This document shows, piece by piece, positions 1-37,960 of a DNA stretch of 37,960 nt (position 1 is the first letter of the stretch; each line of letters opens with the position of its first letter). Under the pieces are notes generated by a model that was given only the letters and a program-made list of their open reading frames with translations, was not told where the DNA came from and did not search any database. The DNA lies in IMG/VR virus record IMGVR_UViG_3300046836_000218, positions 1-37,960 of that record; one strand, 5' to 3'. This stretch comes from a virus. A program made the translations under genes and the position numbers.

Positions 1-127
1 GTAAGCAGCTGATTATGGATGGCAAGCCGCGGCTGTTCTCGGTGGTCCGTCCGCAGAAGGCAGCGCAGCAACTTATCAATTACTCGAAGTCGCGCATTGC
101 TGAGACGCTTTCGACTGCTCCTATCTC
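1..127. repeat. Terminal direct repeat, identical to 37834..37960 (probable assembly overlap of a circular contig)
   Basis: Read by eye: gtaagcagctgattatggatggcaagccgc...ctcctatctc occurs at both ends. Confidence 0.95.
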
Positions 128-1274
128 GCCGTTTATGGTGGCTGAGGGGCAGACTGAAGGCTATGAGAAGGAATGGTCGACGCTGAACACGTCGATGAAG
201 CCGTATATCACGTACAAGATGGTTGACGTAGCAGGCAGGGCACTCCCGGCACCGCAGCGCCAGGTCTATGAGCCACCAATTCAGGCGCTTTCGTCCTTTG
301 TGATGCAGGAAGTCGAGGACATGAAGGCCACGACGGGGCAATTTGATCCATCGTTGGGCAATCAGAGCAATGCGACGAGTGGCAGGGCGATCCAGAGCCT
401 GCAGGTGCAAGGCAATCTCACGACAATGCACTATGTCGACAACCTGGGGCGATCGTTCAAGGGCGGCGGCGACGTTATCGCTGAAGTCGTGCCGATTATC
501 TACGATACGAAGCGCCAGATTGAGATTTTAGGCGAAGACGAGGCTCGAAAAGTCGTCACCATCAACGCTCCTTACAGGGATGAGAACGGCAAGGAAAAGC
601 ATTACAAGGTCAAAGACGCCAAGATGAGCTATGTCGTGTCGATGGGCACGGCTTATGACTCCAAGCGGCTTGAATCGTTCAGCACGATGCAGCAGCTGAT
701 CCAGTCGGCGCCGACGCTTCTGCCTATGTTTGGCGATGTGATGTTCAAGCAGTCTGACATGGCAGGCGCCGACCTTGTGGCCGAGCGGTTCAAGAAGATG
801 CTACCGCCTAACCTTCAGTCTGATGAGGATGGGGAGCAGCAGGTTCCACCGCAGGCGCAGGCTGTGATGCAGCAACAGCATCAGCAGATGCAGGCGCTGC
901 ATGCGGCGTGCCAGCACTACGAGCAGCAGATCAAACAGCTTGAGTTTGAGAAGGCTGCAAAGGTAGTCGAGCAGCAAGGCAAATTGCAGCAGATTCAGGC
1001 TCAGGCTGAGGCAGATATGGCGCTTGAGGATAAGAAGCTGTTCGCGCAGGTAACAATTGCTGAAATCACTGCCAAGGCGCAGATTGTCAGCGACCGCGAG
1101 GCGGATAGAAGTGAGTTGCTGGCCCAGTTACATGGCCAGGCCCATGAGAGCGCAATGGCCGCACAACAGGCAGCCCACGCGCAGGATGCCCAGCAGCAGC
1201 AGCTTGAGGCACAGAGCCAGCAGGCAGCCCCGGAAGCGCAGGAACAGGCACCAGAGCAGCCGCCTAGCGAATGA
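1..1274 (+). CDS. Portal protein, C-terminal part (continues from 36993..37960 through the repeat)
   Basis: ORF 15..1274 is in frame with the open frame starting at ATG 36993 (pos 15 = 37848; 37848-36993 = 855 nt). The combined protein is 704 aa. The last ~150 aa are Q/A/E-rich and coiled-coil-like, resembling the P22 portal barrel. Confidence 0.85.
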   Translation, partial: KQLIMDGKPRLFSVVRPQKAAQQLINYSKSRIAETLSTAPISPFMVAEGQTEGYEKEWSTLNTSMKPYITYKMVDVAGRALPAPQRQVYEPPIQALSSFVMQEVEDMKATTGQFDPSLGNQSNATSGRAIQSLQVQGNLTTMHYVDNLGRSFKGGGDVIAEVVPIIYDTKRQIEILGEDEARKVVTINAPYRDENGKEKHYKVKDAKMSYVVSMGTAYDSKRLESFSTMQQLIQSAPTLLPMFGDVMFKQSDMAGADLVAERFKKMLPPNLQSDEDGEQQVPPQAQAVMQQQHQQMQALHAACQHYEQQIKQLEFEKAAKVVEQQGKLQQIQAQAEADMALEDKKLFAQVTIAEITAKAQIVSDREADRSELLAQLHGQAHESAMAAQQAAHAQDAQQQQLEAQSQQAAPEAQEQAPEQPPSE

Positions 1275-1440
1275 ATCGGTGGTAAGTAAGCCATTTGTAG
1301 ACAGGATCGGCCACCATAAACGCAAGAGTGGCAAAGAACCACGGCCACAACAACAGCAGTATGTGCTTATCGCTGGGTCCCTCAATGACGAATCGTTGAT
1401 AGCGCGGCCAGGTCATGCCGACAAGTTTAGCAACAAGTTT

Positions 1441-1523
1441 GCAGTAGTAGCTCAGAGGATTAGAGCGTGGGATACGGGGGGGCCCAACTCCCGAGGTCGC
1501 CGGTTCAATTCCGGCCTGCTGCA
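1441..1523 (+). tRNA. tRNA-like gene with a non-canonical, expanded anticodon arm (possible pseudo-tRNA)
   Basis: Acceptor GCAGTAG/CTGCTGC (7 bp, one G-U). D arm GCTC-AGAGGATTA-GAGC. Variable loop AGGTC. T arm GCCGG-TTCAATT-CCGGC. Discriminator A. The anticodon stem TGGGA/TCCCG closes a 16-nt loop, TACGGGGGGGCCCAAC, instead of the usual 7 nt. Confidence 0.5.
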
Positions 1524-1550
1524 ATTCAGGTTTTAGCAACAGGAGACGCG

Positions 1551-1721
1551 ATGAAGACAGTTCACGTACCCATTCAGCAGATCGATCACTATCCGGTGGG
1601 CTTTGTGGTGACGATAAGGAAATCCATCCACTCTGATGAGGTTCTGGAGCGGCGCAGAATACTTGCGGTGGACGCTCCAAAGGGTTGGAAATACGCGAAA
1701 CTCACGTACGAACAAGTTTAG
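1551..1721 (+). CDS. Hypothetical small protein (56 aa)
   Basis: ATG 1551 is preceded by AGGAG (1541..1545, 5-nt spacer). The longer listed form from 1467 would start inside the tRNA-like gene. Confidence 0.5.
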   Translation: MKTVHVPIQQIDHYPVGFVVTIRKSIHSDEVLERRRILAVDAPKGWKYAKLTYEQV

Positions 1722-1766
1722 AAGTAACTCGCCTGCCCGGCGCAAGGGGCAACAAGGAAAATCCAA

Positions 1767-2792
1767 ATGAGTGAAGAGACGGTTGTCGCGGCTTCGTCTG
1801 CGCCGGTAGAAGTGGAAGCGGTTCCAGAGCAGAGAGTTAGTCTTGATGAACTCAATCGTCAGGCACTCGCAAGATTAAATCCAGCCGAGCCATCGGAATC
1901 GGCAACCGATGATCAGTCCGACATTGCGCCCGACACGGATGCGGGCAATGACAACCAGGAGCAGCCGCAAAAGGGCATCATCAAGAAGCAACGCACGGCG
2001 GACGCACGCATAGCAGAACTAACAGCGAGCGTCGAGCGAGAGTGGGAAAAAGAAGAGCCAGATTTCAGACTCATTGCTCAGACTGAATCCACGATCGACA
2101 AGATAAAGGCTGGACAAAAGCGTAAGACGGAGCCCGCACCCGTCATCCAGTCAGAACCGCCGTCGCCACAGCCAACCCAGCAATATGCGTATCCCAAACC
2201 AACCGCTGAAGACGCAAACCCTGATGGAACGCTGAAGTATGGCACCTATGAGGACGTAGTCGAGGCAATAGGTCGATGGGCTGCGAGAGAAGAGCGGGTG
2301 AGTTGGGAGCGTGAGCGTGCTGAACTTGACGCAAGAAAGATACTTCAGTCCAAGCTGGAAGAAGCGCGCACCCGTTATGACGACGTGGATGTGGTCTTCG
2401 AGGTAGAGCAGGAGATTACAAACGCCAGGATTCCCGCCTTAGTCAAGGACATATTCCTGAAGGCGAGTCCCGACGTTTACATCGACCTGTGCTACTTGAT
2501 GAAAAATCCCATCGACAGACAGAAGTTTCTATCTCTCGCGCAAAGTGACCCCAGAGCAGCGATTGGCCAGATTTATGACTTGGAGAAGGAAGCCCGGAAC
2601 AAGCAGGGCGTTCTTCGCAATGACAAAGGCCAGTTCGTACCAAAGGAAGCTCCTGAACCGAAGAAATCCGGTGCTCCTAAGCCTCCCAGCCCAGTGGGTT
2701 CAGGGGGTGGACGTGGCGCCTTTGACGTGAACGACGAGAGCCTTCCTAAGGGCGAATGGCTAGCCAAGCGGCGAGCCCAGACAGCCCAATAA
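1767..2792 (+). CDS. Scaffolding protein (by position and composition)
   Basis: Lies between the portal and major capsid genes. Acidic N-terminus, charged helical middle, Pro/Gly-rich basic tail. AAGGAA lies upstream of the ATG. Confidence 0.6.
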   Translation: MSEETVVAASSAPVEVEAVPEQRVSLDELNRQALARLNPAEPSESATDDQSDIAPDTDAGNDNQEQPQKGIIKKQRTADARIAELTASVEREWEKEEPDFRLIAQTESTIDKIKAGQKRKTEPAPVIQSEPPSPQPTQQYAYPKPTAEDANPDGTLKYGTYEDVVEAIGRWAAREERVSWERERAELDARKILQSKLEEARTRYDDVDVVFEVEQEITNARIPALVKDIFLKASPDVYIDLCYLMKNPIDRQKFLSLAQSDPRAAIGQIYDLEKEARNKQGVLRNDKGQFVPKEAPEPKKSGAPKPPSPVGSGGGRGAFDVNDESLPKGEWLAKRRAQTAQ

Positions 2793-2825
2793 GGAAGCTA
2801 GCGGACGCTCACAGGAGCTTCCCAA

Positions 2826-4028
2826 ATGCCGAACTCTTTTCTGTCTCCTACCATCATTACCCGCGAGGCTTTGCGGATTCTCCACGCGAACCTCAACTTC
2901 ATTGCCAACTGCGATCGGCAGTATGACGACCAGTTTGCCAACTCTGGCGCATCACCTTCGGGCAAGATTGGTCCTTCGCTGACCATTCGGATGCCGAACC
3001 AGTTCACCGTTCGTACTGGTGCTCCACTCACCTTGCAGGATGTGGTGGAAAGCAGCCAGGTTCTGACGGTTTCCACGCAGAAGGGCGTTGACTTCACCTT
3101 CTCGTCTCAGGATCTCTCTTTGACGATTGATGAGTTCAGCAACCGTTACCTGAAGCCTGCAATGTCCGTTCTTGCCACCGCGCTCGAAGCTGATGCCTTG
3201 AGCATGATCAAGGACGTTTACAACGCAGTCGACTCAAACGGCACTCCACTGGCCTATAAGGACATTGCCAACGGTCGCAAGGTGCTCAACCAATACCTGG
3301 CGCCATCCGTTGGTCGTGCAGGCGTCCTGACACCTGGCCACGTTGTCTCGTTCCTTGACGCCATCAAGGGATTCTTCAATCCGCAGGAGAGCGTATCGAA
3401 GCCTTACCTAACCGGGAAGATCGGCATGGTGAACGGCATCTCGACGTATGAGAACACCGTGCTGAACCCGTTCCAGTCCGGCACGGCTGCGGCTGCAACG
3501 GGCTACACAGCAACCCTGACCTCAGGCAGTGCGGTGGCAGTCCTGGCTGCTGGCGCGACTACCTTCGTGAAGGGTGACATCATCACCTTCTCGACGGTGA
3601 ATGCGGTCGATCCGGAGACAAAGGCGAACAGGGGCTTCCTGCAGCAGTTCGTGGTAACCGCGGACTATGCCGGTGGCGCTGGAAACCTTTCGATCTCACC
3701 GACGCCGATCACATCTGCATCCCCAGCTACGCAGAACGTTACCAATGTCGGTGCTGGTTTGACGGTTGCCAAGGTTGGCGGTGGACCTTCGGCGATCTAC
3801 TCGCAGTCGATGTTGTTCCATCCTGAAGCGTTCGCCTTCGTTACTGCCGACCTGGTCGATGTGTCCAAGTTCGGCGCATGGGGCGCTCGTGAGGAACTGG
3901 AGGGCATCTCGATGCGAATTGCTCGCCAGTACAACATCTCCAACGACACCGTGCCATGCCGGATCGATGTGCTATATGGCTTTAAAACCCTCCGCCCGAA
4001 TCTGGCGGTCAGAATTATTGCCCAGTAG
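2826..4028 (+). CDS. Major capsid protein, P22 coat-like (HK97 fold family)
   Basis: 400 aa, immediately after the scaffold gene, with AGGAG RBS. Stretches such as GDIITFSTVNAVDPETK and MLFHPEAFAFVTADL...CRIDVLYGFKTLRP resemble P22 gp5-type coat proteins from memory. Followed by a strong terminator. Confidence 0.8.
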   Translation: MPNSFLSPTIITREALRILHANLNFIANCDRQYDDQFANSGASPSGKIGPSLTIRMPNQFTVRTGAPLTLQDVVESSQVLTVSTQKGVDFTFSSQDLSLTIDEFSNRYLKPAMSVLATALEADALSMIKDVYNAVDSNGTPLAYKDIANGRKVLNQYLAPSVGRAGVLTPGHVVSFLDAIKGFFNPQESVSKPYLTGKIGMVNGISTYENTVLNPFQSGTAAAATGYTATLTSGSAVAVLAAGATTFVKGDIITFSTVNAVDPETKANRGFLQQFVVTADYAGGAGNLSISPTPITSASPATQNVTNVGAGLTVAKVGGGPSAIYSQSMLFHPEAFAFVTADLVDVSKFGAWGAREELEGISMRIARQYNISNDTVPCRIDVLYGFKTLRPNLAVRIIAQ

Positions 4029-4045
4029 TTGTCCTTTGCCAAGGT

Positions 4046-4079
4046 GGGAGTCAGCTAACTGCTGGCTCCCCCTCTTTTG
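4046..4079 (+). terminator. Intrinsic terminator after the capsid gene
   Basis: GGGAGTCAGC-taact-GCTGGCTCCC forms a 10-bp stem with one G-U, followed by CCTCTTTTG. Confidence 0.7.
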
Positions 4080-4320
4080 CATATCGGATATCAATTCTGC
4101 CCACGGTAATTCCAGAGTCGATATCGAACTGCTTGACGTACCTGAATTCCCTTCCTTGTTCGTCGTGAAGCAACTCGCAATGAACGATGTCGACGGGATC
4201 GATGGGGAGAATCTTCACATGTGCTCGTGCTAGATCATCGAGTGCTTCTTTCGCGAGGCGAAGCACCTCTTCCATGTCGTGGTTCGCGTTGATTTGGATA
4301 GTTAGCTGTTCCATATACAA
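4051..4320 (-). CDS. Hypothetical protein, opposite-strand insert (moron) in the head module
   Basis: 89-codon ORF with AAGGAG upstream on the minus strand (TTG or ATG start). AT-richer than the flanking genes (hand count ~43% GC in one 60-nt line). Confidence 0.55.
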   Translation of the reverse strand: MYMEQLTIQINANHDMEEVLRLAKEALDDLARAHVKILPIDPVDIVHCELLHDEQGREFRYVKQFDIDSGITVGRIDIRYAKEGEPAVS

Positions 4321-4457
4321 AATTTACTCCTTATGACAGCCAAAGAAATCGAACAAACCAAGCCTAGCGACCTCAGCACCAATTCATGGCTGCGTGAGGT
4401 CTGCATTCAACTCGCTCTGCTCAACGAGAAGAGAGGTCCTGGGAGGCCACCGACTAA

Positions 4458-5180
4458 ATGACAGCCTATGACCTGATCAACAGTGCGCTGCGACTCGATG
4501 GCGTCCTGGCAGGCGAAGAAGTTGCGTCTGCGAATGACGCCAGCACTGGCCTGATGGTGCTGAATGACATGATCGACGCCTGGAATGCCGAGCGGCTGGC
4601 GATCTACACCACACGGATCGATGATTTCCCGTTTGTGGGTGGGCAGCAGGTCTACACCATAGGAACTGGCGGTGATTTCGATATCCCGCGTCCTGCGCGC
4701 ATCGATTCGATGAGTGCGATCCTGCTGAATACACCGTCGAACCCTGTCGAAGTGCCGATTTCGATGTATTCGATTGACGACTGGCAGACGCAGGTCCCGG
4801 TAAAGGTAGTCAACGGCTCATTCCCCCAGATTTGCTATGACGATGGCGCGTTTCCGCTGCGATCGCTCAATTTCTGGCCTATTCCGCAGGGTCAGCCGTG
4901 CGCCGCGAGGATATATAGCTGGCAGGGGCTGGGCGCTCAGACGCTTACATCGCAGATTGCCTTCCCGCCGGGCTATTCAGAGGCATTGCGCTACAACCTT
5001 GCGGTGCGGCTGGGTGCAGAGTTTGCTGCACCGGCATCTGCAGTCGTTATAGGGCTGGCAATTCAGGGGCTGGCAAGGATCAAGTCGATGAATGCGCCCG
5101 ATCTTGGGCTGCGGTCCGACCTTGTGCCGAATCCGGCTGGTTGGAACTACCGCGCAGACCTATTCGGGATGGGCTTCTAA
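4458..5180 (+). CDS. Head-to-tail adaptor / tail tubular protein A-like (T7 gp11-like)
   Basis: The N-terminus AYDLINSALRLDGVLAGEEVASANDASTGLMVLNDMIDAWNAERL matches the pattern of the T7 gp11 N-terminus (SAVNDILASIGEPPVS...ARRILNKINRQIQSRGW). Sits directly upstream of the gp10-like gene. Confidence 0.5.
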   Translation: MTAYDLINSALRLDGVLAGEEVASANDASTGLMVLNDMIDAWNAERLAIYTTRIDDFPFVGGQQVYTIGTGGDFDIPRPARIDSMSAILLNTPSNPVEVPISMYSIDDWQTQVPVKVVNGSFPQICYDDGAFPLRSLNFWPIPQGQPCAARIYSWQGLGAQTLTSQIAFPPGYSEALRYNLAVRLGAEFAAPASAVVIGLAIQGLARIKSMNAPDLGLRSDLVPNPAGWNYRADLFGMGF

Positions 5181-6617
5181 GTGAAGATACCGGCATTTGT
5201 CGGCGATTCTTACACAGCCAGATCGAATGTCGTCTCTGACTCGGAATGTATAAACTTCTTCGCAGGGACGATTGAGACGGCGGGAGCGCAGGCGCAGCGT
5301 GTTTACTTTGGCACGCCAGGCATTGGCGTCTTCACGAGTCTTCCTGATTCCCCGGTGCGTGGACAGTACTGGACGGGTGACAGGCTGTTCGTCGTGGCAG
5401 GTACTCTGCTGATCGAGGTTTACAGTGACGGCCATCAGGATGTTCGCGGCGATGTTGGGAATGATGGACAGGCAGTCTCTATCGCTGCTACGTCTGTTCA
5501 GTTACTGATTGTCTCAGCGGGGCGGGCATATTGCTACGAGTTGGAAGACAACACGATGGTTGATGTCACCGATCAGCTGGCGGGAACGCCTATGCAATGC
5601 GTCTACTCTGACAGTTACTTCATCGTCTGCTTTGTCGACAGCAACAAGTTCCAGATTTCTGACATCCTCGATGGCTCAACGTGGCCCGGTATCCAGGTTG
5701 ATGAAGTATCCGTCTTCCCTGAGAACATTGTCGGGCTGGTCGTCAGCCATCGTGAACTCTGGGTCTTTGGCTCGCAGCATATTCAGCCCTACCAGAACGC
5801 CGGTACGGATGAAATCTTCGATGTTATCCCCGGCGCATTGATTGACAGCGGGCTGATCGCCACGTTTGGCAGGAACCTTGTAGACAATACGATCTTCTGG
5901 ATCAGCGAGGACCAACGCGGCGCCCGGCAGGCATGGAGGGCGAGCGGGTATACGCCGCAGCGTATCTCAACTCATGCCGTAGAAACATCACTCTCCACTT
6001 ACTCTCCACAGCAAATGGAGAGTGTGGTGAGCTATTCCTACCAGGACGGCGGCCACCTGTTCTGGGTGCTTTATATCCCTGGCGCTGACTGCACCTGGGT
6101 GTATGACGTAGCTGAGAACCTATGGCACAAGCGTGCAGAGTGGCACCAGGACACTGCAACATGGACGCCGCACCGCAGCTGGAACCATACCTATGCGTTC
6201 GGGCTGCATCTTGTAGGCGATTGGGAGACGGGCAACCTGTACCAGATGAGCCTTGATTTCCTGGATGATAGCGGGCTGGCAATTCGCAGGCTGCGCAGGG
6301 CTCCATTGCTGGTTGATGAGATGCGATGGATTTACCATTCGGCGCTGACGATGGACTTTGCCACTGGGCTAGGGCCGCAGCCACCGCTTGAAGATGGAAG
6401 CGGCAACCCACGGCCGCCGCAGGCAATGCTGCGCTGGAGCAATGATCGTGGCTTTACCTGGTCGGCTGAGTATCTGGTGGGCTGTGGGTTCACGGGACAG
6501 TACAACACTCGGGCGATATGGCATCGGTTGGGGAGATCGCGGTATCGCGTGTATGAGATCAGCGTAACCGATCCCATTCCGTGGGTGCTTGTGAATGCTT
6601 ACCTTGAGGCGGCATAA
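5181..6617 (+). CDS. Tail hub / packaged-DNA stabilization protein (P22 gp10-like)
   Basis: 478 aa (P22 gp10 is about 472 aa). The C-terminus YNTRAIWHRLGRSRYRVYEISVTDPIPWVLVNAYLEA parallels P22 gp10 YDKRVLWKRVGRIRRLIGFKLRVITKSPVTLSGCQIRLE. GTG start abuts the previous stop. Confidence 0.6.
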   Translation: MKIPAFVGDSYTARSNVVSDSECINFFAGTIETAGAQAQRVYFGTPGIGVFTSLPDSPVRGQYWTGDRLFVVAGTLLIEVYSDGHQDVRGDVGNDGQAVSIAATSVQLLIVSAGRAYCYELEDNTMVDVTDQLAGTPMQCVYSDSYFIVCFVDSNKFQISDILDGSTWPGIQVDEVSVFPENIVGLVVSHRELWVFGSQHIQPYQNAGTDEIFDVIPGALIDSGLIATFGRNLVDNTIFWISEDQRGARQAWRASGYTPQRISTHAVETSLSTYSPQQMESVVSYSYQDGGHLFWVLYIPGADCTWVYDVAENLWHKRAEWHQDTATWTPHRSWNHTYAFGLHLVGDWETGNLYQMSLDFLDDSGLAIRRLRRAPLLVDEMRWIYHSALTMDFATGLGPQPPLEDGSGNPRPPQAMLRWSNDRGFTWSAEYLVGCGFTGQYNTRAIWHRLGRSRYRVYEISVTDPIPWVLVNAYLEAA

Positions 6618-8117
6618 GTGAGCAGCCCTGTCGTATCGAGCCGCACACCTGTTGGGCAGATCATCAACCGCGACGGAACTGCTACGTTCGCATTCCTGAA
6701 GTGGATGCAGAATATAGGCACGACCATCAATGTGACCTTTGACTCAGACGGGAACTTTCAGGGGGCGATTGGCGATCAGGCGACGATTGATGGGCGGGAG
6801 TTCCTGGCAACAATCGTTCAGCATCTCGACAATGATGGCGTCATGGAGTCTGACGGCATCGACTTTGCCAGAATCTACATCAACCAGAACACAGACTATA
6901 TTGCAGACGGGGCAGGAAGCCCACTGGCAGGCGGCAAGGCGGCTTATATCGCGCTGGTGGCATCGTCACCGGTAGCAGGGCAGACGATTCGCTTCAATGG
7001 CACGGACTGGCTGCCGGTTGCGATTGCAATCACCAAGGGAGCAGTAACAAAGCAATGGATCAGGAGTTACGACGCGGCAACTGGAACGTTCACGGCATCG
7101 CAGCCGGATTTCTCTGATCTCTCAGGGACACTGAACCCTGCGCAGCTTCCGGCAACCATTGCATATATCAACGCTGCCAATATTTTCACGGCGAACCAGA
7201 CAATCAATGCAAACCTGACAGTAACCGGAACGATCAATGGTGTTACGCAGGCGACTTTTGCCTTCCTTGACCCAACGTCTTCAGTGCAGACGCAACTCAA
7301 CAGCAAGCAAGCCACAATAACGCTGACGACGACGGGAACGTCCGGCGCTGCCACGCTTACAGGGGCGACGCTGAATATCCCCGTTTACGCCCCGCCGGTG
7401 GCGCAGGTGTATCCGGCTGTTGGAATCGGCGTATCCACCGGCAGCGCTTGGGGAACGTCGATTGATCCTAACGACGTTCCGCGTAAGAGTACGGCTAACA
7501 CCTTTGCATCGAACCAGACCATCAATGGCAATCTAAAAGTTTTTACCGGAATAACCGTAAATGGACTCGCCTCCGCAGCGGCTAACACTCTCAATATCCA
7601 GCAGACAAGCTCACTGGCGATTTTTGATATGTGTGGCCCCTCGGTAGGAACGGCAGGAGAGTTTTATTTCCGTACCCAGGATAGTGCTGGAGGCACACAA
7701 TCGAACGCGCTACATCTAAGCGCGACGGTTGCAGTATTCACCGGAACAATTACCGCAGCCGGTAAGAGCTTCCGGATTCCGCACCCACTCGATGACTCCA
7801 AAGACCTGGTTCATTCCTGCTTAGAGGGTCCGGAGTGGGGAGTCTACTATCGCGGTGAGATCGTGACCGCAAACGGCACCGCAGAAGTGACGCTGCCTGA
7901 TTACTTCGAAGCGTTGACGTATGCCGAAGATCGTACCGTTCAGCTAACGCAGGTATTCGAGGATGGCGCGGTACTGACCATGCTGGCGGCTTCGCGCATA
8001 GTCGATGGCAAGTTTACCGTTCACTCATCCGCGCCGATTGCGACTGTGGCATGGCAGGTTCAAGCGGTACGACGATTCGGAGACAGCAAGCTCAAGGTGG
8101 TAACGGATAAAGCATGA
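6618..8117 (+). CDS. Tail fibre protein
   Basis: Repeated fibre-type segments ANIFTANQTINANLTVTGTINGV and ANTFASNQTINGNLKVFTGITVNG. C-terminal FRIPHPLDDSKDLVHSCLEGPEWGVYYRG-type domain. Sits next to the tail hub gene. Confidence 0.7.
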   Translation: MSSPVVSSRTPVGQIINRDGTATFAFLKWMQNIGTTINVTFDSDGNFQGAIGDQATIDGREFLATIVQHLDNDGVMESDGIDFARIYINQNTDYIADGAGSPLAGGKAAYIALVASSPVAGQTIRFNGTDWLPVAIAITKGAVTKQWIRSYDAATGTFTASQPDFSDLSGTLNPAQLPATIAYINAANIFTANQTINANLTVTGTINGVTQATFAFLDPTSSVQTQLNSKQATITLTTTGTSGAATLTGATLNIPVYAPPVAQVYPAVGIGVSTGSAWGTSIDPNDVPRKSTANTFASNQTINGNLKVFTGITVNGLASAAANTLNIQQTSSLAIFDMCGPSVGTAGEFYFRTQDSAGGTQSNALHLSATVAVFTGTITAAGKSFRIPHPLDDSKDLVHSCLEGPEWGVYYRGEIVTANGTAEVTLPDYFEALTYAEDRTVQLTQVFEDGAVLTMLAASRIVDGKFTVHSSAPIATVAWQVQAVRRFGDSKLKVVTDKA

Positions 8118-8557
8118 CGATTGAGCAGTGCAGTGTTCGCGATATTCTTGATTCCAAAGAGCTTATATCAGAGTATGCATCAGAATGCTCGATTCCTGCC
8201 ATTGGGCCGATTGAACCGCAGCCTTATATCTATGAAGCTATCGAAGCGTCAGGCATCATGGCGGCTTTCATGGTTAGGGATGAAGGTAGAGACGTGGGCT
8301 TCGCGGTCATGCTGATGCCGGTACTGCCGCACTACGGCAAGAAAGTGGCAACGATTGAGAGCCTGTTTATCGCTAAGGACAGCAGACGCAGCGGTGCCGG
8401 ACGGGAACTGATGCGTGCAGTTGAAGATCATGCGAAGGCAGCAGGTTGTGCCGGCATCTTGTACAGCGCGCCGGTGGGTGGACAGTTGGAAAGGCTTCTG
8501 GAAGCCAGTAAGCCATATCAGCGAACTAATTCTGTCTTCTTCAGGAAGTTCGATTGA
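8114..8557 (+). CDS. GNAT-family N-acetyltransferase
   Basis: Acetyl-CoA motif A-like IAKDSRRSGAGRELMRAVEDHAKAAG. ATGA overlap with the fibre gene stop. Confidence 0.7.
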   Translation: MTIEQCSVRDILDSKELISEYASECSIPAIGPIEPQPYIYEAIEASGIMAAFMVRDEGRDVGFAVMLMPVLPHYGKKVATIESLFIAKDSRRSGAGRELMRAVEDHAKAAGCAGILYSAPVGGQLERLLEASKPYQRTNSVFFRKFD

Positions 8558-8997
8558 GCCTTTCACTGCCTTTGATGAGTGAAGAGCTTCTGTCCAATCT
8601 GACGAGTGTTCAGGACAAACTGCTAGCGCTTCCCCAGGTTGAGATACAGACGGATCACATCTTGCATGGCGGCATGTATACGCGAACCATTCGCCTGGCG
8701 CCGGAAGTGGTTCTGATGGGAGCACTGGTAAAGATCCCGACAGTGCTCGTCGTTAGCGGTAAGACAGCAGTCTTCACTGGCGAAGGCTGGATCGAACTTG
8801 ATGGTTATCACGTCATCCCAGCAAGGGCAGGGCGCAAACAGATCTTTATTGCACGCGAAGAGACGAATATCACCATGATCTTCCCGACGGATGCAAAGAC
8901 AGTCGAGCAGGCCGAGGAACAGTTTACCGATGAGGCAGAGGCGCTTATGTCCAGGAAGAACGATAACGACACAGTACTGATCACAGAGGAACGATGA
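8554..8997 (+). CDS. Hypothetical protein (beta-rich, cupin-like impression only)
   Basis: 147-codon ORF whose TTG start overlaps the GNAT stop (TTGA). Its stop overlaps the next ATG (ATGA). No recognisable catalytic motif. Confidence 0.5.
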   Translation: MSLSLPLMSEELLSNLTSVQDKLLALPQVEIQTDHILHGGMYTRTIRLAPEVVLMGALVKIPTVLVVSGKTAVFTGEGWIELDGYHVIPARAGRKQIFIAREETNITMIFPTDAKTVEQAEEQFTDEAEALMSRKNDNDTVLITEER

Positions 8998-9932
8998 GCG
9001 GAGCAATCAGCGCAACCACACTCGGAATCATCGGACTCACCGCAGCCGCCGGTACTGGCGTTGCTGGCGCTGTCATTGGGTCTAAAAGCGGTGAGAAAGC
9101 TGCTGACACTCAAGCGGCGGCGGCGAATAATGCGGCACAACTTCAGGCCGATCAGTCACAAAAGGCTCTGGACTTCCAGAAAGAACAATACGCCACAACT
9201 CAGGCGCAGCAGGCACCCTGGCTACAGGCGGGACAGACGGCTCTCGGACAATTATCCGCAGGCACTGCTCCCGGTGGCTCGCTTATGCAGCCTTACGGGC
9301 AGCAGTTCCAGGCGCCAACAGGACTGACTGAGATTAATGATCCCGGCTATCAAGCCAGGTTGAAATTGGGAACGGATGCGATGCAGCGATCGGCAGCTGC
9401 AAGGGGCAGCGTGCTTACAGGCGGGACGGCAAAGGCGCTCAATCAGTTTGGGCAGGACTATGCGTCGAACGAATACGGGAACGTCTATAACCGCGCACTA
9501 AGCGACTACACGACAAAGTACAACGCCTATAACCAGGATCAGGGCAATCAGTACAACAGGTTGGCCTCGCTCGCTGGCGTAGGACAGACTGCAGCTAACC
9601 AGTTGGCATCGCAGGGGCAGGCTGCGTCGAGTAACGTCTCGCAGAACCTGCTGCAAACCGGGCAGCTTATCGGGAACAATATCAACAATGCCGGTGCAGC
9701 GACGGCTTCCGGGTATGTCAATTCTGGGAGTAATTGGGCTCAGGGCTTGAGCGGAATTGGCAACAATATCACTGACTATACGAATAACCAGCTCCGGTAT
9801 GCCCAAAACCCATATCTACAGCTTCAGAATCTCCAGCAGCGATCGTCAGCACTTGGCCCAGCGTCATACGCGAGTTCACCATACGATACTTCGCTTCTTG
9901 GGTACGTAACACCGCCCACATATAACGGTTAG
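8994..9932 (+). CDS. Internal virion / DNA-ejection protein candidate with N-terminal TM helix
   Basis: N-terminal hydrophobic segment LGIIGLTAAAGTGVAGAVIG, followed by a Q/N/A/G-rich sequence. Its position matches the P22 gp7/gp20/gp16 block. Confidence 0.5.
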   Translation: MSGAISATTLGIIGLTAAAGTGVAGAVIGSKSGEKAADTQAAAANNAAQLQADQSQKALDFQKEQYATTQAQQAPWLQAGQTALGQLSAGTAPGGSLMQPYGQQFQAPTGLTEINDPGYQARLKLGTDAMQRSAAARGSVLTGGTAKALNQFGQDYASNEYGNVYNRALSDYTTKYNAYNQDQGNQYNRLASLAGVGQTAANQLASQGQAASSNVSQNLLQTGQLIGNNINNAGAATASGYVNSGSNWAQGLSGIGNNITDYTNNQLRYAQNPYLQLQNLQQRSSALGPASYASSPYDTSLLGYVTPPTYNG

Positions 9933-9943
9933 GAGTAAATAAA

Positions 9944-11728
9944 TTGTCAACGATCCCTCTCGTGGCTTTGAATGTTCGCACTCCTGAACCGCAGAACTTG
10001 AGCCAGAAGTATGCGCAACTCCAGGCGCTGAAGAATGCCGATCAGCAGACTGCCATGCAGCAGCAGCAGTTCGCTATGCAGCAGCAGGAGGCGCCGCTGC
10101 GCATGGCCGCATTGCAGCAGCAGACGCAGCAAGGACAGCTGGGGCTTCAGCAGGCGCAGAGGACGCAGCAGGACGATCAGAGCTTCCGAGCGGCGATGCA
10201 GGACCCATCACTACAGGGAAAGACCGTAGGCGAGATCGCTGACACGCTGGCGAAGACTGGGCATATCTCGCAGGCAGGATGGGCGCAGGCGAAGAAGGCT
10301 GATCTTGAAAGCCGCACAGCCCTGGCTGGACTGGATGAGAAGACGCTAAAGAACCAGAAGGACGCTCATGCTTTGACGCAGGAACTCTACAACAATGTAA
10401 TGAGCATGCCCGATGATAAGCTGGCGGCGAACTGGTCGCAGATTGCGCAACAATATGACGCGATTCCAGGGAACAACAAGCAGCCACTCGATCCTAATAA
10501 GCCGCTGACGAAGCAGGAACTGGCGCAGTTTGGTCCGGCGCTGTCGATGGGGAATGCTTATTTCGATCAGGAGTTGGAACGGCGGGGCAAGATTGCCGAT
10601 ACGGGCAAAAAAGAACAGGAACTGCAATATGGCCCAACGGGCCCTGCGGCAGAAGCCAAATATCGCTTCATCCTGTCGAAGCAGTCATCGGGCAAGCCGC
10701 TGACTGCGGACGAACTGTCTTTCGCTAAGGGCTTTGAAGCTTCCAATGCGAAGTCGACAACTGCCAGCGATTCTCTCGGGATCTCCAGCGTAAGCACTAA
10801 CCGCCCGTCTGGCCTTGCTATGACGGGCCGGGGTGGTGGTGGAGCTGCACCACCCGCGGGCGTTCCGGTGGCGCAAGGCGGCATGTCTAACGCACCGCTT
10901 ACAGGCACGAACCTGCCATCCAGCAGCGCTTCCAGCCCTGCGAATGCAAAGCAGAGCATCGTTGACATGATTGGCCAGTACAAGATGAATCCCACGCTCG
11001 TTGGCCGAGCATTTCTCAAGCATCCAGAACTGGTTGGGATGGTTGGAGAGAAATATCCTAATTGGGATCAGACAGCATATAACGCCAAAAATAAGATTGT
11101 GGAGTCGATGACTTCTGGACCGGAGTCGCGGCCGATCAATGCCATCGGTACAGCACTCGGCCACGCAAACGAGCTGCGAGACGCTATTGACGCACTCGGA
11201 AACGGCGATGCGGGACTGAAAACTCTTCGCTCGCTCGGGAATAAGTATGGCATCGAGACGGGAGATGACAAGGCTACGGCTTTCAACCTGATTATTCATC
11301 GCCTGGCGCCCGAATTGACTGCAGCGTATGTGCAGGGCGGTGGTGGTGAAGGTGAACGAGCTGCGGCAGCGGAAGACTTCAGCCCATCTATGAGCAGGCA
11401 GCAGTTGCTCACTAACTGGTCAAAATCCGTCCAACTGCTGCGATCTAAGATTTCGCAGGATGAGCAACAGTGGAACACAACATATCAGCCTACGAAGCCA
11501 GAGGATGCGTTCACGACGCGCTTTCTCGGCGCTCCCGCGAAACAGGCGCTTCAGCGCTGGTCGAATGAGACGGGGAACCCTTCAGGTTTAGCGGGTTCAG
11601 CACCAGCCCCGGCTGCGCCGCATTCTCACGCATTCTCGCTCGGCGCATGGCAGAAAGCCAATCCGCAAGGTGATCCAAAGGCAGCGGTCAAGGCCGCGCA
11701 AGCTGCAGGCTATCAGGTAACGCAATAA
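9944..11728 (+). CDS. Internal virion / DNA-ejection protein candidate
   Basis: 594 aa. TTG start with AGGAG upstream. Poly-Q coiled-coil N-terminus and a Gly/Ala/Pro linker. Second of three large consecutive ORFs. Confidence 0.5.
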   Translation: MSTIPLVALNVRTPEPQNLSQKYAQLQALKNADQQTAMQQQQFAMQQQEAPLRMAALQQQTQQGQLGLQQAQRTQQDDQSFRAAMQDPSLQGKTVGEIADTLAKTGHISQAGWAQAKKADLESRTALAGLDEKTLKNQKDAHALTQELYNNVMSMPDDKLAANWSQIAQQYDAIPGNNKQPLDPNKPLTKQELAQFGPALSMGNAYFDQELERRGKIADTGKKEQELQYGPTGPAAEAKYRFILSKQSSGKPLTADELSFAKGFEASNAKSTTASDSLGISSVSTNRPSGLAMTGRGGGGAAPPAGVPVAQGGMSNAPLTGTNLPSSSASSPANAKQSIVDMIGQYKMNPTLVGRAFLKHPELVGMVGEKYPNWDQTAYNAKNKIVESMTSGPESRPINAIGTALGHANELRDAIDALGNGDAGLKTLRSLGNKYGIETGDDKATAFNLIIHRLAPELTAAYVQGGGGEGERAAAAEDFSPSMSRQQLLTNWSKSVQLLRSKISQDEQQWNTTYQPTKPEDAFTTRFLGAPAKQALQRWSNETGNPSGLAGSAPAPAAPHSHAFSLGAWQKANPQGDPKAAVKAAQAAGYQVTQ

Positions 11729-13503
11729 TGGCAGCCGCACCGATCGACCTATCCGCCGGACTGGTACCCAAGCAGGTCGACATTTCTGCCGGACTCGTGC
11801 CGAAGACAGGTCCCGACACGCGCAGCCTATGGGAGAAGGCTAAAGCGAACTTCAACGCAAATACGCAAGGCTCTCAGCCTGGTGAACATGGCGTAAAGGC
11901 GTTCATTGCAGACGTTGGGCAGGGCGGCGGTGATTTCGTGCGTTCGGTGGCGCATCCGATCGACACTCTCACATCGATGGGGCAGATGATCGCGCACCCC
12001 CTGGATACGGCACATGCCGAAGTGAACGCGCTATATGAGAACCCGAGCAAGTTCATTGGCAACGCCATCGGCAATGTCGGAGCAGGAACGATTGTAGGGG
12101 AAATGGCCAGCCCAATTACAAGTAGAGCCGTTGGGGCAGTGAAGGCTGCACCAGAAGCTTATCGTGGAGCGCGTTCCGCGGTCATAGGCGGCTCGAAGCT
12201 GGACGAGGTTATCCCAGGCGATACGGTAACCCCGCGGCAGCGCTACGAGGCAGCAAAGGCGCAAGGCGTGAACCTGGATACGGCACAGGCAACGAATGCA
12301 CCTGTTGCGAAGGCGGGTAAGTGGGCTACTGAGCATTCACTAGCTGGCTCGTCTAAGTTTGAGGCTAACAATGCGGCCAATGTCGAAGCCCTGCATGCGC
12401 ACTCTGAAAAGCTGCTGAACGAAGCATCGCCGGTCGATATGAGCCGCGAGGACTTCGGCAACAAGGCGAAACAGGCTTTAGTGCAGCATCAGCAGGAACT
12501 GAACGCCACAGCTGGGGATATCTACAAAAAGCTTGATGCGGACATTGGAACCACCAGGCCCGATGCGTCTTCAATCAAGGAAGCTGCTCAGGCGATAGTC
12601 AAAGAGAACAAGGGGTATTATGCCGATCACCCCGAGATGCTTAGCACTGGTGCGGCCAGGGCGTGGAAGATCGTTAATAACCTTGCGGATGCCAAGACCG
12701 CGGATACGTGGTCGAACCTGCACAAACTGCGTAGCGACATGCTGGACATTACGCGCAGCCCTGACCTTATCGGTGATAGGCCAACGGGCTGGATGAAGCA
12801 GATGACCAGCGCTGTCGATGATGCCATGACTAAAGGCGCAGATATTGCCAACCGGCAGGACTTCCGTGAAGCCAATGACATTTATAAGTGGATGAAATCC
12901 ACGTATGACGATCCGACCAGCAAACTCTATCACGTTGTGCGATCGAAGGATGGGTTAACCGCGGCCAATACGCTTGCGAGCATAACGCCTGATATTGCAC
13001 GAAAGATTGGCGCGGCGTCTCCCGAGCTTCTGCCCCAGCTTCAACGTCAGACGATGGATCGTCTTCTCAGGCCGACGGGCAATGATCTTCCGGACCTCAA
13101 GAACCTGGGTGCTCGGCTATCGCGGGCGCAGAAGGAACAGCTTGCAGGGGTGCTTACGCCTGAACAGATCAAGGCTATGGATGAGTTGGGGCGGACATCG
13201 AAGCTGGTGACATTCGACAGCAACCCCAGCGGATCGGGGAAGGTGGCACAGAAGGCAACCGAGGCCGGAGCCGTGGGGTCAGGATTGATGCGTGCCGGAG
13301 TCGGAGTGTTGACTGGGAATCCTGTCGCCGTGCTGGAGGGTGTCGCAGGGCCAACTGCCTATATGGGGACGCAACGCCTCGCAGCAGGCAAGCTAACAAA
13401 CCCGGCGTTTACTGAAAAGATTATGAGCGGAAGAATGATTAAGCCACGTCCCGGCGAATCCATGGTTGACTATCTTGCTCGCAAGAAGGCTGCGAAGCCT
13501 TAG
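11728..13503 (+). CDS. Internal virion / DNA-ejection protein candidate
   Basis: 591 aa. TAATG junction with the previous gene. N-terminal tandem (D/I)SAGLVPK x2. Confidence 0.5.
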   Translation: MAAAPIDLSAGLVPKQVDISAGLVPKTGPDTRSLWEKAKANFNANTQGSQPGEHGVKAFIADVGQGGGDFVRSVAHPIDTLTSMGQMIAHPLDTAHAEVNALYENPSKFIGNAIGNVGAGTIVGEMASPITSRAVGAVKAAPEAYRGARSAVIGGSKLDEVIPGDTVTPRQRYEAAKAQGVNLDTAQATNAPVAKAGKWATEHSLAGSSKFEANNAANVEALHAHSEKLLNEASPVDMSREDFGNKAKQALVQHQQELNATAGDIYKKLDADIGTTRPDASSIKEAAQAIVKENKGYYADHPEMLSTGAARAWKIVNNLADAKTADTWSNLHKLRSDMLDITRSPDLIGDRPTGWMKQMTSAVDDAMTKGADIANRQDFREANDIYKWMKSTYDDPTSKLYHVVRSKDGLTAANTLASITPDIARKIGAASPELLPQLQRQTMDRLLRPTGNDLPDLKNLGARLSRAQKEQLAGVLTPEQIKAMDELGRTSKLVTFDSNPSGSGKVAQKATEAGAVGSGLMRAGVGVLTGNPVAVLEGVAGPTAYMGTQRLAAGKLTNPAFTEKIMSGRMIKPRPGESMVDYLARKKAAKP

Positions 13504-13768
13504 CCTTAGCCTCTTCTATAAGCTGCTGCGTATATGTGACTGATTCCGTCCAATCTTTATCAGCCTGAATCTCTTGCATCATGCGATCCAATGCGTCTTT
13601 CTTCTCTTGATGCGTCGGCTGGTAAATGAACCATAGAACTTGAGCGAGTTGGAATGCGAATATCCATCGGGCCACGCTGATTCCCAGAATGAACGGGAAA
13701 GCGAAGTAGGCGACTAATATGCACCAGGTATGGCGGGATTTGAGCAAATTCCTGATCGTGTTCTTCAT
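13439..13768 (-). CDS. Two-TM membrane protein, opposite-strand insert (moron)
   Basis: ATG at 13768 is preceded by GGGAGA on the minus strand. Predicted TM segments WCILVAYFAFPFILGISVA and WIFAFQLAQVLWFIY. The 3' end overlaps the convergent gene by 65 nt. Region is AT-richer than its neighbours. Confidence 0.55.
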   Translation of the reverse strand: MKNTIRNLLKSRHTWCILVAYFAFPFILGISVARWIFAFQLAQVLWFIYQPTHQEKKDALDRMMQEIQADKDWTESVTYTQQLIEEAKAKASQPSCEQDSQPWIRRDVA

Positions 13769-13867
13769 AGGGTTTCTCCCTACTAGATATTTTTCCACTT
13801 GATACAGACTCCAGTCGTTGCTCTGGAGCAATCAGCGGCAGTTTCCCCCAACATAAAGGATGTTTCC

Positions 13868-16144
13868 ATGAAGAAGCTGCTTTTGATGGCTGTAGCGCTG
13901 TTGTGCGCCGTAAGTATGGCGCAGGGTCCGGTTACGCCGATCTCGCAGCCCCACCAGACCTATGTTGATCAAGGCGGGGCGCCCTGCGCCGGGTGCGCTC
14001 TGTTCTCGTATACGGCAGGCTCGACTATCCCGAAGCCTACATATAAGGACGCCGGGGGAACCGTGCCTAACACGAACCCAATCGTTCTCAGCGTGCAGGG
14101 TGGGGCGGATATCTGGGTCACCAAGAATACGGCCTATAAGTTCGTTCTGAAGAATACGTCTGGGACCACGCTCTGGACCGTCGACAACGTAACGACTACC
14201 GGCTCCAATTCGATTCAGGCGAACCCTGGCGGCGATCAGACAATTACGCAGCCGCCTGGCAGTGATTTCAACGTAAATACATCCGGCGGCGGCTCTTTCA
14301 ACTACAACGGCAGCGAGGTGCTGACCGTCGACACGCTGCCCGACACTGTTGTTCTTACCGACCCCCCTGCTACCCAGTTCGTTCTGAAGACGCTTGGCCT
14401 GAAGGACGTCATTGCCGGGAATAACAATATCCTAACGTCCTTTGGCGACTCGAATACGGTCGGATTTGGGCTTCCTACGCCCACAACTCAGGGATACGTT
14501 TATCTGATTGCCGCTCACCAGGGATGGACCCTGTTCAATAAAGCGGTGTCTTCTTCGATGTGCGGCGATCAGTCCTTACTGGCATTTCAGGAGACGCCAC
14601 ACCAGGGGTCTAATTACTCATGGAATCTCGGTTATAACGATATGCGCGTCAACGGCTCGAATGCCGTCAAGGTTATAGAGTTCCATGCCTGCACGCTGGC
14701 GTCACTGGCGCGTCTTGCTATCCCGAACGCGCAATTTATCCCGGCACAGCTTGCACAGCCGGGCTCGGGTTTGCCAGGCTGCCTTTATGCCGGTACATGG
14801 TCGAATGCCACAGTAGGCGGTATTCCGATCAAGTTTTCAGGCGCGAATGGCTCCGCAATTACCTGCGTTACTCCCCCAGGCCAGACAGCCTATGTCTATG
14901 CCATCCACCAGGTCAATAACACTTCCAACCAGTTCACTATTTCTGTCGATGGTATAGCGCAGCCTTGTATTGGCGGCGAAAATGTCTGCTTTGACGATCA
15001 CACGTGGACGGAGTTTGCCACAACAACAACGGCATTGGGGCAGACATACTTCCCCCTTGGTATCAGGCTCTCTAACCTGAATGCCGCGAATGACTATCAC
15101 ACCATCGTTCTTACCGTGGTCAGTGCCGGGAGTAGCGGAATGCATGTCCTCGGCGTCTCCGCATCATCTTCTGGATCTGGTGGAATCATCATGCCTAATG
15201 TCATTGCGGCAGAGGTGCCACGCATGAACGCTGCCGGATATGCGGCTGGATTCATTGGATCGAATGCATCGCTGGCTCTCTACAACGAGCATATTCACAC
15301 CGTTGCATCAGAGTTAGCGCAGGACGGGCTGCAGATCAGGCAGATAGATACGTCATCGGCCGAAGTGCTTGACCCAAACAATGCAGCCAATATGCAGGCC
15401 GACAACGTTCACTTCTCTATAGCAGGGCATCAGGCGATTGCGAATGCTTATATCAGCGAACTGTCGCCGCTGGGATATCCGCGGGACAGGGGCGCAGGGA
15501 TGCAGTTTCGCAATCTCTCACCCTATCGCAATTCCTTATATGCTGGCGGCGTTCCTGCGTTGGCGTCTTCAGGTGAGATGGGTTCTACGACTGGAGCATC
15601 AAGCGGACTCTTCACGATGGGCAGCGACCACTGCGGGTACTCGCGAGAGTCGGGAACGGTGTACCAGGTGGGTGGGCATTGCTCAACTGGAATCGCATTA
15701 TTCCAATTCGGAGGAGCCTCGAACATCTTCCCGGCGTTCGTCGTCAATCCCGGCGGCGCTCTCGGGCTTCAGGCATCGAAGGCGGATAACTCCGGAACAA
15801 TCCCAATTACCGCTTCAAACCTGTACACCGCAACCACGCCGGTAACGACTACTGGACTAGGCGCGGGAATTACTACATTCGACTGTGCCCCAGGGTTTTC
15901 CTGCACCAGTAAGGCGGGAACTCTAAGAATAGTGTCATCGACATTTACGCTTGGCACGATTGGCACGGTTGTCTGGCCCTTTACTCCAGCGGCACAGATT
16001 TGCATGATCGGCCAATATGGCGGGGCTGCATGGTACGGATTTGGGTCAACCGTCCCAACCACCACCGGATTCTCTCTGACGAACAACAACACGATGGTAG
16101 GCACGACGCAGTTTGCGACATACAGCTGCCAGCCTGCCCAATAA
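13868..16144 (+). CDS. Tailspike-like protein with Sec-type signal peptide and SGNH/GDSL esterase domain
   Basis: Start MKKLLLMAVALLCAVSMAQG. N-terminal domain resembles the TSP1/gp66-type spike N-domain (ALFSYTAGSTIPKPTYKDAGGTVPNTNPIVLSVQGGADIWV...YKFVLKNTSGTTLWTVDNV). SGNH blocks: FGDSNTVG, GYNDMRVNG, DNVHFSIAGH. Confidence 0.65.
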   Translation: MKKLLLMAVALLCAVSMAQGPVTPISQPHQTYVDQGGAPCAGCALFSYTAGSTIPKPTYKDAGGTVPNTNPIVLSVQGGADIWVTKNTAYKFVLKNTSGTTLWTVDNVTTTGSNSIQANPGGDQTITQPPGSDFNVNTSGGGSFNYNGSEVLTVDTLPDTVVLTDPPATQFVLKTLGLKDVIAGNNNILTSFGDSNTVGFGLPTPTTQGYVYLIAAHQGWTLFNKAVSSSMCGDQSLLAFQETPHQGSNYSWNLGYNDMRVNGSNAVKVIEFHACTLASLARLAIPNAQFIPAQLAQPGSGLPGCLYAGTWSNATVGGIPIKFSGANGSAITCVTPPGQTAYVYAIHQVNNTSNQFTISVDGIAQPCIGGENVCFDDHTWTEFATTTTALGQTYFPLGIRLSNLNAANDYHTIVLTVVSAGSSGMHVLGVSASSSGSGGIIMPNVIAAEVPRMNAAGYAAGFIGSNASLALYNEHIHTVASELAQDGLQIRQIDTSSAEVLDPNNAANMQADNVHFSIAGHQAIANAYISELSPLGYPRDRGAGMQFRNLSPYRNSLYAGGVPALASSGEMGSTTGASSGLFTMGSDHCGYSRESGTVYQVGGHCSTGIALFQFGGASNIFPAFVVNPGGALGLQASKADNSGTIPITASNLYTATTPVTTTGLGAGITTFDCAPGFSCTSKAGTLRIVSSTFTLGTIGTVVWPFTPAAQICMIGQYGGAAWYGFGSTVPTTTGFSLTNNNTMVGTTQFATYSCQPAQ

Positions 16145-16168
16145 CACTCTCCCATTCAGGAGCACTAA

Positions 16169-17545
16169 ATGAAAAGACTGCTGCTCGCCGCACTTGCGGG
16201 ATTGTGTGTGATTCCTGTCTATGGTCAGGGAGTACGGTTCGACAGCCTCGCCACGACGGTGCAGACGAATATGCCTGCTGGGGCAAATGCTCCGGTGCTG
16301 GCTATTCCCGGCGCCAGGGTTATGGTCTGCACGGACTCTGCCTGCGGAACGTTAGCGAGTACATATCAGGATCAGGGGCTGACGGTTGCTTCGCCGAATC
16401 CGATTATCGCAGGGGCAGCTACACCGGCGAACCTTGCAGGCAAGTGGGGATTCTGGGCAGCATCGGGAACCTATTGGTACAAGATCACGACGACGCAGGG
16501 AGTCGTCTACGGCCCGTATCCGCTTACTCTGGGCGGTTCTGCAAGTGGCGGCGGGGCGACATTCCCCGGAACAGCGGGGATTGTATACAGCACATCGAGC
16601 CTGACGGCCAGGAATGCTGTCCTTGGCGATCTGCTGACGCTTGGAGCAGCGCCCGCTGCTAGTCCTACATTCTCTGGAACAGTAACGTTGTCGAATATCA
16701 CTGGATCGACGCAGTGCCTGCACGTGAACTCTTTCGGAGGCGTAAGCGGTACGGGAGTCGATTGCGGCTCTGGCGGCGGCGGTGGAATGACGCAGCTGAC
16801 TGGAGATGTAACGGCAGGACCAGGCAGCGGATCTCAGGCGGCTACGCTGGCGAATACGGCAGTGGCAGCGGGAAGCTATACCAATGCGAATATCACGGTA
16901 GATGCCAAGGGAAGATTGACGTCAGCGGCGAATGGCTCGACAAGTTCGGGAACGGTGACTACAACGGGAACACCTGCTGCCGGAAACCTGACGCGGTTCT
17001 CAAGTGCTACGGCGATCACCAGCACGGATCTGACGGGCGCTGTGACTACATCCGGGGGTGTGGCTACTACGCTGGCAAACTCTGCGGTGGCTACTGCCAA
17101 CATTGCGAACTCTGCCGTCACCCTCGGCAAGTTCCAGAATGCCGCGGCAAACTCGAAGCTGATTGGTTCTGGCTCGGCTGGTGTAGGAGCCTCGTACAGC
17201 GAGCTGACGATTGGGACGAACCTGACTATGAGCGGCACAACGCTGAACGCAGGGACTGGCCTTGTAGCGTCAGGAACGGCGACGTTAGGGACATCTGCGA
17301 TCGCCTCAGCGACGTGTGCGACTGTGGTGACAGTTACAGCCACAGGAGTGCTATCGACTGACACCATTATTTGGAACCCGAACCAGTCGATCAAAGCTGT
17401 GGTTGGATATGTTCCGGCGACCACTGGAGGACTAAGTATCGCTGCTTACCCAACTGCCAATGCCGTGAACTTCGATGTGTGCTCTTGGGCTTCTGCCTCG
17501 ATAACACCCGGCGCTCTCACACTCAACTGGTCGGTAACTCGTTAG
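16169..17545 (+). CDS. Tail fibre-like protein with Sec-type signal peptide
   Basis: Start MKRLLLAALAGLCVIPVYGQG. N-domain is paralogous in pattern to that of 13868. Fibre repeats LTGDVTAGPGSGSQAATLANTAVAAGSYTNANITVDAKGRLTSA and LTGAVTTSGGVATTLANSAVATANIANSAV. Confidence 0.65.
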   Translation: MKRLLLAALAGLCVIPVYGQGVRFDSLATTVQTNMPAGANAPVLAIPGARVMVCTDSACGTLASTYQDQGLTVASPNPIIAGAATPANLAGKWGFWAASGTYWYKITTTQGVVYGPYPLTLGGSASGGGATFPGTAGIVYSTSSLTARNAVLGDLLTLGAAPAASPTFSGTVTLSNITGSTQCLHVNSFGGVSGTGVDCGSGGGGGMTQLTGDVTAGPGSGSQAATLANTAVAAGSYTNANITVDAKGRLTSAANGSTSSGTVTTTGTPAAGNLTRFSSATAITSTDLTGAVTTSGGVATTLANSAVATANIANSAVTLGKFQNAAANSKLIGSGSAGVGASYSELTIGTNLTMSGTTLNAGTGLVASGTATLGTSAIASATCATVVTVTATGVLSTDTIIWNPNQSIKAVVGYVPATTGGLSIAAYPTANAVNFDVCSWASASITPGALTLNWSVTR

Positions 17546-18140
17546 CGATATATTTTCCATCGAAACGGGGATGAGCGTTAGTCCTGAGAATTTCTATTGC
17601 AGTTTTCTTGTGCTCGCTTTTCATTCTGTCCCATCCAAGCTTTTGCGCTTCACCACGAAGTCTAATCGGAATCCCCATTTCAACTAATCGTTTACGGAGA
17701 TTCTTCCACTGCACATGATTCTTTCTTGCGGCTGGACCGGCTCCCATACCCTCGTTGTAATCATTAACAGCGGCGGCCATTTTAGCTTCCACGGACTCCG
17801 GGGTTCTCCATCCTCTAGCCTGGACTTTGGCGAAAATAGTATCAACTTTTGCCTTCTTTACGATGAGCAATGGAGAAATGATTCTCATAAATTCCATGCA
17901 ATCGGCGATCGAAGATATGTGCACGGTGCTCATTAAGCTTTCTTTAAAAGTGTCGCTCCGAGGCGTTTTGTCTCTATAGAAATGGCTCTTTATCTGGTTA
18001 TTTTCCAGAAATTCCCGGATTGCGATGAGAACCGATTCATTCTTGGTGAGTTGATAAAGGACGATTCTGGGAATGCCCTTCGGATTAATAGAAATGCTTC
18101 CCTCTCCATCAAAAAATCCAGCGATGTAATCAAAGGTCAT
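17523..18140 (-). CDS. LAGLIDADG-family homing endonuclease (single motif), free-standing
   Basis: MTFDYIAGFFDGEGSISI is the classic LAGLIDADG motif. Region is AT-rich (~43% GC in two hand-counted 60-nt lines). The basic helical C-terminus looks DNA-binding. The N-terminal 55 codons of the listed ORF were discarded. Confidence 0.75.
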   Translation of the reverse strand: MTFDYIAGFFDGEGSISINPKGIPRIVLYQLTKNESVLIAIREFLENNQIKSHFYRDKTPRSDTFKESLMSTVHISSIADCMEFMRIISPLLIVKKAKVDTIFAKVQARGWRTPESVEAKMAAAVNDYNEGMGAGPAARKNHVQWKNLRKRLVEMGIPIRLRGEAQKLGWDRMKSEHKKTAIEILRTNAHPRFDGKYIANELPTS

Positions 18141-18205
18141 GTGAATAATATTAACATAACTACCATTACTCCCGGAGCAGTCACTTTGATTTACGCGGTG
18201 ACTCG

Positions 18206-18862
18206 ATGATTCTTCCCTTCGCCAGCCTTCTACTCTTCCTTGGACCTTCGCCGCAGTACACGCCTTCTGGTCCGCCGCATGCGCCGTCTGTTGTGGCGCC
18301 AACATGCTCAGGCATCAGCGGAACCTATACCGACTGTTTCACAGGAACCGGAGTGCTTACAGCTCCCTGGACGACGCCGATCGTCGGTGGATTCACATCG
18401 ACGGTTTCGCAGACAGGAACTGCGGCTGTCCCGACAACTTCCGGATCGTTCAGTGGTGCCTTCTATACCGGTGGCACATTCAGCGCAGCGCAGTCATCTC
18501 GCATCATTGGCAGGGGTAATTCGGCGCAGCAACAATACACATCTCCATGCGTTCGCGGAACGCCAGCGAGTGGAAACGCCTATTGCTATCTGATTAACCT
18601 GGGAGCGATTTTTATCATCGGGAATGGTGCCGGGGTATCGCAGGTAGTTGGAGGATGCCCGGTCGCCAATGGTGGGCACGACTTTGATATTTTTGAAATA
18701 TCCATTAATGCCACGTTTGGACTGACGTGCCGCGACGTAACGACAACAGTGTCAGCAACTGGCACAGATGGCGGCAGCACCTATCCGAGCGGTGTCCCTG
18801 GTTTCATAGCCGACCAGGGAATATCAACTGCTGCTGGAGTGACTAAGTGGGGCGGAAGCTAA
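18206..18862 (+). CDS. Hypothetical protein (beta-rich, possible tail-associated lectin-like domain)
   Basis: 218-codon ORF with the codon usage of the structural genes. No clear RBS, and ATG 18206 is the only start available. Confidence 0.5.
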   Translation: MILPFASLLLFLGPSPQYTPSGPPHAPSVVAPTCSGISGTYTDCFTGTGVLTAPWTTPIVGGFTSTVSQTGTAAVPTTSGSFSGAFYTGGTFSAAQSSRIIGRGNSAQQQYTSPCVRGTPASGNAYCYLINLGAIFIIGNGAGVSQVVGGCPVANGGHDFDIFEISINATFGLTCRDVTTTVSATGTDGGSTYPSGVPGFIADQGISTAAGVTKWGGS

Positions 18863-18970
18863 CTATTCCGCCTCTTCTTCCTTAGTCTCTTCCTCTTCGA
18901 CAACTTCCTCTTCGACAGCAGGCTCGACAACTGGAGCTTCTACGGTTTCTTCGATCAATTCGTCGGTCAT
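18863..18970 (-). CDS. Possible 35-aa extremely acidic peptide
   Basis: MTDELIEETVEAPVVEPAVEEEVVEEEETKEEEAE, with AGGGGGG upstream of the ATG. Too short to be certain. Confidence 0.3.
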   Translation of the reverse strand: MTDELIEETVEAPVVEPAVEEEVVEEEETKEEEAE

Positions 18971-19005
18971 GGTGGCCCCCCTGTGCGTTCTAGGACATAA
19001 ATATC

Positions 19006-19458
19006 ATGTTTATCTCTGATGCCGGAATAAAACTGCTGAAAACTTTCGAGGGCTTCAGGTCGCATGCCTACCGTGACTCGGTGGGAATCCTTACCATCGG
19101 CTACGGTTCAACGAAGATTGCAGGCATCCCGGTGAGCCAGGACGACATGTGTACCGTCGACCAGGCCGAGGACTATCTGCGCACTGATCTGCAATGGGCG
19201 GAAGCTGCCGTAAATAAGAACGTCAAAGTCTCGATCACCCAGAACCAGTTCGATGCGCTCGTCAGCCTGGTTTACAACATCGGCGGTACGGCATTCTCGA
19301 CATCAACGCTGCTCAGGCGATTGAACGAAGCGAAGTATGCCGAGGCCGCAGAAGAGTTCCTTCGCTGGAACAAGGCCGGCGGGAAGCCGGTCCAAGGACT
19401 GACGAACCGGCGCGTGGCTGAGAAGGAATTGTTTCTGCAGGAAGGAGACGCATCGTGA
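19006..19458 (+). CDS. Endolysin, GH24 lysozyme (T4/lambda R-like)
   Basis: LLKTFEGFRSHAYRDSVGILTIGYGST catalytic-region motif and NQFDALVSLVYNIG. Confidence 0.9.
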   Translation: MFISDAGIKLLKTFEGFRSHAYRDSVGILTIGYGSTKIAGIPVSQDDMCTVDQAEDYLRTDLQWAEAAVNKNVKVSITQNQFDALVSLVYNIGGTAFSTSTLLRRLNEAKYAEAAEEFLRWNKAGGKPVQGLTNRRVAEKELFLQEGDAS

Positions 19459-19745
19459 TGGGATTTCACCCGGTCGCCTGGATAGCTATAGCCGTCGCCG
19501 CCGTCTTCCTCTGGACCATCATCCGGCAGAAGCCAAGCCTCCAGGAGATCGTCGCATCCGTCAACAGCTTCAGCGATCAGATGTGGGCGATCATCGTCAT
19601 CCTGATAGGTTGCTCCACGCTTCTACTGACGAAGCAGTACGGCATGGACAGTACAGCAGGGACAACGATCATCGGCTCAGGCGTCACGCTGATGGTGAAA
19701 AAGGGAATGTCCGAGAAGGCCAACGACTCCGAACCTAAAGTGTGA
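19455..19745 (+). CDS. Holin candidate (multi-TM membrane protein)
   Basis: GTGA/ATG junction with the endolysin stop. Hydrophobic segments VAWIAIAVAAVFLWTII and WAIIVILIGCSTLLL. Confidence 0.55.
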   Translation: MMGFHPVAWIAIAVAAVFLWTIIRQKPSLQEIVASVNSFSDQMWAIIVILIGCSTLLLTKQYGMDSTAGTTIIGSGVTLMVKKGMSEKANDSEPKV

Positions 19746-19754
19746 GGTAATCCA

Positions 19755-19949
19755 ATGCTAAGTTTGTTAATTTCGCTGCTGATCCTGTTGCTCGTCCTGG
19801 CGGTCTTCTACTGGATCCTGAACCTGATTCCCATCCCGGCAGAATTTCGCTGGATTGTGAACGTCTTAATAGCAATCATCTTCCTCGTGGCGCTGATTTC
19901 GCTGCTCACCGGCGGCTGGGGCTTCCCGTATCACCCGCTATTGCGCTGA
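19755..19949 (+). CDS. Small two-TM membrane protein (lysis-associated?)
   Basis: MLSLLISLLILLLVLAVFYWILNLIPIP...IAIIFLVALISLL. Last gene before attP. Confidence 0.5.
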   Translation: MLSLLISLLILLLVLAVFYWILNLIPIPAEFRWIVNVLIAIIFLVALISLLTGGWGFPYHPLLR

Positions 19950-19977
19950 AATAGCCACCCGACAAATATTCGAGGGC

Positions 19978-20131
19978 AAGATGGCTCCGCTTTTTTCAAA
20001 GTGGAGAGTGGGGAGTAAAAAGTGGAGAGTAAGTGGAGAGTGGATGGCGGAGTCAGAGATGGCCCCGCTTTTCTTGTGCCCAAAATGGCCTATTTTTTCA
20101 GGCTTTCGGTAAGTGGACCCCAGTTGGCCCC
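19978..20131. repeat. Short direct repeats left of the att core (candidate integrase/Xis arm-type sites)
   Basis: AAGTGGAGAGT(G) at 19999, 20020 and 20031, and AAGTGGACCCC at 20111. AGATGGCYCCGCTTTT at 19979 and 20057. Confidence 0.5.
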
Positions 20132-20169
20132 TTGCCTTTTTATGTTTCTCGTAACTTGTTGATTCTAAG

Positions 20170-20220
20170 TGCGCCCGGAAGGACTCGAACCTCCGACCCT
20201 CTGGTTCGAAGTCAGATGTT
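20170..20220 (-). other. attP core: 3' portion of a tRNA-Arg(UCG) gene
   Basis: The minus strand reads TCTGA-CTTCGAA-CCAGA (anticodon arm, anticodon TCG), GGGTC, GGAGG-TTCGAGT-CCTTC (T arm), CGGGCGC-A. No matching 5' acceptor or D arm lies upstream, so it is a fragment. It sits next to int. Confidence 0.7.
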
Positions 20221-20374
20221 ATAGCAAAAACCCCAATGAAATGGCACTTTTTGCGGTTTATTCGTGGCCCCAAAACAACCCAATTTCATTAGGTTTCGTA
20301 AATTTACGTCGCTCGTGGCCCCCAGTTGGACCCTGCTAGTTTTGGCGGCTGCAACCTGCAGTTGTTTTACCTTT

Positions 20375-20803
20375 TTAGGCTTGGTCTGCAACGCCTGCCA
20401 CATGCCGCAATAGGCCTGCATGAGGAACCAGATGTCCGACTGGTCCTGCCGTGTTTTTGCAATAGTCGAACCCTTGTCTGAAAGCTGCTACTTCTGTTTG
20501 TTTAACCACTGCATAGGCTATTGCCTCCATGCATTCGATTAATGATGCCGAGAACCACTCAGTACCGGCGGCTCCAATCCTCTTATCCCGCAGAGTATAG
20601 TGAGCGCCCAATTCAGCACATCGCATGCAATGAACTTCAGCAAACCATAGCAGTCTGGCTTTGGAACCTGGAGAGTAATACTTTATTCGCCATTCAGGAT
20701 TACTGCTGAGGCCAACCTTTAGCTCATCACAGCCGTCCCTGTTGGCCACGTAAACGAATCCCTGTTTGTGATATTTCCCCTCGTGCTCGCAGACTTCGCT
20801 CAT
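20375..20803 (-). CDS. T5orf172 / MUG113-type GIY-YIG-like domain protein
   Basis: GFVYVANRDGCDELKVGLSSNPEWRIKYY ... AELGAHYTLRDKRIGAAGTEWF matches the T5orf172 pattern. ATGA overlap with the int stop. Confidence 0.6.
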   Translation of the reverse strand: MSEVCEHEGKYHKQGFVYVANRDGCDELKVGLSSNPEWRIKYYSPGSKARLLWFAEVHCMRCAELGAHYTLRDKRIGAAGTEWFSASLIECMEAIAYAVVKQTEVAAFRQGFDYCKNTAGPVGHLVPHAGLLRHVAGVADQA

Positions 20804-21930
20804 GCCTTCTTCCTCTTGCTCACGAACTCCACCAATTCCGCATTAGGCGCTCGCAGCTCCATCTTCCTGCCGCCGTATCCAGTAGTCGTCCGAATGTCCG
20901 AGTGCCGCATAAGCCGTTGCTGTACCTCAATAGGCAATTCGAGCTCGCGCATCATCGATCGGTACGTATGCCTGAAGTCGTGCCAGCCCAGACTTGCAAT
21001 CTTTGGCTCAAGCTTCAAGCCCGCAGGCACCAGGTGTTTCTTTTGCATGATGCCGTTGTGGAATGGCCTGCCTGTCTTGAGGCTTTCGAATATCCAGCCA
21101 TTCATTGAAGGGTAAGTCGCTTTCCACGCCTTCAATTCATCGAGGACCTGCGGATGCAGGGGAAGCTCGTCATTCGATGCCAGGGTCTTTGTGTCTGACT
21201 GATGCTTACCCACTGATGACCCTTCGACCGACATCACCGAACTGGCAAAGTTGATATTCTCCCACTTCAGGCCGAGGACCTCTGAGACTCTCAGCCCCAG
21301 ACACATCGACAGCATGATCATCATGGAGACGTGCGGATCTGTGATCTCGCGCAGCTTCTGATACTGGTCGACGGTGATGATTGTGGCATGGCGCGTCTTC
21401 TTAGGTACACCCTTGACCCTGACAAGAGTTATGGGGTTCCGGCCAAGTTCCATATCGCCCCAGCGCATGATTGACTCAAAGAGGCAGTGAATCTCAGCCT
21501 TGATATGCAGCTTTGACCGCTTCGAATAGGGGCGTGATGGAAGGTTCTTCGTTGGCCGAGTCTCAAGCCCGTTAATCCACTTCTCCAGTTCCATGATGTT
21601 GATTGAGGCAGGGAACTTCTCTGCCCAGTCCTGCCGGAACGGGAAAAGGTTCGATCGCTTGGTGGTTGCCGTATGGGGCCTGACGTTCGTAGCTTCTTCG
21701 AGATACCTGTCGATCGCAGCGCCGATCGTCTTGGTTCCGCCGAGGGAGGCTATCTTGATGCGGTGCCTGTCGGCTTCCTGCTCCGCGTCGGACTTGGTGG
21801 GAAATTCTTTGACAGTGCCCAGCTCGATGGACTTTCTGATTCCACCTTCTCTATAGCGGAGCAGCCATAGGTCGGGCAGGGATGCGCGTTCCTTGAGCGT
21901 GACACTGCCTTTTTGGTAACTCTTGCGCAC
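20800..21930 (-). CDS. int: Tyrosine integrase
   Basis: GLRVSEVLGLKW, HDFRHTYRSMM and LMRHSDIRTTTGYG provide the catalytic R...HxxR...H...Y signature. Confidence 0.92.
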   Translation of the reverse strand: MRKSYQKGSVTLKERASLPDLWLLRYREGGIRKSIELGTVKEFPTKSDAEQEADRHRIKIASLGGTKTIGAAIDRYLEEATNVRPHTATTKRSNLFPFRQDWAEKFPASINIMELEKWINGLETRPTKNLPSRPYSKRSKLHIKAEIHCLFESIMRWGDMELGRNPITLVRVKGVPKKTRHATIITVDQYQKLREITDPHVSMMIMLSMCLGLRVSEVLGLKWENINFASSVMSVEGSSVGKHQSDTKTLASNDELPLHPQVLDELKAWKATYPSMNGWIFESLKTGRPFHNGIMQKKHLVPAGLKLEPKIASLGWHDFRHTYRSMMRELELPIEVQQRLMRHSDIRTTTGYGGRKMELRAPNAELVEFVSKRKKA

Positions 21931-22155
21931 TTATGAAGCCTCCTGCTTTTGATATGCCTTTTCCAGTTCGCTGAGTTTGAAGCGCCAATATTTTCTGGGA
22001 CCGAAGCCAAACTGGCTGGCCGCCGTCCTGGGAATGAACCCAGCCCTGGCTGCTGCTCTCAGGCCTGCCGCTGTTTTGTAGCCAAAGTGCTTGGCAGCCG
22101 TACCTGCGTCAACCCAAGGCTCTTCTAAGGCTCGTATCTGCTGAACTTCACCCAT
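21931..22155 (-). CDS. xis: Excisionase / MerR-AlpA-like HTH DNA-binding protein
   Basis: 74 aa, directly abutting the int start. WVDAGTAAKHFGYKTAAGLRAAARAG is HTH-like. Confidence 0.6.
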   Translation of the reverse strand: MGEVQQIRALEEPWVDAGTAAKHFGYKTAAGLRAAARAGFIPRTAASQFGFGPRKYWRFKLSELEKAYQKQEAS

Positions 22156-22266
22156 CTGCCCCCCCTTATATCAATCAAAGCATCCATTGCTGTGAGAATT
22201 ACAAAGAACGTCCTACTATGCCGCCAAAGTTGTCGTATACGTCTGCTTGCTCTCCGATTCCCCCAT

Positions 22267-22452
22267 TTACCTGCCCTCCTTGCGGGTTACTGTGCTTGCT
22301 TCCGGTTGGGATTCGGCCTTTAGCTGAATCGGCCTTTGGAGTTGAACCTTCGACAGACGTTCTCCATTAGCCCAGCACTTAGGGCAACCATTGACATACT
22401 CCGCATAGATCGCGTCACAATTCACGCATTGCCACTCAAGTAGTTCACTCAC
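22267..22452 (-). CDS. Small zinc-ribbon protein
   Basis: GTG start with GGAGGG upstream, overlapping the upstream stop (GTGA). CVNCDAIYAEYVNGCPKC. Confidence 0.5.
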   Translation of the reverse strand: MSELLEWQCVNCDAIYAEYVNGCPKCWANGERLSKVQLQRPIQLKAESQPEASTVTRKEGR

Positions 22453-22790
22453 AATCCCTCCGATTCGGCCTTGGCGATGGCTGCTTCGGCTCTCGCCAAA
22501 AGTGTTACTGGATTCATGGAGCAAGCCATCTCCAATGCCCTCCGCGTTATCTGCAACTCCCGCTCCACATCCTCATGGAACGGCCCATCACAAAAACCAC
22601 TTTCATCCGACAGCGCATATCGAGTCTTAGGATCTTCGCTGCCACAACTACGGCATTGTGTTCTCCGCTCCACATCGCTCTTCGTGGAGGATGCAGCTTG
22701 CCATGCTGCACGAGATAACTCTTTATCCGATAGTGAGCCGTCAAAATCAAACTCCTTATACCAAATCTCAAACGATTCCTGATTACTCAT
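22449..22790 (-). CDS. Hypothetical early protein
   Basis: ATG at 22790 overlaps the upstream stop (ATGA), with GAGG upstream. 113 aa. Confidence 0.55.
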   Translation of the reverse strand: MSNQESFEIWYKEFDFDGSLSDKELSRAAWQAASSTKSDVERRTQCRSCGSEDPKTRYALSDESGFCDGPFHEDVERELQITRRALEMACSMNPVTLLARAEAAIAKAESEGL

Positions 22791-23251
22791 TTCGACCTCG
22801 ATTTCAGTGCGCGGTATTGTTGAAGCTCTTTGGCCATCTCCCACTGCTCATCGGTGGATGTTCCATAACAAACCATTGCGTCCAGTTCAATGTCGCTAAC
22901 CTTCGCTTCCGGCCTCTCATATTCCGCAGCATTAGCAGCTTCAGCCTCTTCTAAAAGCGCAACGTGAAGCTCATAACCGGCCCTCAAATCGAGATATTCC
23001 CGCTCCAAATCAGCATTAGCAGCGAGGGCGGCTTTTAGCTTGGCCTCCAGTGTGTCCATGTAATCCAACACAACTTCGTTGCACGTTTCAGGGCGCGGCG
23101 GCAACTCCCTCTCGCCACTGCCTTGGTTATTGGCGGGGTCATTGGGGCCGCGACTGCTCCCTCCATCTTTCTCGGTTGAACCCCGTTCTGCTTTTTCCGA
23201 GTTCAGTTGGGCATTACCCAACAACTTCACACTCGCCGCTTTATCGTTCAT
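22787..23251 (-). CDS. Hypothetical early protein (coiled-coil)
   Basis: 154-codon ORF in the leftward operon. Confidence 0.55.
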   Translation of the reverse strand: MNDKAASVKLLGNAQLNSEKAERGSTEKDGGSSRGPNDPANNQGSGERELPPRPETCNEVVLDYMDTLEAKLKAALAANADLEREYLDLRAGYELHVALLEEAEAANAAEYERPEAKVSDIELDAMVCYGTSTDEQWEMAKELQQYRALKSRSK

Positions 23252-23269
23252 GGTTAGCCCCTTTCAGCG

Positions 23270-23950
23270 TTACGGAATCAGCGGCTCGAAGGCGGCAGCC
23301 CAATCGCCTAATTCCGGCGCCTGCTCAACCGGCTCAGTCTTTACGGAATGCTTGGCAATCATGGACTCAATCTCTTCATGGAACCGTACAACCTCGGCTT
23401 CTATCTGCTGAATGCGTTCTTCATCCCTGAACATGCGCACGGTGAACAGGCGTGGCCACCGCTTCTGGCGTGGATCAAAAGATATGAAGTCGATCCACTC
23501 GCGGCCAGTGCAGGCAAGCGCCCAGGCGCACTGCGGTTCATGCTCTGGCGGAAGAATGCCAGCATCAATCCATTTGATGTGGTTCTCGGAGCGCGGGACC
23601 TTGAACTCTACGGCGCCTTCAGATCCGACCAGCCCGTCAGGACTTGAGCCGGTGAAGTCGTATTGTGGGTGCAGAATGAAGCCAACCTCATCCACGCGAT
23701 TGCCAGATTCAATCTCATATTCGGCGCGTGCGAATGGCTCGTTTTCGGTGCCAAATTGCATCTCGGTAGTTACATACCGGCTCGATATTTCGCCAGTCGT
23801 GCGCTCTGCGACGAGCTGCCGCTTGTAATCGTCACGTTTCGCCGGACCCCCGATCTTCAAAACATCCTTGATGCGGCTGCCAGTGATGCGGCCTCGGCGC
23901 TGCAACAGCCAATCGGTAGATCCCTGCTCACAAGTGATGGTTCGCATCAT
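23270..23950 (-). CDS. YqaJ-type (lambda Exo-like) recombination exonuclease
   Basis: CEQGSTDWLLQRRGRITGSRIKDVL and GSSPDGLVGSEGAVEFKVP motifs. Paired with RecT. Confidence 0.85.
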   Translation of the reverse strand: MMRTITCEQGSTDWLLQRRGRITGSRIKDVLKIGGPAKRDDYKRQLVAERTTGEISSRYVTTEMQFGTENEPFARAEYEIESGNRVDEVGFILHPQYDFTGSSPDGLVGSEGAVEFKVPRSENHIKWIDAGILPPEHEPQCAWALACTGREWIDFISFDPRQKRWPRLFTVRMFRDEERIQQIEAEVVRFHEEIESMIAKHSVKTEPVEQAPELGDWAAAFEPLIP

Positions 23951-24717
23951 GCGAGCTCCTTTTTGCGCTTGTCCTTCAACTCCATGAATGCCTTCATCGC
24001 TGACTGATCGCGTGTGTCGCGGGCTACGGTATATGCCGCGGCAAAGGCTTTCTGCAGAGCGGACATATCAACCGCGGCTGCGATAGATTCTTCATGGCTG
24101 GCGTAATCATCCATCGACATCACCGGCTGCGCCGCTGCCAAAGGAACATCAGCCTGCGACATCTCTTCCGCGGTGTAGACGCCTGACAGATCGGCAGGGA
24201 AGGCTTTACGCAGCGCCAGGGCTTCCGAACACTTGCCTAGCATCAGATAGGGCATCTTCTGCCACATCGGGCTCTGCAGTTGACTGTACTCAGTCCAGCG
24301 AGCTGTAGCGGTGAACTCTGCAATGTGGCCGTCGACCATCTTCTTTACCGTGACAGATGCGCGATTCGGGAACTTGCCATCTTCGCTGTCGAAGACATAA
24401 TCGGAGATGCCTGCGAGTTGCCCGGTGCGATCGGCAATCAGGCGATAACCATCAATCCCTGTCTGGATCGTCATCTTGCCAGCGCGCTTGATGGCGTATA
24501 TCTGCCGCGCTAACGGGTCCAGGCCCGTCTTCCTGGCGGTGTACAGGAATAGCTCTAGTTCGTCGTCTGAGGCGCCGACTGCGATGGTTCTCTTAATAAG
24601 ATCAACCTTATCGCGGGTAAATTCCTGATCTCGTGCTCGTGGAACCATTGCTGTCGTCTTGCTCTCGTCATCGCATAGCGCGAGCGAGCCTACTAATTGC
24701 TTCTGTACGGTGCTCAT
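23947..24717 (-). CDS. recT: RecT/Bet-family single-strand annealing protein
   Basis: ELELFLYTARKTGLDPLARQIYAIKR...IQTGIDGYRLIADRTG...MLGKCSEALALRKAFP. Confidence 0.85.
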   Translation of the reverse strand: MSTVQKQLVGSLALCDDESKTTAMVPRARDQEFTRDKVDLIKRTIAVGASDDELELFLYTARKTGLDPLARQIYAIKRAGKMTIQTGIDGYRLIADRTGQLAGISDYVFDSEDGKFPNRASVTVKKMVDGHIAEFTATARWTEYSQLQSPMWQKMPYLMLGKCSEALALRKAFPADLSGVYTAEEMSQADVPLAAAQPVMSMDDYASHEESIAAAVDMSALQKAFAAAYTVARDTRDQSAMKAFMELKDKRKKELA

Positions 24718-24923
24718 TTCGTCCTCATTTCGTTTTCGTACTGCATCAGTACGTCTCGATGCGTCATATCGCGGTGGCTTTCGATCTCGTCCATCTCAGC
24801 GTCGAACATCGAGTCGGTAAAAGTGATCTCGTGGAATGCTGCGCAGGCGGCAAGGATCACGAATCCGCTAAGCATGACGAAGGCGCCGGGGTTGCAATTG
24901 GCGAACTCCACGATGTAGGTCAT
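24714..24923 (-). CDS. Hypothetical small protein with one hydrophobic segment
   Basis: ATGA-coupled at both ends. Confidence 0.5.
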   Translation of the reverse strand: MTYIVEFANCNPGAFVMLSGFVILAACAAFHEITFTDSMFDAEMDEIESHRDMTHRDVLMQYENEMRTK

Positions 24924-25102
24924 GGCAGTGTCTGGTCCCCAGCCAGTTCCTTTGCATCAAGCCAGCGCTGCTCACAATCGAGCCAATCTTCTATGGCGTC
25001 CTGGATGGTTGCGGCCAGGTGCCGAACCCTCTCTGCCGGTGCACCTTCAGGGCAGAAGTCAAGCGCCAGTGCGTAGCATTGCGGATCAAATGTGCGTGTC
25101 AT
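24920..25102 (-). CDS. Hypothetical small protein
   Basis: ATGA-coupled at both ends. Confidence 0.5.
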   Translation of the reverse strand: MTRTFDPQCYALALDFCPEGAPAERVRHLAATIQDAIEDWLDCEQRWLDAKELAGDQTLP

Positions 25103-25404
25103 GCGATCTCCCGCGTGTCGACGTACTCTGCATTGAACTTGCGATCGCAGGCGTCACACAGGCCGCCAGTGCGTGAGTACTCAGCTTCGCTGCAATCGTC
25201 GGCACACTCATCGCATTCCCATGAGAGCTGCGTTACCTCGCACTCTTCGTCTGTCAGGTATCCACGATCAACCTGGAAGTCGTCAGGGAGCATGTCGCGC
25301 CAGCGGCTGCCAGCCTCAAGCTCTGCTTTGTAATCGCCGTCAGCTTCGACTTCTACGGTGTATGTGCATTGCGCTGTGATGGTGACTTCGACTGAATACT
25401 TCAT
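25099..25404 (-). CDS. Hypothetical acidic protein with C-terminal Cys cluster
   Basis: WECDECADDC...GGLCDACD. ATGA-coupled. Confidence 0.5.
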   Translation of the reverse strand: MKYSVEVTITAQCTYTVEVEADGDYKAELEAGSRWRDMLPDDFQVDRGYLTDEECEVTQLSWECDECADDCSEAEYSRTGGLCDACDRKFNAEYVDTREIA

Positions 25405-25595
25405 GCTGCCTCCTTGTGCGCGATCTCATTCAGAACTTCGGGGCACTCACACTCATCGCGGTGGCATGTGTGACAGATAAGCCCAAGATCGGCGGCGCAT
25501 TCCGGGTGGAACTCGCCCTTGCGGCAATCGAAGCGGCTGCCGTAGATGTCCTCGTGGCAGTTGTCGCAGGTGCCGTTCCAGATGGGTTGGCTCAT
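25401..25595 (-). CDS. Small Cys-rich (zinc-binding) protein
   Basis: The start MSQPIW at 25595 gives a TAATG junction with the upstream stop. CDNCHEDIY...CRKGEFHPEC...CHTCHRDECEC. Confidence 0.5.
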   Translation of the reverse strand: MSQPIWNGTCDNCHEDIYGSRFDCRKGEFHPECAADLGLICHTCHRDECECPEVLNEIAHKEAA

Positions 25596-25780
25596 TACGC
25601 CACCACCGTCATTGCGGCAAGGATCTCGACAGCGAGCTCCCACGCACGCTCAGGGCTATAGGTAAGCTTCGTCTCCCAACCTGCGCCCTTGACCCAGTAG
25701 GCTAGGCCGTCGCGTTCGCTGCCCCAGGTGCAGACTCTTGCGGTGGGATCGATAAGGTGGACTGCATTCGTCGTGGTCAT
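25595..25780 (-). CDS. Hypothetical protein, first gene of the leftward early operon
   Basis: GGAGA RBS. Sits directly downstream of the P_L-like promoter. Confidence 0.55.
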   Translation of the reverse strand: MTTTNAVHLIDPTARVCTWGSERDGLAYWVKGAGWETKLTYSPERAWELAVEILAAMTVVA

Positions 25781-25791
25781 AGGTGTCTCCG

Positions 25792-25852
25792 TCCGTAGTC
25801 AGGAATACTACGTACTAGAAACAACTATGCGCCACGACATGCGTAGTGTCAA
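25792..25852 (-). promoter_or_regulatory. P_L-like promoter with O_L-like operator sites
   Basis: Minus strand: TTGACA (25847..25852), 17-nt spacer, CATAGT (25824..25829). Inverted repeat CGTAGT-N7-ACTACG at 25794..25812, and another CGTAGT at 25842..25847. The 20-mer TCCGTAGTCAGGAATACTAC recurs at 27207. Confidence 0.55.
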
Positions 25853-25907
25853 GTAGTATGAACGCCGTTGTCGTATTTATTTTTAGGGTACGTCGTGACC
25901 TTATTTT

Positions 25908-26132
25908 CTATTTCTTGTCACAACAGGATGGAGGTCTTCTGAGGAGCCGTTCGCGTTCTTCAGGGTGCTTGGCCAGCTGATAAGCAAGGCCAGGGCCGCA
26001 GTGACGATCGCGGATGCAGTAGAGGAGCCCGGCATTGACGGTGAAGCTGCCTGCCTGGTTCATAACGTTGGTGTAATCAGACGGTTGAAGAATAGGGAAC
26101 ATGCCGGATTGTGCCGGTGGGATTTCAAACAT
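25908..26132 (-). CDS. Hypothetical 74-aa protein divergent from the RHH gene
   Basis: Internal ATG at 26132 with GGAGA upstream. The longer 108-codon form has no RBS. Confidence 0.4.
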   Translation of the reverse strand: MFEIPPAQSGMFPILQPSDYTNVMNQAGSFTVNAGLLYCIRDRHCGPGLAYQLAKHPEERERLLRRPPSCCDKK

Positions 26133-26263
26133 GGATGCGTATCTCCAGGTGTTTCTCGATACTGGGTGCCCGCACAGCTTTATGGGGAAATGTTGCAGAA
26201 CGGCAATGTCGCGTAGCCGACATAGTAGTCCCACCGGGACTGCATGTATAGCCTGTTATACGC

Positions 26264-26285
26264 TTAACCTGTGCCTAACCTGTGC
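26264..26285. promoter_or_regulatory. Tandem 11-bp direct repeat (candidate RHH operator)
   Basis: TTAACCTGTGC followed by CTAACCTGTGC, lying between the divergent ORFs 25908..26132 and 26326..26517. Confidence 0.45.
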
Positions 26286-26325
26286 ATAAATTAGGTGTTT
26301 ATGTGACAAGTGCACTAGAACAAAG

Positions 26326-26517
26326 ATGATCATGATGTCTACGAATAGAATCGTAAGAGTGCCGGTTCTGATTAATTTGCAGGAACTGGATATCCTCGAC
26401 CAGCTTGCCAATGAAAAGGGTTTATCTCGTTCAGCATGTTTGCGGCAGGCATATCTGGAGCAGGCAAAAGAAATAGGGATCTCGTACCGAGATCCCCGAG
26501 TTACCAAGAAGAAATAG
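26326..26517 (+). CDS. Ribbon-helix-helix (Arc/Mnt/CopG-like) DNA-binding protein
   Basis: RVPVLINLQELDILDQLANEKGLSRSACLRQAYLE fits the RHH beta-strand plus two-helix pattern. Confidence 0.65.
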   Translation: MIMMSTNRIVRVPVLINLQELDILDQLANEKGLSRSACLRQAYLEQAKEIGISYRDPRVTKKK

Positions 26518-26521
26518 CAGT

Positions 26522-27205
26522 TTATTCGCGGCTTCTTGCAATCTCCAGGACCACCGTCCCGACAATGCTTATCCCGTCATTGAGTGGATTCTCTGTGCGG
26601 AAAGCGTCATCTTCAGGGAGCAGTGCGAAACCTTCAGTGCGGTCAGCATATTTGCGCACCACCACTTCGGATTTCTGCGTCTTGGTCCTGTAAATCGCTG
26701 CAATAACCAGGTTTTTAGGCTTAGCAATGAGCCCCGGTTCGACAACAACCTTGTCGCCGACCTTTAGTCGTGGACGCATGGCATCGTCGTTTATGACGAA
26801 GACGAAGGCATCCTCTGCGAAGCTCCCATCTGTCAGGTATATCTCGCTCTGACCGCCTAATTCATGAGCTGGATGATCGATCGTGAGAACCCCGGCGGCA
26901 TCGCGCCTGATCATATCGGCAGTATAGACATTCAGGGGAACCACGCGAACGTTGAATGCGGCTCTCGGATCGTATAAATGTGACACCTCCACATTCAGGG
27001 CGTCTGCGATTCTCTTCAGGCTGCTGTGAGAAAATCCCTTCCCCGTATCCTCCACTCGCTTGATGTTCGCCTTATCCCAGCGCGGCACGCATCGCTCCCC
27101 CAGTTCCTCCAGGGACCAACACTTCTCAATCCGTAGTCTCTTTACATTCCTGCCCACAATATTTTCAAGCGATTTGTTGCCGAAATCCATGCATTGATTA
27201 TGCAT
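26522..27205 (-). CDS. CI-like repressor: XRE HTH plus S24 (LexA-like) domain with substituted catalytic Ser
   Basis: N-terminal HTH (VKRLRIEKCWSLEELGERC). The C-terminus AFVFVINDDAMRPRLKVGDKVVVEP...EVVVRKY...IVGTVV aligns to the S24 GDSMxP...GD...K pattern, but with Ala in the Ser position. Confidence 0.8.
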   Translation of the reverse strand: MHNQCMDFGNKSLENIVGRNVKRLRIEKCWSLEELGERCVPRWDKANIKRVEDTGKGFSHSSLKRIADALNVEVSHLYDPRAAFNVRVVPLNVYTADMIRRDAAGVLTIDHPAHELGGQSEIYLTDGSFAEDAFVFVINDDAMRPRLKVGDKVVVEPGLIAKPKNLVIAAIYRTKTQKSEVVVRKYADRTEGFALLPEDDAFRTENPLNDGISIVGTVVLEIARSRE

Positions 27206-27206
27206 T

Positions 27207-27275
27207 TCCGTAGTCAGGAATGCTACTAGTAAATTTTAGTCTTGTAGTTTCAACGTAGTTGTAGGCTATACTACG
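27207..27275. promoter_or_regulatory. O_R-like operator region with P_R candidate
   Basis: TCCGTAGTCAGGAATGCTAC at 27207..27226 matches the O_L 20-mer at 19 of 20 positions. CGTAGT-N10-ACTACG at 27254..27275. Plus strand: TTGTAG (27242) and TATACT (27267) upstream of cro. Confidence 0.5.
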
Positions 27276-27289
27276 GCGGCGGAGGCTAC

Positions 27290-27562
27290 ATGGTCGAAAT
27301 TCTGATTGAAACGCGAGCCAAATACGAGCTCTCAAGATACGCAGTGGCTAAGGCTGCCGGGATGGATCGCAACAACTACAAAAGGCTTGAACTGGGGGAA
27401 TACAAACCGTCTGAAGGTGTCGCCCTTAATATAGTCGACGCGTTTACGCAACTGGTTGGAACCAAGGTCATTACCTACAAGAAAGACAACAGTGGTTTCC
27501 GTCAGCACCAGAAGCGCGGCAAGGCTGCCAAGACAGCAACCAGGAGAGCCAAAGCCGCATAA
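27290..27562 (+). CDS. cro: Cro-like HTH regulator
   Basis: Divergent from the repressor gene. GGAGG RBS. YELSRYAVAKAAGMDRNNYKRLELGEY is an HTH. Basic tail. Confidence 0.7.
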   Translation: MVEILIETRAKYELSRYAVAKAAGMDRNNYKRLELGEYKPSEGVALNIVDAFTQLVGTKVITYKKDNSGFRQHQKRGKAAKTATRRAKAA

Positions 27563-27653
27563 GGTTACTGGCCATCAGTTAGAGGAAGTGGCGGTGAGTT
27601 TTACCCCTCGTTTTGAAGCAACAAGCCCTATTGCAAAGTGACGACAAAACCCG

Positions 27654-28358
27654 ATGTCTAACCGAAAAATAAATATGCCAACTACCCAAAATTCAGATAA
27701 TTATCTCGCTCTGCCCGCCAGCGACATGAATCAGATCCCAAAGTACCGTTCAGGCGTATATGCGCTCTGGAGCGGCCAGGAATGCATTTACGTCGGCAGT
27801 TCAACGAATCTCTACCTCAGAATTGGCTGGCACAACCACACAGGCAAATTCGATCGAGCGACGTGGGCGGAGTTTCCCGAGGATCTTCTTGAGTCTAAGG
27901 AACGTGAGTGGTTCGACCGTCTCAGCCCTGTACTGAACCAAAACAAGATTAAGAGATCTCAGCGTCTTCCCCGGGCATGGCGATGGCAGCCTCGCGTTCA
28001 GAAGTGGGCGCGGATCTCCTTTGGGGCTGTCGATGGGTGGCGAAGGATTGGGTATTGTGTTGTGGTTGAGCGTCCTAAGCCTGGATATCACCATCCCAAC
28101 GCTCTGCCCCAAAAAGAGGAGATGAAAGCAGTAAATCTTCTCAAGACAACCAGAGAGAAATATAAGTTCTCCTTTGGCGTAATCGCAGCGGTAGCCGGGA
28201 TAGATCGCAGCAACTACCGAAAGATTGAGCTAGGGATCTACTCGACATCCGTAGAGACGGCCACAAAGATAGCCAACGCCTTCACTAAGTTGACTGGAAC
28301 GAAGGTCATCACGAGGGAAGACGTTATTTTCTTGAAAACCAACGGGCAGGTGAACTAA
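27654..28358 (+). CDS. GIY-YIG nuclease domain fused to a Cro-paralogous HTH domain
   Basis: N-terminus: SGVYALWSGQECIYVGSSTNLYLRI...EREWF...LNQ (GIY, YIG, R, E, N). The C-terminus KYKFSFGVIAAVAGIDRSNYRKIELGIYSTS...ANAFTKLTGTKVIT aligns with Cro KYELSRYAVAKAAGMDRNNYKRLELGEYKPS...VDAFTQLVGTKVIT. Confidence 0.7.
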   Translation: MSNRKINMPTTQNSDNYLALPASDMNQIPKYRSGVYALWSGQECIYVGSSTNLYLRIGWHNHTGKFDRATWAEFPEDLLESKEREWFDRLSPVLNQNKIKRSQRLPRAWRWQPRVQKWARISFGAVDGWRRIGYCVVVERPKPGYHHPNALPQKEEMKAVNLLKTTREKYKFSFGVIAAVAGIDRSNYRKIELGIYSTSVETATKIANAFTKLTGTKVITREDVIFLKTNGQVN

Positions 28359-28362
28359 GCCC

Positions 28363-28719
28363 ATGCCCAGAACCAAGCCAGCCGCCGTCCAGCCGCAGTT
28401 CAGCTTGTTTGTTGCCGAACATTTCCGCGATCACGGCATAGCTCGTGCAGCGAGTACGCGTGAGGCATTGCTTGACGAGGCTCGAGCGATAGCCGTGCGG
28501 ATCTGCAAGACCCGAGGGGAAGTGACTTACGACGACGTGTACCTGGAGATGCTTGAGCGTGGGCTCAAGCCGGAGAACATCGGCAATGCTGCAGGGTCGT
28601 TGTTCAGGGGCTCGCAGTTCAGGTTTACGGGCCGTTGGAGCAAGTCGACGCGGGTGTCGAATCACGCTCGGGTGAACAGGGTTTGGCGGTTGGACGAGCC
28701 GAAGTCAGGGGTGCAGTGA
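28363..28719 (+). CDS. Hypothetical protein
   Basis: 118-codon ORF. Its stop overlaps the next start (TGATG). Confidence 0.55.
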   Translation: MPRTKPAAVQPQFSLFVAEHFRDHGIARAASTREALLDEARAIAVRICKTRGEVTYDDVYLEMLERGLKPENIGNAAGSLFRGSQFRFTGRWSKSTRVSNHARVNRVWRLDEPKSGVQ

Positions 28720-29276
28720 TGCCTGCAGCGACCTGGCGTAAGTGGTATCCGCACGACATAGAGAAGTGGAATAGCTCTCCTGCTATCCAACTTTTGTCGG
28801 ATGCGGCGTATCGGGCGTATCACAGCCTTATTATGTGCCAGTGGGAGTCTGCGGAAGGGTATCTACCTGAAAATGAGAGACTTCTCCAGACTCTGGCCAG
28901 AGTCCGTACAGAGTCTGAGTGGAGTCTGGTCAGAGTCGAGATTTTACCGTTGTTTTTACATGAAAATGGGCATGTTTTTAGTGCCAAACAACGTACAGAA
29001 TGGCTACGTGCGAAGGCAGTAAGTAATAGAAAAGGCAGGACTTTTCCAGACTCTGACCAGACTCCGTCCAGAGTCCGTCCAGTATCTGGACACAATAACA
29101 ATAACAAGGACATGTTAAATACCCCCCCTACCCCCCGGGGGGCAAGACGTTCTGCGAAGGCTGTAATCGGTATCGCCAAAACCCCTGAAAACCATCCGTT
29201 CGAACCAGACGCAGACGGCTACTGCAAACGCTGCGCGTTCGCCAAGGATCACCAATCGCACCAGGAGGCCGCATGA
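28719..29276 (+). CDS. DUF1376 (YdaU-like) replication-associated protein
   Basis: WRKWYPHDIEKWNSSPAIQLLSDAAYRAYHSLIMCQWES fits the DUF1376 N-terminal pattern. Start taken at ATG 28719. Confidence 0.6.
   Translation: MPAATWRKWYPHDIEKWNSSPAIQLLSDAAYRAYHSLIMCQWESAEGYLPENERLLQTLARVRTESEWSLVRVEILPLFLHENGHVFSAKQRTEWLRAKAVSNRKGRTFPDSDQTPSRVRPVSGHNNNNKDMLNTPPTPRGARRSAKAVIGIAKTPENHPFEPDADGYCKRCAFAKDHQSHQEAA
28886..29089. repeat. Two clusters of phased 11-bp iterons (candidate origin of replication)
   Basis: 28886..28940: CCAGACTCTGG CCAGAGTCCGT ACAGAGTCTGA GTGGAGTCTGG TCAGAGTCGAG. 29046..29089: CCAGACTCTGA CCAGACTCCGT CCAGAGTCCGT CCAGTATCTGG. An AT-rich stretch lies between the clusters and another after them. 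Confidence 0.6.
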
Positions 29277-29566
29277 CTACCTACCCCTGCAAGCATTGCC
29301 AGAAGCCCATCACTCGCCTGAAGTCCTGCCTTGACTGTCGCCTGATCGAGTCTCAGGCCGTGAAGGCGAATGCCCAGACGTTGCGTGAAGAGTGGGCTGA
29401 GAGTTTTGCGGATCGTCAGTCGCGGAAGGAAGCGCGCCGCGAGTACCGCAGGAAGATCGGCATCACTGCGAAGGCTACCACGCGAATGACTCCGCGCATG
29501 CTGAATCAGCTTTTGAAGTGCAAGGACGATGCCGCAAGGCGAATTCTTCTGGGGAAATCGGCATGA
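29273..29566 (+). CDS. Hypothetical Zn-ribbon / basic protein
   Basis: CKHCQKPITRLKSCLDC. ATGA-coupled at both ends. Confidence 0.55.
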   Translation: MTTYPCKHCQKPITRLKSCLDCRLIESQAVKANAQTLREEWAESFADRQSRKEARREYRRKIGITAKATTRMTPRMLNQLLKCKDDAARRILLGKSA

Positions 29567-31050
29567 CCTATGGATCGGTTTGCAGCGGAATCGAGGCAGC
29601 ATCTGCGGCATGGGAGCCGATGGGCTGGAATGCTTCGTTCTTTGCCGAGATTGAGAAGTTCCCGTCGTCAGTTCTCAATCACCATTACCCGGAGGTTCCT
29701 AATGTCGGAGACTTTAGTCGAATTGCAACTGTTCTCAATCATGCCGATGAACAGCGGCAAGGACTACAAGGCGCGGCGGGTGGATGTGGCGCAGCCTCTG
29801 ATGACATCTCAGGTCGGCGGGAATCAGGGCGGGGATTATGTGGTGATAGTGCCGCCGAGTGGGGTGCAAATCTCCAGAGAGGAGCAATCGACCTTCTGGT
29901 CGGAGGAACACCTTGCCAGGATTTCTCAGTCGCCGGACTGCGAGCGGGAATGGACGGAGCGCGTGGTCAGCTCACCATCGAGTTTGCTAACCTTGCTGGC
30001 AGACTACGGCCCCGATGGCTGGTATGGGAGAACGTCCCCGGCGTCCTGTCGATTGATGGAGGAAGGGCGTTTGGAACCTTTCTCGGACTCCTGGGGCAAC
30101 TCGGGTATGGGGTCGCCTACCGAGTTCTTAACGCTCAACACTTCGGAGTTCCACAGCGCCGCCGTCGCGTCTTCGTTGTCGGACATCTTGGAGACTGGCG
30201 ACGTGCCGCAGCGGTACTTTTTGAGCGCAACAGCATGTCGGGGCATCCTGCGCCGCGCAGAGAAACGGGGCAAGCGGCTACCGGAGGCTTTACGTTTGGC
30301 ATTGACGAAGAGTGCAACGTCTCAGATGACCAGTTCGGCCCACTGCTTCGAGGTGGACAAGGCGGAACCCGTCAAGCTGTCGCCAGTACCGGAGATGTTA
30401 GCTGCGTCCATGTAGCACCTACGCTGCGAGCTGGAGGTAATCGGACGGGCGGAGATCGGCCACCGGGAACGGATGTGGACACCTGCGAGACGCTGATTGC
30501 CCACTCCCTCCGCGGCGAGGGCTTCGATGCCAGCGAGGACGGTACGGGGAGGGGAACGCCGCTGGTTACCGCTTTCTCCGCTAAGGATTACGGAGCCGAT
30601 GCAACGGAAGGGCTAACTCCCACACTTCGCGCTGGTGGATTCGATAAGAGTCACGCTAACAGCGGCAACTGGATGGCGGTGGCTATCCAGAACGCAACAC
30701 GCGGCAAGGATCAGAATGGCCTTGGCGTAAGCGATGACGGCAGCATGTACACGCTCGATCAGGGAAGCCAACATGCGGTGGCGTTCGGTGCGCAGATGAG
30801 CACTCCGCATTGGCAGCATGACCTGAGCGACACACTACAAGCCAAGAACCCCAAGGCTGTGCAGTTCGGAATGGCAGTGCGGCGTCTGACTCCCCGCGAG
30901 TGCGAACGCCTACAGGGATTCACCGACGACTACACAAAGATCAGCGACAAGACAGCAGATGGGCCCAGATACAAGGCACTCGGTAACTCCTTTGCCGTTC
31001 CGGTTGTTCGCTGGATAGGCGAGCGAATCCAGATGGTGGAGAACTTATGA
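29563..31050 (+). CDS. DNA (cytosine-5) methyltransferase (orphan)
   Basis: Motifs seen: GSVCSGIEAAS (I), GGTPCQDFSVAG (IV), LVWENVPGV (VI), QRRRRVFVVG (VIII), LTPRECERLQGF (IX), GNSFAVPVVRWI (X). No restriction endonuclease gene was recognised nearby. Confidence 0.9.
   Translation: MTYGSVCSGIEAASAAWEPMGWNASFFAEIEKFPSSVLNHHYPEVPNVGDFSRIATVLNHADEQRQGLQGAAGGCGAASDDISGRRESGRGLCGDSAAEWGANLQRGAIDLLVGGTPCQDFSVAGLRAGMDGARGQLTIEFANLAGRLRPRWLVWENVPGVLSIDGGRAFGTFLGLLGQLGYGVAYRVLNAQHFGVPQRRRRVFVVGHLGDWRRAAAVLFERNSMSGHPAPRRETGQAATGGFTFGIDEECNVSDDQFGPLLRGGQGGTRQAVASTGDVSCVHVAPTLRAGGNRTGGDRPPGTDVDTCETLIAHSLRGEGFDASEDGTGRGTPLVTAFSAKDYGADATEGLTPTLRAGGFDKSHANSGNWMAVAIQNATRGKDQNGLGVSDDGSMYTLDQGSQHAVAFGAQMSTPHWQHDLSDTLQAKNPKAVQFGMAVRRLTPRECERLQGFTDDYTKISDKTADGPRYKALGNSFAVPVVRWIGERIQMVENL
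29702..30415 (+). CDS. Candidate overprinted ORF in an alternative frame of the methyltransferase gene
   Basis: The frame is open over 29570..30415 (281 codons). An internal ATG at 29702 has GGAGG at 29691..29695 (6-nt spacer). The translation looks protein-like. Unverified. Confidence 0.3.
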   Translation: MSETLVELQLFSIMPMNSGKDYKARRVDVAQPLMTSQVGGNQGGDYVVIVPPSGVQISREEQSTFWSEEHLARISQSPDCEREWTERVVSSPSSLLTLLADYGPDGWYGRTSPASCRLMEEGRLEPFSDSWGNSGMGSPTEFLTLNTSEFHSAAVASSLSDILETGDVPQRYFLSATACRGILRRAEKRGKRLPEALRLALTKSATSQMTSSAHCFEVDKAEPVKLSPVPEMLAASM

Positions 31051-31110
31051 CAAGAGGCTACTGCGAAACCTGCCCTTGTAACTTCTGCACCAAGGTACGA
31101 AAGGAACGAG

Positions 31111-31614
31111 ATGCCAAGCGAAGCGATCGCGAACTCGGAGATCAGAAGCCTGATGGAACTGAGCAGCCCGAAGGACAGGCAAATGATTGAGATCACGCTG
31201 CACGGCATCAGCGCCGCACCACAAGGCTCAGGCCGCGCCATGCTGATCGGCGGCAAGGCTCGCTTCATAGGCACATCAAGCAATGCCGGCGGAAAGCGAT
31301 TACGGGCTTACAGGGGCGCTCTGAGCAATCAGGCTAGGCAAACCCTCATCCGCAACGGCAAGATGCAGCCCTGGGCCAAAAAACACGTTCCGCTGTGCCT
31401 TGAGATTACGTTCTTCTTCGTTCCGCCGAAGAGTATGCCGAAGAAGCGCAGGGGAATGGTTGTAACTCCCGACGTCGATAAATGTATCCGGAGCACGCTC
31501 GATTCTCTGACTGGAATTCTGTTTCACGACGACGCGCAGGTTGTCTCGGTTGTAGCCAGGAAGCTATATGCCAGTTTTGATGGTGTTCGTATCGAAGCAA
31601 GGGAAGCGGCATGA
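31111..31614 (+). CDS. rusA: RusA-family Holliday junction resolvase
   Basis: TPDVDKCIRSTLDSLTGILFHDDAQVVSVVARKLY matches the RusA PDxDN...D(D/S)...K pattern. The true start may be ATG 31183 (MIEITLHG, AAGGA upstream). Confidence 0.75.
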   Translation: MPSEAIANSEIRSLMELSSPKDRQMIEITLHGISAAPQGSGRAMLIGGKARFIGTSSNAGGKRLRAYRGALSNQARQTLIRNGKMQPWAKKHVPLCLEITFFFVPPKSMPKKRRGMVVTPDVDKCIRSTLDSLTGILFHDDAQVVSVVARKLYASFDGVRIEAREAA

Positions 31615-31748
31615 TCTGGCTCATCGGCATGATCTGCCTGCTCGAAGCCTGCGCCATCATCCTGCTCTTCATCAACCGCAGCGTCATCCTCAACCACTTA
31701 GACAACACCCACGAAGAAATCTGCAGACTGCAAAGGAAAATCAAATGA
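31611..31748 (+). CDS. 45-aa single-TM micro-protein
   Basis: MIWLIGMICLLEACAIILLFINRS... Its ATGA overlaps the rusA stop, and its stop overlaps the ssb ATG (ATGA). Confidence 0.45.
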   Translation: MIWLIGMICLLEACAIILLFINRSVILNHLDNTHEEICRLQRKIK

Positions 31749-32155
31749 GTAAGGGAATCAACAAAGTAATTTTGATGGGCCACATTGGCAAAGATCCAGA
31801 GATCCGCACCGCTGCCGGTGGAGCCCTGATAGCAAACCTTACCCTTGCAACCAACGACCGCCGCAAGGGGCCCGACGGCACGTATACAGACGTCAGCGAA
31901 TGGCACGCACTGACTGCCTTCAGCCGTATTGCCGAACTCTGCCGCGACTACGTCAAGAAGGGCAGCCAGGTATTCATCGAAGGCAAACTCCAAACTCGAA
32001 GCTGGGACGATAAGGAATCAGGGCAGAAGAAGTACAAAACCGAAATCCTTGTCAATGAACTCACCCTGATCGGCGGCAAGGGTAAGCAGGAGCCCGAGAC
32101 TGAAGCAAACGTCCACGGGCAGCACATCACGGACGATGATCTGCCACCGTTCTAG
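31745..32155 (+). CDS. ssb: Single-stranded DNA-binding protein
   Basis: MSKGINKVILMGHIGKDPEIR...WH...FIEGKLQTRSWDDK...K(Y)KTEI, with an acidic tail DDDLPPF. AAAGGA RBS. Confidence 0.9.
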   Translation: MSKGINKVILMGHIGKDPEIRTAAGGALIANLTLATNDRRKGPDGTYTDVSEWHALTAFSRIAELCRDYVKKGSQVFIEGKLQTRSWDDKESGQKKYKTEILVNELTLIGGKGKQEPETEANVHGQHITDDDLPPF

Positions 32156-32163
32156 GAGATCGC

Positions 32164-32394
32164 ATGATCAAGTGGATTGCCATCGGAACTGTCGCAGTAT
32201 TTGCCATCTGCGTTTACTCCATGCATGAGGACGAACAGCGATGGCAGGTTTACAGCGCTGCCCACCATTGCAAACTGGTCGCAATAGTCGGAGCCAACTC
32301 TGCGAGTGGAATGGCTGGCGGAAATGCTCTAGTAATAGTGACTCCTGAGAGAAAGACTTATGTCTGCGATGACGGAATGAGCGTGACACGATGA
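32164..32394 (+). CDS. Hypothetical protein with N-terminal TM segment
   Basis: 76-codon ORF, ATGA-coupled to the next gene. Confidence 0.5.
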   Translation: MIKWIAIGTVAVFAICVYSMHEDEQRWQVYSAAHHCKLVAIVGANSASGMAGGNALVIVTPERKTYVCDDGMSVTR

Positions 32395-32636
32395 GATTCA
32401 GCCGAAGAAGAAAACTTGCCGCGGACGTGACTAAAATCACCGTCACCATAACCGTCGATGCCCACGAAATGCTCGACAGAATCGCAGGCCAGGACTCACT
32501 CGCCGCCACAGTCGAAGAACTCATCATCCGCGAATACCGCAGACGAGAGAAGCGGCTATCTATGGCATTAGAGAATTCCTGTTGCCCAGATACCAGTGCA
32601 ATGCAAAACTCTCCAAGAGAGAAATCTCCCGTATAG
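32391..32636 (+). CDS. Possible ribbon-helix-helix regulator
   Basis: KITVTITVDAHEMLDRIAGQDSLAATVEELIIREY has an RHH-like beta-alpha-alpha pattern. Confidence 0.45.
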   Translation: MRFSRRRKLAADVTKITVTITVDAHEMLDRIAGQDSLAATVEELIIREYRRREKRLSMALENSCCPDTSAMQNSPREKSPV

Positions 32637-32670
32637 CCTGCCGTATGTTCACGCCGGGCGTCCGGCAGGC
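32636..32670 (+). other. Compound hairpin in an intergenic region
   Basis: GCCTGCCG ... CGGCAGGC forms an 8-bp outer stem enclosing ACGC-CGG-GCGT. No U-tract follows. CCCCTGGGG lies at 32677..32685. Confidence 0.4.
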
Positions 32671-32754
32671 GAAACTCCCCTGGGGCAATACCTGATGCCT
32701 GACACAGGATAAACGTCAGACTTTCTGCAGTAACCGATACCGAAGGACTCTTTA

Positions 32755-33075
32755 GTGGCTAGCCATAAAAGGATTGGTGTTCTGCAGGAAGGTAGCGGCG
32801 ATGTCATCTACTATGTGAAGCCCAGACAGGCGTTCGCCATTATGGCTGAAGGCTTTGCTGACGTTCTGGATGATCGAACCATCAGAATAAGGAAAAACTC
32901 AGGCCTGGTCATGGCCAGAAGTTCCGACTCTCTAGCTAACGGCGGTCAGGGATCTGTTTATGAGAGTGCGGCGACAGACAAACATCCGAGATTCTTCGCA
33001 GGTGGTTTATGCCGGACTGAAACCAGGCCCGGAAAGATAGATCGATTCTCAGGAGCGAGGGTAGGTCACCAATAA
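32755..33075 (+). CDS. Hypothetical protein
   Basis: 106-codon ORF with a GTG start. Confidence 0.45.
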   Translation: MASHKRIGVLQEGSGDVIYYVKPRQAFAIMAEGFADVLDDRTIRIRKNSGLVMARSSDSLANGGQGSVYESAATDKHPRFFAGGLCRTETRPGKIDRFSGARVGHQ

Positions 33076-33392
33076 TGGCTTCCAGTCATACGGTTCTAAA
33101 CGTATCCCGAGGATATTTCATTCGCTACAGACATGCCCTAAAGGGAATAGAGAACTGCGCCTTTGCCTGGGTCATCGTAGGAGAAAGCGTGCGGGATCTT
33201 ACGATCGCTGAGCAAATCAGCTCGCGCAATGAGCAAGCCAAACTCCGTGAGCCCCTTGAGTATGCGGAACTGCCCGGAATCATGTTCGTGCCACCAATCG
33301 GCGCAGAGAAGGCAAATACCAACTCGGGAACACTAGTATGGGAAGCCCATAAGTTTGCAAGGGAATTCGCCGCTGAACAGGCAGCTGGCTAG
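33075..33392 (+). CDS. Hypothetical protein
   Basis: 105-codon ORF. TAATG junction with the previous ORF. Confidence 0.5.
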   Translation: MASSHTVLNVSRGYFIRYRHALKGIENCAFAWVIVGESVRDLTIAEQISSRNEQAKLREPLEYAELPGIMFVPPIGAEKANTNSGTLVWEAHKFAREFAAEQAAG

Positions 33393-33592
33393 TGTTTCGG
33401 GCAGGCTTTCACGATGTCACGAGATCCAAACTGGCCGCCGCACCTGTTACACGTATGCAGGACTTTAGGACGCCCACCAGCGTGAGTCTTACGCTTTTCG
33501 TTATCCCAAGCTGCAACAACTGACTTAACGACTTTCCGCTCCCCTTTATCGAGAGAGCGGAGCCATTCGCGGATTTGATCGTGGTCGTTCAT
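33389..33592 (-). CDS. Small basic Zn-ribbon protein (possible regulator)
   Basis: The start MNDHDQIREW at 33592 gives a TAATG junction with the upstream stop. GGRPKVLHTCNRCGGQF...ACPKH. Confidence 0.5.
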   Translation of the reverse strand: MNDHDQIREWLRSLDKGERKVVKSVVAAWDNEKRKTHAGGRPKVLHTCNRCGGQFGSRDIVKACPKH

Positions 33593-33891
33593 TAGCAGGA
33601 CCACATATTGAGTGCTTGGCTGCTTTTCTCCCACATCTCGTCTTCGTGGCGTTTGCTTTCTATCACACCCGCAAACTCGAAGGCATCCTTTGTTTCTTCG
33701 AACCTGCGTCCATAGCTTTTTCCGCTCTCGCAGAAGGCGACAGTGAAGGTATCAACATGGGAGCCGTTGTTTAGATAAGAGTTGGACGAGACAACCGTTC
33801 CGGTGAGGCCGTGGAAGCGCTTGCCGATTCCGTTGGATACTGCCCACTCGTTTAGCTTTACTGCGGTTCCGATCTCGATTGAGTTTGTCAT
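33592..33891 (-). CDS. Hypothetical protein, first gene of an opposite-strand two-gene cassette
   Basis: Strong AAGGAGAG RBS and an AT-rich upstream region. Confidence 0.55.
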   Translation of the reverse strand: MTNSIEIGTAVKLNEWAVSNGIGKRFHGLTGTVVSSNSYLNNGSHVDTFTVAFCESGKSYGRRFEETKDAFEFAGVIESKRHEDEMWEKSSQALNMWSC

Positions 33892-34016
33892 GTTGTCTCT
33901 CCTTGCTTACAAATACAGATTAGAATAACAACAGTAGTTTGTCAATAGTTATTTCAAATTAATTCAGATTATTTGTGGCAGAATTCGCCGCTGAAGAATC
34001 GGCAAGGGTGTGATGC

Positions 34017-34352
34017 GTGGGCGTCTCAGAACAGACACCAATCAGACCGAAGCGAATTCCCCCTAAAAATGGGGTGAAGTTCAAGCCTGGACAGAGCGGG
34101 AATCCCGGCGGCCGTCCCAAGAAAAAGCCTGTAACTGAGATATTCGAGCGGATTATGAACGATCCGAAGTTGGTGGCTCAGTTTGAGCAGTCGATATCGC
34201 GCTCGATCATGAAGGGTGGAATGGCTGGCGTGATGTATGTTCGCGAAGCTGCTGACCGTATTGAAGGCAAGGTTTCACAGCCTGTCGAGGCGAATCTGAC
34301 GATGAACCTGGCAGATGCTATTGCAGCAGCGCGTAAGAGAGCCGGGAAGTAA
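34017..34352 (+). CDS. terS: Small terminase-like protein (DUF5681-type)
   Basis: KFKPGQSGNPGGRPKKKP motif. Located upstream of terL. GTG start. Confidence 0.6.
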   Translation: MGVSEQTPIRPKRIPPKNGVKFKPGQSGNPGGRPKKKPVTEIFERIMNDPKLVAQFEQSISRSIMKGGMAGVMYVREAADRIEGKVSQPVEANLTMNLADAIAAARKRAGK

Positions 34353-34541
34353 AAGACAAAGGCAAAAGCAACAGCGTGCTTTGATACCGAGCATGAGGGT
34401 AGCATTTCGGCTATTTGGTGGTTATCTACATGGTAACCACTATAGGTTGTGGTATGAGCTAGCCGCAGGCACAAGATGTTGGATTAATTCTTGTTTTGGT
34501 GATTCTGGGCATGTCAAGAGAAAAATGAGGCAGCGAGCTAA

Positions 34542-36005
34542 GTGAAGGGTAGCCTGACCGCAGACGAACTGGAACTGGCAGCGGATATAGGAAGCTTCTC
34601 GCTCGATCCTGTCGGCTTCGTCAAGTACGTCTTCCCATGGGAGTCGGAGAACTTCAAGAGCATCGGGCCCAGGGCATGGCAGATGGAATTTCTGGATGTG
34701 ATCAAGGCTCACCTTCAGAACCCCGAGACACGATGCCAGCCGCTGCAGCTCGCCGTCGCATCAGGACATTCGATAGGTAAGTCAGCCCTGATCTCGATGA
34801 TTATGGCGTGGGGAATGAGTACCTGCGAAGACTGCAAGATTGTCGTTACGGCAGGCACAGGGACACAGTTAGCCACGAAGACGGCTCCAGAGGTCCAGAA
34901 GTGGTTCAGGATGGCGATCAATACGCATTGGTGGGACATCAATGCACAGTCCATCAGAGTAAAAGATCCGCTGCACCAGGCAATGTGGCGAGCAGACTTT
35001 ATTACATGGTCAGTGCAGAAGACTGAAGCATTTGCCGGTCTGCATAATCAGGACAAGCGCATCATCATCATCTTCGATGAAGCCAGTTCGATCGATGACA
35101 TGATCTGGCAGGTGACTGAAGGCGCTCTGGTTGACGAGAACACAGAGATTATCTGGATTGCGTTTGGGAATCCTACACGCAATTCGGGAGCGTTCTACCA
35201 GGCAGTGACAGGCGCAAACCGATGGAAGCCGCGGCAGATCGATGCTCGGACGGTAGAGGGAACCAACAAGGTTCTGCTGGATGCGCAGATCAAAGAGTGG
35301 GGCGAAGACTCGGACAGGGCAAGAGTACGAATCCGAGGCGAGTTTCCTCGTGGTGGGTCAACCCAGTTTATCTCTGGCGATCTGGTTGCTGCGGCTCGTA
35401 AGCGGGTTGTCGATGGTCATGAGAAGATGCCGATCATTCTGGGAGTCGATGTAGCCAGGTTCGGCGATGACCGTTCCGTTGTATGCAAGCGGCAGGGACG
35501 TAAGGCTGAGTTCATAGGCAAGTTCTACGGCATTGATACGCAGGTCCTGGGTGGCAAGGTGCAGGAGTTTATCGACGCCGAGCAGCCTGATGCAGTTGTG
35601 ATCGACGGTGACGGCATTGGTGGGGCTGTATACGACTTCCTGAAGGCTCGCGGATACGACCGTAAGACGGTGATGGTTGAGTTCCATGGTGGAGCAACGC
35701 CAGCCGATCCGCATAAGTATCTGAACCGCCGTGCTGAGGTATGGGGCGAGATGAAGGACTGGCTTCAGGGTGCGCAGATACCTGATGAGGCTGAGATTGA
35801 GACAGATCTGACAGGACCGGATTATGGCTATCACCCGACAAAGGGCTGCCTGGTTCTTGAGAAGAAGGACGAGATGAAGGCACGCGGCGTAGACAGCCCT
35901 GATCTGGGCGACTCGCTGGCGATGTCATTTGCAGTCAAGATCGCACCGAAACGCAAGGCACCAGAGCCTGAAGCCTATTACGGCTCAGACGGCTGGATGG
36001 CATAA
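34542..36005 (+). CDS. terL: Terminase large subunit
   Basis: Walker A-like VASGHSIGKSAL, Walker B IIIIFDEAS, and a nuclease-domain GVDVARFGDDRSV. GTG start. Confidence 0.85.
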   Translation: MKGSLTADELELAADIGSFSLDPVGFVKYVFPWESENFKSIGPRAWQMEFLDVIKAHLQNPETRCQPLQLAVASGHSIGKSALISMIMAWGMSTCEDCKIVVTAGTGTQLATKTAPEVQKWFRMAINTHWWDINAQSIRVKDPLHQAMWRADFITWSVQKTEAFAGLHNQDKRIIIIFDEASSIDDMIWQVTEGALVDENTEIIWIAFGNPTRNSGAFYQAVTGANRWKPRQIDARTVEGTNKVLLDAQIKEWGEDSDRARVRIRGEFPRGGSTQFISGDLVAAARKRVVDGHEKMPIILGVDVARFGDDRSVVCKRQGRKAEFIGKFYGIDTQVLGGKVQEFIDAEQPDAVVIDGDGIGGAVYDFLKARGYDRKTVMVEFHGGATPADPHKYLNRRAEVWGEMKDWLQGAQIPDEAEIETDLTGPDYGYHPTKGCLVLEKKDEMKARGVDSPDLGDSLAMSFAVKIAPKRKAPEPEAYYGSDGWMA

Positions 36006-36021
36006 GCAACAAGGAGGAATC

Positions 36022-36513
36022 ATGTCCAAGAAATCAGACGCATACGAAGTAGCCGAAGAAGCAACACCAACCCCGGCAGAAGCTCCCGTCGTAACGCTGC
36101 TCGCAGTACCTGCAGGCGAGCCAACCGAGATTAACTATGTGCAGTGGGATGTCTCGGTGCAGGATACCGACATCGCGATGGCTGTCGCGCCTTGGACGGT
36201 CGTTGTCGGCAGCATCATGGAGATTGGTTCCGAGGTAATGACGGTCAGCGATGTGTCGAATCCTGACAATATCGGCGTAACGCGGTCTGCTCCGGTAGCG
36301 CATCAGCGTGGAGATGAGATCAAGATCTGGGGCACCGTTCCAACGCTTGTGGGCAAGACTGTGGCGTCTGTCAGCGCGAAGTCGATTGCATCGGTGACGG
36401 TTATCGACATTCTGGGCACGGATGGCAAGCACTACCTGATCAAGGTTTCGCATGGGCTGGTCAAGATTGGCGGCACGACTGACTGGCGCACTGGAATCGA
36501 CTACCCGGTATAG
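36022..36513 (+). CDS. Hypothetical protein between terL and portal
   Basis: ATG 36022 with AAGGAGG RBS. 163 aa. Confidence 0.6.
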   Translation: MSKKSDAYEVAEEATPTPAEAPVVTLLAVPAGEPTEINYVQWDVSVQDTDIAMAVAPWTVVVGSIMEIGSEVMTVSDVSNPDNIGVTRSAPVAHQRGDEIKIWGTVPTLVGKTVASVSAKSIASVTVIDILGTDGKHYLIKVSHGLVKIGGTTDWRTGIDYPV

Positions 36514-36528
36514 GGAAAGAGGCAATAA

Positions 36529-36762
36529 ATGGCAGATTTCATTGGATCACTACCGTCTGAAGGCTCAGCGAAGATCGTTACTCCGCTGGTTGGCGCGAAG
36601 ACTATCACGAAGGTAGAAGCGTTTCGTTATGCGTCGGTGACGGCGCTGCGCATCACGTTCTCGGACTTGACGTTCGGCTATGTCAAGGTTGGCGCGAATG
36701 GTGCGCTTGAGCTTGGCGGTGGTCCGCAGACGGGCACTGGCACGGTGGTTGTCTGGCAGTGA
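36529..36762 (+). CDS. Hypothetical protein, paralogous in pattern to the C-terminal half of 36022..36513
   Basis: PLVGAKTITKVEAFRYASVTALRITF...YVKVGANGALELGG compared with TLVGKTVASVSAKSIASVTVIDIL...LIKVSHGLVKIGG. Confidence 0.55.
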   Translation: MADFIGSLPSEGSAKIVTPLVGAKTITKVEAFRYASVTALRITFSDLTFGYVKVGANGALELGGGPQTGTGTVVVWQ

Positions 36763-36878
36763 ATCAGGACGCCGTAGTCGCTGATCAGCTTCTTGACGGC
36801 TATCTGCCCTGGTCTGAGCAGAAGTGGGCGGCTGATCAGAAGTGGCTGAAGTCAATTCTTGATGCGTGGGGATTCTAG
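36759..36878 (+). CDS. Possible 39-aa micro-ORF
   Basis: GTGA overlap with the previous stop. VNQDAVVADQLLDGYLPWSEQKWAADQKWLKSILDAWGF. Confidence 0.35.
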   Translation: MNQDAVVADQLLDGYLPWSEQKWAADQKWLKSILDAWGF

Positions 36879-37000
36879 TGAGGCCAGTCAAAGTGTATTA
36901 CCACCGCGCCGGGAAGAAGGCAAAGATGCTTGCCGCGAGCAATGCAAGGGAACTGGCTGCACTTCTGCGCCTGGGATGGTCGCTGAACCCGAATGCCTGA
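36878..37000 (+). CDS. Possible 40-aa micro-ORF
   Basis: TAGTG junction with the previous ORF. The stop overlaps the portal ATG by 8 nt. VRPVKVYYHRAGKKAKMLAASNARELAALLRLGWSLNPNA. Confidence 0.35.
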   Translation: MRPVKVYYHRAGKKAKMLAASNARELAALLRLGWSLNPNA

Positions 37001-37960
37001 TAACGACGAGACGAAACAGCCAGAAACCGACACTGCCAAGCGCGAAGAGTTCCTTGCGCTGGCGCGCCGTCGCTTCTCCGCTGCGGCAGAGGATGAAAAG
37101 GACCTGCGTGCCAAGTTCTCGTCCGATCTGAAGTTCGCTTCGCCTGATGGTGACGATCAGTGGGACCCGCAAGTCAAGATGCAGCGCGAACAGGCAGGGC
37201 GCCCTGCTATGTCGTTCCCGCGCTGCCATACGTTCGTGCAGCAGGTATCGAATGAAGCGCGAACACGGAAGCCTACCATCAAGTTCTCGCCGCGGCTGGA
37301 TCAGGATAACGATACGGCTGAGTGCCTTGAAGGGCTGGCACGCTATATCCAGTATGACTCCCAGGCACAGGTAGCTTATGAGACGGCTGTGGAGTACAGC
37401 GCAGGCGCATCGTTCGGTTATTACCGCTTTCTGACGGAATACTGCGATGACGACAGCGACGATCTGGAATTGAAGGTCGTTCCTGTTCTCGATCCGCTGC
37501 AGATTTATGGGGTTCTGGTGCCTGCGTGTTTCAATCGCAAGCCGCGATATGCCTTCGTCATCGAGGACATACCGAAGGATGAATATAAGGCAATGTATCC
37601 GGACTCTGAGCTGGCATCGCTGCCATGGGCTGAAGCTGAGAAGCGGTCTGAAGGCTGGGTTGGTTCGGATGCGGTAAGGATTGCGGAGTACTGGTATTGC
37701 GAAGATGAGCCAGTCAAGGGCAAGCGCAGGCCGAAGTGCAAGGTAAAGTTCTGCAAGACGAATGGCTTTGAGATCCTTCCCGACACTGAGACGGAGTGGC
37801 CAGGCTCAACCATCCCGATTATCCCTGTTCTGGGTAAGCAGCTGATTATGGATGGCAAGCCGCGGCTGTTCTCGGTGGTCCGTCCGCAGAAGGCAGCGCA
37901 GCAACTTATCAATTACTCGAAGTCGCGCATTGCTGAGACGCTTTCGACTGCTCCTATCTC
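36993..37960 (+). CDS. Portal protein, N-terminal part (runs off the window end and continues at 1..1274)
   Basis: MPDNDETKQ...DLKFASPDGDDQWDPQVKMQREQAGRPAMSFPRCHTFVQQVSNEAR is typical of P22-type portals. No stop occurs before the window end. Confidence 0.85.
   Translation, partial: MPDNDETKQPETDTAKREEFLALARRRFSAAAEDEKDLRAKFSSDLKFASPDGDDQWDPQVKMQREQAGRPAMSFPRCHTFVQQVSNEARTRKPTIKFSPRLDQDNDTAECLEGLARYIQYDSQAQVAYETAVEYSAGASFGYYRFLTEYCDDDSDDLELKVVPVLDPLQIYGVLVPACFNRKPRYAFVIEDIPKDEYKAMYPDSELASLPWAEAEKRSEGWVGSDAVRIAEYWYCEDEPVKGKRRPKCKVKFCKTNGFEILPDTETEWPGSTIPIIPVLGKQLIMDGKPRLFSVVRPQKAAQQLINYSKSRIAETLSTAPI
37834..37960. repeat. Terminal direct repeat, identical to 1..127
   Basis: See the feature at 1..127. 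Confidence 0.95.

What the first reader, a model, noticed from the sequence alone, without database searches (positions are those of the whole stretch)
27654..28358. GIY-YIG nuclease fused to a paralogue of the phage's own Cro DNA-binding domain
Residues ~30-100 carry the full GIY-YIG signature: GVY..(9)..YVG, then Arg, Glu and Asn. The last ~75 residues are clearly related to the Cro-like protein encoded 90 bp upstream. By eye they share roughly 40-45% identity, including AG(M/I)DR(N/S)NY(K/R)(R/K)(L/I)ELG and AFT(Q/K)L(V/T)GTKVIT. A nuclease guided by an immunity-type HTH could cut operator-like sequences of competing related phages, which would be a form of inter-phage warfare or homing into immunity regions. 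Alternatively it could act as a Cro/CII-like regulator that has recruited a nuclease domain. An internal ATG (MKAVNLL) could also yield a free second Cro-like protein.
Basis: partly seen in the sequence, partly recalled or inferred. Interest (0 to 1): 0.65.

Follow-up and report, generated by a model that had tools for sequence, protein, structure and literature searches.

The report
Phage nuclease fused to a Cro domain
A soil temperate phage encodes, right after its cro gene, one protein that joins an intact-looking GIY-YIG DNA-cutting domain to a Cro-type DNA-binding domain; the domain sits where relatives keep their cro gene, so the enzyme may be steered to the control sites of related phages, though no activity has been tested.

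Summary
ORF 27654..28358 (+, 234 aa) carries a GIY-YIG domain with all catalytic residues conserved (Y36, Y46, R56, H60, E83, N95). It also has a small beta-beta-alpha-beta middle domain, a flexible linker and a C-terminal XRE/Cro-type HTH. That HTH is 51% identical over 61 aa to the phage's own Cro (E 1e-17).

New context:
- The five closest GIY-YIG relatives all sit in the order cI(-)|cro|GIY-YIG, and all lack the HTH.
- In relatives without the nuclease, the 118-aa downstream gene follows cro directly. The fused HTH therefore occupies the place of a cro gene and looks like a third Cro allele of this phage group, diverged long ago from the window's Cro.
- A contig 94% identical across cI and cro lacks the whole cassette, with the breakpoint at 27532.
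- GIY-YIG plus C-terminal HTH fusions recur in other phages (P0012, P0137, RcTitan gp36).

Best reading: a modular, operator-tethered endonuclease like I-TevI or ICP1 Odn, made by mosaic recombination in the immunity region. No activity has been tested.

The fusion junction is seen in one sample only, at about 10x depth in two assemblies. It lies at a CCCCAAAAA run where one base fewer would give two separate genes.

It is a new variant of a known kind, of moderate interest.

The parts
25794..25860 (.). Left operator cluster (O_L). Three 19-bp sites of the type CGTAGT-N7-ACTACG at 25794 (perfect), 25811 and 25842, next to a leftward promoter-like site at 25852-25824.
   Evidence: The 19-mer CCGTAGTCAGGAATRCTAC occurs only here and at 27208; 0 are expected by chance.
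26522..27205 (-). CI-like repressor: N-terminal HTH plus an S24 self-cleaving peptidase domain.
   Evidence: Pfam Peptidase_S24 1e-8 and a weak HTH_31 match; PHROG 4 transcriptional repressor.
27206..27289 (.). Divergent cI-cro control region (O_R), with operator sites at 27209-27227 and 27254-27275.
27290..27562 (+). cro (90 aa, XRE HTH), the first gene of the rightward early operon.
   Evidence: HTH_3 25.2 bits; position opposite cI. The same protein with more than 90% identity is found in contig L025.
27532..27533 (.). Mosaic breakpoint inside the cro tail. To its left, L025 is 94% identical to the window. To its right, homology is lost until the 118-aa gene, which is 72% identical.
   Evidence: A second contig in run X1 breaks at the same place.
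27563..27653 (+). 91-nt spacer between cro and the nuclease gene. No promoter-like site, terminator-like site or stable RNA fold was detected.
27654..28358 (+). Whole chimeric ORF, 234 aa including the stop codon. An alternative start is Met8 at 27675.
27711..27953 (+). GIY-YIG catalytic domain (residues about 20-100), with Y36, Y46, R56, H60, E83 and N95.
27966..28073 (+). Trp-rich middle domain (residues 105-140, beta-beta-alpha-beta). It is shared with the closest HTH-less relatives P0002, P0003, P0004 and P0008. No Pfam family matches. It is a presumed DNA-contact or spacing module.
   Evidence: pLDDT about 90; no family match.
28074..28121 (+). Low-confidence linker (residues 141-156). 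It contains the fusion junction with the run CCCCAAAAA at 28107-28115. In the +1 frame a TGA at 28123-28125 overlaps the ATG at 28122.
28122..28355 (+). Cro-family XRE HTH domain (residues 157-234), beginning at an internal ATG. It occupies the position that cro holds in relatives without the nuclease.
28363..28719 (+). 118-aa gene of unknown function. In relatives L004, L025, L026 and L027 it follows cro directly.

Best explanation
What it is (anatomy, well supported). The window is a complete, circular temperate phage genome of about 37.8 kb with a lambda-like immunity region. ORF 27654..28358 is one reading frame built from four parts:
- a GIY-YIG nuclease domain with a complete catalytic set;
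- a small Trp-rich domain;
- a flexible linker;
- a Cro-family HTH.

The nuclease part belongs to a family of phage GIY-YIG proteins that sit immediately after cro, in the position lambda gives to cII. The HTH part is the former cro gene of another immunity type. In relatives without the nuclease, cro lies directly upstream of the 118-aa gene, which is exactly where this HTH now lies.

How it arose (inferred). Mosaic recombination placed a cI-cro-GIY-YIG module in front of that resident cro. The two reading frames became one either at that event or later, through one extra base in the CCCCAAAAA run.

How it most likely works (inferred, not shown). The protein is made early in lytic growth from the rightward promoter together with Cro. 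Like I-TevI ('beads on a string') and ICP1 Odn, it is probably a tethered endonuclease. The Cro-type HTH would dock on Cro-type operator palindromes of the CGTAGT-N7-ACTACG family, in related phages or prophages met in the same cell. The GIY-YIG domain, held on the linker, would cut nearby. The result would be exclusion of the rival, or repair from the nuclease-carrying genome, which would spread the cassette and the linked immunity module. The phage's own DNA would be spared through differences in operator sequence or in the spacing and sequence of the cleavage site.
For: Domains and catalytic residues.

Specific Cro relationship.

Synteny. All five of the closest GIY-YIG relatives (P0002, P0003, P0004, P0008, P0013) lie in the order cI(-)|cro|GIY-YIG, mostly with overlapping stop and start codons, and one of them follows a P22_Cro-type cro.

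The HTH occupies the cro position. L004 and L026 have cI|cro(84 aa)|118-aa homologue, collinear with window 28131-28617. That Cro is 50% identical to the fused HTH over 70 aa, including the tail REDV(I/V)FL(K/N)T.

Presence/absence polymorphism. L025 is 94.2% identical to window 25965-27532 and then goes straight from cro to the 117-aa gene. A contig in the same run X1 breaks at the same base.

Modularity. The 150 family members carry HTH_17 (10), HTH_3 (7), several ribbon-helix-helix families (1-3 members each), AlpA (2) or Arm-DNA-binding (2) modules.

Independent fusions. P0012 has a C-terminal HTH that is 52% identical (E 2e-18) to the Cro of a different GIY-YIG-carrying phage, and does not align with the sequenced C-terminal part of the cro-like gene upstream of it. 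P0137 also follows an HTH gene. RcTitan gp36 has the same architecture.

Selection. Variants of the nuclease part in five other soil and root runs show 6 synonymous and 3 non-synonymous differences, by my reading of the codons. The two HTH copies keep 51% amino-acid identity although third codon positions are near saturation.

Operators. They are defined and confined to O_L and O_R.

Precedents. Odn is a GIY-YIG-superfamily nuclease whose DNA-binding domain is 42% identical to a rival element's origin-binding protein, and it cuts that origin (PMC8263062). That paper also cites work (Liu et al. 2006) on how I-TevI distinguishes repression from cleavage by spacing.
Against: No biochemical or genetic data exist.
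- The exact fusion is seen in a single sample. No other protein among 5.8 billion 90%-identity clusters or 1.84 billion representatives has this combination with this HTH.
- The hypothetical rival phage carrying a stand-alone copy of this Cro allele was not found.
- The closest relatives work without any HTH, so the HTH may add nothing.
- If the HTH recognises the phage's own operators, self-cutting must somehow be avoided. Its recognition helix RSNYRK is close to Cro's RNNYKR.
- The junction lies at a homopolymer run where a one-base change would separate the two genes.
- The Pfam GIY-YIG score is marginally below threshold.
Confidence: 0.4

Rival explanations
1. Recombination scar without new function. 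The fusion is a by-product of mosaic exchange or of a one-base insertion. The nuclease acts as its HTH-less relatives do, through its own middle domain, and the old Cro domain is a tolerated or decaying passenger.
For: - The closest relatives (P0002, P0003, P0004, P0008, P0013) lack any HTH.
- The fusion is unique to one contig.
- The junction sits at CCCCAAAAA, with an out-of-frame TGA overlapping the old start codon, the ATGA arrangement these phages use between coupled genes.
- Mosaic breakpoints lie all around.
Against: - The HTH reading frame is intact over 78 codons and folds with pLDDT about 90.
- Analogous GIY-YIG plus HTH fusions arose several times, so the architecture is viable and apparently useful.
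- The HTH-to-118-aa-gene junction is also present at about 98-99% identity in another sample, X3.
Confidence: 0.3
2. Mainly a regulator. The Cro-type HTH makes the protein a second Cro-like or CII-position repressor or autoregulator that binds operators without cutting, as I-TevI does at its own promoter. The nuclease activity would be secondary or directed elsewhere.
For: - The gene lies in the cII position of the early right operon.
- The recognition helix is very similar to Cro's.
- Operators occur only at O_L and O_R in this genome.
- Foldseek hits include R-M controller proteins and SinR.
- The I-TevI precedent is cited in PMC8263062.
Against: - Near-identical phages do without the gene (L025), so it is not a core switch component.
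- The catalytic residues are fully conserved, which argues for selection on cutting.
- No operator-like site lies in front of the gene.
Confidence: 0.15
3. Assembly artefact. The true sequence has one base fewer in CCCC or AAAAA (28107-28115). That would give a 162-aa GIY-YIG protein ending ...NALPKKRR* and a separate 78-aa Cro-like gene starting at 28122 with an ATGA overlap.
For: - The frame analysis shows this reading is possible, and ATGA overlaps are common in these phages.
- Only one sample covers the junction.
Against: - Two assemblers (JGI and Logan) give the same sequence at about 10x word depth.
- The many 151-nt contigs in the related runs suggest 151-nt short reads, which in general rarely miscount runs of 4-5 bases. 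The libraries are not on record.
Confidence: 0.07
4. Restriction-like pair. The GIY-YIG enzyme, fused to a controller-type HTH, works with the phage C5-cytosine methylase (29518..31050) as a phage-borne restriction-modification module.
For: - GIY-YIG type II enzymes exist (Eco29kI is cited in PMC10688885).
- The methylase is in the same operon, and a homologue lies downstream of the GIY-YIG gene in L005.
- There are weak PADLOC matches to control protein and REase_II, E 0.02-0.03.
Against: - Three genes separate the two.
- No gene within 5 kb downstream of the nuclease gene in L007 has a methylase Pfam hit.
- The PADLOC hits are not significant.
- The family's swapping of DNA-binding modules is typical of homing-type enzymes.
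Confidence: 0.05

Closest known systems
I-TevI and the Seg-type GIY-YIG homing endonucleases of T-even phages
   Same: An N-terminal GIY-YIG catalytic domain, a flexible linker and a C-terminal DNA-binding region ending in a helix-turn-helix. The overall size is similar. The gene is free-standing, and it is present or absent between close relatives. I-TevI can bind without cutting and so act as a repressor.
   Different: No NUMOD, IENR or zinc-finger modules were detected. The HTH here is a five-helix XRE/Cro domain and not the small I-TevI HTH. The host is a temperate phage and the gene lies in the immunity region. The target site is unknown.
ICP1 Odn (Gp88), the origin-directed chimeric nuclease (PMC8263062)
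   Same: [quoted passage not shown] It was created by domain shuffling between competing elements.
   Different: Odn has a T5orf172-type domain at the C-terminus and a RepA_N-like domain at the N-terminus, in a lytic phage, and it targets a satellite's origin. Here the order is reversed, the DNA-binding domain is a Cro allele, and activity is untested.
Rhodobacter phage RcTitan gp36 'endonuclease', and metagenomic P0012 and P0137
   Same: The same GIY-YIG subfamily (40% identity over residues 24-95) with a C-terminal XRE HTH. RcTitan gp36 is the best structural match in BFVD (E 8e-8). Each lies at the start of, or just after the first HTH gene of, an early operon.
   Different: They lack the Trp-rich middle domain. 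Their HTHs are unrelated or only distantly related to the window's. None has been characterised experimentally, as far as the records show.
Lambda-type Cro and CI-family XRE regulators
   Same: The C-terminal domain passes the Pfam HTH_3 threshold, superposes on SinR, C.AhdI and DdrO (TM about 0.8), and is about 50% identical to two Cro proteins of this phage group.
   Different: It is not a free protein of 70-90 aa at the promoter-proximal position. It lacks the basic C-terminal tail of the group's Cro proteins and is tethered to a nuclease.

Membership tests
GIY-YIG nuclease superfamily (Pfam PF01541 / clan) | GIY...YIG hairpin motif with 9-11 residues between the two Tyr | tested here: met
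   GVY(34-36) and YVG(46-48), with 9 residues between them. Y36, Y46 and G48 are invariant.
GIY-YIG nuclease superfamily (Pfam PF01541 / clan) | Catalytic Arg, His/Tyr in helix 1, Glu and Asn | tested here: met
   R56, H60, E83 and N95 are invariant in 11 sequences and at least 90% conserved in 150.
GIY-YIG nuclease superfamily (Pfam PF01541 / clan) | Score above the curated Pfam gathering threshold | tested here: inconclusive
   22.1 bits against 22.6, matching only model positions 2-38. 117 of 150 homologues match at E <= 0.01.
GIY-YIG nuclease superfamily (Pfam PF01541 / clan) | Three-stranded sheet flanked by helices (the fold) | tested here: met
   The AF2 model has pLDDT above 90 in residues 30-100. 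Foldseek matches the UvrC N-terminal domain 1yd6 with TM 0.70 and rmsd 2.4 A.
GIY-YIG nuclease superfamily (Pfam PF01541 / clan) | Metal-dependent DNA cleavage | not testable with these tools
   Needs a purified protein assay with an E83A control.
Free-standing GIY-YIG homing endonucleases (I-TevI/Seg type) | Catalytic domain, linker and separable DNA-binding module(s) | tested here: met
   The model shows three folded units joined by low-confidence linkers. Family members swap DNA-binding modules.
Free-standing GIY-YIG homing endonucleases (I-TevI/Seg type) | NUMOD/IENR1-type DNA-binding modules | tested here: not met
   No such Pfam or NCBIfam match. TIGR01453 scores only 13.9 bits against a cut-off of 56.
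Free-standing GIY-YIG homing endonucleases (I-TevI/Seg type) | Gene present or absent at the same locus in closely related genomes | tested here: met
   L025 is 94% identical up to 27532 and lacks the gene. A variant contig in run X1 breaks at the same base.
Free-standing GIY-YIG homing endonucleases (I-TevI/Seg type) | Cuts the endonuclease-lacking allele near the insertion site and is copied in by repair | not testable with these tools
   Needs cleavage mapping and co-infection or plasmid homing assays.
XRE / Cro-CI HTH family (PF01381) | Score above gathering threshold and a five-helix fold | tested here: met
   HTH_3 scores 25.8 bits against 23. Foldseek matches SinR, C.AhdI and DdrO with TM 0.8-0.85.
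XRE / Cro-CI HTH family (PF01381) | Sequence-specific binding to palindromic operators | not testable with these tools
   Candidate operators are defined. Binding needs EMSA or footprinting.
Odn-like chimeric anti-rival nucleases | DNA-binding domain homologous to a specific DNA-binding protein of a competing element | tested here: inconclusive
   The HTH is about 50% identical to Cro proteins of two immunity types of the same phage group and sits in the cro position. The element carrying this exact allele as its cro was not found.
Odn-like chimeric anti-rival nucleases | Cleaves the rival's cognate site and restores or enhances fitness in competition | not testable with these tools
   Experimental.

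The most novel reading that the evidence does not exclude
An immunity-module gene drive. The nuclease would use the Cro domain of a rival immunity type to cut that rival's operator region during co-infection or prophage induction. The retained rival cro coding sequence and the 118-aa gene would serve as the right-hand homology arm, and the conserved cI C-terminal half as the left arm. Repair would then copy cI-cro-nuclease into the rival and convert its immunity type. The family-wide placement of GIY-YIG genes right after cro would reflect selfish spread of this kind through temperate-phage immunity regions.
Probability: 0.12. Interest if true: 0.85.

Novelty: new variant of a known kind. Interest (0 to 1): 0.55.

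Why it matters
Modular nucleases that borrow the DNA-binding domain of a rival's regulator are so far documented by very few cases; ICP1 Odn is the main one. A second, independent example in a temperate phage's immunity region would suggest three things:
- domain capture is a general route to sequence-specific weapons between phages;
- there may be a mechanism for the well-known mosaic swapping of immunity regions;
- small natural scaffolds of GIY-YIG, linker and XRE HTH could be useful for programmable nicking or cutting.

Separately, the conserved order cI|cro|GIY-YIG in several soil phage lineages does not seem to have been described, judging from three literature searches, and it can be tested.

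Tried and rejected
- Megablast of 26400-29400 against 50,697 phage records found no match.
- The word-index protein search found only the protein itself.
- A scan of IMG/VR with the protein found nothing. A scan with a subfamily alignment gave two distant GIY-YIG loci that were not informative about cro linkage.
- Two JGI metagenome scans gave nothing or spurious short matches, with no GIY-YIG ORF in the four of the nine loci inspected.
- Programmed frameshifting at CCCCAAAAAG was rejected. Homology to relatives runs in the same frame as the HTH up to residue about 150, so no shift is needed, and the other frame upstream has no homologue.
- A terminator, promoter or structured RNA in the 91-nt spacer was not found (z = 0.56). 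Rfam gave only a sub-threshold MIR166 chance hit.
- A CTAC-N9-GTAG palindrome inside the HTH coding region (28238) is consistent with chance; about 0.6 are expected in 38 kb.
- PADLOC gave no significant defence-system match.
- The middle domain (residues 105-140) has no Pfam or PDB sequence match. A resemblance to AP2/Arm-type beta-sheet DNA binders is only my impression and was not tested.
- The last context look-up (P0161) was meant to test methylase linkage. It did not address that question; it showed a homologue of the 118-aa protein next to a large terminase.
Full report
**1.

The window carries an ORF at 27654..28358 (+) of 234 aa. The public gene call starts at Met8 (P0001, 227 aa).

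The ORF lies 91 nt downstream of a 90-aa XRE-type gene (27290..27562). That gene is transcribed divergently from a 227-aa repressor gene with an HTH and an S24 peptidase domain (26522..27205, -). These are therefore a cro and a cI in the classical sense.

BLASTP of Cro against the ORF gives 31/61 identities (51%), no gaps, E 1e-17.

In an exhaustive phmmer search of 1.84 billion representative proteins, only two of the 150 listed hits match the HTH part alone. They are an 84-aa stand-alone Cro of a relative (P0007, E 6e-11) and the window's own Cro (P0015, E 3e-8). The resemblance is therefore specific and not generic HTH similarity.

**2. The nuclease domain looks catalytically competent.**

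- Pfam GIY-YIG scores 22.1 bits, a hair under the 22.6 cut-off, and covers only the first half of the model.
- In an alignment with ten relatives, the columns Y36, Y46, G48, R56, H60, E83, P92 and N95 are invariant. They stay at least 90% conserved across 150 homologues.
- 117 of those 150 homologues match PF01541 on their own.
- From published work on I-TevI and UvrC, recalled and not tested here, these positions correspond to the two Tyr of the GIY and YIG motifs, the catalytic Arg, the helix-1 His, the metal-binding Glu and the structural Asn.
- An AlphaFold2 model built on a shallow alignment has mean pLDDT 81.7. It shows four units: a GIY-YIG domain (residues 20-100, pLDDT above 90), a small beta-beta-alpha-beta domain (105-140, about 90), a low-confidence linker (141-156) and a helical HTH domain (157-215, about 90).
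- Foldseek against the PDB finds the UvrC GIY-YIG domain (TM 0.70 on the target, rmsd 2.4 A). It also finds XRE regulators such as SinR, C.AhdI and DdrO (TM 0.8-0.85).
- Against viral models the best hit is the 'endonuclease' gp36 of Rhodobacter phage RcTitan (E 8e-8).

**3. The genome.**

The contig has a 127-nt terminal overlap, so it is a circular assembly of about 37.8 kb.

It encodes an integrase, RecT and YqaJ recombination genes, cI, cro, the chimeric ORF, a 118-aa protein, a DUF1376 replication-type protein, a C5-cytosine methylase, RusA and SSB. This is a lambda-like temperate phage. It comes from a soil metagenome.

The operators are clear:
- The 19-mer CCGTAGTCAGGAAT(G/A)CTAC occurs exactly twice, at 27208 in the cI-cro region and at 25793 beside a leftward promoter-like site. 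None is expected by chance.
- All matches to CGTAGT-N7-ACTACG with at most two mismatches fall in these two clusters: three at O_L and two at O_R (a third, overlapping O_R match has three mismatches).

**4. The nuclease belongs to a family locked in position after cro.**

The closest relatives cover residues about 19-150 and have no HTH:
- P0002: 54% identity, 158 aa
- P0003: 157 aa
- P0004: 162 aa
- P0008: 142 aa
- P0013: 139 aa

All five lie in the order cI(HTH+S24, -) | cro(72-81 aa, +) | GIY-YIG(+). The cro stop and the nuclease start usually overlap. One of the five follows a cro of the unrelated P22_Cro type.

The wider family is modular. Members carry HTH_17, HTH_3, ribbon-helix-helix, AlpA or Arm-type DNA-binding modules.

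C-terminal XRE HTH fusions recur:
- P0012 lies directly after a cro-like gene. Its HTH is 52% identical (E 2e-18) to the Cro of a different GIY-YIG-bearing phage. It gives no alignment with the part of the upstream cro-like gene that the contig holds.
- P0137 lies directly after an HTH gene.
- P0082 and P0054 show the same architecture.
- RcTitan gp36 is the first gene of an early operon.

So a GIY-YIG nuclease plus an XRE HTH is not a new architecture. Its link with Cro-type domains next to cro is a repeated theme.

**5. Where the HTH came from.**

In relatives without the nuclease, the homologue of the 118-aa gene follows cro directly (L004, L025, L026, L027).

L004 and L026 are collinear with window 28131-28617. 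Their 84-aa Cro aligns with the fused HTH (50% over 70 aa, E 1e-23), including the tail REDV(I/V)FL(K/N)T that the window's own Cro lacks. Their next gene aligns with the 118-aa gene.

The fused HTH therefore occupies the position of a cro gene. It is about equally distant from the window's Cro (31/61 in the core) and from the L004-type Cro (27/61).

The two copies within the window are only 62% identical in DNA, and 51% at third codon positions. This looks like an old divergence and not a recent duplication. I read the domain as a third Cro allele of this phage group.

The surroundings are a textbook immunity mosaic. The cI S24 half is 81% identical to L026, while the cI HTH half and cro are swapped.

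**6. The cassette is a presence/absence polymorphism.**

- L025, from another JGI sample, is 94.2% identical to window 25965-27532, which covers the RHH gene, cI, O_R and most of cro. It then switches within the cro tail to the L026-type ending and runs straight into the 117-aa gene, which is 72% identical to the window's.
- In the run that holds the window (X1), a second contig follows cro to the same base, 27532. It then continues with 30 nt identical to the L004 cro end.
- Pieces of the cro-spacer-nuclease arrangement at 95-99% identity occur in at least five other soil, rhizosphere and root runs. Their differences in the nuclease part are 6 synonymous and 3 non-synonymous, by my reading of the codons.

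**7. The junction, and a caveat.**

Homology to the HTH-less relatives runs to about residue 150 (...CVVVERPKPGYHHP). The sequence then reads NALPQKEE-MKAVNLL. The Met (28122) aligns with the start codons of the Cro proteins.

The DNA is ctg CCCC AAAAA g agg ag ATG A. With one base fewer in either run, the nuclease would end ...NALPKKRR, with a TGA overlapping the ATG. That ATGA arrangement is what these phages use between coupled genes.

The fusion may therefore have arisen from two adjacent genes by a single-base insertion, or directly at the recombination event.

An assembly error is unlikely but not excluded. Two assemblers agree at about 10x word depth. The many 151-nt contigs in the related runs suggest short reads, though the libraries are not on record. 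No other run spans 28101-28199.

Efficient internal initiation at Met157 is doubtful, because the AGGAG abuts the ATG. This rests on general knowledge of SD spacing.

**8. Mechanism.**

Shown:
- domain composition and conserved catalytic residues;
- the specific Cro relationship;
- synteny, polymorphism and recurrence of the architecture;
- the operators.

Inferred:
- The protein is made early from P_R with Cro. No promoter-like or terminator-like site was found in the spacer.
- It acts as a tethered endonuclease in the manner of I-TevI and ICP1 Odn. In Odn, a GIY-YIG-superfamily nuclease carries a domain 42% identical to a satellite's origin-binding protein and cuts that origin (PMC8263062).
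- The Cro-type HTH would dock on operator-type palindromes of related phages.
- The result would be exclusion of the rival or conversion to the nuclease-carrying allele.

I put this at about 0.4.

Rivals:
- a functionless recombination scar (0.3);
- a mainly regulatory role, like I-TevI autorepression (0.15);
- an assembly artefact (0.07);
- a restriction-like partnership with the phage methylase (0.05).

**9. Comparison and novelty.**

- Membership in the GIY-YIG superfamily and in the XRE HTH family is supported by motif, fold and, for the HTH, by score.
- Membership in the classical I-TevI/Seg homing group is not claimed, because no NUMOD or IENR modules were found. It behaves like that group in architecture and in being present or absent between close relatives.
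- The likeness to Odn is one of concept and not of homology in arrangement.
- Three searches of the held literature found no description of a GIY-YIG gene family placed after cro, nor of a nuclease fused to a Cro allele. Absence from that library is not proof.

I rate it a new variant of a known kind. Interest is moderate (0.55). The idea is attractive and testable, but the fusion rests on one genome and no activity is known.

Noticed in passing
window 26326-26517 (+): A 63-aa ribbon-helix-helix (CopG-like) ORF lies convergent with the 3' end of cI (Pfam RHH_1 E 7e-4, just under threshold). A 63-aa gene sits at the same place in L025 (362..553).
   Followed up: partly
window 25794-25860 and 27209-27275: Lambda-like multi-site operators, O_L and O_R, built from 19-bp CGTAGT-N7-ACTACG palindromes. 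By eye, the heteroimmune relative L026 has sites with similar half-sites in its cI-cro region.
   Followed up: partly
window 28363-28719 (+); L028 6001-6378: The 118-aa protein has no family match. It follows cro directly in four relatives. In a 64-kb contig, however, a 63%-identical homologue lies immediately upstream of a Terminase_3 large subunit and a portal gene. This hints at a small-terminase-like or other DNA-binding role.
   Followed up: no
window 29518-31050 (+); L005 about 4698-5471: A C5-cytosine DNA methylase of 510 aa matches Pfam in two separated stretches, which suggests a long insert. A homologue also lies a few genes downstream of the GIY-YIG gene in L005.
   Followed up: partly
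window, early operons (for example 27551-27562, 29262-29276); relatives L003-L011: Many early proteins end in (E/K)AA followed by a stop that overlaps the next start (ATGA or TGATG). The Shine-Dalgarno GGAGG is embedded in the GAG GCx GCx codons, so translational coupling shapes the C-termini.
   Followed up: no
window 1-127 and 37834-37960: A 127-nt identical terminal overlap shows the contig is a circular assembly and presumably a complete phage genome.
   Followed up: yes
window 26494-27079 vs L026 8-597: The S24 (C-terminal) half of cI is 81% identical in DNA to a relative whose cI HTH half and cro are a different allele. This is a classical immunity-specificity swap, with the crossover inside cI.
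   Followed up: partly
L013 2986-3399; P0006, P0009, P0062: Several members of the same GIY-YIG family end in a ribbon-helix-helix-like segment instead of an HTH. Others (P0005, P0010) end in Cys-rich, zinc-ribbon-like tails. Ralstonia phage YL4 has an N-terminal integrase-arm-like segment. These assignments are by eye, with support from the Pfam counts.
   Followed up: partly

What the first reader, a model, noticed from the sequence alone, without database searches (positions are those of the whole stretch)
29570..30415. Long alternative-frame ORF with its own GGAGG-ATG nested inside the C5-methyltransferase gene: possible overprinted gene
The methyltransferase frame keeps all the canonical motifs (I, IV, VI, VIII, IX, X). 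A second frame nevertheless stays open for 846 nt, the longest off-frame ORF in the window (other shadow ORFs here reach about 195-220 codons). An in-frame ATG at 29702 is preceded by GGAGG (29691..29695) with a 6-nt spacer.

In the first ~170 nt of overlap the MTase frame reads as low-complexity filler: LNHADEQRQGLQGAAGGCGAASDDISGRRESGRGLCGDSAAEWGANLQRGA. This sits between motif I and motif IV, and from memory of related phage Dcm-type enzymes the segment is tens of residues longer than usual. The alternative frame over the same nucleotides reads like normal protein: MSETLVELQLFSIMPMNSGKDYKARRVDVAQPLMTSQVGGNQGGDYVVIVPP.

Further on, the alternative frame gives WGNSGMGSPTEFLTLNTSEFHSAAVASSLSDILETGDVPQRYFLSATACRGILRRAEKRGKRLPEALRLAL while the same nucleotides encode motifs VI-VIII. 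I have a recollection, which I cannot verify, that sequences of this type are annotated in other mobile elements. That would fit either a conserved dual-coding arrangement or recurrent mis-annotation of the shadow frame. If real, this is a hidden gene inside an orphan methyltransferase.
Basis: partly seen in the sequence, partly recalled or inferred. Interest (0 to 1): 0.7.

Follow-up and report, generated by a model that had tools for sequence, protein, structure and literature searches.

The report
Conserved hidden gene inside phage methyltransferase
The second reading frame inside this phage DNA cytosine methyltransferase gene is a real, selected protein-coding gene found in thousands of related genes (including phage P1 dmt), and it probably encodes a small partner piece of the enzyme itself, so these enzymes may need two proteins made from one stretch of DNA.

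Summary
Window 29570-30415 is a 281-codon ORF in the +1 frame of the C5-methyltransferase gene (29563-31050). GGAGG-N6-ATG sits at 29691-29704.

It is not a GC shadow. In 81 MTase-selected homologous loci the +1 frame shows 1 stop where about 235 are expected. It stays open in genes with GC3 as low as 0.24-0.28. MTase fourfold-site divergence falls from about 0.6 to 0.14-0.46 exactly over the ORF. An OLGenie-type alt-frame dN/dS is 0.56, against about 1 in controls. An ATG with an SD-like element is conserved upstream (59 loci against 16 expected).

The ORF is always nested in an MTase. It occurs in phage P1 dmt, mycobacteriophage Omega, and Streptococcus, Vibrio and Firmicutes phages. It corresponds to phrog_16143.

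Its conserved C-terminal module (LSDILE..KYFLS..helix) matches the segment that ordinary single-chain C5-MTases carry in-frame after motif VIII. The two placements were never seen together. In split relatives the same domain is the N-terminus of the TRD/IX/X chain.

Best reading: a small trans-acting subunit, analogous to the nested beta of M.EcoHK31I but not identical to it. Its function is inferred, not shown.

In this window the ORF is lengthened by an out-of-frame TRD fragment inserted between motifs I and IV.

The parts
29563..31050 (+). C5 cytosine DNA methyltransferase gene (frame 0, 495 aa). Motif I 29572-29598, IV 29902-29928, VI 30028-30042, VIII 30154-30183, IX 30880-30921, X 30982-31005. 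No restriction enzyme was seen beside it, so it is an orphan enzyme in the phage replication/recombination module.
29570..30415 (+). Nested ORF in the +1 frame (281 codons from the first ATG; stop codon 30413-30415).
29691..29704 (+). Probable translation start of the nested gene in this window: GGAGG (29691-29695), 6-nt spacer, ATG (29702-29704), giving a 237-aa product. It is homologous to the 'class B' start used in 7 relatives. The commoner start (ATG 8-9 codons before motif IV) is absent here: the window reads ..REEQSTFW.. where relatives read M.EQSTFW.
29723..29845 (+). Window-specific insertion derived from a TRD module of a related MTase. In the +1 frame it reads LQLFSIMPMNSGKDYKARRVDVAQPLMTSQVGGNQGGDYVV, 75-84% identical to segments that L168, L087, L133 and L109 carry in their MTase frame at residues ~370-420. 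In the MTase frame here it is stop-free low-complexity filler (the extra MTase residues 56-108 span 29728-29886). It lengthens both proteins by about 45 residues. The coordinates are the minimum extent given by tblastn.
29879..30172 (+). Conserved N-terminal half of the nested protein (EEQSTFWSEEHLA...TSEFHSAAVAS), overprinted on MTase motifs IV-VIII. It is S/P-rich with low predicted-structure confidence. MTase synonymous sites are constrained here.
30173..30304 (+). Conserved C-terminal module of the nested protein (SLSDILETGDVPQRYFLSATACRGILRRAEKRGKRLPEALRLAL). It is a confident helical module (pLDDT 83-96) and overlaps MTase motif VIII and the 40 codons after it. Over MTase residues 226-245 the +1 peptide is more conserved than the MTase peptide (0.83 vs 0.58, then 0.52 vs 0.33), and the MTase fourfold-site difference reaches its minimum of 0.14 (residues 226-240). 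It resembles the canonical post-motif-VIII segment of single-chain C5-MTases.
30305..30412 (+). Non-conserved C-terminal tail of the nested protein. Its length is variable among homologues, and synonymous constraint on the MTase frame ends here.

Best explanation
The +1 ORF is a genuine protein-coding gene nested inside the methyltransferase gene. It is translated from its own internal SD-ATG on the MTase mRNA. In this window that is GGAGG-N6-ATG at 29691-29704. In most relatives it is an ATG 8-9 codons before motif IV.

The product is about 160 aa in relatives. Here it is 237 aa, because an out-of-frame TRD fragment was inserted upstream of the core. It has two parts:
- a poorly ordered N-terminal half, overprinted on catalytic motifs IV-VIII;
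- a well-folded basic helical C-terminal module (LSDILE - x5 - YFLS - helix GILRRAEKRGK - helix).

That module corresponds to the segment which ordinary single-chain C5-MTases carry in-frame about 25 residues after motif VIII, at the entry to the small (target-recognition) domain. MTases with the nested ORF lack this segment in their own frame.

I therefore infer that the nested protein works with the MTase as a small trans-acting subunit that supplies this element. This makes the enzyme a two-polypeptide C5-MTase encoded in two frames of the same DNA. It is analogous to M.EcoHK31I (alpha plus nested beta) and related to split enzymes of the M.AquI type.

In some relatives a frame change downstream of the module fuses the nested protein to the TRD and motifs IX-X. 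This gives a true split enzyme: alpha = motifs I-VIII; beta = nested domain + TRD + IX + X.

Shown: the ORF is conserved, under purifying selection, has conserved start signals, is always nested, and is fused to the TRD chain in split relatives. The element's placement in frame 0 or in the +1 frame was never seen together in one gene.

Inferred: that the ORF is translated, that its product binds the MTase, and that it is needed for activity.

My confidence that it is a real selected coding gene is about 0.93. My confidence in the subunit role is about 0.5.
For: (1) ORF conservation.
- 80/81 MTase-ascertained loci from many phyla are open in +1 from at least 12 codons before motif IV to 55-97 codons after motif VIII. 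That is 1 stop against 234.8 expected.
- 25 diverse low-GC viral loci show 0 stops against 132.5 expected. 50 ordinary MTases in the same set fit the null (349 against 361.6).
- All 79 IPP53-type loci (GC3 0.28-0.43) have the ORF.
- It is present in P1 dmt, Javan105, Omega gp127, a Vibrio phage and an Oscillospiraceae phage, always at +1.

(2) Selection.
- MTase fourfold-site pairwise difference is 0.58-0.68 outside the ORF, even in motifs I, IX and X. It is 0.14-0.46 inside, with boundaries that match the ORF.
- The alt-frame pNN/pNS ratio is 0.56 [0.43-0.71]. The +1 frame elsewhere in the gene gives 0.91-1.05, and the +2 frame gives at least 1.1.
- The +1 peptide is more conserved than the MTase peptide at MTase residues 226-245.

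(3) Start signals. An ATG lies in the 18 codons before motif IV in 76/79 loci (47.6 expected). An ATG with an SD-like element occurs in 59 loci (16.2 expected). P1 has GGAG-N7-ATG.

(4) Always nested. 74 of 75 alt-ascertained viral loci have motifs IV, VI and VIII in the -1 frame.

(5) Link to the enzyme.
- The element L.DILE..V..KYFLS is in +1 in 71/81 family loci and in frame 0 in 0/81.
- Among 75 diverse MTases it is in +1 in 22 and in frame 0 in 9. It is never in both.
- hhalign of the nested-product profile against the canonical MTase profile gives a single hit at the predicted place (canonical positions 172-212), with pairwise P=2e-4 and probability 46%. The window-type profile gives a weaker hit at the same place (P=0.03).

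(6) Split relatives. L177 (two samples) and L342 (19 contigs) encode alpha (I-VIII, then a stop) plus a +1 beta chain (nested domain + TRD + IX + X). Dozens of such clusters exist. phrog_1008 is a whole family of +1-frame C-terminal chains.

(7) Precedent. [quoted passage not shown] Silencing its start codons abolishes activity (PMC2836561). Fragment complementation is general in C5-MTases (PMC3404938).
Against: - There is no direct evidence of translation or of a physical or functional interaction. No Ribo-seq or proteomics could be consulted.
- The similarity to the canonical post-VIII segment is short (about 40 residues). It is moderate statistically (probability 46%) and not significant for the window-type profile (probability 1.6%). 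No similarity to E. coli Dcm was detected.
- 44 of 75 diverse MTases match the element regex in neither frame. The element is therefore either not universal or too loosely captured, which weakens the complementarity argument.
- AlphaFold models of the nested protein and of the split beta chain are low-confidence overall (mean pLDDT 62 and 57) and give no docking information.
- Foldseek and the PDB sequence search find nothing.
- It is unexplained how the same nucleotides came to encode both the motif VIII strand and the canonical downstream element.
- Some 'fused' forms may be assembly artefacts. L341 and L179 come from long-read-type contigs and shift frame in a G-run.
- One locus (L069) has a truncated nested ORF beside an apparently intact MTase.
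Confidence: 0.55

Rival explanations
1. The nested ORF is a real, translated gene, but its product has an independent function that only needs to be co-inherited and co-expressed with the MTase. Examples are a regulator of MTase timing, an inhibitor of modification-dependent (Type IV) restriction, or a DNA/RNA-binding early protein. The likeness to the canonical post-VIII segment would then be convergent or coincidental.
For: All the evidence for coding and selection applies equally. The confident part is a small basic helical module that could bind nucleic acid. The similarity to the canonical MTase segment is only moderate. No family or structure match constrains the function.
Against: The strictly complementary placement of the L.DILE..KYFLS element, in frame 0 or in +1 but never both. 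The recurrent, independent fusions of the nested domain to the TRD/IX/X chain in the canonical order of a C5-MTase small domain. No stand-alone copy away from an MTase was seen.
Confidence: 0.28
2. In unsplit genes such as this one the nested ORF is not expressed as a separate protein. It is kept open because lineages switch between unsplit and split forms by frameshifts (for example in G-runs). In the split state the +1 frame becomes the N-terminus of the essential beta chain.
For: Split and unsplit forms are both common and have different junctions. Several junctions lie in the G-run within the ACRGIL codons.
Against: Conserved ATG plus SD-like signals occur in unsplit genes far above expectation. 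The C-terminal module up to ..LP..L..AL is conserved in unsplit genes, although several split junctions remove part of it. The ORF ends consistently 55-97 codons after motif VIII.
Confidence: 0.08
3. There is no second protein. The open frame and the synonymous constraint reflect composition (GC-driven shadow ORF), an RNA or DNA element, or recent recombination of the catalytic core.
For: The window itself is 56-60% GC in this region. Other shadow ORFs of about 200 codons exist in the window. The compared loci are phylogenetically related.
Against: The ORF persists at GC3 0.24-0.43. The shuffle null is calibrated on ordinary MTases. The +2 frame has excess stops. Where MTase amino-acid identity is only 0.53, its fourfold sites differ by only 0.14. 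Recombination or an RNA structure does not predict that, and neither predicts stop-codon avoidance or amino-acid-level conservation of the +1 peptide between Streptococcus, Escherichia and Acidobacteria phages.
Confidence: 0.03
4. The +1 frame is read by programmed ribosomal frameshifting, either from the MTase frame or back into it, to make an isoform rather than a separate protein.
For: Fused alt+TRD+IX-X proteins exist.
Against: Only 15/80 loci have a canonical slippery heptamer near the 3' end of the nested ORF, and none is conserved across the family. The fused forms are explained by genomic frame changes. [quoted passage not shown]
Confidence: 0.03

Closest known systems
M.EcoHK31I (alpha + beta; beta encoded entirely within the alpha gene in another reading frame; Lee, Kam & Shaw 1995, as described in PMC2836561 and PMC3404938)
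   Same: It is a C5-MTase gene with a second ORF wholly nested on the same strand in a different frame. The nested product is a part of the enzyme, and its N-terminal part serves mainly for association. Silencing the nested starts without changing alpha abolishes activity, which is exactly the experiment needed here.
   Different: There beta carries motif IX and alpha lacks it. Here the MTase frame keeps motifs IX and X, and the nested product never has motif IX (0/30). Instead it carries the post-motif-VIII L.DILE..KYFLS element and overlaps motifs IV-VIII. M.EcoHK31I belongs to a restriction-modification system and is described as an exception. The family here consists of orphan phage/MGE enzymes numbering thousands. 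Sequence relatedness to beta could not be tested because the sequence is not held.
M.AquI-type split C5-MTases (alpha = motifs I-VIII + part of the variable region; beta = rest + IX-X) and artificial fragment complementation of M.BspRI, M.BsuRI, M.HhaI and M.SssI (PMC3404938)
   Same: Relatives L177 and L342 and the phrog_1008 family (Peaches gp77/gp76) are split between motif VIII and the TRD into two chains that presumably assemble. The break point lies in the region known to tolerate bisection.
   Different: In this window the MTase is one continuous ORF. In the split relatives the beta ORF overlaps alpha by about 155 codons in the +1 frame, rather than by a short junction overlap.
phrog_16143 ('DNA methyltransferase', 139-aa profile) and thousands of 'hypothetical protein' gene calls
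   Same: This is the same protein family. The IPP53 nested ORF matches end-to-end (1.5e-56). Omega (5e-11), Pitbull (1e-19) and the window product (1.1e-5) also match.
   Different: The PHROG label treats it as an ordinary MTase gene. Nothing in the library or in the literature I could search recognises it as a nested +1 ORF.
dcm-vsr overlap in E. coli
   Same: A C5-MTase gene overlaps on the same strand with a functionally linked gene.
   Different: The overlap there is about 20 nt at the 3' end, not a nested ORF. The nested product here has no Vsr (or any Pfam) match.
Overprinted genes of viruses, and long overlapping genes proposed in bacteria (e.g. PMC8850804, PMC8227390)
   Same: One DNA stretch has two frames under selection. 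The part laid over the constrained old gene is poorly ordered, and the distribution is narrower than that of the host gene family.
   Different: Most proposed bacterial cases are antisense and lineage-restricted. This one is same-strand, about 150 codons long and spans several phyla. Its structured part appears related to a segment of the host enzyme family rather than being wholly de novo.

Membership tests
C5 cytosine DNA methyltransferase (PF00145), the host gene | Motifs I (FxGxG-type), IV (PCQ), VI (ENV), VIII (QxRxR), IX (RE..RLQGF) and X (GNS) in one frame | tested here: met
   PF00145 E=2.5e-51.
M.EcoHK31I-type two-polypeptide C5-MTase | A second ORF lies entirely within the MTase gene, on the same strand, in a different frame | tested here: met
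   29570-30415 lies within 29563-31050, in the +1 frame. It is conserved in homologues.
M.EcoHK31I-type two-polypeptide C5-MTase | The nested chain carries motif IX and the large chain lacks it | tested here: not met
   The window MTase frame has RRLTPRECERLQGF at 30880-30921. Nested products have motif IX in 0/30.
M.EcoHK31I-type two-polypeptide C5-MTase | Both polypeptides are required for methylation and they associate physically | not testable with these tools
   This needs silent knock-outs and biochemistry. The precedent experiments are in PMC2836561.
M.EcoHK31I-type two-polypeptide C5-MTase | Sequence homology of the nested product to M.EcoHK31I beta | not tested
M.AquI-type split C5-MTase | Two separate ORFs divide the enzyme between motif VIII and motif IX | tested here: not met
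   The window has one ORF containing all motifs. The feature is met in relatives L177 and L342 and in Peaches gp77/gp76.
phrog_16143 (nested-ORF protein family) | A significant match to the family profile | tested here: met
   Window product E=1.1e-5 over profile positions 62-130. Relatives score 1.5e-56 to 5e-11. A4 against A1 by hhalign gives 99.3%.
GC-driven shadow ORF (artefact) | The frame is interrupted in most homologues, especially low-GC ones, and stop counts fit a synonymous-shuffle null | tested here: not met
   1 stop against 234.8 expected. 0 against 132.5 at mean GC3 0.36.
GC-driven shadow ORF (artefact) | No excess synonymous constraint on the host frame over the ORF | tested here: not met
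   Fourfold-site difference is 0.14-0.46 inside and 0.58-0.68 outside. pNN/pNS is 0.56 against about 1 in controls.
De novo overprinted gene | The product has no homologue outside the overlap (a novel sequence) | tested here: inconclusive
   The N-terminal half has no match anywhere. The C-terminal module aligns with the canonical in-frame post-VIII segment at P=2e-4, probability 46%.
Vsr-like partner of Dcm | Vsr endonuclease domain (PF03852) | tested here: not met
   No Pfam or NCBIfam hit at E<=1.

The most novel reading that the evidence does not exclude
A large, cross-phylum clade of phage and mobile-element C5-methyltransferases, including phage P1 Dmt, mycobacteriophage cluster J enzymes and many Streptococcus prophage enzymes, are obligate two-polypeptide enzymes. 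In them about 450 nt encode catalytic motifs IV-VIII in one frame. In the +1 frame the same nucleotides encode a small subunit that supplies the small-domain entry element (L.DILE..KYFLS..helix), which the main chain has lost.

The arrangement would have arisen by a deletion or frameshift after motif VIII. That event made a split enzyme with a long overprinted beta N-terminus, followed in many lineages by re-fusion of the main chain.

Codon-optimised or sub-cloned versions of these genes that destroy the nested ORF would then be inactive.
Probability: 0.45. Interest if true: 0.85.

Novelty: new variant of a known kind. Interest (0 to 1): 0.75.

Why it matters
**For the overlapping-gene field.** Long same-strand nested genes with strong comparative support are very rare in bacteria and phages. 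This one is about 150 codons and is conserved from Firmicutes to Actinobacteria to Proteobacteria phages. It also has a tractable model in phage P1: the predicted nested gene lies at NC_005856 66728-67201, with GGAG-N7-ATG.

**For DNA methylation and restriction-modification work.** M.EcoHK31I has been treated as a curiosity. If the nested product is a subunit, two-frame heterodimeric C5-MTases are common among orphan phage enzymes. Their activity and specificity could not then be studied, predicted or engineered from the annotated ORF alone.

**For annotation.** Gene callers frequently pick the nested ORF plus a C-terminal MTase fragment instead of the full MTase. This produces thousands of 'hypothetical proteins' and truncated MTases, while curated records omit the nested gene altogether. 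Either way one of the two products is lost.

Tried and rejected
- **Family and structure searches on the nested product found nothing usable.** Pfam, NCBIfam and a PDB sequence-profile search gave no hit. Foldseek of the AF2 model against the PDB and BFVD gave nothing significant. The best BFVD hits were a Mycobacterium phage Thibault ORF and a podovirus MTase, which are probably the same nested family.
- **AF2 of the nested core and of the split beta chain was uninformative.** Only the C-terminal helical module and the motif IX-X region are confident, so there is no information on domain packing. The third fold search was not spent on that model.
- **Programmed -1 frameshift back into the MTase frame was rejected.** A slippery heptamer occurs in only 15/80 loci.
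- **A Vsr-like function was rejected** (no domain match).
- **Similarity to E. coli Dcm:** none was detected.
- **The long 'alt + PF00145' proteins were first dismissed as sequencing errors.** Some probably are (L179 is multiply frameshifted; L341 shifts in a G-run on a nanopore-type contig). L177/L178 and L342 are reproducible across samples and are clean split enzymes.
- **A stand-alone copy of the nested protein away from an MTase** was not found in 75 alt-ascertained viral loci or among the long representatives.
- **Source gene calls for the window:** the look-up through P0001 returned nothing on record.
- **Literature:** eight full-text searches found no description of this nested ORF, including a search for its peptide motifs. 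The M.EcoHK31I original paper and the supplements of PMC2836561 are not held.
Full report
**1. The observation**

The window encodes a C5 cytosine methyltransferase at 29563-31050 (+, 495 aa). It matches PF00145 at E=2.5e-51 and phrog_116, and carries motifs I, IV, VI, VIII, IX and X. In its +1 frame an ORF runs from 29570 to 30415 (281 codons). GGAGG lies at 29691-29695 and is followed after 6 nt by ATG 29702, which gives a 237-aa product. This is the longest off-frame ORF in the window; the next are 220, 215 and 204 codons. The source annotation called the 237-aa product a 'hypothetical protein' (P0001).

**2. Is it more than chance?**

I collected 80 homologous loci from one genome per species, using only MTase-frame peptides as bait. 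They come from Acidobacteriota, Alpha-, Beta- and Gammaproteobacteria, Planctomycetota and others, and their MTases are about 40-50% identical overall.

In all but one locus (L069) the +1 frame is open from at least 12 codons upstream of motif IV to 55-97 codons past motif VIII. The +2 frame is broken everywhere. GC3 ranges from 0.42 to 0.78.

I built a null that keeps each MTase protein and its codon usage but shuffles synonymous codons. It expects 234.8 stops in this segment across the 81 loci; I observed 1. It expects 3.95 open loci; I observed 80. The +2 frame has more stops than expected (443 against 344).

**3. Selection**

On a codon alignment of the 81 MTases I measured the pairwise difference at fourfold-degenerate sites with identical amino acids.
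- Outside the ORF it is 0.58-0.68. This includes the most conserved segments: motif I (amino-acid identity 0.74) and motifs IX/X (0.84-0.90).
- Over window MTase residues 106-245 it falls to 0.14-0.46. It returns to about 0.63 by residue 256.
- The minimum (0.14) is at residues 226-240, where MTase amino-acid identity is only 0.53.

Over MTase residues 226-245 the +1 peptide (RGILRRAEKRGKRLPEALRL) is more conserved than the MTase peptide: 0.83 against 0.58, then 0.52 against 0.33. Under equally conserved MTase segments elsewhere, +1 identity is only 0.30-0.38.

An OLGenie-style estimator gives an alt-frame pNN/pNS of 0.56 (bootstrap 0.43-0.71) inside the overlap. The +1 frame in three control regions gives 0.95, 1.05 and 0.91. 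The +2 frame gives 1.1-1.7.

Recent recombination or an RNA structure would not give stop avoidance, a high MTase dN with a low dS, or conservation of the +1 peptide.

**4. Start signals**

78 of 81 loci have an alt-frame ATG 4-19 codons before motif IV, mostly at -8 or -9 (M.EQSTFW.., MQLSIFS..), often with AAGGA or GGAG 7-10 nt upstream.

Against the shuffle null:
- an ATG in that interval occurs in 76/79 loci (47.6 expected);
- an ATG with an SD-like 4-mer occurs in 59 loci (16.2 expected).

The window lacks the common ATG and reads ..REEQSTFW... Its ATG 29702 with GGAGG corresponds to the alternative start used as the only ATG in seven relatives (L005, L006, L013, L029, L040, L043, L073). 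There the SD is formed by the 'YPEVP' codons.

**5. What is special in the window**

Between that start and the conserved core lies extra sequence that most homologues lack. Read in the +1 frame it is LQLFSIMPMNSGKDYKARRVDVAQPLMTSQVGGNQGGDYVV. This is 75-84% identical to segments that L168, Caulobacter phage DMCA (L087), L133 and L109 carry in their MTase frame at residues ~370-420, which is a target-recognition module.

So a TRD fragment has been inserted between motifs I and IV, out of frame for the MTase and in frame for the nested ORF. In the MTase frame it reads as stop-free low-complexity filler, and the same frame has stops in the other loci. It also explains why the ORF here is 281 codons rather than the usual ~165.

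**6. Distribution**

- The nested product finds 2168 clusters at 90% identity.
- As a profile it finds 5272 representatives at 50% identity; 3491 of these are at E<=1e-10. Most are 150-250 aa.
- In L001 and L002 the full MTase ORF is intact, but the gene caller chose the nested ORF plus a C-terminal MTase fragment.
- Of 75 viral loci ascertained through the nested protein, 74 have motifs IV, VI and VIII in the -1 frame. No stand-alone copy was seen.
- In GenBank phages the +1 translation of the window segment matches 133 records, while the MTase translation of the same DNA matches 1486.
- All six phage cases inspected are +1 ORFs inside the annotated MTase-like CDS (annotated 'hypothetical protein' in the Oscillospiraceae phage). 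None is annotated separately. They are Caulobacter DMCA, mycobacteriophage Omega gp127 (157 aa), an Oscillospiraceae phage (134 aa), phage P1 dmt (163 codons open; GGAG-N7-ATG; GC3 0.43), Streptococcus phage Javan105 (135 codons; GC3 0.28) and a Vibrio phage.

**7. Controls outside the detected subfamily**

- Citrobacter phage CfP1 and Pseudomonas phage PfAC20 MTases have a broken +1 frame.
- Streptococcus phage IPP53 (GC3 0.34) and Arthrobacter phage Pitbull have 160-167-codon +1 ORFs of the same kind.
- phrog_16143, labelled 'DNA methyltransferase', turns out to be this nested family. The IPP53 ORF matches it at 1.5e-56 end-to-end, Pitbull at 1e-19, Omega at 5e-11 and the window at 1e-5.
- In a heterogeneous set of 75 viral C5-MTases, 25 are of the nested type (mean GC3 0.36). 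They show 0 stops against 132.5 expected. The other 50 fit the null, with 349 stops against 361.6 expected.
- All 79 IPP53-type loci carry the ORF.
- The low-GC nested products are diverged (29-52% identity) and are homologous to the window type (hhalign 99.3%). Part of that is expected, because they are +1 readings of homologous genes.

**8. What the product is**

No Pfam, NCBIfam or PDB sequence match was found, and no significant fold match. AlphaFold is confident only for the C-terminal ~45 residues, which form three helices (SLSDILE / SATACRGILRRAEK / PEALRLAL; pLDDT 83-96). The N-terminal half, which lies over motifs IV-VIII, is low-confidence.

The C-terminal module has the form L-S-D-I-L-E-x2-V-x2-K-Y-F-L-S-helix. 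Ordinary single-chain C5-MTases have a near-identical element in their own frame about 25 residues after motif VIII, at the entry to the small domain. Examples are CfP1 VGDILEDADDSYTLSDNAWKGF and other viral enzymes with LKDILEKSVDPKFFLS or LRDVLEAQVGEKYYLS.

The distribution is complementary:
- In the window family the element is in +1 in 71/81 loci and in frame 0 in 0/81.
- In the diverse set it is in +1 in 22 loci and in frame 0 in 9. It is never in both. Another 44 match the regex in neither frame.

Profile-profile comparison of the low-GC nested products with an M.NlaX-like MTase profile gives a single hit exactly there (nested 110-149 on canonical 172-212; pairwise P=2e-4, probability 46%). 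The window-type profile hits the same place weakly (P=0.03). I treat this as moderate support, not proof.

**9. Split relatives**

P0065 (325 aa) is encoded identically on contigs from two samples. At its locus (L177) the MTase frame carries motifs I-VIII and stops 65 residues after motif VIII. The +1 ORF carries the complete nested domain and continues into the TRD and motifs IX and X. L342 (P0175, 19 contigs) is similar, with a different junction.

A search with P0065 returns dozens of clusters of 274-460 aa that cover it fully. Some such forms are probably artefacts: L179 and L341.

In mycobacteriophage Peaches the C-terminal half of the MTase (gp76, phrog_1008) is likewise in the +1 frame of the N-terminal half (gp77).

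In these split enzymes the chain order is nested domain, then L.DILE..YFLS module, then TRD, IX and X. This reproduces the canonical order of a C5-MTase after motif VIII.

**10. Known precedent**

M.EcoHK31I consists of alpha and beta chains. [quoted passage not shown]' Removing beta's start codons by changes silent in alpha abolishes methylation, and the N-terminal ~40-70 residues of beta mainly provide association (PMC2836561). M.AquI is split into alpha (I-VIII) and beta (IX-X), and several monomeric C5-MTases tolerate bisection in the proximal variable region (PMC3404938).

The present case differs. The nested product never carries motif IX (0/30) and the main chain keeps IX and X. It is therefore not the M.EcoHK31I arrangement, but it is a variant of the same principle.

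Eight full-text searches, including a search for the peptide motifs, found no description of this nested ORF. Subscription literature and REBASE could not be searched.

**11. Mechanism proposed**

*Shown:*
- the ORF is a conserved, selected, always-nested +1 ORF with conserved initiation signals;
- its structured part lies over the least constrained part of the MTase frame;
- it is covalently part of the TRD chain in split relatives.

*Inferred:*
- it is translated by internal initiation on the MTase mRNA;
- the small protein associates with the MTase and supplies the small-domain entry element that the main chain lacks.

*A possible history (inference only):*
- a deletion with a frame change just after QxRxR brought the L.DILE segment into overlap with the motif VIII strand. 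The -1 reading of LSDILE codons gives ..VGHLG, which is compatible with that strand;
- this created a split enzyme whose beta ORF extended upstream by overprinting;
- later frame changes re-fused the main chain and left the short nested gene.

A programmed frameshift isoform is not supported.

**12. Context**

The window is a temperate phage genome. It has a portal, a head-closure protein, a large terminase, an integrase, a repressor, a RecE-like exonuclease, SSB and RusA. The MTase lies in the replication/recombination module and no restriction enzyme was seen beside it.

**13. Verdict**

Probability that the nested ORF is a selected protein-coding gene: about 0.93. Probability that it acts as a subunit or structural partner of the MTase: about 0.5. 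An independent function is the main rival, at about 0.3.

It is a new variant of a known but supposedly exceptional kind (the nested beta of M.EcoHK31I). It appears to be widespread and unrecognised, with phage P1 as a ready experimental model.

Noticed in passing
L088 (phage P1, NC_005856) locus 2219-2710 = record 66710-67201; ATG at locus 2237 = record 66728: P1 dmt contains the nested +1 ORF: 163 codons open, with GGAG-N7-ATG, and a predicted 157-aa product MQLTTNGLSP...LQSVAKA. It is not annotated in the P1 record. P1 would be a convenient experimental model.
   Followed up: partly
L173 (Mycobacterium phage Peaches) 1358-2101; gp77 1009-1542, gp76 1520-2104: The MTase is annotated as two CDS, and gp76 is in the +1 frame of gp77. 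The +1 frame is open about 55 codons upstream of the annotated gp76 start. The phrog_1008 profile extends a further ~80 positions N-terminally, so the annotated start may be too far downstream.
   Followed up: partly
L175 (Gordonia phage Jabberwocky gp4) CDS 1015-2349, +1 frame codons 113-217: The +1 frame reads a typical actinophage MTase TRD peptide (TLPTPRATDGTKGGPNQRGSSGDRMLPSAV). The annotated frame reads low-complexity sequence over the same stretch. This may be an unrecognised frame change or a two-chain arrangement.
   Followed up: no
L085 (Mycobacterium phage Omega) gp127 1152-1895 and gp128 1902-2456: The MTase is split into two CDS in the same frame, separated by a stop codon. The nested +1 ORF (1327-1800, 157 aa) lies inside gp127.
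   Followed up: no
window 30235-30245 (tcggggcatcc, the ACRGIL codons of the nested ORF); P0177, P0397/L341: Several 'fused' relatives switch from the nested frame to the MTase frame exactly at this G-run. This could be homopolymer sequencing error in long-read assemblies, or a natural frameshift-prone (phase-variable) site.
   Followed up: partly
L001 4001-4504 and L002 4001-4471: The gene callers chose the nested ORF plus a C-terminal MTase fragment although the full MTase ORF is intact. This systematic mis-call inflates 'hypothetical protein' families and truncates MTases in metagenome catalogues.
   Followed up: partly
L069 (Burkholderiales MAG contig JANMGB010000390.1): This is the only one of 81 MTase-ascertained loci with a stop inside the nested ORF (truncated at 56 aa). 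Its MTase ORF (479 aa) looks intact. It could be a real loss or a sequencing error.
   Followed up: no
81 homologous loci, motif IV-10 to motif VIII+55, +2 frame: The +2 frame has more stops than the synonymous-shuffle null predicts (443 against 344). This may be a side effect of codon choices imposed by the +1 frame.
   Followed up: no
window 1-37960: The contig looks like a complete, circularly permuted temperate phage genome. The large terminase is at 34542-36005 and the portal at 15-1274. The integrase is at 20800-21930 (-), the repressor at 26522-27205 (-), a RecE-like exonuclease at 23270-23950 (-), RusA at 31111-31614 and SSB at 31568-32155.
   Followed up: partly
L203 (IMGVR_UViG_3300045595_000420): This high-GC (GC3 0.77) MTase carries the L.DILD..KYTLT element in its own frame and also has a 197-codon open +1 frame without the element. 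It is a likely true GC shadow ORF and a useful contrast case.
   Followed up: no
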